Below are positions 1-64,000 of a stretch of DNA of 64,000 nucleotides, in pieces. Below the pieces are notes generated by a model. The model did not search any database. It was given only the letters and a program-made list of their open reading frames with translations, and was not told the origin of the DNA. This stretch comes from Amoeboaphelidium protococcarum X5 (lineage: Eukaryota; Fungi; Aphelidiomycota), in the NCBI GenBank assembly GCA_023515725.1, contig JALDTO010000154.1, positions 62,001 to 126,000 on the forward strand. Direction: 5' to 3'. The translations under genes and the position numbers were made by a program. The number at the start of each line of letters is the position of its first letter. The stretch's first letter is position 1.

Positions 1-3000
1 AGTTCCGCTTTTCTTTCATCTGAATACATTTATAAAGTTGAACTTGTTTCTTTTTTCCTTAACTTACTTGATACTCTTTGGAGCAGAATTTTTATTACAA
101 TGTCTCAGAAAGTGCAAGAATAGCAGGTTTAATTATAGTAAACCTCTGACGTGGAATAGTGTCAAGTTATTGTAGCTCTGGTCCAGTAGATTCTTGGTGG
201 TCAAGATATATTGGTGGCAGACTTGTTGAAAGCTTTGTAAGAATTTGCATCATAACATTCATCTTCAGGAGAGAAGAAGGTAGAAGTTTATGTCCTAATA
301 TGCTCCGTATTGGAATTGGCATTCAGCCCAGATTTATCTGACTTTGTGCAAGACTACCGAGATTTGATGCTGGACGAAGTTGGAAAAATGTTTAATCTAA
401 AGGAGATGTGTGATACTCTCAAGAGCGGATCCAAGGGTGCCCACTTCAATTAAGATTTACGCCAGATCCAGTTAAGAATTACGATGGCTAGAATTGTTGC
501 TTTGATGTTTATGAATTTGCCAAATGATTTTGATCTGATTCTCAATACTGTGTTAGATATGAATTCTAGTGACTATGTATTCCCGCTGATGTTTAGTTGT
601 ATTCCTGCTTAAGTTGACCTGATATTATCGCTGGTATAGTAGAAGCAATAGGCGCATAATTAACATGCTAACGGTGTTGGTAGAGATTTTGACGATGGTC
701 ATGTTCAAACGTAGGTGGACAAGATTTAATAGATGGTAGACGGTGATCTCTCTGGTCCAAGCAAAAGCGCGATCCTTATTTACATCTCCTCAGCTGTAAA
801 GACTATGGCGGACAAGGTTGCTTAGAGTTCTGGGCCTCGTTTGAATATTGAGCAATTACTTATCAGTGCCGTCCAATTTGGTGCGTTATAGTTTATTTGT
901 GATCAAGTAGTTCCATTTAAGTCGGACGCTGTTTTTAATTTCGAGGACAAGTCGCATGGTTTATAGAGGAGGTAGATGTATGAATTGCTGTATGCCTCTA
1001 ATCATTGGTCTAATCATCTTATTTATGCCCAGCTCACTTAAGCTATGAATGGCTTGATTAACAAGTTTTCTGAAGTGGTGAGACTCATTAAATCTTTAGA
1101 TGAAGGCTTTAACTAGCAGTAGAGTAGTCCGCAGAAATTAGGTAAAGGTAGATCCCGTTTGTTCGGTAGTCTTGTACAAACTAATCATATATCCAGCACA
1201 AGCACAGTCAAGGACTCGTAGTAAATAAGTGAAAAGTCCGCTCCGCACCAGAAGCAATATTTGGTTTAGATGCTCGAATTATTGTGTGATTTATTTGCCG
1301 CATATCCTCAGAATGCCACTCAGCTGCTTGGCCATAGAAAGAGAGCAATTCTTCGCTAATTATATGACGACAAAAGTTCTCATATTCAGTCAAGATGTTT
1401 GTACTATAAGATGCTTGGACTGGCGGCATTAGATTCGGATTGTGCCACCCAAGTTTATGATTTCCTATGCAGTTACTCCGTGTCTTCAACTCTTAGTTGG
1501 AGTTATCTCAATTCAGCTCTGGATCATTACATTAATGAGATGCACAATTTGAAGACTGATTATAATTAAGAACTTATTTTGAGTGATGATATCGAACTAT
1601 TGAAAGCCATGTTGTTCTGCTTCGCGTCTGTGGTATCTTCAAGTGTTAGTGCAAAGTATGCTCTATATGATAATGGCTAGACTTTGAAGCGTCTGTTTGA
1701 TCTACTAGTGTGCCATCTACCTACTGAATTAAAGGCTGCACATTTGGATGCAATTGCTGCTTTTACTACTGTTTTACATCCAGCTGATTCTGGGGAACAT
1801 TCTGTGGTATAGCATGGTGGATAAAACGATATGCAATTGGTGTAGAATTTCAATTTGAATATTTGGCAGTTGTTAGAGTTGTCAAACTTCTTGCCGGCCG
1901 ATTACAATGGTGGCTATGTGCACGACTTTGAGCAGGTTGAAGTTCGTGAAGGTTGGTATTATGAAAGCGTTGCATTTTGCCGTCTTATGTCTCACCTTCT
2001 CCAACCTATGAGTCGAATTTCAAGTGCAAAATATTATGATTTTGCTTATGAAGGATAGAGATGTATTGATATTATGTTGCATGATTAGTTGGTGAATAGC
2101 TCTTAGCCTGGAGGCAGATCTATACTGGATAAGTATTTGTAATTCGTCATGGAGCGCATAGTTTGCAGACTAGATCTGATTCCTTTCAATGATACTGAAC
2201 AGAGATGGAAACTCTATGACTATTGCTTTAGATCTGTGGAATCTGTGTTGTACAGCATCGATATCAATCTGATACAAAATAAGAGTTTCTTGTAAACACT
2301 TAGGAATAGTCAGGATTAATTTAGATCTTTCGCGTCTCATCCGTCTATAAAGTGTCTGATAATGCTGTGCTCTAATGAAAAGGTGATCAAGTCATTGTTC
2401 CACGTGTGCATGGAAGGTTGCGAGCGTTTAGATTCTAGTGAACATGGTGCTAATTATAGTAGCTCTATCACTAGGTGTCTTAGAATTGTGCTGCAGTTGC
2501 TTTGTATGTAAAACGCATTGATGGATCTTCTGCCGGAGCTTTTGCGTATAAATGGTTACTAACCGCTGGAGTTCCGCAGCGTTATAGATTATTTATCTAG
2601 AAATGGTCCGGTGGTATGTCAATTGGCCAGTTATGTCGCGTCTTAGTCCTATCCTGAGGTGGCGTATGTTTCGATGCGCATACTAAAGCTACTGTCTCGA
2701 TCAAACTTATTTGCTCAGTAAACTTCTCATTAGATATCCGGTTCTGGTGGACTACTGTTCTGCATGCTCAAAGACTCGCCGCTACTTGAGCGTATTATCG
2801 CAGGTTATCAGCTGAGATTTACCAGCGAAGATATGAATGGTTCTACTTCTGTGTCCTTAGTCATGGACGGCTCCAATGAGAACATATAGTGGCTCAACAC
2901 TAACAAAGTATTTAGTTTGAAGTTTATCGCCGACTTGTTTGAAAGAAAATAAAGTTCTCTCGGCTTGTTACTTCTTGGTTTGCATTAGAGACTGGATTTA

Positions 3001-4692
3001 TGGTAGAGTGATGGTGATGCTAATGTTATTGAATTCGCCAATGCCCCTGGTTGTAAAGCTTTATTGGAGCTATTTGAGGAAAATCATCAAGTCCTTAGTC
3101 ATCTGAATGGTTAACGTTTGGATGATTTGCCTTTTTGCAGTTTACCACCTTAGTTGCGCCATGCTGAAAGCTTTACCTATTTGTTGAGTATCATAAAGTC
3201 TCTAATGTCGTTGCCTAATCTTGGCCGTGCCTTTGTACGTTATCTCAAATATTCAGTTGGTTTCTTTATTTAATCCCTCGACGTAATCAGCAGTCCAATT
3301 GTCGGTCATGTTAAAGAACTGTAATCACCAGCTAAGATGCTTATACTGGAATAAATGCGCTAGAAATAGCTTCTGCTCTCCATCTTGGCTCTGCATTTGA
3401 ACTATGCTAAACTGGATAATGATAATTCATATTGCTCTCACTTTGCATCCAACCTTCTTACCAACTGTTCTTCAATGTTTAGTGAATTGCTCAAGTAGTC
3501 GTGTAGTCCGGACATTTTAGTGTCCTTTACTCAGTCACAAATCTCTGAATAATAGGTGGATCAGTCTATAATTTAAGATTATTCGTCTGTCGATGCTAAT
3601 GGTTGCCTTATTTATGACATTATGCAATTGAAGACTGTGTTCGATCTTCAAATGAATGTTTCCAAGTAGGACGGGCAACCGATGTAGGCACAACATTAAT
3701 AACTTTTGCACCATATGGAAGAGATGAATTAGATATCTTTGATTATTTACATAAGATCGTAGATTATTCTATTAACCAGTAACATCCTGTAACTGCTGTC
3801 TCCGTATATGCTTTAATTGACCGCGCCATAGGATGTTTTACAAAGTTTCGTTGATTTGATGCACATACGCTCATTGCATTAGGATGATTATACTCGCCTT
3901 GCTGAGAGTTACTTGGTGTTATCTCAAATTCCGTCGGCTGGTTAAAGTAATTTAATATCCTTCGTTAAAGACATTTGTGTGCTCATTAGTTTCAAAGATC
4001 GCGGTATTGCGTATAGAGGAAATTTGTATCTGAGTCTTCTAAGTTTTATATCTGGTGAGCATGCATAGCCAGATATGGTTCAGCATTTGAAGGGGATATT
4101 GAGAACTGTTGCATAACCATAATCATTGGATATGTTGTTTAGAGACTGTTCATCATCTGGAGATTAATCATGGTCTGCCACAGCATTGTCTTTGATTGCC
4201 CACATTCTCTGTGCGTGTTCTCGTATAAGTTCCGTTCTGATTGCTCGCACCGTGTTGGATCAGATGAAAAAGCAGAATATCATCAATCAGTAGCTGTCCC
4301 ATCTGTTGAACGAGGATGATGGTAAAATATGTCAGAGTCTACGTAGTGGAGACGTATAATCCTCAATGGTTGTCTATATCAGCAGAATGTCTTTGCTCCA
4401 AGCTGTGGCTCTCTTTGAAGAAGGATGTATTATGCTGGATGACTGTGACATCTTTTCCGTGTTGTAAAAGCTGCAATTTCCTCAATTGTTACTTCAATCG
4501 TCCAACTTTACTAATGCTGGTGCAAATAAAAGAGATAAAGGTGATCAATCCGCCCAAGTTACCACGTCTTATCTAATTGATTTAGCCACTATGGTTGGGA
4601 GTAAACTGTGCAAAAGCGTCGCTGTCCAGAAAAAGTACTCAGCATTCATGACCAAGTATGCTGGATTCATATCCGATGACCCTGAATAATGA
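1..4692 (+). CDS. NUP205: Nucleoporin Nup205/Nup192 (5'-partial; starts before the window)
   Basis: Frame +1 is open in the stretches read when TAA/TAG=Gln and ends ...DDPEQ-TGA at 4690-4692. Motifs LFDLLVCHLPTELKAAHLDAIAAF and IWQLLE...DFEQVEVREGWYYESVAFCRL resemble Nup205/Nup192. Confidence 0.8.
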
Positions 4693-5218
4693 GATGAAAT
4701 TAGGTTATTATGACCTGATCTTTTTTATTCATTTTGTTCATAGATAGCTTTTGCGTCCAAGTTGAAACGCGCGATAAGACATTCATACTGGGCAGTTAAA
4801 TAATTCAAGCACGACTCCGCAACAGTTATGGCGATCAATGGATGGTGAGAATAATAGATCTTCGGCAATGCTCGCTCACTCGGGAACTGACGAGCGCGCG
4901 TGTTCTGAAACCAAAATTTTGTTCCGCGGCGACTTGTTTCAGCGACCAGAAAAAAATTTCTTTCTTCTCTCTTCAACAACAAATAATAGCTGTGGCTACT
5001 CTATCACTGTACCAATTGCTGCATAGTATAGTAGTAGCATTGAGTGCCTGGAGTATTGGCTTATTGTCTATATCCCCATATAAACACATTCTACTGTACA
5101 TTTGCATATACTTTCAAATTGTTCATCCATTGTTGATTTGAATCTCACAAAGTGTGTAAATACATAGTCAACTGCAGATATACTTTCTCACCTATAAAAA
5201 TTATACAAATTATACATA

Positions 5219-6575
5219 ATGGAAGGATTCACTGATAATGAAATTGAGTAGTTGGAAGCAGAGTTGAATAACACCCAGTCTGGTACTTTATAAGGACATG
5301 GCTCAGATGTGGATGATATTTCAAGTTAAGGTGACGATGACTCTGTGCACTATGACATTCATGGGAATATTATTATGAAAGGTGGAGGGGACCGCTCTCA
5401 GGCTGGACACTCTTCATATGGAATTCAAGGTAAGCTGTCAATTTACATACATTTATAATTCCATTTTATATAATGATCCAATGTATGTAGATAGTTAATA
5501 GATAAAATAGCACAGTGGTCAACCTCAGCCTGTAGTTGATCGTTTCTCTCAGATACACACTGATGATGGAAGTATAAGTCATAATGCAGATTATCAGTCT
5601 TCTGCTTCCTTTGGTGCAGCATCTGCAGACTAATTGTAATATAGTGGGTAATTTGATCCTGTGTAGTATGGGTAGATGGTGTAGATGCAGCAGTATTATG
5701 CTGAGTAGTAGGCAATGATGGTGGCTTAAAAAATGATGTTGTAGCAGTAGTAGTAATAGTAGAATAGAAACCTCTGTCGCAAGTGGCCTCAATGCCCGTA
5801 TGGAGAGTCATGCAGATACTTTCATCCTGTGCCTCTATCTCCTAATGCATCTCAGCACTTTAATATGATGTCTCCACTTACCTTGTCATAACTATAGCTG
5901 GTTCCACCTTAGGCTCTGTAATTGTAACAGCAGCAGTCCTTGTAATCGCCCATATCTTAGACTATCCCGGGTGATTAACCTCTATTTGGAGCTAATACTG
6001 CTAGCTCAGAGTTGCAGTAATAGCAGGCACTATCTCCCCAGCAGATATATGGAATGTCTCCTGGACTGTAATAGTATCATCTACCTGTATCTTTTGGAAT
6101 GTATCCTTCTTTCAATGTACCACCTACAGCGTATCCTCATATGCGCTCATTTGGCAAATAGAGGCAGTATCAGAGTAATTCATACAGAACCTAACTCTGC
6201 CGAAACTATCCAGATTGTCCATATGGTGATAATTGTCGTTACATCCACCCTACCGTTCCTCTCACCATTCCATCTGCTGAAGAATAGCAGTTGTTACAAT
6301 AACAATAATAATAAAATCAGGTACAATCAGAATAGTAACATTCATCTGGTCCCCTTAAGGATATTTCTTTGGAGCATTAACCGGAAGAAGTCAAGAGTAA
6401 AGTTGATGCCGGTGATGTGATAAAGTAGGATTAAGATGAGCCGCTTCAATCAAAGTCTAAACAGTAATAATAGCAAGGTGGAAGTGCAGCCTCTCAAAAC
6501 TCGCCTCAGAATAAAGGCTCAAGTGATAAAGATAAGTAATCTAAGGCGTCGTCGAAGAAGAAATCTAATAGGTGA
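5219..6575 (+). CDS. Gln/Pro-rich protein with two CCCH zinc fingers; join(5219..5429,5491..6575)
   Basis: Fingers LCRKWPQCPYGESCRYFHP and YRTQLCRNYPDCPYGDNCRYIHP (TTP/ZFP36-like lead-in). Intron GTAAGC...ATGTAG at 5430-5490 restores the frame. PolyQ is written in TAG/TAA. Confidence 0.8.
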
Positions 6576-6672
6576 CAAGATCCGTGACCATCTAACCCGA
6601 TGCATTAAGCTAATATACTCGTATATATTTTATATTGCTACACATTTCATTTTTGTCATTGCTGCTACATGT

Positions 6673-8883
6673 TCATGGTGTCCAGACAGATGAATCCATA
6701 TCTAGACGCCTAGAGCCTATTGCACACTTTCAAGGTAATCATTCTAAAGACTTGAGATCTATGGCAATCAGAGTTTACAATCTTTAATCAGATAGAACTT
6801 TGTCCACCAAATGCAATATGCGACTTTAAACGCCATCTGACTCTACCGATGTCTATTGCTTCTCTTTAATATAAACGCGACTCTGTTTAGAGTTTACATA
6901 CGCAGCATGTGCAAGGCTATTCAGAGCTTTGAACGCACTCTGGCTCATTTCAGATAATTACTCAAGTTCTTGCTTAACCAGATTATCTTTAATCGTCGGA
7001 AAAAGAGACTGAGATAATTTTTCGATCCATCCAGACACCGCATCAGTCCTTCTACTCACCAAAGCCATAAAAATGTCAACACGATCATCTGCCATGTCGC
7101 ACAATTTCTCAATCATCTAGTGTCCCGAAACATTAATCTCTCGAGACTGATCATTTAGAGCCTGCGAGATCAGAGCGAATATTTCTGATATCTGCTAAGC
7201 GCGGTTCTTTGCCACGGAACATGAATCATATAGCGGTTGATCTTACCAATTGGAGAAAAGTATAAACTGCAGACAATCATACGCTTTCTACCTGCATTCA
7301 AGTCCATCATCAATTATGTGCTTAAAAGGTCCCATCTCAACAACTCTAACCAGTGACTCGTCCACCATAGTCTATGATTTAAGCTGATGAAGTAACTTGG
7401 CATAACTTTCTCCACTTAAGCGTTGTGCCTAAGCATCTTTCAATACTGAATCCAACGCGGACACTAGTTTCTTCTTCTCTTCAAGATCACCCTAATTAAC
7501 ATTTCGAGAGAGCAAAGCGTCCACTTTTGCCTAAAAGTCTTGATCATTGTTATTTTTACTATTCCGCTGAGTTAAATAATGTTGTAAATGCGCATAAAGT
7601 TAACTAGCAGTACTACCGACCATCTTATTTCTATCTGTGATGCGAGACTGCAGCTTTTACTACAACTTATCAATCACCTGCGAGTCTGCCACCAATGAAG
7701 TGTCGCATAAAGCATAAATTAACTAGAGAGCAGCAATTCTAACCAAATGGGACTGGTCGTCATAGTCAATCTCATTATCTTCAAAGTCTTCATCATCTGT
7801 TAGATCCTCATCGTCTTCTGCCTCCATCATATCATCATCATCATGATCAATCACACTATTAGGATCAAATGTGACGAAATAATCAGCTATACCATACAGC
7901 TATGAGTATTGATTAGACTCGGATATCAATTTCTATTGAGTTATTGCAACTAAAACTTTGATAATCATTGAGCACAGTTCGGCGTATCCTTCAACTTCAG
8001 CATCTTCATCAACAACTTTGTATTAATCAAGAGAAGTTGTACAATACACAAATACTCTAGATACCATCTCACCTTCAAATTCAATATCACAACTCATCAA
8101 CGCGCACAATGACTTTACCAGAGCCACTTTTACACCATCACTACTTTGATGCATCTTATTATCATCAGATTCACCAAGTCCAGACAGAATATAATTCACA
8201 ATATCACGACAACCTTCAACGCTAAGGTAGACTGCAGAAGAAGATAGAATTTATAAAAGTTTCTTACTAACTAAAGAGTTCTAACAGGTGGATAACAACT
8301 TCATCGATATGACCTTTATCCGGGGCATAAGATCATAGATCAGCTAGCCGTAATTACTAATTAATTCTAAAAGTAATGAAAGTCCTTCTGCATTAAAAAT
8401 GCTATTCTAGTCAGTTATAATAGTCGCATTACCAACACCTTCTAAAACTTGGAGCAATTACTCAACCACAGGTCTCACTACAGCTCTAGCATCAGGAGAT
8501 CTTTTACTAATCTTGCCAGCAAATACCAACTTTAACGTCAGAATTGCAACATCTTGCTAGTTCTACTACTACAAAGATTAGTTTGCTGATGTCTTATCCG
8601 AGGATAAAAATGAGCATAAAGTCTCTGTAATCTACGAAAACTTTGACGGATTCATCTGCAAGACTTAAGATGTACACTTGATGGCAGCAGATTAGACTTC
8701 AGCATTCTGATCACTCAGTAACTTCAAGACACAGCGGACAAATTCTTAGGTACATACACTCATAGCCTCTTTATAATCACCTCCAGACGTGGACACCAGA
8801 TTAGTTAAATCATTCAATGCCATAAACTTGAAATCTGCATCATGAGATTCCAACTTTTAAATCAACTAATGTCCAGACAACAT
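6673..8883 (-). CDS. CAND1: CAND1/TIP120-like HEAT-repeat protein, unusually short (736 aa)
   Basis: N-terminus QKLESHDADFKFMALNDL, acidic tract followed by DDQSHLVRIAA, and C-terminal TIP120 motif [28 protein letters not shown]. Confidence 0.85.
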
Positions 8884-9426
8884 TTTCTATTAAAACTGAT
8901 ATATTGCTACTCTAAATAAGAGTTTTAATATACGCTCAAATGTGGTATAATGAAATGTCAGATACTACACACTAATTCGTACGTGACCAAATACGTAAAG
9001 AAGGAAAGAGAGAACTACTCGAACGAAACGCGTTCAATCTCATGCTTGTTTTTCGACCTGTCGTCTACCGGGTAACTGTAATCGTGTGAGAGTGCTAAAT
9101 TCAGCGCCGAGAGAAAGCGCTTAGAGAAAGCAACGATGTATTGCAAGAGAGAAAGAGAGACAGAAATAGAGATAAAAGACTAAAAGCACAAGGACAAGAA
9201 ACGCGATATGAAACGTCACCACTAAGGATATTGAGTTGCATTAAAATGATATTATCGCGTCTATAAAGTGCAAATGAATAATGTGTTGTTTCAGCTCCTT
9301 ATACTGAAGAAAGAAGACAGGGGGACTGGTGTTTAAACAAAATTTAAAGGTATTAAGACTTTATATCTAACAGCCTACCCGATTTAGTGCAGATATTCTT
9401 CATTATACTCTTTTTGTCACTTCAAC

Positions 9427-11313
9427 TCAATTGGAACCACTATTCCAAAACTTTAAGCGCTACAAAGCCAGCGCGATGGAACGGCGCCAAGATCTCTTCT
9501 TATCCAACGTCATATACCAAGGATGGTGAGCTTTGTAGGAGGAGAGTATGGCTTCTTATTTAGCAGAAAGATCTCTATGCTTACGCAGCAATGCAAAAAG
9601 ACGGTACCACCGATTTTGAAGGCAAGTTTCCAACAGAGGTATGGGATCGACCAATTGATAACCTTGTTTGAATAGTTTCTACAACTTGACAAAATCAACC
9701 GCACCACCCTCCTTTTTATTGCGCGCAATCTCCAGCAGGACAATGTCATCAATAGGTAATAGCTTGCTCTACAGTTGGTCGACTTGATTCTACAATTCGT
9801 TCAACTTTAGAGAATCTCTACCAAGATCAGCGAGCCTGTTCTGATAGTCTCTGTGTCTGGCTTGATCATTGCGGCACTATTGGATGTACATATGCTGCCT
9901 CATAAAGTCATCTTTCAATAGATCAACTTAAGGATATGTACTAACTTATTAAAGTACCATGTCTGCAAAACGATCAGCACCGGGGAGTGTTGATGACATG
10001 CTCAATACAAATCTCAACATCTCTTTCACCATACGAGGGAGTAATACCTGCTTTTACAAAGCTAAATTGCTATTTTACACCTCTAGCAATAGGCCTCTCA
10101 TCCCTTTAACCAAGTCTGTATTTATGCCAAATGAACCAGCGAAAATTACTTTATACATTGGATTGTAAACGCTTTTACCATCCAAAAACTACGCGACAGT
10201 CAGCGGACCACTATGAGATGGGACTTTACTGATGACAGGTACAGGCTTCTGTAGACACATGTTCACATCTTCTAATTGGAAGAACATAGATACACGTCCT
10301 ATCACCTTGAAAACATTTTCGCCACCAAACTTGAAATAGTGAGCCTTGGCAAGTACTGCCAGATATCCCCACGGTTGGAATCTTTCATCTCCAATCATGA
10401 GACCATTCTCAATTAAACTTGACACAAAGTCAGCGCGTCCTGAAGATTTGGAGTACAGGTGCTCTTGAAAAATTTCATTTAGCTCGGTCCCTCCAGCCAT
10501 GTCCATAGCCTGACGCGTCACTTCATCTAAGAATTTCCCCTAGTTACTTTGATACTATGCCAATAACTTGAAGCCATCTGCAAACAGTTGTACCAGCTTC
10601 TACAAGACTTTATCATCCACAGGCCACGACTCTTGTTACACTCTCGCCTCAAAGAGTCCAAAACCAAACGCAATGACATGGGCAGATACAGAATCATACT
10701 TGCCACGACACATGAGTAGAGACCATACTAGCAACTGGCGCAGATTCTCATCTTCAAACTCGAGCAGACGCGAAACCAACTCGACCTACTGCATATAAAC
10801 TGGCGTCAGCATTCTAGACGATACAACTCCCACAGGATCAGGCTGATCAATAGCATTCAGCTCTTTCACAGTAAACAGAGGGAACTGACGTTATAGCGCC
10901 ATGTATCTGCACACGGAGGAATAATCGTTGCATGTACGAATTATATCGGTGATCGAGTCCTTGGCAGCCCACAGATCCAGATATACCTGCTCATAGTTTT
11001 AGGGGAAGACAGGCTTTTTTTGCGATAGTTCTTCAGAAGTCTTAGGCACAGCTATATAAGATTCAAAAATCTGTTTAATCTTCTCTTACGCATCAGGCGA
11101 TAGGAGTTTCACAAACGATAGTTTATATTAAATAGCAGGATTCCACTCACTGCCTAATGAGAGTTGATCCAAAGCATTCAAATCATTCAGCTATGCAGCA
11201 CGCGAGATGGCAAATTGATATGGATATCCATAATACAGGTTAGATATGAAAGTATTAGCATGCACAGCATAGTGCTGCAACACCACGAAAACAGTCAAAA
11301 AGGAGATCCACAT
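9427..11313 (-). CDS. Secreted protein family A, copy A1 (628 aa, unknown function)
   Basis: Signal-peptide-like MWISFLTVFVVLQHYAVHA. Shares YPYQFA, QVELVSRL, CRGKYDSVSAHVIAFG and HHPWYM..KRSWRRSIALALQRLKFW with A2 and A3. Confidence 0.85.
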
Positions 11314-11435
11314 TACTTTGCTGAATGACATGTCCTATAAACACCAATAAGATGGATGGATAGATATATAGACAGACAGACAGACAAAGTGATCTTCAGT
11401 AGATCGACCGACAATTATCGCTGACCAACCTAAAA

Positions 11436-11470
11436 GTGGCGTATCGTGGCAAAATTAGTCCTGCGCCACA
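11436..11470. promoter_or_regulatory. Inverted-repeat motif in the A1/B1 divergent promoter
   Basis: GTGGCG (11436-11441), 22-nt spacer, CGCCAC within CTGCGCCACA (11461-11470). The same motif occurs in the other two A/B intergenic regions. Confidence 0.65.
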
Positions 11471-11591
11471 TTGATCTGATTATAACCCATCGGTCGTTGC
11501 TGTAAGATCTTGAAATCCGTGAAATCTTATTCCTAGTACATACATATCAGAGTTTGTACGCAGGTAAAAGACTGATAAAGATAGAACCATC

Positions 11592-13556
11592 ATGAATCTG
11601 AGAATTGTTTTATCGCTATTAACATTTATAGTTGCAATCTCTGCTATGGTACCCCAAAGCGCGCAGTTCTCTGGCCGCTAAGATATTGGTGTTGGTACAG
11701 ATGATCAATTAGATGGCTCATCTACTAATGTCGCTCAGTCTTAACGTCCGTCATATAAGGTGCGATGCTCTTTGAGTGCTGGGCTTGAAAGACTCACTCG
11801 CTACTATGCATCATAGGGAGATCTTGAATCGTTTGCCACGTCCTTGGCTCCGTCCTCTAAGTTGGCATGGTATTATGCTGATGCTTTTGGTTTGCTAGAT
11901 CACAAGATGAAGATGAATCTGCTTGATGAAGGTTAGTTCTCCTTGAACCTGGAGGATAGTGAGGTACTTGGTGTTGCCGAGTCTGTTGCGTACGCGAAAC
12001 AATAGCTTGGTGACCCAATGAGACCTTTGATTGGAGCTGATATTCACAAGATTATCTTTTCTAAAAATACAGAGCAGCTGGTAGCTTTAGTCATTTACAT
12101 TGTCGCTGAGTAGCTTGAACTCTTTCCTATGTTCTATGAATCAATGTCTTTATATCATTTTAATCGTGAGATTCTTCGAGATTATGATTCTACTGAAAGC
12201 ATTCAGCTGGATGATCGCTTGCTGACTGGGCTGGTTGCTGTCACGGTCCTTTTGTTAAATGAGTGTCATTATCAATTTCTATAGTGGGTCTTTGATGTGA
12301 TCTAGTTGGGAACCAAATAGCTGGAGTATGCACGCGTTTGCTAGCGTCAGATGTTGCAAGATTCTAGTGATATGAGGGATATTTGTATAACAATCTCTCA
12401 TTTAATATAACGTTAGTCTCTTGAACAAATAAGGATTAGATAAAAAAAGTTCTTATAGTATTAACCCCGAGTGTAAGCAATTGCTGCATAGTTTAGATAT
12501 TATACAGAGTAGAGCGAAATGAAGACTTCCATGGATACAGTACTGGTCACAGTGATGTAATCTCAAGCCAAGGATCGGAACATTAAAGAAAGATAATTAC
12601 TTATTTGGATGATGAATGGTGTCAAAAACTCTTTCAATGATCACATTGAGGCTGATACTAATCTAGGTGCCGATTTGGAGGCATTGGAGAACTTTTTCTC
12701 GATTTATGCCGACTTTTGGAATTTAATTAACGTCCCAAAGGCAGGGCAAGTCCCATTGACTCTGTAGAGGATCTTGTAGTTAGAGAAGTTTGATGAGAGT
12801 AAGCCGTACTACTCGATGTTGCTGTTGGGCCTTTAGCACAAATTTGTCAACTAAATTGTCCCTCCTGTGTCCCGTACTTACCAAAGCGAGTTCAATTTCA
12901 CCCTTTTGAAAATACTAATGAAGTTCTTCTCTGCTTACTGGAATGCAGTGTCAACTAACGATGTAAAGGAATTCTCTGAGTTGTCTTTAATTACGAAGTT
13001 GATACCATTAGAAAATGACAATATTTTACTTGGCCCTGATCAGCTGACTAGTTTGGAGACCGTCATTGGTGAAAACGTTCAGCCGCTCTAGTATCCGAAT
13101 CTTTACCGGAAGTTCAGCTTGTCGCGCCTTGTAATGTACATTGCCACTAGACAGGAGGCTACTGTTGAGACTCTGATGGGTGTTTTGTTGTTTTGCGTAC
13201 AGTATGACATATAGGATGGTATTGATAAATTTACTGGGTTGATAGAGAAGGCGACTGGCTAATCTTTGGATTCTGTAATATTATCGCCATCTGTAGATTC
13301 TAGTATTGAGTCATCATAAGTGAAAACTACCCGCTCTTGGTTAAAGCCTTTTGGATTGTTGAAGGCTGATTTGCCGGTCGCCAGTAGTGAGCGCGTCGAT
13401 TCCGGCCCATTTGACCAATTGAAGGCTTATGGTTCTCTGAGCAAATTCTATGAAAGTTATAAGACAGCAAACGAATAGAAGCAAGATACTGAAGTGGAAT
13501 CCGCGGCACAAGTATAGTAATTGCGCGACGCTGATAAATTTGATTAGACAAAGTGA
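11592..13556 (+). CDS. Secreted protein family B, copy B1 (654 aa, unknown function)
   Basis: Signal-peptide-like MNLRIVLSLLTFIVAISA. Shares SKLAWYYADAFG, ADIHKIIF, VIYIVAEQ and TVETLMGVLLFCVQYDI with B2 and B3. Confidence 0.85.
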
Positions 13557-13880
13557 TCAAGTGACGGCTCTATTTTGATATTCTTGACGCCTAATACAAT
13601 ACTATAAGTAATCATTAGTCTGTTGTCATTTCTTTCACTTGTGTTAGTTTAAGGGATAAAGCAGTTTAATCAATTGGCAATCTCTCTGGTTTGACATCGC
13701 AGACAAGTTATGATGTAAAACTCTTCAAAATTTTCAAAAAGAAACCTGCCACAAATCGACACCCATCAAACTTAAATACGAACTATGAGTGGAGAATAAC
13801 TTTCAGTGTATTGTCTCGTTTCATAGATATACCTTTAAGTGGTTGATATCCCACCTTTAACACCAATATCCGGCGCCAGA

Positions 13881-15821
13881 TCAATTGTAGAAAGTTTTCC
13901 AATGTCTCAATCTCTGTAGCGCAACAGCAATAGAGCGTCTCCAAGACTTCTACTTGTGAAGAGCCATATACCAAGGATGATGGTTGCTGTAATTTGACAA
14001 CTCAAACTCACTTTTCCCATCTAAATCACTAAAGCGACGCAACAATGAGTACAAACGATACCAACGGTTCTCTAAGCAAGTCTTTAACAAAGGCAGAGGA
14101 TTCTGCAGAGGATACCCCAAGTCGATTAACAGCTTATGCAGTAGAGGAAAGTCAAAAGAGACTGCATTCTAGTGATGCAAAACGCGTCTCATCTCATAGG
14201 TCACGACGTCATCTAAACTGATCCTCTTGTTATTTAGCAATTTGATCACAAAATTTACGTCTCTCAGCCTTTCAGTCACATCTTTAATTCTCATTATCTG
14301 CGCAAAATATTGCTACTCTACAGGCAGCAGACCGACACATTTTTTGATATGCTCCCTCTCCTGATTGTACTCGGCTAGGAGAACTTGCGCCTGTTCCCCG
14401 ATACTTAAGTTGATCAAACCGGAAATCTATTCAGCATAGTCTTGACACTTTCTGTCAGGTGTTATATATAATGAGAAAGACAAAAGCATTCTGACTACCC
14501 TCTGTGTAATGACGAAACTACTGACTCCAGCGTTGATTGTCTAGGCATAATCGAGAAGTTAAACCACGCCTTCTTACAATCGCTCAATTTTTGCCAACGA
14601 TCTGGCAAAAAGCAATCTACCATTAAGATCCGCATCTTTATCTGGAGTCTAGCGCACATCTCTATTAGGCTTCAGGGCATCTGGACGTCTTTGTGCGCTG
14701 TTCTTCACGAGACATTAGTTAACATCCTGAAGACTCAAGAATTTCCAGATACGCGCAACCATCGCTCTAAATTAGGATTCCTCCAATAGGTATTGAGCTG
14801 ATACTAGCACAGAAAGATAATTCCATGGCTGAAATGGCCCCGCAGATACTACTTCTTCGCCACTGTCTTGCAACTTCACAACCTCAAAACTATCATCACT
14901 CTCCTTCTTATGGCGAACATCAGCCTTCAATTTAAACACCTCTTCGTGTAATTAGTCATCAATATAAACTCCCCCAGCCATGGTCAATGCTTGGCTAATC
15001 AACGTGTTCTAAAACGTGTAGGTATCGCTCTCACTTCTGGACAGTAACTTGAATCCCTTGGCGAGCAGAGACACCAGACTTTCCAACTATTCAAGTGTCG
15101 GCCTTCTCTCTAGCTCGTATTGATGAAGACCAAAAGCAATTACGTGCGCATTGACATCATCGAACTCACCTCTACATTTGAGCAAAGCCCATACGAAAAG
15201 ATCTTGTAGCCGATGGTCTTTCACACGCGTCAACTAAGACACTAGCTCCACCTGCTACTAGTAAACTGGTGGTAATAATTTCGTATTCAACAGCGCACCT
15301 TCACTCGGCTCCACATTAAAGCTGCGATACTCACCCATAACGCTCAACTCAAATAGAGGAAACTCATTATTGAGTACCATGTATCTGCACACCTCAGGAT
15401 AAGAATTGCATTTGTCGACCATTAACTCTACCGTAGTAGCCTCATACCAAATCTATAAATACACGTCTTTATAATCATCTGGAAACTTTGGCCTGACCAA
15501 TAGCCTACCCGCAGAGTTGCCATAACTTCCACTCTCAGGATCTTAATCAGCAGCGGATCCAAGCAAATCTAAAACGCGATTTTTAGCAGACTTGGAGAAG
15601 AACTTGTTACCAACAAATCGGAATTTCAGCGTTGGATCCCATTCGTAGTTGTTGTAAAGATTATCAAGAGCCTTTAAATCGTTATCCGCACCAGCGCGAG
15701 ATACCGCGAATTCGTAAGGATAAGCACGGTAAACGTCTAACAGGAGTGCGTCATGATTGGACACTGCCTCTGCAGGTATCAATGCGATAGCTAACAAGGT
15801 AGCGAAAATGCAAACTTTCAT
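13881..15821 (-). CDS. Secreted protein family A, copy A2 (646 aa)
   Basis: MKVCIFATLLAIALIPAEA signal; YPYEFA; QVELVSQL; CRGEFDDVNAHVIAFG; HPWYMALHKQKSWRRSIAVALQRLRHWKTFYN-TGA. Confidence 0.85.
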
Positions 15822-15911
15822 ATGCGATTTCTGATATTCCAACTAGACAGCAATGAACGAGTGAAAGGTCGACTACCAGACCCAAATTCCATGGCACGTC
15901 AATGCACTAAA

Positions 15912-15945
15912 TGTGGCGCATTTTGATTAAGGTTTCTGCGCCACA
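15912..15945. promoter_or_regulatory. Inverted-repeat motif in the A2/B2 divergent promoter
   Basis: Perfect 9-bp inverted repeat TGTGGCGCA-N16-TGCGCCACA in the middle of a 203-bp intergenic region. Confidence 0.7.
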
Positions 15946-16024
15946 CTTTGATAACGACTCCATTATTTGTTCACCTATTCAATTGCATCAACGATAAACT
16001 TGGGAATAAAACATTGAAAGTGAT

Positions 16025-17986
16025 ATGTAGTTCTTATATTTACTATTGCTATCAGCTTCCTTGGTGATAGATGGTGCTGTCATTGAAAGACAGTAAAGTG
16101 TGCATGTAAAGTCGCCATCCCTCCATCCCGAAACTGCGGAAGATCGGCAAAGCGAATCCGTAGATCAGCGCTGTTCTCGTTTTCAGTCAGTTGGCTTATG
16201 GTAGCAGATAAAGTCTCTGGGTGCAGTTGGTCCTTAATAATGGCCTGAGAATGATTTTCCCCTTCTTCAGAGAGCGTCTAAGCTGGCATGGCATTATGGA
16301 AGATACTATGGTGTTGCTGTTGATGAGTTCAACAGCGCTCTTGCTGAGGATCCGTTAAGATTATCCCTGCATATTAAAGGAGGTGGCAACGAAGAGTCGC
16401 ATGAATCACTGCAATATGCAAAGAGTCTATTGAATGCTCAGACTCCTTTAAATCAAGCTGATGTCAGTAAGGTATTTTTTTAAAGAGACAGTACATTGAT
16501 AGCCGCCACGCTGATAGTTCTTGTTCACGAATAACCCAGCCTATTGCCCAAGTTCCAGGAGCGTCTGTTGGAAAATAGACCTATTGAGAGTTCGGACCCT
16601 GAGTTAACATCTTCCGGCTTGGACGAAAGTTTATTCACTGGACTAGTTACTTCATCGTTGGCTATTACAGACGAGTGCGATAATTAGCTCGGCCCGAATC
16701 TTTTGACTGACTTGGTGGAGATTACTTAGCAATTTGATATATACTATCTATGTCATCGCAAGTTATCTTTTAACGATGAAGCTTAGCGCCGAGAATTGTG
16801 TTACAGTCTTTTCAATGGCATCGTCAATTAATAGCTGGCAGATGCAGCGATGGATGAAGATAAAGCTTTGGATTTGGCTTTTGATTTGGGTAAATAATTG
16901 CGTTTTGTAACCTCTGATACAGAAATGACTCAGTTTTATGAAAGAATTCATCGTCAATTGGCTGAGCACCTTCGTTTATAGGATGCTTCGTCTAGAGTCT
17001 CCATAAGGATCTTGCAGGGATTTATAGAATCGTTTAGTACCCGGTTTGATTTGAACTTCATAAAAGAAGATTATAAAGCCATGAATATTATGCTGTACCT
17101 TCCGGTGGAAATTGGCAGTCTGGCAAGTATCTTGAGGCCTGAGTTTTACAGAGGAAGTCTTTACTTTGACATGCTATGGATCAGCGTGTGTCGGCGCGAA
17201 GTATAATCTGCACCAGAGAATGAATAACAGTTAATTAGACAAGTGAAGAGCCAGTTTTGGTCCATATTTGCGAATTATTTGGCTGCGTATTGGAGTGCAG
17301 TGCAATCGGGCGATATGGAATCTCTGAAAATACTCTAAGCGCTCACACTGGTGGTGCCATTGAAGAATGAAAATGTTCCCTATAAGTGGTATTCCGAGTA
17401 TATGAGTCGTACACCCGCTTCCACGTAGGTTATTCCACCAAAAAATGATAAAGCTGCCAAAACAGCATTTATGAAAATCAAATCTGAGTTTGCCGAGAAT
17501 TCTTTGGATTCGGATGATAAAGTAGATCGAAAACACCATGAGTTTAGCATAGAAGGATTGATTTTGGTATTGGCTTTACCACGCGTCTACAGAATTAGTA
17601 CCGAGAGTTTAATGGGCGCTTTGACATTTTGCATTGAATTCGGTCTGGAATCTGCTACATAATAGATTATGTCTAAACTTTTAAAATAACTCCATTAGCC
17701 AGACATTGTTTCTGGCGAAGAACCCCGGCTCACCTCTGCTCTTGGTTTACATCGGATGGTTGTGCCTGAATCTGCCACTGCTCGATTCAATAGAAAATTT
17801 CTGAACGTGTTCCGACCTGCATCAAGGGTGATTTCAGATGGGTAAGTAGAAAAGCGAGAAGTTAGGCGTTCATAAATTCATCAGCTGATGAAATAAGCTT
17901 ATGAGGCAAAGGGGCGTGACTTGAAACTGTACGTTCGCGCTGCTCAGATTGTTTACTTGAGAGGACCCGTTGAGTTTGAGTTTTGA
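16025..17986 (+). CDS. Secreted protein family B, copy B2 (653 aa)
   Basis: MQFLYLLLLSASLVIDG signal; SKLAWHYGRYYG; ADVSKVFF; EQPSLLPKFQERLL; STESLMGALTFCIEFGL. Confidence 0.85.
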
Positions 17987-18259
17987 TTGATTTCCATACT
18001 AGAGAGCCGTACCTGATTATCTCCATAGTTTATTTGGCAACTACAATACATGAAATTTAGTAATAATTATTCTTTTTTTTATATTTTATCGTATATTTTA
18101 CTAAAATCGGATTACTTACTACTGTATTCGCTATACGATTTTATCGAGACGCGCTATACTTGAGAAGCGCTTTCTAGCCATTCGCTTTTTTGAAACAATC
18201 ACTGTGCTTTGTTAGGAGGTGTTAGGAAATCTTATTTCACGCAAACAAGTATACTTCAA

Positions 18260-19555
18260 ATGTCCTGGATATAAGCTATTGCTGAGTTTAATAATTCACA
18301 CGGCACATAAGATGAGTCTGCCGCTGAAGACCGCCAACATTTATAGCCGCTATAGAGTCACACTCAGTCCAACCGAAATGTCGATCCGAACATACAGAAA
18401 GCTGTACAAAAAGCTGTACACTCCCTAGTCATTGAGTAGAAGAATGCATCCACGCTGAGCAATGAAGATTTGGATCAGATCAGCGAAATGCTTAAAGAGG
18501 TGGCTGTTGATGGAGATTACATTAGCTATCACAATTTCAAGCTTATTGGTCAGTCGCTGCCAAAGTTCTAATCATACTTCACACCGTCAGTGTTCGTGCG
18601 TTTTAAAATGAATGAGAATGGCCACATCAGTTCCGGTCAGCTGTACAATTTCATAGTAAGAAGAGCCTCGCTGTGTCAGGAGAGAGTCTGTATCAGCATG
18701 TATGATCAAGATGGTGATGGAATGCTTACTCTTGATGAATTTGAGTAGTACCTGGCGGATCTGATTCCAACATTTCCGTAATTATAATAAATGGATCAAG
18801 ATTTCAAGCCTTTCTACTTGTGCAGTGCTGTCCGTAAATTTTACTTCAACTTGCATTATAGTCGGCCCATTGTTGGTAGGTAGCAAGATTAGCGCAACTG
18901 CATAAAGATTACTGATATTCTACTGAGTCCCATTCTGAGCGAGTTCTTTGAGTTGTAACAACCTGAAGTTGATGGTAAACTGCTGAGTACCAATTGGTTC
19001 TCGTTGTAAAGTGCATTGAAGGTTTACAGCTGGTTTGTTGAACTCGATCAGGATCATAATGGTATGCTATCGCGATCGGAATTGTATCAATTTGCCAAGG
19101 GGAGATACACCAATGAGTTTATTGATCGAATTTATCAAGAGTACCTGTCGTTTAATGGCGAACTTGATTACAAGTCGTATCTCGATTTTGTGCTCGCTGC
19201 CAATGATGTTCACACTAAAGAGTCTATGCGCTATATGTTCACGCTGCTGGACATTCGACGACAAGGATTTCTGGACTGGTTCACGTTGCACTTCTTTATG
19301 AAGGCACAGGTGGATAAGATATCTCAGATGCCTTAGAACAGATCTTTTGTACAATCGTTCAACATGAATGATATGATTACAGAGCTGTTTGATATGGCCA
19401 AGGCATCATAGCGCATTAATGGCACACAATAATAATCTACTGGAATTATTGGGTAAATACGATTGAATGATCTGATCAATTGTGGTGTCGGAGGTACAGT
19501 GATCAGTCTCCTTATTGACACGCAGGCCTTGTTACAGAACCAATTTAAAGATTGA
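18260..19555 (+). CDS. PPP2R3C: PP2A regulatory subunit B'' gamma-like EF-hand protein (431 aa)
   Basis: EF-hands YDQDGDGMLT and LDQDHNGMLSRSEL; FYLCSAVRKFYFNL; NWFSLQSALKVY; LINCGVGGTVISLLID. Confidence 0.85.
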
Positions 19556-19832
19556 CGATTTACAGATAATGTTGATAATACTGAATCATATGTCTTTTCA
19601 TATATATATTTTGTTTTAGAATTGATATTTAGACCGCATAGTCTCGTACTATTGATTTATCTCTAAAAGCCTATACATGCACAAGCTAGGTACCCACAGC
19701 TTTAAGTTAAAGACGCTAAGAACTTTGAAATGCAGAGAACGACGCGTTTCTTCTCTCTTTCTCCGTTCATTTATTTACTCACTCACCTCAATAACGTACA
19801 TAGTGAAAGGCATTTGTATAATACTGTAAGCG

Positions 19833-21827
19833 ATGTCTGGTAAGCCAAAGTTAAAATTTAAATTTAAATCCTCTCTCCCACAGACTGTTAATGCAGGAGA
19901 AGCATCGCCACTCGTGTAATCACCAAAGCCGTCTCAAGATTTGGTAAAGTCGCAGAGTGATCCTCATGGTAATAGTTCAGGGAGTTAGACTACGCAACAG
20001 TAATAGTAATCTCTGCCCAAAATATCATTTAAGTTTCCGTCATCATCATAATAATAATAATCTCAGATCAAGAAGGAAATATAACAAGACGCTGATAATT
20101 CCGGTTCATCTCTCACATTATAGACAGCAAACATGGCTGCGGTGTCTTCAACGGTGGAATAGTCTCCTTTGAGGTAGCAGTAGTCATAGAGTTAAATACC
20201 GGAATAGATTAATAGTCCCACGCCTAGTTAGACTTCTCTTAAACTAAAGTTTAAACCGAAAGTATCGCTTAATGAAGGTGGTAGTAGTGGTGAGAATAGA
20301 GTTAGAATTCATGAGTAATAGCAGCATCAGCCTGGGCTGAGCAGATCTTAATCTATGGTTTCCATTGCCAGTCGAAAATCATCAATTGCGTCTGCCAGTA
20401 AGAAATAGAAAGTGAAGCCACCTAGAATTCCAGATTCTGATGAAGATGAGACTCTAAATCCGGTGGAGGAGCAATTGATATTCAGGTTACCCCGATATGA
20501 AGCTGCGGATGTTAGGAATCTACCCACTGGTTCTTATGCCCAGAAAATAGTTGAAGCTACCAACAAGATCAAGTAGATGATAAAGACGCGTTCTGTAGAT
20601 ATCAAGACGTGCCTCAAGATTGAATTCAAGGATTAGCGTAGAGTTTTGCTCACTTACAATTAATAATCTGAAGATGGCGGCGACAATGATAATATCCAAT
20701 ACTCAGTATAAATGTGCGGCAAACTCGTCGACTTGCCTTGTATTATTGAGGCTCAGCGATCTTTTGACAGGCGATAATTTCACAAGATTTCTGATATATG
20801 TCAGATGATACAGGTGGAGAAATTGGACTTTGGCCGAGTTGGTGTGTCGCAAGGTTCAATTGAAAACTACCTTAATCAGTATTTTGCCTAGTCTACTCAG
20901 GGCGCATTCTAGTCATCTCTAAATGAAGATTACATTTCCAACTCTGGAATTACACCTCCACTTAAGCACTGTAGAGTGAGACGATTCAGAAAACGGGTGA
21001 ACAGGCGAACTGTGGAGAGTATCGAGCGTGAAGTGGCAAGGCTGTTGAAGGAGGACGCGCAATCGCTTGAAGTTGTGGGATCTTTTATTGATGCCAGAGA
21101 GGTGGAGGAGCGTCTGATGCGAGATGCTGATAACGATAATGATGAGTAGACTCAGGGTGATGGTGAGACTGAGGGTGCCGGAGGTACTGCGGAAGTTAAT
21201 GAAGATGGCGAGGCTGTTGTCGATGAAGACGATGATGAAGATGACCAGATTACCGTGAGTGAACACCCAGGAACTAATAAGGATGGTAAAACGGAACAGA
21301 CTTCAGACGATGATGATGAGGAGGAGGAAGAAGAAGAAGATTATGGAGGTGATGGTAAAGTTGCGAATGGCCAGTTGGGTGATGGAGCGAAAGGCGATGG
21401 CGCAGCATCTGATGCTTAGAAAGATGGCGATCAGATGGCTGAAGGTGAAGAAGTAGATGATGCGTTGGATATTGAGAATGAGCCAGATCCTGAACTGAGA
21501 TCACTGTTGTAACAGAATAAGCTGTTGAATGAAGAAATGGCTGATCTCAATTAGAAGTTGGATTAAAAGACTGCGTAGAAATAGGCTGCTGGTAATCCTA
21601 TCATAATCAAGAGATTTGATGATATTATCATTCGATTAAAAGATGAGGTTGAGAAGAAAAAATAGAGTCTCGCTGCAGTTTAACGGTCAATAGTTGAGAA
21701 GAGATAGAGTATTGCCGACGATGAAGATGACATGGATGACGCAATGGATTTGAATGAAGAAGATGAAGGTGATGCTGGTGAAGTTTAAGAAGTTGGTGCT
21801 ACTCAACAACAGTTAACTGTAGAGTGA
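19833..21827 (+). CDS. TAF7: TFIID subunit TAF7 (664 aa)
   Basis: VEEQLIFRLP, AKLVDLPCIIEAQRS..HKISDICQMI, SGITPPLKHCRVRRFRKR, an acidic region and a C-terminal coiled coil with NPIIIKRF. Confidence 0.9.
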
Positions 21828-22116
21828 TTATCAATCATAGCCGTGGCAATATAGAGTATACGGCTTACTTATTGAATTCCGCCGCTCGTTATCATTTGCT
21901 AGTTCATATGTTTATAGTCTTGGTATGTCTTTGAATTTGGGCCATCTTATAGATGGACCTACTATGAAAGAGCAAATTTTAATGAGAAAATTGTGTTAAC
22001 TACATTTAACTGGGCAAGCTCATATCAATAAGTGACTGCTACTTAGTATATAAAATAGACTTTATTTTCTTCAGTTCTACATGCCACTGACTTGGACATT
22101 AGTATAATTCATAAGC

Positions 22117-23952
22117 TCACTTTGATAGATTGTACGAGTCAAATACTGATCCTCTGGCGCGCACAGTCTACGCAGCTTTAAAGAAGTGATCAGCCATCTT
22201 TTGGTTATCATTTTACTGCGAAAACATCATCAACTAATGAATCTGAGCCCTTCTCTTGTTCGGATCATCATTTACTCCCTCAGGATAGACCCAATTCTAA
22301 GGCAAAAATACGTTATTTAAGCCCCTGCGCCACCATTCACCAGTGGATTCAGCCTCAGTGTAACCAGACAAGTCCGGTAAATTAGTAGGCTAAACTTCTT
22401 CTCCCTACTCTTCGTCAGCTCCTGATTGCTATAACTTTTATAAAGCCACCTTTGCGACTTCAGTTATATCCTTCAGGTCGTGCTCAATAGAAAAAGTCAA
22501 CGCGCCCATCAGTGAATCCAGACTCAATTGCTACCCAACCAAACTCAACTTCAATAGCTTCGCAATGCTCCACTTAGACTCAGGAGCTCCATCAGTATCC
22601 GACTCTAACGCTTTAACTACATTAATCTCGTCTTCCACCGGAACCAAATCTGGTAGTACACCTAGCACCCTATAAGTAGCTTAATCATCGGACTAAATAG
22701 CTGTCCAGTAAGCAGACAAATATTCAGCAAATTTTTATACTACACCGGATTCAAGCTCGTATTAAGCAGCAGGAGTTAATGACAAGCTGTCCAGTCTCTA
22801 AACATGATATACAAACCAGAGTACGCCAAAGTATGTTTTGACACTAATTTGACTTGCTCTACTCTAAAATTTCCACTATTGTTAACCATTTAGAGCTTAA
22901 CTCAGATGATCTAAAGAAGCCAAATCCGCTTTAACATACTGTGGCTCAAAGGATTTTTCAAAAGACTGCATAAATCCTTCCAATACCATGTCAAAGGCCT
23001 ACTCCTAAACAGCTCTAACATTATGGTCGCGATGAGGATGTCCAACCACTATTGATAAGGCATTTTACACATAATCCGAATCGCCCATGTACCTTATCTA
23101 CGCACCAAAGGCCTCCCTGGCAGCACCAAGATCCATCTGAGACATTGAGCCGGAATGCTTAAAGACTTAACGTGTGAAATAGCCAAACAAATCAGCACAG
23201 ATAGATGATTCTGAAGGCCCAGTACGACCAAGTAGATTGTAGCGATTACATACGCGCATTATTTCAAGTGACTGAAGGCCAGGCAGCAGAAGCGGCATCA
23301 AATCTCTACCAAGCTGCGTCTCACATTCATAAACCAACACTACGGACACAGCGGCCAAGCCCACCAACAGTTATTCATCTAGATTAGTACTAAGACCCGC
23401 TTAAGATGGCAGACGGTTCTACTAACTCATTTGCAGTAATCGTTCTTTATAAGCAGGCAATAGACTTGGCTGTCGCGCAACGATATAAATGATCAACTCA
23501 GCCAGCTCCGACGCGACACCGCGAAAGAACACCCGGCCTACATCAACCTCATCTATGGGAACCTTATAACTGTCAAATAAAGAGAACTTTTCCAAATCAT
23601 TCAAAACACTGTCAGTAAAATGCAGCCCAGCGTTTGGATTTTGAGATAGATACTCCTTCAAATCATGGGACAATCCTCCATAATAATCGGCATAGTATAA
23701 AACCAGATTAGACCTTTGACCAAGCTTTTTAGACAGAAAATCGCGATTCTTGTTAGCAGCAAAATACTTGACCACAGGCTCTATACCTGAATCTCCAAAT
23801 ACAGCACAACGATTTTCACTGATAACTGTAGATTAATCTACGCCAAGCTTTGCATCAATCAAGTTGGGTGCGGTGGGTTCATTGTGAGATCTAGGGACAG
23901 ATGAGACGCGTGTTACCAAAATAGCTGACAGTGCAAGGGCGGCAATCTTCAT
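22117..23952 (-). CDS. Secreted protein family B, copy B3 (611 aa)
   Basis: MKIAALALSAILVTRVSS signal; SNLVLYYADYYG; VDVGRVFF; IIYIVARQPSLLPAYKERLL; SLDSLMGALTFSIEHDL. Confidence 0.85.
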
Positions 23953-24077
23953 TGCGAATTCAGTTCCTAAGCAAGACGTATCCTTGTAATCGCTTACTCC
24001 CACGAACACAGTAAGTGGGTCCTGAAAGAGAGTCTGAACAAGGAGTTGCACTAATAAGTTGCCGCCTTTGTTGTTGT

Positions 24078-24116
24078 AATTGTGGCGTTGACCGAGTTCT
24101 AGACTGCGCCACAATT
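24078..24116. promoter_or_regulatory. Inverted-repeat motif in the B3/A3 divergent promoter
   Basis: Perfect 10-bp inverted repeat AATTGTGGCG-N19-CGCCACAATT; includes CTGCGCCACA. Confidence 0.7.
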
Positions 24117-24232
24117 CGCCCAGATTAGCCATTACTATGATGTTCTCATATCTGGGTTGATCAATCTTATCCCTTGAAAGTTTTCAATTATTGGCGTAAT
24201 TCTGCTATTAATCCTGTAGTTTATTCGTTAAG

Positions 24233-26134
24233 ATGTAGTGGAGTTCATTATCTATCACAGTGGCTCTGGCGGCATGTCAGGTGGTGCGATCAACGGTTGC
24301 ATCTGACGCGTTCTTACCAAGCCTTTACAATGGTTATCCGTATGAGTTTGCAATTATCAATGCAGCTAGATAGGAAGACACCAATGCACTCCAAGCTCTG
24401 TATGCTGGATATGAGTGGGAACCTAAGGACAAGTTTCAGGGTGTCAATGTCGACTATTTTACCCCTCAGGTTCGTTAGCTCTTGTCGTCTGGTGCATCTA
24501 ATGTCCGCTACAGTCCTTTGGGTACAACGCGTTAATACTTGCCTGCTGACTATTAGGAGGTGTATCTGCAGCTTTATGGTGAAAGTCAAACTGTCGCTTC
24601 CATGATCTCCATCTGTAATAGTAACGCTGCGGCATGCAGATACATGGTGTTGAATCGCGAGTTTCCCGTATTTTAGTAGAAGCTTCTCGGTCTGACAGAG
24701 GACGAGCAAATGAGAATGACAACTCTGTTCGAAAGTACTGATGAGTTCAGTGACCGGTCGTTTAGACCGATTTATCAGATGCAGATTGAGTTGGTGTCGC
24801 GCCTTCTAGAGGTGAATGATCAGGAGTTACGCGATTTGTTCGTATGGGCTCTGTTGAACTGTCGCGGTGGTTATGACGGTGTGACTGCTCATGTTATTGC
24901 CTTTGGCCTTGGGTACTTTGAGGCCAAGAATCCGTACAATGAAGAAAAGTATAGAAGACTAATTGGATTACTGGCATCTGGGTATAGGTACCTGGCTGAC
25001 GCGTTATAAGATCCTATTCAGTTTCAATACAGTTTGACCAAGTATGCCATTGATATGGCTGGAGGTGCGAAAGTGAATCGCGCCATTAAAGAGGAGACTT
25101 ATAGAAAGGTCTCGCATCGTAAAGGCCTTCAGTTGAGCCTTTCGGACAATGGAGACTGGATTTCACCTCCCAAGTTTTAGCCATGGGGATATCTGGCAGT
25201 ATTGGTGACTGCCGAGTATGAGATGTAGGATGCGGAGATGTGGCTTTTGCTGTTTGGCCGTATTTCAAAGTTTTTGTGCACCTCTGAAGCTAATGATTGT
25301 CTCTTCTAATAGCACTTGGCTGAATCTTCTCGTGGTCGTGATTCTGTGTCATCTGTTGGTAATTATCTTAATGGCTGGTACAACAAATACTCGAGCATGA
25401 GACTGGCGCTAGCTCTTTCTTTGGCTAGATCTCCTAAGCTGTATGATTATGTTGATTTGGTAATCAATCACGGTCTACATATCAAGGCAGGACTAGAAAG
25501 CTCTAGTATAATGCAAAGAATAGCCAAGATCTTGCTGAGATTTAGCTTGTCCATTGCTTTGGATTAGTCTTCCAATGCAATTTCCACTAGAATATCTAGG
25601 CAAGTTAAGCAAGGATTTGTTGAGAAGACTGATATTATTCAGTTATTGATTGAATTCAACGAGTAGTTCTAATTGATCTCCGGTCGTATTGGTGAGGTTT
25701 CGCAATCGGTGATCTATCAGAATTTGATCTTAAATGAAGAGGTAAATCGGATCAAGCTGAGAGATGTTAATGTCGTCATTGGTCTGTTAAAAAGCTAAAG
25801 CGTCACGTTGGACGATATTGTCTAGTATGAGATGGCGCGCGTTAAGAAGGAGCGTGGATCATTTGATTTCGCCTTGTTGACCATCTTGTTCAGAAAGGGG
25901 TTCCAATTGACAAAGCCTGTGGAGTTGATGGAGGAATGCTTGCATAATGGATGGTATAGACTGTTCTCACTATTGCGCTAGAATAGCAGACTGAATCATC
26001 ATGAAGTTTAGTAGTTGGTGAATCTCAGTGAGCATCATCCATGGTTTATGGCCCTTCATAAGGAGAAATCTTGGAGGCGTTCTATTGCCATGGCATTATA
26101 AAGATTGAGACATTGGAACAGTTTTTATAACTGA
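24233..26134 (+). CDS. Secreted protein family A, copy A3 (633 aa)
   Basis: MQWSSLSITVALAACQVVRS signal; YPYEFA; QIELVSRL; CRGGYDGVTAHVIAFG; HHPWFMALHKEKSWRRSIAMALQRLRHWNSFYN-TGA. Confidence 0.85.
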
Positions 26135-26356
26135 TTAAATTTTTGAAGGGGATAAAGTAATCCGACAATATATATATCTACAGTATATACTTCAATAAAT
26201 CGCATCAGGTTGCGTCTTTATTTTGATTCAAAAAGTTTTGTCTAAACATCGTTGTGCGTTAAGACAAACGCGTTGCGTTAATGCTGTACTGACTGCTCAT
26301 ACTATACGTGTAAAACAGGCAACCGAGCCAAAAATATGCTCCACCACCAAAAAGGA

Positions 26357-26437
26357 TGCATTCTGTGAGACTCGAACTCACGCCCCTTGCGGGATTCGAA
26401 CTTGAGTCGAACTGAATGGCCACTATCAGAAGAATGC
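26357..26437 (-). tRNA. tRNA-Leu(CAA)
   Basis: Acceptor stem GCATTCT/AGAATGC, anticodon arm TTCGA-CTCAAGT-TCGAA, long variable arm CCC-GCAA-GGG, T arm GTGAG-TTCGAGT-CTCAC, and a downstream T5 Pol III terminator. Confidence 0.88.
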
Positions 26438-26610
26438 CTTTTCCTATTTTTTGGATGAAAACTAATTGATTTGGCAACTATAAAGTGCAACTATACAATA
26501 GCACACCAGTTTATGTATAATCATTTGAAAGAGACTTAGCAATACCGTTTGAAAATAACACGAACTTATACAAAAATTCAAATTTTTATTGAAAATTTAC
26601 ACGATTGCAA

Positions 26611-28455
26611 TCATAGCTTGTACTATTTACACAGAATATAGGTGAGAGCACAGACAATCAGGGATCCAAATATTTGACCAATTTGCGCGCCAACAGAGTC
26701 AGTCTAGTAGAATCTCATGCCAGTGTATCCGAAATTGGAAACAGTCCACGAAGGCTTAGATGGATCAACGACAGTGAATCGCCCACGCCCAGCATCATAC
26801 TCTAAGCCCGTACCATAGGCGGGGTGGAAATACGAAGATGTAAGAGTACACACCTTGTTGATACACAACTCGCTTTTACTCAGATCACAGTCTCCATCCA
26901 ACGCGCAAGTCTAATTTCCAGCAGAAGTCTGCACATAATCACCCAAAATACTTCGAAGCAGAAACAAATCAACAGTCCGTGAAGAGAAATAGCTACCAAC
27001 AGAGCGATCAATTGATACTGGAGAGGAGTAATTCAAGTACTACGTCGCAAGTGTACAATTAAAATTCCCTAGCATACATTCACTCAACTAAGACAAAACG
27101 GTACAGTTTGCAGATATTGTAGAATTACTCACGTCAGTAGCAACTTTATATACAGCGCGGGCAACAGAAGTGGAAATTTGACAAATGGAATCCAGCTGAG
27201 ATTAAGCTAATAAACGATCATTTTAGCTAAAGAAGTTCTAATCAATAAATTAAGAGTCGAAGTCGGATATTATAGCACTTTTTATGGTCGAATTATATTC
27301 CAAAAATGCCGCGACAGATGAAGGAGGCAACTACTAGCTTGAGGCCAACTTGGCCGTGATATTTAATCCAGAGGCACCAGAAAGTATGGCATCAACCAAC
27401 TCTGAAGCATTTCCAGTTGAACGAACATAATACGATCCATTGGTTGTAGCTGAGATCTATCGAAGACTAAATATTGCGGACACTTTAGACAAGTCAATCT
27501 TGGAATATTAGTCGACATTTCTATAGGGCAGCTGACAAATTGGATTATCATCTCTGTTCTAGACACAAAACTTGGACGACACATCTTGTATAAATCGCCT
27601 ACTACCAGTTAAATCGTAAGATTCGGCATTAAAAAGAGCATAAAGGATGTTTGTAGAACTTATGTTGAAGCTAGACAAAGCCTAAGACACTCCAACTAAA
27701 GCCAATATGCTTGAAGTGTAAGCATTCGCACCATACGCCATGCCATCAAAAAGCGATCGAGAGTCAAGCGGTGCAGTAACAATAATAGTCTGCGCATCGA
27801 GAGAGAAGTTTTTATGAGCAATTATAGATTGAGATCCCAATGGGAAACAGAAAGCTTGAGGCTGAGATTCGGTCCGGCGTAGACAAGTTGCAGAGTTATG
27901 TGCGGCAAACATAAAAGCCTCCATCTCAACTCCCACTTTAGGATATCTTCCCGCTCTATTATGCTAATCGCCGGCGATTATTTACTGTATTAGTTTGGAA
28001 CTGTTGGCATTGACTCCAAACAGAGGTTTATTCAACTGCACATCCAATAAGCTTCTGCCATTCGTATTCCATACATAATCTGTATTGAGCTGAGGAGATT
28101 AAACACACTCAGCACAGGGACTAGCATCGCTGTAAATAGATGATGGATCCTGACTTGCACTAACATTACCATTGGAATAAACGACAATCATACCAGCAAC
28201 ATTAGCTTACGAGTCCAGATCGTAGAGCATTTATCGCTGCAAAAAGGAAGAGTTCAAAGCTACAACCAGACTCTCAATGCTATCAATACCAGAGCCACTA
28301 CGTAGCGACTCATACTCTTCTATAGATGAGATGAATCGCAGCGAACCCGATGCTCTTCCACCTGCACTGCCAGTCTACCCACTTGAATTTAGTTTACGGA
28401 TCGCTGGCTGCGCAGAAGTGAAATACCTATAAATGCTCTGGTCAATGTCCTACAT
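26611..28455 (-). CDS. NCSTN: Nicastrin (gamma-secretase subunit); 5' end uncertain
   Basis: IIVTAPLDSRSLFDGMAYGAN, LYALFNAESYDLTGSRRFIQD, YFHPAY...SWTVSNF..MRFY, then one C-terminal TM helix. The first in-frame ATG gives no signal peptide, so an upstream exon is likely. Confidence 0.8.
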
Positions 28456-29198
28456 AAAGCACTACAAATTATCAATTATTGATGAGGAATTACAGGTGTT
28501 TTAGAAGCTTCAGTTCAGCACGAGTAAGTTTTTGCGAAACTAAAAGGGACAAAGCTTTGGAATACTTCCGCGTGCCGTTTATACTGTAATGTTTGCACAT
28601 ACTAATTGTCTCTAATCGGATAACTTAGATTAACAAGGTTGACCTAAATAAAGATTAAATAGAGTCTACTTATAAATCTTGAAAATTTACATGAACTAAT
28701 GTGTACGAAATACGAGGCTTCTGCATAATGATTTAGCTTGTTTGTCCGCGTACATGCTTTGGCGTGTCTCTATTGCGGAGTTTGATGGTGGCTTCATTGT
28801 GCTCAGATTATAGTCTTTAACAAAAAGTGATACATGATAATATCTCTACGCGCAGTTCTCTCTGTCTGAACATTTATTAGTAAACTTGGAGTTTCCATGT
28901 CTCTAACCTCCTGCTTAATTTGCGACTCTACTAATCTGCGACAGTTGTAACAGGTGTTTTGATCAAACTGTGACAATTGTCACAGGTGGCTGTTCTGTCA
29001 TCACCAACGATCAGGTGTGTTCTTTATTGTTCCATTAGTCTTTGTCATTTATTTTTAAAAGACCTGGTGGGCTGGATATGTTAAAATTATCTTTTATTGT
29101 TACTCCTGAGGTTGATGTGTTGTACCGGCTTGACCGTACTCGGGAAAGCTATACCTTAAAGAACTATACACGTCCAATTTCTATTAAATCAAAAGTAC

Positions 29199-29951
29199 TC
29201 ATATCTCATCATTTTCTCCCTTTTAAGAGATGCAAAAATTCAAAAGTTCTTCGGTAATGTCACCATTGGATGAAATACTCCCGCTAGATATCGAATGGGA
29301 GGAGGAGGTATTTTCTATATCTTTGTATATAGTGTCAGTATCAAACATGACGCCTTTTTGTAAGGATGTCCAGTACGAATGTATAGTCTACTCCATACGC
29401 TTCATTTCATGCTCCATAGTCTAATTTCTGGTAGACATTTGTATCAAGAGGTTATTCGCATTGAGTAGCAAGCTTTGCAAGTGAACGACAACTTTATTCT
29501 ACTGAATGTATTATTGTTAAAGTAGAGCCTAACCAACTAATGCATGAGCCAACCTACTTTTGACTTCCGTGATGTCTTAGATATTGGATAAGGCCTCATT
29601 AGCGATATCTACGGCATCAACACCGAATTAACAGCTCAGATCCTGAATCGATAATGTTTCAACACCTTCCTTGATCATTTGCACTATTTTTTACTTTTGT
29701 AGGCATTCTAGCTAGTTTGGTGGATCCCACTATTAAGACGGCTATGTAGACTACGATTAGTAGGATATCTGATGAGGACCATTATGCTGAGTGCGCCACT
29801 AAAACCAATCTTGGACCAGCTCAAAGCCAATATTAAGCTTGATCGCTATGGATTGCATAATGCTACCACTGGGAATCTGATTCAGTTTTTAGTATATTTC
29901 TTCGAGCAGATGGAGGGCTTCATCAGACTCTAACGTTGTAAGTCCGGTCAT
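29199..29951 (-). CDS. Atypical homeodomain protein with a following coiled-coil-like region (250 aa)
   Basis: N-terminal EALHLLEEIYQKLNQIPSGSIMQSIAIKLNIGFELVQDWFQWRTQ follows the three-helix homeodomain pattern. Absent from the supplied ORF track. Confidence 0.65.
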
Positions 29952-30649
29952 TTTACAACACTAGACTGTCTGTTACAATTCAGCCATATACAATACCGTA
30001 TATCTAGCACTGACGGCGAGAGAGTTTCCGCTTTCGGATGTTCTGTCGCGAACTGTTTTTGATAAACGCCCCTGCCGACCCTGAAACGTTGTTTGTGCTT
30101 ACGAAACGGGATGTTTGTCGCCAAATAATGCCGATATGAGATTACAAATGGTCCTGATTTAGATTATGTAGCTTAAACATGCGCGCTTAACTGATACTTT
30201 AATTAAAGATCTTCATTAATAGAACTAGAGCTAATATAAAGTATAACTGCATGGATAATGATAGAATCCATCGGGCTGTTCATTATGCACAGTCTTATGC
30301 TGCGATGTGTGTGATCCAAAGATGTATAACATTAACGATCTTGAAAAGACAACCTCATGCGTTCAAAGATAATCTTATGGGGATGGTGACTGGGTAAAAT
30401 GTATTCGCGTGATCTTAGTCTCTTCTTCATTGGAAATAAGCGCAAAAGACGCGTCTTTATCGGAGCACTTGATCTGCTGATTTTTCAAGTTGCGATCAAA
30501 GGAGGCTTAAGGAGTTAAACACTCTCAGCACTTTCCCTTCTTGCCGCATTTGCAGTCATCATAGACGTGACTTTTGATAAGCAGTTGATAGACTTGGGTA
30601 ATATAATCTTTTTATTATCTTCATTCTATATTAAATACTAGCCCGCATA

Positions 30650-31366
30650 ATGATGTCTGGAATATTTGTAAAATCTTTATCCTTTGCGCTTGCTCTTATA
30701 GTATCTTCTATTGATGGACGGCCGGCATCTGGGCCTTTCAATAATCTGGCTCAAGGTTAGTCTGCTATGGGTAGCACCGGTCCAGGATATGCCTCTGTAT
30801 ACTCTGACATCAAGGTGGATGAGCTCAGAGAAAGTGATATTGAAAAGTATTTGGATACCGAGTCACTTCTGCAGCCTGTGTGGGTTCCATGTCCGCAGAC
30901 ATCCAAGACATCCTACCTCAACGTCTCATTCTCCCCTTACCCACTACCTAAAGGTCGTAATATTACCGCCACTCTGAAAGGATACGTTGAGGAGCCTCTC
31001 ACCCCTGGCACTAGGCTCAGACTGTTCGGATCCAATGTGGAAATACCCATCATTCCTCTGCCTCAAATCACGCTGGATGTATGCTCCTTCATTGAGGGGC
31101 AATTCGTGAATGCAACTTAACCGGTCAAGTGTCCCATCGCGGCTTGGGCGTCCCTCCTTGTCTTTAATGCTATAAAAAATAAACAGATTAGTTAAATGGA
31201 CAGTGATGCAGCGGAATTGGCATCTAGTAATAGAAATCAGTTAATTGGTCTAAATGCTACCATACCGCGACTGCAAAAGTCTGGCAGGTATTCCACGTAC
31301 TTGTAATTAATTGACGGCCAAAAGAATGTCCTCACCTGTGCCCATACCATTTTGAGAATTAAATGA
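30650..31366 (+). CDS. Secreted ML/NPC2-like lipid-binding protein (238 aa)
   Basis: Signal peptide, WVPC...VSFSPYPLPKGRNITATLKG, LDVC, CPI and GRYSTYLQLIDGQKNVLTCA. Confidence 0.8.
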
Positions 31367-31525
31367 TCCAGTATAATGTGCTCTATTTTGATAGTTGATT
31401 CTTCAGTTTTTATTGACTTTTATACTTTTGCCTATTTCATCAACATTTTCTGGTTGAAGTCATACTAATACGATAACAAGCATGAAATTAAAATGTAAAG
31501 CGCGAAATGACAACTAACAACTGTA

Positions 31526-32314
31526 TCAAACATTCATAGGAGATTTGTCGACCGGTGGATATGCATACCTCTTTGGGCGTGGATTGATGTACTTTGAGCG
31601 GTTAATATCTTTCGGTAAGCCACCAGTCGCATTGCCACCGGGCCGAGACGTATTGGGGAGCAGTTGAGACACGTTGATTAGAGTTCCAACTCCGCTCGTT
31701 GTATAAGTAGCATTGTATTCATAGAGTAGTTTAATCGTAGTCTACAGGTCAGTCCATACTTGAATCAACAAGTCATTATACTTTGCAGTCGCCTCCTCAA
31801 AGTAAGTCACGTTCATATTACACTGCAATTGAGCATTCAGAGACATTGATAGAAACGAGAGGGTGGAGCAAAGTAAGATGACAATAGATGACACTTTGGC
31901 CTACTAGACGGGATCTTGAATAGTCTGTTGCAGAAGTGCATTCACATTAGAGCTACTCATAGCGACCACACAAAGATTACCACCCAGAGTAAAGAAGGCC
32001 AGAATGTACCAAATGACTTTCCAACGTGTCACAAGTGAACTATATACTTGAACTTTCCTGTTCACCTGAGCAATGATGGCATTCTACAAGTTTTACAATT
32101 CTTACGGACTCATGTTGCCAATATTGAGCTATGGTGGTTTAATCCCGCCATGTCCCGGTACCAAATTAGGCAGATGTGGAGGTGGAATATTATCACCGGA
32201 ACTGCTTCCTTATCGAGTATCAGCAGATCTAACAGCAGATAACGGTACAGAAAGGCTGCTTTGATTACAAGCGGGCATCTCTAGTTCTTATTTCTATGAG
32301 CGATTCCAAAACAT
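31526..32314 (-). CDS. Two-TM membrane protein, SLATT-like architecture (262 aa)
   Basis: A helix, then TM1 (VIWYILAFFTLGGNLCVVAM), a short loop, TM2 (IVILLCSTLSFLSMSL) and the helix YFEEATAKYNDLLIQV. Family call is by pattern only. Confidence 0.55.
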
Positions 32315-32826
32315 AAATATGCGTGCAATCTTGTCACCTCAAAGTACCGATGAAATGGTAATGACGAATCTAAAGACGTGAACAGATGTAAGATAAAACA
32401 TTCTGGATAAACGCGCTCACATGAACTTTGGTCTGAAACGGGAGCGATTTGTTATGATTTCACTAAAAATCAGCATGAGAATTGTATCACTGAAATCCCT
32501 CATGAGTAGATATTAATAAAAAAGCTACCATGATAACGGAATCTTAGTTGATTAGAAAGCAAAAGAGTATGTAATCTACAAGATAAATGTGCTACTCAAT
32601 TAGTATGAGCGCGCATGTGTTACATCACTGGCTATCAGTCTCACCGTGGTCGTCGCTGTTCATGTGGGTTACCTCTTTCTTCTAAAACGGCGCTTTACTG
32701 TACAGTTCTCGTTCTTTTCTTTTAGCACAACAACGCGAGAGGTTAATTACAGTGGTCGGTCAATTCAGTTTATTGCCTCTTACTATTGAATTCTTAATTA
32801 ATAATTAATTGATATTACATTTAATA

Positions 32827-34434
32827 ATGAGTTTTAATTTCAATGTGAATACTCCTTAGTAGAACAAGTCTGATTAGTCACAGTAATAGTAGTAGTAGAA
32901 GCCAGCGTTCTCATTTGGTTCTGGATTTGGATAAGCGGCGTCAACTTAGTCAGCGGATTAAAGCAGTGCCAAGCCGTAATTTTCATTCGGAGGTGCATCT
33001 TCTACTCCAGCCCAAAGTGGTACTTAGCCTCAGAATTAGCCAAGTTTTAGCTTTGGTGGATTTGGCTCTACTCCTACTCCGGCCGGTGCCCCTTCTAGTA
33101 ATACTACTGCGACTGCTACTGCTGCCACGTAGAAGCCTACTTTTGGATTTGGATAATCGCTCGGTACACCTTCTGATAAATAAATTCCGTTATCTACTCC
33201 ATTTGGTACACCTGCTGTTGCATCCACGTCTGCTTAGCCGTAATAAAATGCCAGTAGTGCTAAACCGGCATTTTCTTTTGGTGGTGGTCTCTCTGCAGCT
33301 ACCCAGCCGCAATCCGATTAATAATAACAACAAGAGTAAAAGCCTGCTGCGGCGTTTGGTGGATTTGGTGCAACTACAACTGAAGGTGTGAAGACTTAAT
33401 AGGCGCCACTTTTTGGCCAGACTTTAGGTGGTGGCGCTACTGGCGATAATAAATAGGATGCTTCTAAACCGCAATTTAATTTTGGCGCACAGTCAACTAC
33501 TGCAGCGGCGCCTACATCTACTCCTAAGCCAGTGGAAGAAAAAAAGGGACCAACTCCAGCATTTTCATTTGGAGCAGGAAATGCGGCTGCTGGTACTCCT
33601 GCAAAACCGCCTGCCGATAGCGGCGATAAGAGTAAAGATTCTTCCCAAGCATCCAAGTTGATGATCGGTGGGCCTGCTTAAGAGGAGAAAGTGGAGTCCG
33701 CTGATGTTCTTACTGCTCTTAAAGGCAAGACTATTAGCGAAATCTTATCAGAGTGGTAGAGAATTCTTTACGAATCTAGCAAGACTTTCCATCAGAGAGC
33801 GTAAGAGATTTCATAACTCGATGCCCAGCTAGTAAATGTAACCAATCAGATTAGCAAAGTAGTCATGGAATCTGAGCAATCTAATTAGAAGTAGCAAGAG
33901 CTTATTCAAGGTCTAGACTTTATAGAGACGCAACAGAATGCTTTGGATAAAGAATTGGATCGCTTCGAGGAGAAATTGGTTCAAGTGGTAGAGAAGACAT
34001 CATAACACTAAGGTTCCGCCGTGTAAGGTCGCGTTGTCTAGTTTAAACTTCCTAATGGTCATATTGTTAATGGTGATACCGCCCGTGAAAAGACTTATAC
34101 CACCGCCGAGAATTTAAGTTAGGATTTGTTCGTGATCAATCAGCAGATTGAAGATGCTGTGAGTATGTTGAACAAGGTGTATGCAAGCGGATCCGGCACG
34201 TCAGATGATGATACTGGCAGCGGGCAGGATGTAATTGGCGTAGTTACCAAGGTGCTGAATAAACATTATAACAGTCTGCAGTGGATTGATGCCACCGTCG
34301 GCCAGTTGAATGATAAGCTCTCGAAACTGAAGAAGATTAATGATGGTACCAAGCTGCTGTAAAGCAAAGACGATTCGCGCGATCGACATTTCTCACCAAG
34401 ATCATCTTCTATGCCGAAACAGTACTCTGCGTGA
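32827..34434 (+). CDS. NSP1: FG nucleoporin Nsp1/Nup62 (535 aa)
   Basis: Repeated P(A/Q)FSFG and FGFG motifs, followed by the Nsp1_C coiled coil starting LKGKTISEILSEW. Confidence 0.9.
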
Positions 34435-34993
34435 ATAATATAACTGGCAGATTATCGATATCTTTAATTTTTGAATGAATCTTAAATTTTCAATATTATA
34501 TTATGCATACAGTAGTTAGCTCAAATCTTGTTTAAAATCTATTGTACGTCTGTACACAGTAGTTTGAAGTTGATGGATGTATTAATATCCAGACTGCTTA
34601 GTTACCAAGAGGGATTGTTGTTTGTTCACTCAATTCGATCTTGTGCTGTTGGTGTGGTGTAGCTCTCATCTGAAATCATCATCATCATCACAACAACGAC
34701 ACTGCTGATTTTATAAATAATAATAAAAACTTGCTTTGCTTCTCACAGCATTTTTATTTATTAGATAGATTCAAAGGATTTCTATCTTCTCTACTTGATA
34801 CACTGCTCTTTGTGATCTGCTGTTACACTCTCGAAGAATCGAAACAATCTGGTAATTAGTGGAGTATAAAGTGAATTTAAAAAAGTGGAAGCATCAGTAT
34901 AGTAGGAAGAACAATATCATAATTAATTGTTATTAAATACTGCAATAAAAGTGAATATACTAAAATAAGCGTTTTTTAGTATTGGCAGTAATA

Positions 34994-37900
34994 ATGATGA
35001 ATAGAAGATTGTCGGTTGAAACAGCTTAACAGTCACAATAACAGTCACAGCAATAACAGTACCGTAATGACTCTGGAGCGACATTGGTGAATTAGATATC
35101 AGATGTTTCAGATGCAATGCAGTCGGAGAATACTCTTGTTAATAATGATAACGCAAGTGCTTAAGACTCGGTTGTTGCGCAATAGTCTGGGGATCTCCCT
35201 AATGTCATTGTTGATTCTGGTGAGTCGGCGCATCAGGCAGCTAATCAAGTTTCACTCAAGATTGTCTAGTAGATCGAGATGGCCAAATTGTAAGCGTATG
35301 ATCATTAGAGCTAAAGTTAAATATCACCACTACCACCTAATACCACTCAGTCCAATGAGATGAGCAATGCAAGTGGCGCAGGCGGTAGCACTGATTCAGC
35401 CCAGAAATTGCCAGAACTCAGTACCCCTATTGGATACTCTCGTCTTCATGGTGTGGCGAATTAGTCATCTGCATCTGTACAGGCGGTACCGGCTCCTAAT
35501 GTACTCTTGTCTGGACACACTCGGAAATTGTCACATGATAAGCATTCAAGCAGTAGTAGTAGTAGTAACAGCAAGCATAGAGCGCAGTTGCTACATAAGC
35601 GTCCATCTGCGTCTAAAGTACAATCGATACCTGCGAATGATATTATCATGTCCACCAATTTGGAAGAGCTGGCGGTGTTAAGTAATATTCCGTAATGGCT
35701 CATCTACTCGTGGACTTGCAAGAAGGACAAGACTATTTCGGATAAGAAGACTCATTGTGCAATCGCGGAACTTTTCGTTCTGAAGTAGTATGTTCTTGCC
35801 ACACAGCTTGCTCAGAGTGCCTCTATTTCGCAGCAAGATCAGTTGGCGAAGAATATGCTGCAAATGTTTTAGAACGCGCATCGCATCCTCGCCAAGGCTT
35901 CATCTTCATCTTCTGCTGGCTCATCGACTACGTCTCAGACTGATCTAGGAAGTCCGAGTGTGTAGCATTCCAAGGTGATTAAAGATAGGAGCAATTCTAG
36001 TGGATCACAAATGGGTGGTGTCTCTAGTTAAGCAGCAGGCTCAGATCTAGATTTGAGCCCTGCTGATCGGACATAATAATAGTCTCATGGCAATGCGAAC
36101 CATCCTGCTCTCTTGAAGAAGCCTCCTATTCCAGCTGGTATCCGTAGACGCGATCACTGTATTGCCTTTTTGGAGACCATGATCATAGCCGAGATTGAAG
36201 CGAATAAGTATGAATAGAATCTCTTTCGCTAGAATACCATGGTGTCAAAGTTGCTAACACTGTATGCTAATCAGAATGCGAAGGATTATTTGGTCAACAT
36301 GCTGTAGAACGTGATTGACGATGTATTGAGAATGGGGTCATTTGAAGTGGATCCTGCCAAAATGATTATCAATTCTGATAGTAGTGGCTCTAACAGCAAC
36401 GCTTCGTCACAGAATCCAGAGTATAATATGAAAAAGTTATTACAGGCTTGTCAAATGGTACTTGATGCCGTAGTGGCCTCATCTTCTAAATGTCCGATTG
36501 GTTTACAGAAGCTGTGTTATATCATTTAGAAGCAGGTGGATATGAGATTCAAGAATGGCAGAAGGATCAATGATCCACAATCCGGTCATAATGTTATCGA
36601 CTCTTCCGTTCTGGCTGGCACGGATGGTCAAGACGATGGCTCACAATCCGCGACCACAATGTCTCCTGGTGGTGGCAATGGTAGTAAATTTAAGATGGTT
36701 GCAATTAGTGGATTCATGTTCTTGCGCTTCATTTGCCCAGCTATTGTTACTCCGGAGACTAGTGGAATCGTCAAATCTCCGTTGAACTCAAAGCAGAGGA
36801 GAAGTCTGGTACTAATTAGTAAAGTGTTGTAGAATCTGGCGAATGGAGTGCGGTTTGGTAGTAAGGAGGCATATATGACACCCGCCAACTCTTTTCTGGT
36901 AGATAATGAGCCACAGCTGTACAAATTTTGTCATTAGATTTAGGATGTTGAGTCGGAAGGTCTCTACTGGGTCACCGAGTCCGTCGATTAAGAGAAGGAT
37001 GGCCAGAGCTTAAGTGATTCTGTCAGTGCGTTGCAGTAGCTGCTGATTGCACTCAACCAGTAGATGAGTAAAATTCAGCATGAGCTAGAGTCTGTGCAGA
37101 TTAGTGAAGTTATGACCTATACCGTTTTTGGTGCGTTGAAATCTATCATCAAGAGGTTTGAGTTGATTGAGCGGACATACGATGTTCTCTATGGCACTGA
37201 TACTAGCGTTAGTGCTAGCCTCGCTGCCAAAAATCCGTTAGACTTTAGTTAGAGAGATTAAGAAATGCTGAATAACTCGGTGCTACTTGGCGGACTTGAA
37301 GAAGTTCTCCTTATGAATAGATACGTACTGATTAAGGCTCTAATGAATCCGGTGAATTTTCTTGCTCATCGGTCATTGCTGTAGATGCCAACAGTCTATG
37401 CTACGATGGGCGCCAATGTTGGGAGTCAGGCCGCCAACTTGAATAGAGAAATGGATACGATTGCGCGCTCAGTCATTCAGGTTCTTGGTCCTCATGGCGG
37501 TTTGAAGCTGGTTGATGTGATTGAATGGGTAATTGATTAAGAGGTCAGTAAACGATAAGAAATGGCTTTTAATAATGGTAGTGGGTAACAATTGACAGCT
37601 GTTGAAGTATTGAAGAAATGCCTGGAAGGTCCGTAGATTCCCCGTTCTGAAGAAGATAAAGCTTAGTGTGCCCAGCATAATGCAACCTTTGGAACTTCAA
37701 TGTCGTTCAAATTGCTGATTTCCTTCATGTTTGCCCACACTAAAGAGTATCTCAAGCCTCTACTGTAGGACACTTGTCTGGAAGTTTGGAGCATTAGTGC
37801 CAGTTGTGAAATTGATCCCTCGCAGTTGAAGCCGGATGAGAATTTAAAGAGTAACTTGGATAATCTTGTGGCAGCGACGATGAAGATCATACGAACCATC

Positions 37901-39826
37901 ACGAGTAATATCGTACTGATTCCTGAATGTATGCGCAAATCAATAAGGATGATGTATACTCGCTTGGGTGGCCGGTTGGACTTGGATTCAGTAGTGGATT
38001 CTTATGCTGTGTAGAATGAAAATGCTATTCGCTGGGTATCAAATTTTCTGTTTTTGCGATACTTTTGTCCTGTTATTGGTTCACCTGCATTTTACGGCGT
38101 GATTACGCCTGATTAAATTGAGGGCACTGATGTCTAGTCAGCGGGGAGAACTTTTGTACTGATTTCGTATATGATCCGGTTTCTTATTGCCAGAGTTAAT
38201 CAAGAGAAAGATAATTGGCAAAGTTAAGATTCTATGCCATACGAAGAGGAGATATTGGGTCCAATGCTTGAGGAATGGAAATCTTGTGTGGTTACTTTTA
38301 TCAAGCAGATCTTGAATGCTCTTCCATCTCTGCCTTCTGGTAATCTTTCGCATGTTTAATCTGAATCTGTGCCAAGTTTAGCGGAATCGAAATTGTCTAA
38401 AAACTCTGTTCAGGATGCTCCGGTAATGATTTCTGCTAGCTCAAGAAGCAAAGGATTGTTGTATCTTCGTAAAATATTGACACCTTACGCGATCAAGTAT
38501 TTGAAAACTTTGGTGGACCTGAAGGATTTCAAGTAATCTGCAAAGTTCCATCGTCATCTTGGTCCTCAGCCTGTGCCTGAGCGATCGGACTTTGATCTTA
38601 TGACACCTTCTAGAGACTCTAATGAATTATCGGGCCTACGTATAGAATCTGTATAGTATAAGTTTATGGACAGAATCAGAGTTGTGTTGTCTAGTATTTA
38701 CAAGGATCTTGAGAGCCAGAGTCTACCTAAAGATATAGCGTCGTCACGAAAAAATACCAACTCTTTATAGCTACCATCAGTTCCACCAATCTCTGAGGGG
38801 AATGAAGGGACGAATGGTTCGTAAGCTGCGGCAACTCGTTAGGCTGGTGGGCAAATAACGTCTGATGACGAGCGATTTAATCGGCCAGCTGGATTCGTTG
38901 CAGTGAGCAATAAAGCTAGACGCGGTATGACTACTAATGTCAATAACGCACCATCACCAACGGAACTGAAATTGTTGAAGAAGGACTCTCTGTTCTCATC
39001 ATCCGGGAAATCTGATAAGTTCAATGAAGAGTTCTCCGCTATTCGCATTTCTGATGCCGGTGAAGTTGGCAAAAGCGGTGGCAGTATTCATAGAGACTCT
39101 TCCATTCCCAAGGATTTATAGAGCTCTGTCTCTGCATCTAAGTGGTAATTAAAGTCAAACTCTAATGCCATCTCGCTTGCCACCAAGAGTATCGTTAAAG
39201 GAATATTTTCATCCGTAAGATTTGGAGGTGGTGATGACCACTCTGCTGGGTAGGGTGATTTTGATGAATCTGTAATAGATGGCAATGGGGGTAAGAAGAA
39301 GTCAGGTAAAGTTGCTTAAACCAATCGGAATACGATGATGAATCCTGCCACTGTGGGAGATGGTGAGCGTGGATTATTGAATTTGATCAGACGGCACAGA
39401 GCTGAAGTTGCGACCGAAGATGGCAATCCAGCGGTATCAGATGCTCAGTCATCATCTTCCGGTAATGGAGCTAGTAATGGCAGCGTATCTGGAAAGTAGA
39501 AGAAATAGGATAAGTTTTCAATCACTCAGCTAAAGGGAGGGAATGATGAGACTAATGGTAAGCAGCAGGCCCGTGATTAGAATGCCGCCTCTACCAGCTC
39601 TTCATCGACCGATATAGACGAGAAAGGTATAATTGACACTGAGTTGGATAGTGGCGAACAGTTGAGTAAAGACTCAAAGTCTGCGAAGAATAGTATAAGC
39701 GGTGCTAGTGGCAAACAGGACGCTACCGTTTTGTAGAAGAAGCTAAAGCGGAAATCAGGAGATCCCGGTACCAAGCTTACTGCCGCCCAAGTAGAGAAGA
39801 ATAACCGTGATAGATAGAATATTTGA
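34994..39826 (+). CDS. Large RasGAP with two tandem GAP domains (about 1610 aa)
   Basis: Domain 1: LFRQNTMVSKLL, GFMFLRFICPAIVTP, RRSLVLISKVLQNLANG. Domain 2: CEIDPSQLKPDENLKSNLDNL and NFLFLRYFCPVIGSP. Start codon is uncertain. Confidence 0.85.
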
Positions 39827-39929
39827 TTGATCAAGTCAAAATAAATAAAAATAAGTGTTTATGATGACGTGAAGTGTTATAAGATAGAGTTGATTATCAA
39901 TCACTTTAAATCGCCTTTACATTAATCAC

Positions 39930-40520
39930 TCATGCATTTCTACCTTTACCTTTACGCGTCACCGTGATCCATCCATCTTCATCCGGTTGGTTCGCCACAG
40001 CCTTTTACGAAGCAGTTTACCGAGAGTCAATAGCCATTTAATCGCTCATATCATCTATTGCAGCAGCATTACCAGACATTACAATATCATTGTGCATAAC
40101 AATATCTGGCGACCCGTTCATATGATCATCAGGTGTTATTTGTATATCGGTATTCACTTTCACCTTACTTTCCGACATTGCTTACACCCTCTTCCAAACT
40201 GGATCTTGATCGCTACCACTATACTCACTATATAGGGCGAGGGATAGCTCTGCATATTAATCAATCGAGCCATCTTGTACTTGAATATCAAAAACATCAG
40301 CGAAAAATGCATCGTAGAAATCCACCAAATCATCAACATCAACACGGTCTCCATACTCGGTCATATATGACACTAATTCTTCACACAGCGACTATCGCTT
40401 CCCCAACGCTCGCTCCAACCCATCACCATCGTTCTATATCGACAACTATAACGCGTCCCATGTCTATATCAGCACCTATATCCTTTATAATAGACTTGAT
40501 TTTTGAATTTAAGCAGTCAT
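39930..40520 (-). CDS. TSR2: Pre-rRNA-processing protein TSR2-like (196 aa)
   Basis: LIQTWDALQLSIQN, FDIQVQDGSIDQYAEL and C-terminal PDEDGWITVTRKGKGR. Confidence 0.75.
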
Positions 40521-40640
40521 TATATCTTAGTACGTACAGTGATGATATATGACTAGGACTCCCGGGTAAAAAAGTGAAAATGTAAGACGAAATCGGAGAG
40601 AATGCGCCAAAAAACAAAATTGAATAATAACAGTCACATA

Positions 40641-41246
40641 TCACTCATTGATAAACTCTTCAAAATCAATGGAAGGATTCGAATTTCCAAATGATGTATC
40701 AACTTGCCCATACTTATTATTACTATTCCAATTCCCCAAATCTCCTATGAAGCGCTCGCTCTCAAGCAATAGCTCTTCGCTTTCATAATCATCGCTCGAT
40801 CCTAATTGTTAATCATATTACTGATCATCAGAAGTGGAGACAAAACTAAGATCATGTACTTATTAAGACGACATGAGAGATGCAGACTAATGCGTGTAAT
40901 CAACATCAAGCAGCGATCGATTATCATCTGCAATATCAATTCTTGCCTCTTGACGATTGTTGGTGGAATCCTTTAACTTATCGTGTTATTACTACTACTA
41001 GTGCAGCTTATCATGTTTGTACTTTCCAATGCTACGCCACCTATCCAGCTCATCTGTCAAATCAGTCTACGCCTCGATCAAAGACTCAAATTCCAAATCA
41101 TGATTCTAATATCGCCGACTGATTCTATCATAAATAAAGCGTGTTTTGTAAGAGTGCACAGCATCTTCAACAACATTGTAACACGCGATCAGAGGATACA
41201 GAAGACAACCAATGAATGTACTTAGAGCAGATTTAAACGCTTCCAT
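40641..41246 (-). CDS. Hypothetical protein (201 aa, acidic C-terminal half)
   Basis: TGA-free frame from MEAFKSALSTFIGCLLYPLIAC to EEFINE-TGA, including an in-frame TAG/TAA polyQ run. Confidence 0.6.
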
Positions 41247-41633
41247 TCCTTAAATAAGATATAATCTTTTAATTCCAACACAGCGATTAATTATTCAAAA
41301 TAGAATTAGATAATCTTGAGGATCAACCAAAATCAATTTAATTTCAATTAGGTCAACAACAGCGCGAATCATCCCTTTGAAGGTAACCGTCCCCTGATTA
41401 CACCCAGCGGCTCTTCTTATAACACGCAGAGTTTTGCACTTAATGATCTTCATCCAACGACACGACGAGACTTTTTACAAATTGTTTTGTTTCAGCCATT
41501 GCCCGTTTCCTTCCAATGTTATACGTTCTTGCATTTAATTCCAACTTATTCACACTGTCATCTCTGTTTACTGCAGTAACTAGTACATTGTACGCATTTC
41601 CACTAGTTTCAAGATTTGAAAACTTATAAAGTA

Positions 41634-43157
41634 ATGTCTGGTGAAGAGTTGAACATTGATGAACTTTTGAATGAGACTACACCCATTTGGTTAAAGTAAA
41701 AGTCTAAGGTTTCTGGTGGAGATAATGATCGTCTTCTAGGCAAATTTGATATTCAAGATTCATCTCTAAATAGAAACGACAATGTAGTAAAGTAGAAAAT
41801 TATTAACGATAGAATAGAGGATGATCATGATGATGATGATTAAGTATATACTGGAGATCGATAAAAGTAGTCATCTCTGCCTTTTAAAGATGTTCTGAGT
41901 CTCGAAGATCTCTCTGTAAAGTAATAATAGTAGAAGTAATCTGGTCCCACTCTTACCTCTAATAAGAAGCAAGATTATGGCCAGAGCAGGGATTTAAATT
42001 AAATCAAATCACTTTAAGATGTTTTGCAGTAATTATAGATATTGTAAAAGAATTAGGAAATAATGCAATAAGCCTTGGATGATCATCAGTAAGAGTATAG
42101 GTCTCATTTTGAGTAGAACTCTAGATAGTAACAGCAATTGTTGAGATCAGAACTTAAAATTTCCGGAGAAGCCTTCAGAGACTAGATTGTCTCCCTGGTT
42201 GGTCAGATGATGTAGAATGCTATTGAAGGTGATATCTAGAGATATATCTCTGACTCTGAATCATAGACATAAGAATATATCACATCATCCATGAAATCTG
42301 CATCTGCTGGTATTATAAGTTAGTTGGTGCCCAAGTTTGATCAAGTTTATAAAAATGTCGGAGTTGTTAATGAAAGTGTTGGTGGATTGTCTAGAAATGT
42401 CAAAGAGTAGTTGGGAGACTTGCAATTGCTTAGAATACAGTTTGAAGATGAGTATAAAGTATAGTAGTAAGATTTCTAAGAGGCCAAATCAAAGTTGAAT
42501 GCAGATAGAATAGAGTTTGAGGCTAATAGATCAAAGATATAAAAAGACTTGGATTCTATGCAGAAGAATGTCAAAATAGAATGTGATAAAGAGAGATAAA
42601 ATTGGATCTATGAGAAGGTGTAGTTGAAGAAAGAGTTGAATGAGATGAGATCTAACCAGGTGGAAGCCAAGTCTTCTCTCAACGATATTTAATCAAAATT
42701 GGAATAGATGTAATTTGAGTAATCATCACTGGAATCCAAGATATAATAGTCCAAGTCGACACTGAAATAGCTCAAAGATAGAGAACATAATGCTGAATAA
42801 GTGTACAAAGACGCTTTGAGAACCAAGAAGGAGGTGAATGAAATGATTAACCAGGCAGAGTAGTTGCGACTGGAGGCCATTGAGATGAAGAGAGTCGCCG
42901 CGTAAGAGAGGCTTTAACTTCAGGAGGAGCGGGCTAGATTTGAGCAAATCAAGTCTTTATTTTTGTAGTAGTAGTAGTAGTAATAACAAGAGAGCTAGAA
43001 GCAGTAATTTATTGGTAAAGAGAATGTTATGGTGCAGGCTGATTATAAGAAGAGCGACATTGATATGTCGTGGTTAAATGGTGATTAGCAAGAATGGCCA
43101 TGGAGAAAGTCAATGTAGTAAAGAAGAGCGGCCAGTGCTATTCCACCTCAAAATTGA
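41634..43157 (+). CDS. Long coiled-coil protein (507 aa), unknown function
   Basis: Open frame +3, strongly E/K/Q-rich heptad pattern, polyQ written as TAG/TAA. Confidence 0.7.
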
Positions 43158-43235
43158 TATCTTCGTTTATGATAATAGGAAATGTAAAGTCAATACTTTC
43201 AATAGTATTTATTTATTAATATTTTTAGTTTATAG

Positions 43236-45653
43236 TCAATTAATCTCCTCTAGTAGAAAATCTTGGTATTTAGCTGATAATAACTCAGAGATGGACTTAC
43301 AATCGACCGTCAATACTTTGAATCCATTGATATCCTGTCGAACAATGTTATTATTCTGAGTACTGATAGTTTTCACAGAAACGGATGGTAATGACTCGTG
43401 ATCATCAACATCTTACACGACTCCTTCATTGTCTTCAGCATGATGTTGATTATGATGATGAGCAGGATAATCTTCACCAAGAGTCTCTTATACCTTTCTC
43501 TTCTTGCTCAAGTGTAAAATCTCCTCTTCTTTACTTGGTGGCTAATGAACATCATCCTATTTCAAGGCCACAAATACAATGTTCTATTTCAAATTCTGAT
43601 CCAACATACTTTGATGGTCAATGCTCTAATAGAAAGCATTCAACTTGTTTAATAGAACAATAATCTTGAACTGGACGCCCAATTCGGCAATTAAAGTCAA
43701 AAGATCCACAGAATACTTGAGAAACGCCTCAGGTAATACTATGGTGACTCTGGAATTCGATGTGCCATCATGCTATTTGCCACGTAAGACAGAGGAGACT
43801 GAACTCAACAAATAAGCGCGTTTGGCAAGTTCAACGTGTCTAGAAGGTCGTTTAAGCTGTGGATATGGTGAATTTCTGCCAAGATTGCCATCAAAGCCAT
43901 TAAATAGCATTAAACTTCCATCCACGCAATCAGTGCAACTTAGAAAATGCTGCAATAATAATAGTCCAGCTGGAACAGCTACTTGATTACTGTCATTTGC
44001 AGAGTTTTGCAAAGGATACGAGTCAATGATTAGGAGATGCTTATCAACCGAATTATCTTAAATTCGCGACGCAACTATCTGAGTGGCATCAAGACCGTAC
44101 TGCACAAAGTCTCTATTATCAATCTGCTAACAATCAATCTTGAATGCCATAGAATCCTTGCATAAAGCTTGATTCAAAGAATGCATCATCCAACCATTGA
44201 ACAACTCCTTGTGACTAACTGCAAGCTAAGAGTCCTTATGTGGTGTCTAATTAACGGAACCACCCAAAGCTGGCCAGTATTAAGAAAAGAACGGCACAAG
44301 AACATTACATAGCTCTACGCACTCTCTAGAAGGCAGTCTACTTTAAATGATACTCTGCTTATTCCCAGACTTGGACTCAGAAGCAACATTATGATGTCCA
44401 TTGCTCTCACCAGCCACCTCCGCCTATGCTTCTGCCTCCTCTTCATTCAATTCTTCTAGTTCACGCAATAAAGCCATACGCTCCTCATCCATATCATCAT
44501 CATTATCATTATTATCAGCAGCAGCAGCAATATCATTTTCTGCGCCGCCGTCAACATCATCGCCTTCACTCTGGTCACTATCACTAAATTGATTACCGTT
44601 TAGATCATAATCTTATGCACTCTTCGCCGGATCATCAGGCAATTAAGGTGGACTTTAACCGAGTAATACTTTAGTGCATGCAACAACAGCGCGTGATATA
44701 TCCAGCAAGTGGTATCCACCTTCCAGACAAATGACAACTTTACTGCATACGGATTAAAGGAGATGTGTCATTTGCGCATAAGCTTCAAAAGTAAGTTTGT
44801 TCCCACCGAGAGGATCATTATACGCAGCATCAAATCCAGCAGATATTATCACAATCTCAGGTTTGAATTACGTGGCAATCGGAAGTATAATCTTATGGAA
44901 TACATGCAGATAATCAAAGTTGCCAAATCCAGCACAAGGCCATGGAATATTGATATTATACCCTCTAGCATTAAGACCACCGACATATGTGTAATTCGCA
45001 GTCTCACTACTCGGATAGAATGTACCATCCTCATATCTATGAATGGACACGAACAACACCTCCGGATCGTCATAGAAAGCTTCCTAGGTGCCATTACCAT
45101 GATGTACATCCCAGTCTACAATCAGAATTCTGCGAGCTCCGTGTTCATTTATCAACTTTCTGGCAGCTATGGCCACGCTATTAAAAATACAGAATCCCAT
45201 TGCCTAATCTGGTTCAGCGTGGTGTGATGGTGGGCGTATCATTGCGAGTCCATTGTCAAACGCGCCCTGCCACACAGATAGAACGCAATCTATCACGCCA
45301 CCCACGGCAAGCATTGCGCATCCAAAGGTGCTTTCATTAATGTAAACAGAGTTATACCACGTGTTACTGGCCACCATTAGCTCATCCAGTGTCATACTCT
45401 CAGTCTTTAGCATACGATTATACAAATACTCTTTATGTGTGTTCAATACATCATCTTTAGAACACGGATTGGGAGTAATAACATGCAGTCTCTCCAACAA
45501 GTTTGCAGATTTGAAGGCCTGATAAATAGAGCGAAGTCTGTATGGAGATTCAGGATGGTCCATATCATTCTAATCAATGGGCATGTGGTTCAGATATCGG
45601 TTATCATAAACAATAGCTGTCCTCTTTTACAGATTTCCGCCATAACTGCTCAT
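43236..45653 (-). CDS. HDA1: Class II histone deacetylase, Hda1/Clr3 type (805 aa)
   Basis: [55 protein letters not shown], followed by a C-terminal extension consistent with Arb2. Confidence 0.92.
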
Positions 45654-45778
45654 CTTTTAAAGACGCGTTAATTTAAGATTTCGAGTTTTGTTTCAAAACG
45701 GAAAGAAGAAAAGAGAGAGAGAGAGAACGCGTTTGAAATCTTATATAGAAATTACTTTTAGATTTTGTTTAGAATTTG

Positions 45779-46218
45779 ATGATGGACACTTAATAAAGTT
45801 CTGCTGAAATTAGTGAGCTAGAAAAAATAATATGCGATTAAATAAAATCCAACATTATTAGTAAATCCGAATACCATTAGTTACAAGGACACTGACGGAG
45901 ATTTGATGTAGACCCAATGACCGATGAACTTTCTCTCATGGAGTCCTTTAACACCGCGGTAAATGACATATATGCAGACTTGAACAACAGAGTACAGTCA
46001 ACTTTATAACAGGCATCATAAATCTCAAATCTATGTAATTATCTTTAACTTTATTGTCAATGATTATTATGCTGCAATAAGTAAATGATGTAGATGGGTC
46101 TTTTGATAATCTTCCTCAGCAAGTTGATGAAATTGTGGCGCGGGTAAAGTACTTGGAAGATTTGACATTGGAACTTGAAGCGTTTCTGGCATAATTGGAG
46201 CAAGATAGAATGTAATGA
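45779..46218 (+). CDS. BLOC1S2: BLOC-1 subunit 2-like; join(45779..45860,45912..46034,46094..46218)
   Basis: Two GT...TGTAG introns (51 and 59 nt) give TDELSLMESFNTAVNDIYADL...LYGSFDNLPQQVDEIVARVKYLEDLTLELEAFLAQLE, which matches the BLOS2 pattern. Confidence 0.7.
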
Positions 46219-46284
46219 CTGACTGCTTGTTTGTTATATACAATTTCAATTATCAAATTCATTAACTGTATTTTATCGCGTATT

Positions 46285-47180
46285 TCATTACTATCTCGTC
46301 ATCAGTCTTAAATATGCAATAGCATCATCAGTCTTGTTGAGGAATTGATCAAATAAGTGTCGCGAGTGTTTCATCGTTTCGTCTCTGATTTCCTGCGGCA
46401 GAAACACAACGGCCAGTGACAGCAAAATCGGCAGAGAGAACACGATCAGTGCTGCAAATGTTACTCCACTTTTTTCGTTCTTGGCCACCAGGATTCTTTC
46501 CTACACATCAAAGATTGATGAAGTATATAATTCGTGTATGAGACAGATTGTAAAAGGCAATAACTTACTGGTGGAACGTCAGAAATTGAAGCAATCGAGC
46601 CAACATCGTTCATACCAGATCGCGGCCTAATGTTCAATTGACAGTCCAAGAGTCGTTGTTCAATTCGAGATCTTGGAACAGTTTTCCACTACATAATGAT
46701 TTCTTATCATTATTACATCGAGAATGATGATAAGAAGTCACGATAACAAAATATTACAAATTCGGCAGATTATCCATCCTCAAGAGCAGTCAATCTAACT
46801 AATTAGAGAAGAAATTTGTCGCTTTCATCGATTTCACCATCACATTTAACTACATGGTTTTGAGTCAAATAGGATAAAAACTTTTCAGTTCCAACTTCTA
46901 CCAGGATGACTTACCGTATACATCAATTCTACTTAGCGGTTGAATAATTCCATAGACTGGCCTGACAGAGTACTTGGACGGGGCATTGGTTTTCAATTTA
47001 AATGCCACGGTTAATTGCTCAAGACCAGCGTGAAACAGCTGAATTTTGCTCACATATCCAGACGCTTGCCTAGAGCCTACATTACCATATTGTAATGAGA
47101 ACCATATACCGCCGCAATACAATTTAATACATACCAGAGAATATAAAAGACTATGAAGAAGTCTCCACCAAAGAAGTCAT
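46285..47180 (-). CDS. VAP/Scs2-like MSP-domain membrane protein, four introns
   Basis: VAFKLKTNAPSKYSVRP, DKFLLQ, WKTVPRSRIEQRLLDC and a C-terminal hydrophobic helix. Introns at 47077-47134 and 46850-46914 plus two more, all GT...TGTAG. Confidence 0.8.
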
Positions 47181-47360
47181 AATTTAAAAGCTTGTCAATT
47201 GCTTGCTAGAGAGCAAGATGGAGTTGAAATAGAGAGATACTCCTGACGGCTGAGTAACACGGAAAAGTAAAGAAAGGACGAACGACGCGTTCAATATGAA
47301 AGATCCGTTTCAAATTTCACATTCACTCAGTTGATAGACGGACAATTAATATCATGTTCC

Positions 47361-48738
47361 TCACTCTTAACGCTATTTTAACAGTTTGAGAACCTGCTCT
47401 TGATTAGAAGCCAGAGTGGACTCAAACTTGTCCAAAAGAGATTTGCAAGAGTCAATGTCGGTAGTTAGCTTGGACTACTCAGACGAGATCAAGTCGACAG
47501 ATTCAGTTAGCGATTAGGCTTTCATAATCAGAGGTTTCATTGAAGATATTTTAGTCAGCAGTTGAGGTAGGAGATGCAAGTGTGTACGCGATTACTCGAG
47601 CAAATTATACAAATCACCAATGGCTTTCCTTTATAAAATGTCACTTGATGACACGAGTTAAACTGTTGATCTGCTACTAATACTATCCAACTCTGCAATC
47701 AAATTATGGCACTTCAAACTCAATCCATCAAGTCTCCCAGGCTAAAGAAGCAATTTCACATCTTTTTCAAGTTTACTTATTGTGTCTATAATGTTCACTG
47801 GTACACTTTCATCATCAAGTGAATCCAGACCAACAAGTTTCTCAAATTAGGATAGTTTACCCAATAACTCGCCAAATTATTTATCATTCATAGAGGTTGA
47901 AATGCTCTTTATCTACTCAATCTACTAACTAACCATCTTTGCCACCTGATCATTAGACCGTTGAAAATTTAGAGATTGCAATTATTGTTCAATACCATCA
48001 GATTTAGCAGCGGAACTTTCAGATTAAACACCAGCAAAACCGCGTTAAGATTATAAATCCGATTCAATTTGCTCCAAGTGCTTGAGCATAGACTTGCAAC
48101 TCAGCGGGTCTTAATTCTCATTCTACTGACCAGTCTAGGATGCAGCAGTAGCACCGCCCTGAGACAGCTCACGCTTCAACTCTTCAACTTCAAAGGTGAG
48201 CCGTCTGAATTTGTCAAGAGGAGACTCGCGCAACTCTGACCTGAACGAGAAATCCTCAGCAGACGCGTCTCCTCCACCTCCATACTTGGATAGCAGTTTC
48301 GTGCTTCCATGAAGAGCAGCCTGGTACATTGCTTGTCTTCGCTAAGCTAACCTATTGGTGAAATCGACGCCAATTGTGTCAAGAACGGCATCCTTAAACT
48401 TGGATTGTGCCTGTTTAGAGGACAGATGTTCACGAACAATGTCCTCCTCCATATCTACAGCCACCTACTTCTCCAATCTCAACTACCTTTTAACATCTTC
48501 CAGCATCTACACTTTTTAAAGTATTAGTTATGCTACATAAATTGATTAAAACGTCTTACATTAGATGCAAAGTCTTCTTCTATCCTGACTCTCTAACGCG
48601 ACCCTTCAGTCAACACCACATCTTACGACTCAAACACGTCTTGACCATCAGTGTCCTACAATTCGATTAAATATATGAAAATAATCTTCTAGTAAAAAAC
48701 GTGCTTACAATGTCTGGTAAGTTGGAAAACTTTTGCAT
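47361..48738 (-). CDS. DCTN2: Dynactin subunit 2 (dynamitin/p50), two introns (48656-48708, 48507-48559)
   Basis: MQKFSNLPDI|DTDGQDVFES and ESPLDKFRRLTFEVEELKREL, followed by coiled coils. Confidence 0.85.
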
Positions 48739-48962
48739 TGCGTACACTGTTGATGTCTCTCTGTCAAAATGAACTAATGCTTACAGTTTGACTTAGCTGT
48801 TCTAACGAGAACTTAATAAGAGAAATTCGATTAAGCAATTGGATGCAACACGTATACACGCATGTAAAAACGCTCTAAATGCAAAGTTAATTCAAAAGTA
48901 AAACAAAATTAAATCATGTCAGATATAGTAAACTTTATTTTCAAGATGGATGACAATACCGA

Positions 48963-49559
48963 TCATCTGTTACTCTTGGCAACACGCTCCAGCTCGTCCT
49001 TCTTCTTGATAGCATAAGAGTTGGAAGATCCCTTGGCAGCGTTGATCAGTTCATCAGCCAGACATTCTGCAATGGTCTTTACATTTCTGAAGGCAGCCTC
49101 GCGGGTACCAGTGGTCAGCAGAGCAATAGCCTGGTTGACACGACGCAGCGGAGACACGTCCACAGCCTGACGACGCACAACACCGGCAGATCCGATACGT
49201 GTAGAATCTTCTCTTGCTCCAGTGTTGATGATGGCATCCACCAGTATTTAAATTGGATTCTAATCAGTCAGCAGGTGAACAATCTCGAAAGCGTGCTTCA
49301 CAATACGCAGAGCCAAAAGCTTCTTACCGTTATTACGGCCGTGCATCATCAGCGAGTTGGTGAGACGCTCAACAATAGGACACTGTGCCTTACGGAAACG
49401 CTTAACCTGGTAGCGGCCTGCGGTATGTGGCAAATAGACAGGGTGGGTGACCTGAATGTAATCGACTAATGCTAAATCTTTCACTTCCACATCATCAAAA
49501 GACCACTTGTTAAACAACTTTACTCCGTTCTCGTTAGTATATCCTTCCAATGCAGCCAT
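48963..49559 (-). CDS. RPS5: 40S ribosomal protein S5 (uS7), 198 aa
   Basis: Two track ORFs are one gene. In-frame TAG and TAA give TDQNPIQILVDA; the protein ends [13 protein letters not shown]. Confidence 0.98.
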
Positions 49560-49835
49560 CTTGACGCGTATTTAATTAAATCTTAGTGCACCTTAAGAAA
49601 ATGCTACGTGTGTGACCTAATTGATTTTCGCTGGAAGAAAAATCGAAATTTTGAAATTTGAAATCTGATTAACCGACCGAAGGCGCGCGCATTGATTGTG
49701 GAAAAAGTTTCCTCATCGCACACAACTGGCATACGGCCACTAGTGATAGGATGAGCAGCTACAGATTAATCTCATAAGAATAGTCGGTAGATATAAGCTA
49801 AATATTTTGTAAATTTAATATAGCTGTGTTTATAT

Positions 49836-51455
49836 TCAACCGTATCTAAATTCATACTGAAAGCCACCAAAAGGATTACCGCCACCACCGCCGCCTTATT
49901 ACTACTAGAAAAAGAATGGCATTCCATGACCGCCGCCAAATGGATTCTAGTGATGTTAGTGATGTTGATGACCACCGGTAGGATCATTAGGATCGTCACC
50001 GTTGTCATATCTTGTCTTCAATTCTTCATTACTCAAAACCTCGTACGCCTGATTCACTTCAGCCATCTTCTTTTCAGCTGATGACTTATCATCCCCCTTG
50101 TGCTTGTCTGGATGGAATTCTTTAGCCTTGGCCCGGTAAGCCTTCTTGATCTATTGCGCGGTGGCATCACGAGGAACGCCCAGTATCTTGTAATAATCTT
50201 TTCTAGATGCATTCATTTTCAATCGCTAGCTCTTGTTCAAACCATCATGAATTCTCTGAGCTAGTGGAGATTATTGCTAGCCAATCAATTCTTAAGCCTT
50301 ACTGAAATCTCGGATAGCGCCATCGTAGTCTTCATCCGACATTTGCGCTTCTGCACGATTGACCAGCGCATCTGCATTATTTGGATCAAGATCCAACACT
50401 TTGGAGCACCATGTCACTGCATCGGTGCTCTTTTTCAACTTTCCATAAATATCACAAACCAAAGAGTATACAGACAAGCGGAACTGGCCGCCAATGTTCA
50501 ATTCTTCCAGTGCCGCGATAACACCTTTGGATCCTTTTTAATCGACATCCAGGTAATCTTGGCTGAGAGCATCACGCAATTTACCAATCTTGGCCTGCTA
50601 TTCAGACTTTTCAACCAACTTTTTCACCTTTTTGATCTTCCTGAATGCCTTGCTACACTATTTATGCTCAGGATCCAGGTGCAGACACATTTTAAGAGAA
50701 TTCAACGACTATTCCAAATCTCCCATCCTCAAATGAAGACTATGCAATTTGATCATGGCTGGAATATTATCAGCCTTTATACCGATTGCTCGGCTGTAAT
50801 CAGCAATAGCCAGTGGGAAATCATTCTTCTTCTCGTAAGCCTCAGCTCGCAGTAATCTAAACTCTAAACTATTTGGACATGTCTAGAATATGTCGCCAAG
50901 TACTTCAATCATCTAATCAGTATTAGAGTCACCACCATTCTTCTACAGGGATCTCAGTTAGGAAATCCTTTATTCAACACCTTGAATCTCCTGCAATAGT
51001 TCGGCTTTTTCGCCAACAGACCCACCCAAGTGCTCAGCATCAGCTAGAGCATGATCAACATCGCAGGTTCTTAATCTCAACTTGGCTCTCTACAGCAACG
51101 CCTAATCAAAGTCTGGATTAATTCGGAGCACCTCATCCAAGTCTCGCTCAGCCGCTTAGACTCGCTTCAAACTCAACAGAATGGCAGCTCGCTTGTACCG
51201 AGTGAGGTAACTGTTAGGCTCAAGATCGACAGCCTAGTCATACAGCTTAAGTGCCTGAGTGGCATCTCCAGAGCTAAGCAGATTCTTGGCCTCATCCATC
51301 AATTGCTCTGCAGACTTGCCGTTGCTATCGAATACCATTTAATCGGCAAAGGCGGCATGACTTAATGAGACTATCAGCGCTATTGATAGAATAACATGCT
51401 TAATAAACGGACGCTTATATCCAAAATATGATATTTACCAATTAGTTTCAACCAT
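49836..51455 (-). CDS. DNAJC3: ER TPR plus J-domain co-chaperone DNAJC3/P58IPK-like (539 aa)
   Basis: N-terminal hydrophobic signal, TPR repeats, J domain KDYYKILGV...FHPDK...VNQAYEVLSN..LKTRYDNGDDP, and a G/F-rich tail. Confidence 0.9.
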
Positions 51456-51817
51456 CTGAAATATTTAATAAAATTAAAATGTAAGCACTGCGACAATTGT
51501 CAGTTGAAATGACCAGCACAAAAAGAAATGCGCAGAAATAAGAGGGAAATCCGTCGCCGGCGGCCTGATCCGATCAATTCGTTCACATTTACCGAGCTGA
51601 AACGCGATTGGCGAACATTATTGTTGGTTCATCATCTAACACTGTGCAGATGAATGACAGTCACGCAAACATCACCTCGTGATTACTGGCAAATGCTCTA
51701 AATTCTTTGTTCACTCTAAATGCATTTCAAATTTTTTAATAATTTATTTAAAGTTTCGTCATATTATTGTAATTGAATAACACGTATTCTCACTCACAGA
51801 ATAATACGTACATTGTT

Positions 51818-52777
51818 TCAGCCTTGTTGAGAACAAGTCGCGTCGAGCAGGGATTTCCAGTACAGCTAGTGATCATATTTAAAATCGAAATCACCTCGGA
51901 ATTCAACTTCAAGCGTGTCTTTATCCACATAGTTTAATATGTTGGCCCAGATTGATGTACTCTCTTAATCGGGGGAAATCTTTTCCATCTGAGAGATTTG
52001 AACAAATCGAATCTTACTCTTGGTAACTGGATGAATGAACGGACTGATCAACTTGTAAAACATCGAGAAATACCATGGAGCCTCACAAGCAAACATAACG
52101 CCCAAACGCTCGGGATAGTGAGTGGCAAATAGGTGCAAGAAATGTTTCGCCACATGCATCGGTACAGAATTAGAAGCAGAGTACTTGCTAAAGTCAAAAA
52201 TAAGTACCAACTTCTCTGCTCCCTGTCCAGCCTGATCCATCAGTTAAATTGCCTTCTCAGTCTGAAATAGCAAATGTCTAATGTTCATCGCGTGATCATT
52301 ACTACTCTCCAAATGATTTCTGAGATAGAGAATGCATCGACCCTCCTTGTCAAAACCATTAAGATACACTTTACCGCAAGATGCATTTTCATACACCTAC
52401 TCCGGTCTAATAAAGTGTGGGCGATAATGTTTTCTCCACTGTAAAGTTAAAACAAGACAGCGGTAGGCATCTTCGACTTGCCAGTTGTTAGCGCGCAGGT
52501 ATCTCAACAGACATGCATCATTGCAGAAATCTCTAAAATACGACTACCAGTATTCATCATCAACATCCGCAGTGTCCTCAATGTAAACATCAAACTCTTT
52601 GTTACGGACACAGTCGTCCTTTGGCTCATTGAAAGCAGCCTTCCATGGCTCCATCGCTCTGAATTACTCCAACTTACTCAACTCTTCATCGTCCAATACT
52701 TTAGATTCGACAAAGACTGGTACTTAATTCTGCTTACATTATAGAATTGGAATAGAAGTCGTACTTTCAACCGTCAT
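51818..52777 (-). CDS. CRAL-TRIO/Sec14-family lipid transfer protein (Pdr16/Sfh3-like, 319 aa)
   Basis: CLLRYLRANNW, GKVYLNGFDKEGRCILYL, HYPERLG and FYKLISPFIHPVTKSKI. Confidence 0.9.
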
Positions 52778-52992
52778 ATTCAATGCCGCAATGACTGTAA
52801 GTTTGCGCTATGTATTGTTATGAAGATTGTTGAATTGATTGTAAAAGAGACAGAACAATGAGAGAAAGCTGAAACGGCAACTGGGACGTTAGCGAGGCAT
52901 TATAAAAAAGGATCACGCGATAATTTTGATAAATAAAGCTTTACTGAAGATATCAAACATTACAAAATCAACATCAAATTATAGCAGCACAT

Positions 52993-55900
52993 TCAATTGT
53001 TATCATCATCGGAATTCTCTTCTTCTCTGGGTTCACTGGCAAGACTCTTCTCGTAGAACGCCTTCTCATCGAGCCATCCGTTGGCGCCCAAATTCTTGAT
53101 CATCTCACTGATAGCTGGTACCTCTACCAGATTAAATTTGTACTGCTAGTACTTTAACATATCATCAATTATGTTAGATGTTTTCCTTCTCTTCTCGTAA
53201 TTGATAAAGTTAGATTCCGGCAGATAGTCTGGATTACCCAAGTCTACGAATGACAAGTCTGTGAGCAGGACACCAAGGAAGGGGACCAGAGGGGGCGAAG
53301 AGGCTTTCAACTTGGCACGATATTGCGCGTACTAACCTTTGGCACTGACAATCTCAGACAATTCATTATACATATCACTAATCTTAGCGTATTACTTGCG
53401 AAATAGTTTCCAAGTCTTGAACATTCTATACACAGGTCCTTGAGAGAGAGCAGCCACGATGGAGGTCAATGAGTTGAAATTGTTCAATTCCAAACATGCC
53501 TGCGCAATCTAAATCACATACTTGATAATTTAAACACGAGTCTTGATATCTGCAGTAGTGACAATAAGAGTCACAACCCAAAACGTCAAGTCATTAGTAT
53601 TTCTAATCATCTTTGTGACATTAGGACTCACTACAGATTTGTCCTTTTTCTCCCACGCAAGATTTATCAACTCTTTTGGTTAAACTTCACTCAGGGCTGC
53701 AGAATCCAGCAGTGTCAATTAACGTGCAATTTCAATGGGATCCAGTTCAAGGAATCCAAATTATCCAGACTTCAATATAGATCCAACATCCAATACTGAA
53801 ACATTTTTCGGTAGCAAAGGCTTCGGAGGATTGACAAGAGTGCCTTCATTCTATATCACGCGCTATGGCTATAAAGAAGAAAGTCCATTACGGAGCAGAT
53901 CCAACAATTAAGATGCCGCCTCACCAAAATCTAGACAAATTTTACTCTCCACGAACACAATGCTCTTATCCAAAAAATCTTTACTTCTCAAGAAGTCCTG
54001 CGGATACTTGTTCGCCCAGATCTTCAATAAATTCAATATTCTCAGTCTAATGGGAACAATCTTCTTATTAACATAAATCTCAAAACTTCTCTGGTCCAGG
54101 CCATAGGTTGGCGATATATCATATCTCTTGATCAACAAATCCAATAAATCACCTGCCGAAGTGAATGAACTGAAGTTCAACAGAAAAATGTTTCGATACT
54201 CATTGTCAGGCAGGTTGTGATCAACAAGTCGCTCAACCAGCTTTGGCAATTTTCCGCCCTTAATAATACTTTTACCATCCTTCACCTCAAACAGAAGACC
54301 TTCTTCAGAATCTTCTAGCAGTTTCTTCTCATACTCTGACAACTCTTATTGAGTCAAATCTTCATCACTTTTCAATGACGCCAACGCCAACTTCTCCCAC
54401 TGATTGAACAGATTACGAACATTCTAATTTTAAACCCAATCCTTCATGAACGATTCCATTTTAGTACGTTCTTCACTTTCAGTCTATCTGATGATGTTAC
54501 ACGCCAGTTTAACATATGACACCAATTCTTTAACTTTCTCAATGACGGGCTTAGTGGACATCAACATATCCGTGGCAGCATTCTGAGGAGGCCAAATACC
54601 ACTGGCCAGCTTTGCATTCAAAATAATCTGATCAGAGAGCATTAAAATGCTTGTTTAAAAGTCACGCAACATAATTTGAAACGGAGTTCTACTTACTTCA
54701 GGATTAACAATAAAAGACATGGACACATCGCGGAATAGATAATAAGGACGGACTTCATCGATTAAACCATCACACTTGGTGTAAGCAGCAGACGCATGGA
54801 CAACATATTCACTCTTTAAATCCTAATCTTTAGCCGCCTTAAGCTTCTGGACACATTAAACAAACTACCTGACCCAGTTATCAATTGAACTAAAAAAAGC
54901 TTGATCTTGCGGATTTTGAGTACCACCATTTGCCGGAAGAGGAGAGGTGGGCGACATCGGCGTCGAACGAGAATCTGTTGACACTTAAGCAGGCGAATTT
55001 ACAGTTTTTTAAGCAACGATCTAATCTAAAATCTTAGACTCAGCCTGACGCTAATAGTCTGAGTAACTCATTCCTCTGACTTTGTTCTCTGTGTTCATAT
55101 TCTTAATAGGGGACTAAGCTTGGACTTCGCCAGTGACTTTAAACTCGCTCAGATTAAAACTCTATATCGGCCAATGTCCAGACGCATTGCAAAGACCCAC
55201 CAGTTTAAAAGAACACTGACTAACAGCTAGCGCAGACTAAATCATATTTTTGACAGCGTCAACTGGAGGCCAAGCACCAACGGCGATTCTTGTGCTTAAC
55301 AGCATCTGCTTTAAATGATCATTCCTTAGCTGCTTGCAAAGCTCCCTAATTTTAATGTGAAGACAAGTTGACTTGAACAAACTATACTGTACTTTTCCCT
55401 TTTCGTCAAGATCCTTCTTATCGAGCCAAGTCTCAATTTGACGAATCAATTCACTGCCTTCCGACACGGCCTTTCCAGAGATGACCACATACTCAGCTTT
55501 ATTAGCCTCGTTACTAGCTTTGATCAGAGAGAGTACTTCTTTCAAATGCAAATACAGCTATCTATTCAAAACTGATCCAACAGGATGGAACATTTTAACA
55601 ATCACGGCGCAAACATCAGAGTATTCACCAGCGACTTTGAAATCTAATAACTGACTGACTTCATCCATAAGAGGGGCAACTGGTGGTTTGCAAGTTGCGC
55701 TACCAGCAGAGAATAAAGACAATATGTTCAACTATTTTCCAACTTCTTTGTAATCTTTATCATCTGTTCCAGACTTGACCTGCTCAAATAAAGATTGGAA
55801 AGGAGAGTCACGGTACAAAGCGCCAGTGCTCTACAATGCCCGATCTGATAGCCCCACAAAATTAACTACAATATTATTTAACTGATGTGCCGTAATCGAC

Positions 55901-56958
55901 ACTACCGACTAGCCAGAGATTCTGATAATCTCCTTTGCTATATCACCTGCACCAATGAGCATGGCAACATTCAAAGCATCCAAGTTTCCAGCTTTCTGTT
56001 TAGGATTACATCCAATTTGAAGAAGAAATTAAACAAGTTTGAGACAATTGGAATAAGTGGCAGCAATTATAGGCGTCAAACTACAGCCACCACTATTGCT
56101 AACTTTTCCATATTCCTTGTTAAGATACTAAATCAAAACGCTGGAGCCCACTTTCTACTATGCCATCTGAATAATGTAAGCCACTGACTCGACATAACCA
56201 CCAAGACATGACCATATTAAAGCATTATATCCATGTATATCTGTCAATTCTAATGCATCCGCACCTTTTTACATCAAATAGGCAACCACCTTCAATTGTC
56301 CTCTATTGGCAGCCTTCATCAATGACGTTTGCCCATAAGCATCAGATGTATCTATATCCATATTACCAGTCTCAATAACACGACTAAACTAAGTTAGTCC
56401 AATTAATGCCCCGTTCGTAACATCTGAGCCATAGTATGATGGTTCCCGAATTCTCACTGTGCCGAGAGAAGAAGCAGAGCCACCACTCTATTTTCTTTTC
56501 TCATTGACCATGAGCAATGATAATTTCTGATCAGCCAAACACAGATTATTATCGGCTTTTTCAAACTAAGACTATTTATCATCAAGCCATTCCAGAGCTC
56601 CATGTCTCAAAAGACAATTATAAGCTGATCTGAACTCCATCAACTTGGCCAATTTCAGAGGGGAACAGCCACCGAGATTACATACATTAGGATTCGCACC
56701 TTTGAGCAGAAGGACTTACAAGAAATTCAAATCCTACTATTATATAGCCAAATGAAGTAGAGTATTGCCAAATTCATCCAGTCTACTATCGATATCTATC
56801 AGCTTCTTGCCTGAAGTTGAAGCAGAACTAGACTAAATCAACAACTCTTACACAGCTCTTGAGTTGACCGAGTCGTTGGAGAGTGCATCTACTAACTGAC
56901 GCTTCTTGTCTTTATCAATTTGAATATACTATGGACCAAATTTTATAGTCGCAGGCAT
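52993..56958 (-). CDS. Ankyrin-repeat plus REM plus CDC25 RasGEF (about 1320 aa)
   Basis: Ankyrin motifs GNTLLHLAI and GQTSLMKAA; REM region IKGGKLPKLVERL; CDC25 motifs LELDPIEIARQLTL, LNNFNSL, PPLVPFLGVLLTDLSFVDLGNPD and INYEKRR. Confidence 0.9.
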
Positions 56959-57121
56959 ATCGATTATTATGAGTTAAGATATTTGTGATGAGATGGTGGT
57001 AATACGAGGAGACAAAACGAAGACGATCAGGAAAGGTGAATTAAAAAGAAACAGTTTCAAAAATTTGGATCTGAAACAAAAAATCTGGGTCACGCATCCG
57101 TCTCAAGTTTCATCATCTACA

Positions 57122-57896
57122 TCATTAATCGGCGACAATGTTCCTGAGTACATCCACATCCTTGTTATAATGATATCGCAACATTTACTATGAGAATCTA
57201 TATTGCCGCCATGTAGAGTCCATTTACTCAATCTAAAGACGAATAGAAAGAGGATCTTTGAAATCATTAGTTATACGCAATAGATCCAACTTTTACTAAA
57301 CTTATTAGATCTTGCTAACATACGGAGATATTTTGCCATACTGCTAGTCAAAACTTTATTCAACTATGATGGTGCGTAGACTTATCCAAGGCCCATACGT
57401 GGGGTGAACACAAAGATGAGAAGTGGGGTGGAGGTAGGCGAGTCCAGTCGCCTAAGCAAGTCTTTGGAACGGAACGTACTCGAATTAATTCTCCACGGTG
57501 CAGTATTTCTTGTGACTAAGCGCAGATTGGTTCAGTAATTCAGCATCAACAGCCTGCTGTAAATTGAATTCTATAGACTTGTCGAAAGGATCCTTTTCAA
57601 TCTGCAGATATTGTGGAACTGCTGCGTTTTAAGTTCTAAGGTGATCTTCAAATCCTTTCCAGTACGCGCAAGTATTGTACACCAGGTGAAGATTTAATGT
57701 CTTGTTAGAGGATAGCAATTGATTGAAGATTGCAAAACGTCCAATTAGCTACTCGATAGATCTATATACTTAAGTCTACGGTACGACAGTAACAGAGTGT
57801 GTCAGCAAATGATGTCGCTTTAATTTTAGTATAGCACGATGCATTCAAAATCGTCTTATATTCGGGATATATTCTTGAACTGAGAGAAGGATGCAT
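57122..57896 (-). CDS. MMACHC/CblC-like cobalamin-processing protein; 5' exon structure uncertain
   Basis: LVYNTCAYWKGF..KDPFD, VPFQRLAQATGLAYLHPTSHLCVHPTYGPWISLRTIIV and YRFSQQMLRYHY. Probable intron near 57776-57837. Confidence 0.65.
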
Positions 57897-58666
57897 TCGC
57901 TAAAGCCTTTATTTCAACCAATTTGGAACAGCTCTAAAAATACTACGCGTGCGGTGAAGAAAATAAACACAAAGATGTTGCTTAATACAAAGCTTGAAGA
58001 AGTGATATGAAGATTCTTGCACTTGATTCCAAAGTTGTTCACTCTATACATACACGCTGAAGCTGTACTAATGAACCTGCATTTTATTGAAATTTTATGG
58101 AATTCAAAGAAACGAGCGAACTTTTCAGAGTGTAGCCATTTTCTTGGAGAGTTGTTGGCTCAGTAGGAGCTGTTGTCGTTGGTCAAACTTGTCCATTCGA
58201 AGTTTTCTAGTCTGATATTCGATTCTTAAGACGAAAAAGATGGAAGACCAATTCTATGAAATATCCCAGTAGTACGAGAATGATCTACGCATTCTTATTG
58301 AGAATTACCGTCAGAAAGATATAAGATTCAGAGCAGCAATTGTAGCTTTACTCTGGTCCCCCGAAATTGAATGGCTGGAAAAGCCATGCGACGGACTTAA
58401 GGTGTCTGATGAAGACTGGTTTGCGTTGGTTGCGTTGGCCAATAACTTTTTGCAATCAAGACTCTAATATAACTTTCGGACGTACTGCGAGTTTTATAAT
58501 GGTTTATCTCAATGATTGAATGGGCTGATAAAATTCAAAAGTCTGGCTCTTAAAATTTGTCTATCAGGCTCTATACATTTGCGCTCTTTAATGCGTTTAT
58601 CAGCGTGATAGATGATGCGTAAAGATTCATGCGCTCAATAGATAAATTAAGTTTCATATTTAATTA

Positions 58667-59097
58667 TCACAATTAGTCTTTGTCTTTGTAAAGGCCCCAC
58701 TTGACTAAATACATGTGATGGTAATAGCCATTGTGACAATTGTAAATATCAATTTCCACCACAATATCGTCCCCTTCATTCTCATTACCTTCCAGAATCA
58801 TTTCGATCAGCGCGTGATAGCAATACTCATCATCATGTGGCTCTATGAGATCTCTGACTCCTCTGCCTAACCAGCCTACATATTTCACCTTTCTGTTCAA
58901 TAACTAATCTTCGTTTAGAGACATCGCAACTCCCCAACCCTCACAGCAATTTCTATAACTGGATATCAAAAACTCCATGGTTTGCAACGAGGTAGTAATC
59001 ACGTAACCTTCGAAGTCGCCGTCATTCTCATATCTTACCTCAACAATATACTCATCACCCGGTGAATAGTATCTACTCTTATCAATAAACTCTGCAT
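58667..59097 (-). pseudogene. Tandem copy 1 of a small virus/phage-like protein, frameshifted just after the ATG
   Basis: ATGC-AGAG here versus ATGCCAGAA in copy 2 puts the ATG out of frame. The body is intact: FEGYVITT..CCEGWG..IYNCHNGYYHH. Confidence 0.6.
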
Positions 59098-59246
59098 TTG
59101 GGCGTGAATATAGTTGATGATTAATGTGATCTTTAATGTGTGAAACAGTTTTCGTCGTGTTTTCATTCAGAGTAAAAGAGTAAAAATTTCATCAACCATA
59201 CAACTCATTAGATTAAGGGTCACGTGTTGTTATATCACTTTTTATT

Positions 59247-59657
59247 TCATATAATACCTTCATCTTCATATGATCCCCATTTGACATAATAAGAATGAGG
59301 ATAAGCGCCATTATGACAATTGTAGACATCAATATCAACCGCGATATCGTCCTCACCATCTCCTTCCAGTATCATCTCAATTGACGCGCTACGAACATAT
59401 CCTACATCGTCTTTGACATCCCTACCCAGCCAGCCTACTTTTTTCACCTTTCGATCAATTAATTATTCCTGAGCCAATGATAGATCAACTCCCCAGCTTT
59501 CAGTACTAAACTAGTAATTATCAATCTTAAACTCCATGATTTACAATGTAGTGGTGATCACGTAGCCTTCCAAGTCGCCGTCATTCTCATATCTTACTTC
59601 AACAATATACTCATCACCTGGTGAATAGTATCTACTCTTATCAATGAATTCTGGCAT
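59247..59657 (-). CDS. Tandem copy 2 of the small virus/phage-like protein (136 aa)
   Basis: MPEFIDKSRYYSPGDEYIVEVRYENDGDLEGYVITT...VYNCHNGAYPHSYYVKWG; clear paralog of 58667-59097. Confidence 0.7.
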
Positions 59658-59975
59658 TTTGATATAATCTGTGAGGACAATTTAATGTGATCGTTAAGGT
59701 GTGAAACAGATTTTATCGTGTTCTAAAAGGAAAAGGCTTCACCTCATCAAGCGCCAAATCGCACACTGGGTATGATGATTATAAAATTGAGAGATCGAAG
59801 ATTGAAATATTATATAAGTAATTACACAAAGTCAGGATTATATACAGGCAAACGCGAAACTATATCAAATAGTTACATTTAATCATACAGTTTTCATACA
59901 ATGAACATCAACAGGGACATGAAACAGTTGATTAAGAACAGCTAACTACTTGTTGGTATGTCCAATAGTATTTAA

Positions 59976-60110
59976 ATAGCCAGCTCAAGGTATACTACTG
60001 CGGTCGAGTCATATTTAGTACTCAAAAGTCCCATTCAAAAATGTGGGACATTTGTCCCAGTTGGCCAAACGCGATGTGCGACATTTGTCCCACTTTCAGT
60101 TGAGTGTATG
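59976..60110. repeat. Left copy of a dispersed repeat (internally deleted form)
   Basis: 60013-60092 matches 62536-62615 at 79/80, and 60086-60110 matches 62811-62835 at 24/25. Contains TGGGACA-TT-TGTCCCA palindromes. Confidence 0.85.
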
Positions 60111-60554
60111 AAACAGTTGATTAAGAGCACATCTAGACTAGTTCTATATAAACATTCAAATCTATTTGGATACTCAAAGTTTCATATTAGTTGGACCATA
60201 TTTAGCACCCGAACACTCAATACAGAAAGTGTTGGGACAGAACCGTAGTCCCTTCCTCGCACAGTGTAAAGGGCGACTCAAAAAAGCATCAGCAAGCACG
60301 ATATTCTTACCAGCATCTAACTCATACCATGCCATGCAAAGTAATAGTCGACATTCAAATATTCAGAGCACTCAAATTTTTCAACAAAAACTCCAATTTG
60401 CATGCGAGCATCAAATCCAGCAACTGTCGAACAAAGAGCCCCAGTGCTGAATCGTCAATTACCAACCATACCTACCGAGCTACCAGCGGACAATTCGTTT
60501 CACAACTTGGGCAATTCTAGTCTTCTCTTAGTATAAAACGCTATTTGACTGACC

Positions 60555-62305
60555 ATGACCGGCAAAAGCACCACTGATCAATTTGCTCTGGAAGAGGCAT
60601 CAGAGGAAGATGTACGACTGATTTCATAATATCTAGACCATATTGAGTTGCAGACAACAGCAGAAGGATTGGTCAATCTGCCAAAATTGTGGAGGAAGCT
60701 TCCATCAGCAGACTCTAACTGGACCAATGATGAAGCAGCACGAAAGTAGCTGCAAAGATGGAAGGCAAGTGAACAGTACTAAGCAGCAATGAAGTTGCAC
60801 AAGGGGGCATCACCATCTGACATTAGGATAGAGTTTGTATATCCATTCGTTCGCAGGTTGAAGTAGGACACGCCTATCAAGGACTTTGCTGTGGAATCAT
60901 TCAAACGCCTGGAGCGCCAAGTCAAAGCCTCTTAGGATCCTCAGACCACCACTCTCCCAGCCAAGTCCGACGCGTCATTAGAATCTCATCATGCAAGTAG
61001 TCAAGAAGACGGTAAGTCAGATTCGCAGAATGCATAACTGGGAAGTGCTGATAAGCTGCCATCTAATGACGCGCTCCCAACTTCCAATGATGGGCAAAGT
61101 GATCATGTAAGGCCAAAACTGCAAGAGAATGTAAGCTATACTGGGTAGATGGTATCCAGTAGTGGAAATGCACTGTAGCCAAAGCATGGTCAAGTGGTGA
61201 ATTTGTACTAATCAGTGATGACAGTCAGTGCCAACATTGCGGTATACTTGCCGGACGCCTAGAGTATGCCAGACGCCATATGGGAGATGGAGATGGTGCT
61301 GAGTCAGCTTCCTCGCGTGCTTCCAATACGTGAGCTTTCAAGTCAGCTATAACATCACCTCAATCCATCGGTTCTTGGGCTGAGTTATTGTGGAAAGACG
61401 TAAATAGATTGCTGGGAGGTTTGACGAGTGAAAGTTGGTAACTCGTTCAAGGGGTTGTCGCATCTGTATTGAGAGCACTATGCCTACCTCATTACTCGCA
61501 AGAAATTGGCTTGTTGTGCTGTGTATTCCTGACTATGTATGCACCGGAGGTGGCAGCCGATCTGGTCTCGAGGCTATACAAGGCAACTGGCGCGTGGAAC
61601 TTGCCGCAGCTTGAAGCCGACTGCCGCGTATTGGAGAACTTAATTGCGTCTGAAGAGGGCTACACTGAGGTGGCCAGATTCCGTCAAGGTTGGTTTGGAT
61701 AATGCTACGTAGTCAATTGGATGGCGTCCTGTTACTCAAAGAACGCTTAAAATATATATGCCAAGCTACCAACGTGGTCTACTTTCTGCTATGCCGAAGA
61801 TCCGCAACGTGCATTTCTAGCAATCGCAGTGCTTCATGCTCTTTCAGAATTACCTAACTCTACCGAGGAGTAGTTTAATCGTGCCGTAGCCGTTAAGCCT
61901 GGTAATTTGGTAACGGCTGAACTCTTGGAGAGTTCCTTATACTAACGGGCGCTCACCATGTGCATGAACGCAGAATTCAACCGCGTCTCCTACGCTGGCA
62001 ATGTGATAGCTGTTGCAAAACGTAATCATGCCTCATGTTTCCAAATGGACCATTTGAAAGAAGCATTACCTACTGTCGTTGCTCCTGCGCCTATCTCCAC
62101 TGAGAATTTATCCAGATGCCATCAGTGTAATGGTGAAAAAATTGCTGATTGTATGTCGTGTAATCAGGCGTTCTGTAATGAGCATTAAGCTGTGCATACT
62201 GATCATCCAACGACGCTGGAATCTTCAGATGGTGACACCAACTCTTCTCTTCTACTTAGCAATGTTGAAGATGATTCTTTGAACCTGAACAGTAGCACTT
62301 GTTGA
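60555..62305 (+). pseudogene. Interrupted ORF: possible KilA-N-like N-terminus, degenerate TBC/RabGAP-like domain and B-box-like Zn finger
   Basis: Frame +3 from ATG 60555 (IELQTTAEGLVNLPKLWRKL). Frame +2 has WKDVNRLL, HYSQEIGLLCCVFL, LEADCRVLENLI, YVVNWMASCY and CHQC-x6-CMSCNQAFCNEHQAVH. A frame change and an in-frame TGA at 61331 interrupt it. Confidence 0.5.
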
Positions 62306-62497
62306 ATAACTGAAGATTAACGTAATAATGAGGATGTTTTAAGATATATCTATGAAAAAAACACTTGGACTATTTCCTTTTTGAATCAGATTCAGATTGA
62401 AGCAGAGCAGAGAGGATCAATCTTCCATTTTACTTCAAAATAGTACAACAGATTAAAATCACTTGTTGACCAATTTTGTTAACTCACATATATTACA

Positions 62498-62835
62498 ATA
62501 GCCAGCTTAAAGAATTGTTACTGCGGCTGAGTGAAATTTAGTACTCAAAAGTCCCATTCAAAAATGTGGGACATTTGTCCCAGTTGGCCAAACGCGATGT
62601 GGGACATTTGTCCCAGTGGGACGTAGCGCAAGACGAGAAAATTCAAAATTTGACCCGGACCAACGTTAAAATTTTGTGTTTTAAATGTTGATTTAATATA
62701 TTTTTGCCTAATAAGTAAGCCAAACAACGCAAAACGTTGCTTTTATGTCTTTTCCAATAGTATTTGACCCGGACCAGGTCCGGGTCAGGTCCTTAGACGC
62801 TCCGTCCCTGTGTCCCACTTTCAATTGAGTGTATG
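62498..62835. mobile_element. Right, longer copy of the repeat; MITE/foldback-like
   Basis: An extra ~200 bp lies between two TGTCCCA. It is bounded by imperfect inverted GGGACGTAGCG...CGCTCCGTCCC and contains the perfect hairpin TGACCCGGACC-A-GGTCCGGGTCA (62765-62787). Confidence 0.55.
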
Positions 62836-63309
62836 GTAGTCCGTAGTTCCAAACGCATCTTTGTCAAGCATGGAAATCCTCTTAGATTCGCTGCTTAATA
62901 ATAATGTCAACCGTACCGACGCCTTTTAATAAGCCACTGGTAAACATTTAAGCTTCAGAACCTTGGAAATGGTCAACGAATCGAACGCAGTTTATCATAA
63001 TTCTGGTAGATTGCAATTCGACTAAAAAAAATTCCATGGCGCAGTGAGCGCGCGTAAAGCAATGCAAGGAGAGGAAGCAAATGCTAACTCGCAGCACCCA
63101 TTGCTGGCACCCAGTCTCTTGAAGGGTACTTGTCAAAACCGCAGCCTATTGTGAAGTCATCTTGCACGCGACTGAGTCCTTATCCTTCTTGACCTCAGCA
63201 AGTTGCTAAAACCATCCTTCAAGAAGAGTATTTTGATAATAACTATAAATATAATCTACGATTGAGAGAGTGTGATTTGATAAACAATTAAATATTTACC
63301 TTTTCATCG

Positions 63310-63440
63310 TCAGCCAGCAGACATCACCGCCAGAGTGTCGTACCCAGCCAGCACAGATATGACCGCGTCATACTATACGTCTTTCAGAGCAAAATCGGCA
63401 CCACGATATTTCTACAGAATCATTTGCATCTCTTCGAAAA
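63310..63440 (-). pseudogene. Degenerate RecQ-like helicase N-terminal fragment
   Basis: ILQKYRGADFALKDVQYDAVISVLAGYDTLAVMSAG-TGA resembles RecQ motif 0 leading into Walker A; several TGA stops on both sides. Confidence 0.35.
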
Positions 63441-64000
63441 TTCATTTGCAGCAGATAAACAGCGTGAGCTCAACAAAAGAGCTTCAGTCAAAACAGCCAT
63501 CTCAAAGCCGCCTGAAGCTACGCATGTGATAATTAGGACTCAAGTAATGCGTCACATAATTTGCAATCTCGAGTCGCTGACCTAACGAACATTATTTTTC
63601 TAAAGACCAATATACAAATATGGTACTTTAACTTTCATTTGCGCCAAGCCATCAGCTACTAAATAAACTGCACTTCGTCGTTCATAATATAATTACTGTA
63701 CGGGCAGAGTAATGAAAGTTGAAAAGAATCACCGCGAACTCATGCTGAAGTTGAACTGGTTTTACGCGGACGCGTCTTCGATGCATTGTTCATCACGGCA
63801 AAATCGGAAGGCAAGCTCTAACGTACAGTGTAAAATCAACGTGAAATAATAAAAGAGTGAAGACTAGGGCTCCGGCTGTACAGTAGTTCTAAAGGATTCC
63901 AATCTATATTCATGTAATAACTACTCGGAAGTGAAGGAGACATGTCATCTCACTCTGGTAAATCGTGTTAATATCAAGCTAGCAGGCTCCTTGTTTCAAT

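Follow-up and report, generated by a model that had tools for sequence, protein, structure and literature searches.

A conserved inverted repeat, probably a cis-regulatory element, at the centre of the bidirectional promoters of the A/B gene cassettes of Amoeboaphelidium protococcarum

Among the bidirectional promoters of fungi in which the two genes share a UAS are those of GAL1-GAL10, with its Gal4 sites, of divergent histone pairs, and of niiA-niaD. The site for E2F is TTTSGCGC. The C2H2 zinc-finger proteins Met31/Met32 of S. cerevisiae have the site AAACTGTGGC, with TGTGGCG as the PBM motif (PMC3350556), and the calcineurin-dependent response element (CDRE) of ScCrz1 is characterized as GNGGC(G/T)CA (PMC6942403). 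The inverted repeat described here resembles the fungal UAS in being a short conserved element, located centrally between divergent functionally linked genes and kept through duplication of the pair. It differs from them in sequence, being related neither to CGG-N11-CCG nor to the histone UAS, in the loose spacing of its arms, and in being used at no other site in the genome. Aphelids are the sister lineage of Fungi, and A. protococcarum is an algal parasitoid which is troublesome in algal mass culture. A literature search revealed no study in which the cis-regulatory elements of aphelids were addressed.

The window analysed is a 64-kb stretch of the A. protococcarum genome, in which TGA is the sole stop and both TAA and TAG are sense codons. 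Under the standard code the longest gene called is 196 aa in length; the A and B genes appear under the TGA-only code, and it is only under this code that the setting of bidirectional promoters assumed in the preliminary description is right. The spacers between the divergent start codons then lie at 11332-11591, 15822-16024 and 23953-24232 (Table 1). Families A and B have signal-peptide-like N-termini and are present in six copies each; the window contains three of these, and the others belong to a homeologous block found on a different contig. No copies beyond this block, and no further A/B spacers, exist in the genome. Paralogues are 34-38% identical in family A and 22-26% in family B.

Judged from homologue searches with stop-free pieces of the A/B genes, and with full-length database proteins in the case of family A, both are orphan families. 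No Pfam family was found for ten stop-free pieces, nor any Pfam domain in the full-length A proteins, and no homologue was found for the N-terminal piece of A2. A 116-aa piece of A, compared with 1.84 billion representatives, retrieved only paralogues from the same species and spurious repeat proteins; the full-length A proteins matched only A. protococcarum, and a metagenome scan for this family yielded nothing. AlphaFold2 produces an all-helical model of family A with mediocre confidence (pLDDT 61), for which Foldseek reveals only generic helical-repeat matches (TM 0.1-0.2), and no fold is assignable.

Table 1. Genes, paired motifs and arms of the three A/B cassettes, in coordinates of the window
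Feature	Position	Strand	Remarks
Gene A1, family A, 634 aa, signal-peptide-like N-terminus	9427..11331	-	
Pair 1 motif, GTGGCG-N22-CGCCAC	11436-11469		
Pair 1 left arm GTGGCG, A1-proximal	11436..11441	.	unchanged in 5/5 copies of spacer 1
Pair 1 third GTGGC element (GTGGCAAAA), pair 1 only	11446..11454	+	direct repeat of left arm, 10-11 bp off
Best-conserved block in homeologous copies of spacer 1	11459..11493	.	right arm and ~25 bp rightwards
Pair 1 right arm CTGCGCCACA, B1-proximal	11461..11470	.	unchanged in all copies
Gene B1, family B, 654 aa	11592..13556	+	
Gene A2, 646 aa	13881..15821	-	
Pair 2 left arm TGTGGCGCA, A2-proximal	15912..15920	.	
Pair 2 motif, GTGGCG-N20-CGCCAC	15913-15944		
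Pair 2 right arm TGCGCCACA, B2-proximal	15937..15945	.	perfect 9-bp complement to left arm
Gene B2, 653 aa	16025..17986	+	
Gene B3, 611 aa from signal-peptide Met	22117..23952	-	cassette 3 in reverse orientation to the other two
Pair 3 left arm AATTGTGGCG, B3-proximal	24078..24087	.	perfect 10-bp arm
Pair 3 motif, GTGGCG-N19-CGCCAC	24082-24112		
Pair 3 right arm CTGCGCCACAATT, A3-proximal	24104..24116	.	last 10 bp (CGCCACAATT, 24107-24116) perfectly complement left arm
Gene A3, 633 aa (P0010)	24233..26134	+	

Scanning both strands of the window for GTGGCG-N19-22-CGCCAC reveals three matches, all of them in A/B spacers. In shuffled windows the paired motif has a mean of 0.01, and three matches were reached in none of 100 shuffles. 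The 10-mer CTGCGCCACA occurs three times, where 0.08 are expected by chance, each time at a paired-motif site. In pair 1 the complementary arms are only 6 bp long. Apart from the motif, no word of at least 7 nt is common to the three spacers; three non-motif 6-mers are, which is about the chance number. On recheck, the motif coordinates and sequences given in the preliminary description proved exact for all three spacers, as did its claims that the 10-mer is present in each (and, we find, nowhere else in the window), that the arms are perfect over 9 bp in pair 2 and 10 bp in pair 3, and that the spacers are otherwise unalignable. The centre of the motif is 9, 5.5 and 4.5 bp from the midpoint of the spacer in pairs 1, 2 and 3, respectively; for three spacers 203-280 bp long, the joint chance that the centre falls within 10 bp of the midpoint is approximately 2e-4, calculated post hoc.

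Fourteen copies of the spacers were compared: those of the three pairs in the two subgenomes of each of two assemblies, and those on two contigs from a third strain. None of the 14 has a change in either arm. The homeologous copies of spacer 1 are 56% identical and differ by indels of 11, 16, 6 and 1 nt; 16 of 16 arm positions are identical, the chance of which at this level of identity is 0.56^16, or approximately 1e-4. The best 30-nt windows, which jointly cover the block beginning at the right arm, are 93% identical versus 56% for the whole spacer. The third element of pair 1 retains its GTGGC core in all copies, while the preceding base is C, A, T or G. For pairs 2 and 3 the whole spacers are 93-95% identical between genome copies, and add little to the footprint. 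The paralogous proteins have diverged and one homeologous spacer has fallen to 56% identity, yet the arms are unchanged, which points to purifying selection on them as a cis-element.

The spacing between the arms ranges from N19 to N23 and differs even between homeologues and strains; in another strain the loop of pair 3 has an insertion of 4 bp, and neither arm is affected. This variability argues against an RNA hairpin and against a rigid dimer as the form of the symmetric site which, according to the preliminary description, would drive both genes equally; simultaneous binding by such a dimer is unlikely. We regard it as very unlikely that the repeat acts as a hairpin of any kind, whether an RNA stem-loop (in a 5′ UTR or a short non-coding RNA) or a DNA cruciform. 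The 43-47 nt segments do fold at -10 to -19 kcal/mol (z-scores between -1.3 and -5.8), as is necessarily so for any inverted repeat, but covariation is absent; the arm cores never vary, so the pairing is untried by evolution. The stems, of 6, 9 and 10 bp, extend inward in pair 2 and outward in pair 3 because both arms fit one linear consensus, while the length and sequence of the loop are free. Furthermore, the element is central between divergent genes without a fixed distance from one ATG, and the only Rfam family at 9000-27000 is a tRNA located elsewhere, with none in the spacers.

The loose spacing would also suit two independent, direction-specific promoter elements (CGCCACA-n-TT, 80-130 bp from the ATG), each serving the adjacent gene only, in which case the inverted-repeat appearance would be a by-product of two back-to-back promoters. 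Each arm reads alike towards its nearer gene, and the arm-to-ATG distances (104/122, 91/80 and 129/120) are roughly alike. However, the arms are always 19-23 bp apart, despite shifts of tens of bp in the length of the remaining spacer. Genome-wide, single half-sites of this form show no enrichment, TGCGCCACA is not preferentially intergenic, and no single-arm promoter class is visible. On balance we consider independent arms rather unlikely.

The half-site can be written as AAnTGTGGCG(C/T)A. Both arms approximate a longer consensus, yT(G/A)CGCCACA-n-TT, and a T three bases outside the core is invariant in 24 of 24 half-sites, a regularity that two protein half-sites would be expected to show. 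In pairs 1 and 2 it is the B-proximal arm that is the stronger, in pair 3 the A-proximal one, a switch which suggests that the element is functionally symmetric with respect to gene identity. The core TGTGGC(G) is found in 21 of the 24 tabulated half-sites, the other three having AGTGGCG.

As in the Met31/32 site, an A-rich flank precedes TGTGGCG, which is exact in every right arm, in every left arm of pairs 2 and 3, and in the left arm of one pair 1 copy. This flank, however, abuts TGTGGCG without the intervening C and is one base out of register, and AGTGGCG is present in three of the four aligned pair 1 left arms and in the third-strain copy. None of the tabulated half-sites, with AA-n straight before TGTGGCG, matches the full Met31/32 consensus, and the element is unconnected with sulphur metabolism. 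All right arms and both arms of pair 2 contain GTGGCGCA, a perfect match to the Crz1 consensus, whereas in pairs 1 and 3 the left arm (GTGGCGTA and GTGGCGTT, respectively) departs from it and is equally conserved. The resemblance to yeast C2H2 sites amounts to a match of 7-8 bp. With regard to E2F, TGTGGCGC is one position off TTTGGCGC, but the GTGG that is invariant in the arms corresponds to degenerate positions of E2F sites, and neither pair 1 nor pair 3 keeps the E2F core GCGC in its left arm.

The 23.6-Mb assembly was searched with its reversed sequence as control, and the regulon tests, with five motif definitions, all came out negative. The strict paired motif has 10 matches, compared to five in the control. 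Six of these are the A/B spacers, and the other four are all located within open frames of 403-633 codons; the earlier observation that the paired form is missing from other intergenic regions of the window holds for the whole assembly. The relaxed pair GTGGC-N10-35-GCGCCAC gives 18 non-A/B matches versus 12 in the control. For the half-sites, TGCGCCACA is found 132 times versus 93, an excess due partly to a repeated coding element; TGCGCCACANTT has 10 non-A/B sites versus 13, and AANTGTGGCG has 153 versus 159. Compared with positions 350-700 bp away, forty sampled sites show no intergenic excess (Fisher p = 0.21 and 0.46), with 27 of the 40 located in open frames of at least 200 codons, versus 125 of 160 flanking controls (p = 0.21).

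The preliminary description had proposed that the motif could mark a regulon of secreted or effector genes throughout the genome, to be revealed by a genome scan. A few single sites do precede genes, among them sites 118 bp ahead of the ATG of a putative flavoprotein gene (L040) and 148 bp ahead of a gene with a signal-peptide-like start (L033). Against such a regulon, which we judge highly improbable, stand the lack of further intergenic pairs, the occurrence of relaxed pairs and half-sites at about control frequency, and the lack of any enrichment outside open frames. What does stand of the proposal is a selectively conserved cis-element at the centre between two divergent genes, for which a shared transcription-factor site is the best reading. 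The element is of an ordinary kind, and is neither new biology nor an effector regulon.

We conclude that the repeat is probably a cis-regulatory element of the A/B bidirectional promoter, most likely a transcription-factor site. It would comprise two opposed half-sites of approximately 10-12 bp, 25-29 bp apart from centre to centre and mid-way between the A and B start codons. The element was already present in the ancestral A-spacer-B cassette, and selection has clearly kept it through two rounds of cassette duplication while the remaining spacer was randomised. We surmise that a sequence-specific DNA-binding protein, for which the half-site makes the C2H2 zinc-finger type the best guess, might occupy the arms one by one, or as a pair with a flexible link, and turn on both flanking genes jointly, thereby co-regulating all three cassettes. 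Since single half-sites occur at chance frequency, specificity would come from the paired arrangement, and the regulon would consist of these cassettes alone. The arms could lie within a 5′ UTR instead of upstream of the transcription starts. The only public runs retrieved consist of contigs from a relative with 95-99% similarity; at least one, a Logan contig, spans spacer 1 from gene to gene and is thus genomic, so that these runs have no bearing on transcripts.

The repeat provides an evolutionarily supported candidate element with a defined target set in an aphelid, and a probe of 30-35 bp for whatever factor regulates this species-restricted secreted pair. It is possible, if doubtful, that a lineage-specific factor has the inverted pair as its dedicated operator and the three A/B cassettes (six with the homeologues) as its sole targets in the genome. 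Such an operator would represent a self-contained regulatory module travelling with a species-restricted two-protein secreted system, and its role while the algal host is being infected might be to coordinate the diverged cassettes or to choose between them.

The public gene models bear on the view that the repeat has no function, having arisen by chance, by gene conversion between spacers, from transposon terminal repeats or as part of a coding N-terminal extension. The models of A1 (704 aa, P0008) and B3 (671 aa) extend over the motif, but their N-terminal extensions are broken between copies by frame-shifting indels, and the models of other copies start at the signal-peptide Met (634, 635 and 611 aa). 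In the other assembly, B3 has a model of 611 aa in one copy and of 671 aa in another. Chance is excluded by the window shuffles and the central position, conversion tracts of 6-10 bp in otherwise unalignable spacers are implausible, and no repeat family carrying the motif was found, all of which makes a non-functional origin extremely improbable. Where TGA alone is a stop, long open frames can be expected to arise spuriously. The 704-aa model of A1, which reads through the motif, is an artefact, and public gene models in this TGA-only genome can run through real promoter elements.

When the window is read with the standard code, the longest open frame is no more than 196 aa in length; with TGA as the sole stop, open frames reach 1623 aa and a clean gene map emerges. 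Database proteins place the window in Amoeboaphelidium protococcarum, a species in which UAA and UAG are reassigned to glutamine (PMC5304391). Around the paired sites lie three head-to-head cassettes of the orphan families A and B, the third inverted with respect to the first two, and the N-termini of all six proteins are hydrophobic and signal-peptide-like. Between cassettes 2 and 3 come genes for an EF-hand protein and for TAFII55/TAF7, in an order common to both subgenomes of a second assembly; directly downstream of A3 there is a gene for a tRNA (Rfam, 45.6 bits).

Features of the A/B cassettes and neighboring sequence (window positions)
Feature	Position (strand)	Remarks
Pair 1, GTGGCG-N22-CGCCAC	11436-11469	arms 6 bp
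Pair 2, GTGGCG-N20-CGCCAC	15913-15944	arms perfect, 9 bp
Pair 3, GTGGCG-N19-CGCCAC	24082-24112	arms perfect, 10 bp
Family A genes	9427-11331 (-), 13881-15821 (-), 24233-26134 (+)	mutual identity 34-38%
Family B genes	11592-13556 (+), 16025-17986 (+), 22117-23952 (-)	mutual identity 22-26%
EF-hand and TAFII55/TAF7 genes	18260-21827	between cassettes 2 and 3
tRNA gene	26357-26437 (-)	downstream of A3
Everted words	33403-33437	in coding region

The three pairs occupy exactly the positions given in the preliminary description, with the longer arms it reported for pairs 2 and 3. There are no other matches on either strand of the window, for which dinucleotide-preserving shuffles predict 0.01 on average. 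The 10-mer CTGCGCCACA is present in three copies (expected 0.08), at these sites only. Shared-word comparison of the three spacers revealed no common word of 7 or more bases besides the motif, and the three unrelated 6-mers they share are about the chance number. The spacers measure 260, 203 and 280 bp, and the motif centers are off the spacer midpoints by 9, 5.5 and 4.5 bp (pairs 1, 2 and 3); the joint chance of such central placement, calculated post hoc, is ~2e-4. A chance origin of the repeat is ruled out. The same words in everted order (GCGCCAC ... GTGGCGC) are found within the coding sequence of a gene for an Nsp1-like nucleoporin, probably by chance.

Fourteen spacer copies were compared: those of the window, of its homeologue on contig C162 (L006-L008), of two subgenome contigs of GCA_023515745.1 and of a third strain (two contigs). 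Neither arm (GTGGCG, CTGCGCCACA) varies in any of the 14. The informative comparison is that of pair 1 with its C162 homeologue, where the spacer is 56% identical and carries indels of 11, 16, 6 and 1 nt, and 16 of 16 arm positions are identical (0.56^16, ~1e-4). The best-kept 30-nt windows of spacer 1 (93%) jointly cover 11459-11493, beginning at the right arm. Spacers of paralogous cassettes, whose proteins retain 22-38% identity, have nothing but the arms in common. Such conservation of the arms bears the mark of purifying selection acting on a cis-element inherited from the ancestral cassette. Gene conversion as the cause of the shared arms is incompatible with identity islands of only 6-10 bp.

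Homeologue divergence is very uneven among cassettes (window 9427-13556 versus G000:C162:272940-275974, locus L006). The C162 cassette 1 differs from the other three genome copies (protein ~72-75%, spacer 56% identical), whereas the corresponding values between genome copies are ~85-97% (protein) and 93-95% (spacer) for cassettes 2 and 3. C162 may carry an old or an introgressed allele of cassette 1; alternatively, the other copies have been homogenized.

The public models of A1 (704 aa, P0008; window 9427-11541) and B3 (671 aa; 22117-24132) traverse the element, as if it were part of coding N-terminal extensions; however, the extended frames are disrupted by frame-shifting indels that distinguish the copies, and models of other copies start at the signal-peptide Met (634, 635 and 611 aa). 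Because TGA is the only stop, longest-ORF start calls become over-extended.

Alignment of 24 half-sites in one sense gave the consensus yT(G/A)CGCCACA-n-TT (opposite strand AAnTGTGGCG(C/T)A), in which a T, located three bases outward of the core, never varies (24/24). The longer perfect arms extend inward in pair 2 and outward in pair 3, because both arms approximate one linear consensus of 10-12 bp; a selected stem would not give this. An RNA or DNA hairpin is further opposed by unequal stems and loops, by the lack of covariation and by the lack of an Rfam match, although the segments do fold, as any inverted repeat will. Arm spacing is N22/23/22/23 among copies of pair 1, N20/19/20/20 in pair 2, and N19 in pair 3, with N23 in the third strain following a 4-nt loop insertion; thus the arms stay close without a constant helical phase. 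In pairs 1 and 2 the arm nearer to B is the better one, in pair 3 the arm nearer to A, and the element therefore has no fixed polarity relative to A and B. Pair 1 holds a third GTGGC (11446-11450), kept in every copy, which is preceded by any of the four bases.

The preliminary description had seen here a symmetric transcription-factor site that could mark an effector regulon genome-wide; the conserved promoter element stands, and the regulon does not. In the 23.6-Mb assembly the strict paired motif has 10 matches versus 5 for the reversed control; six are A/B spacers and the other four lie within open frames of 403-633 codons, so that no further intergenic pairs appear. The relaxed form GTGGC-N10-35-GCGCCAC has 28 matches (10 of them A/B) versus 12. 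Half-sites are near control counts: TGCGCCACA has 132 matches versus 93, including 8 in A/B and several more in one repeated coding element; TGCGCCACANTT has 10 non-A/B matches versus 13, and AANTGTGGCG 153 versus 159. Nor does TGCGCCACA prefer intergenic DNA (27 of 40 sampled sites in open frames of at least 200 codons versus 125 of 160 positions 350-700 bp away, p = 0.21). A few single half-sites do lie upstream of genes, with no excess over chance. The motif is private to the A/B cassettes.

A near-identical stretch of at least 70 bp with TGTGGCGCAGCC recurs at five or more places (~1470-1540 of each of loci L011, L020, L039, L042 and L046), within open frames (346-729 codons). This multi-copy gene or mobile element inflates the 9-mer genome count. 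At L015 (G000:C57:128251), one genome copy of TGTGGCGCA precedes ATGGTAGCG and resembles a tRNA D-arm; the A/B arms show no tRNA likeness, with no Rfam match over them.

Six-frame searches of the whole assembly with stop-free pieces of A and B, the form in which family B was searched throughout, found exactly six loci for each family, three on the window's contig and three in the syntenic block on C162, so the only further A/B spacers are the homeologues. Family A lacks any Pfam domain, and 1.84 billion representative proteins, two word-based protein searches and metagenome contigs yielded no relative from outside the species. Its AlphaFold2 model is all-helical, of mediocre confidence, and has no specific PDB match.

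The element is best read as a cis-regulatory element shared by both genes of a bidirectional promoter and composed of a pair of protein half-sites in inverted orientation. A less likely alternative is a pair of independent, direction-specific promoter elements; against it speak the lack of a single-arm promoter class and the constant proximity of the arms (19-23 bp). Two published yeast C2H2 zinc-finger motifs are similar. The half-site matches the core motif of Met31/32 (PBM motif TGTGGCG, consensus AAACTGTGGC; PMC3350556), but its A-rich flank is shifted by one base; it also matches the Crz1 motif GNGGC(G/T)CA (PMC6942403), a consensus from which pairs 1 and 3 deviate in their left arms. A C2H2-type half-site may thus serve as a lead rather than an assignment. 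Since single half-sites occur at chance frequency, specificity would have to lie in the pairing, and the loose arm spacing suggests a flexibly linked dimer or two molecules bound next to each other. The element adds a new case, though not a surprising one, to a familiar kind; literature searches found no described cis-element in this lineage. Its use is as a probe with which to look for the factor that regulates this secreted, species-restricted cassette of two genes. Public sequencing runs yielded contigs of a relative 95-99% alike, one of which spans the spacer from gene to gene.
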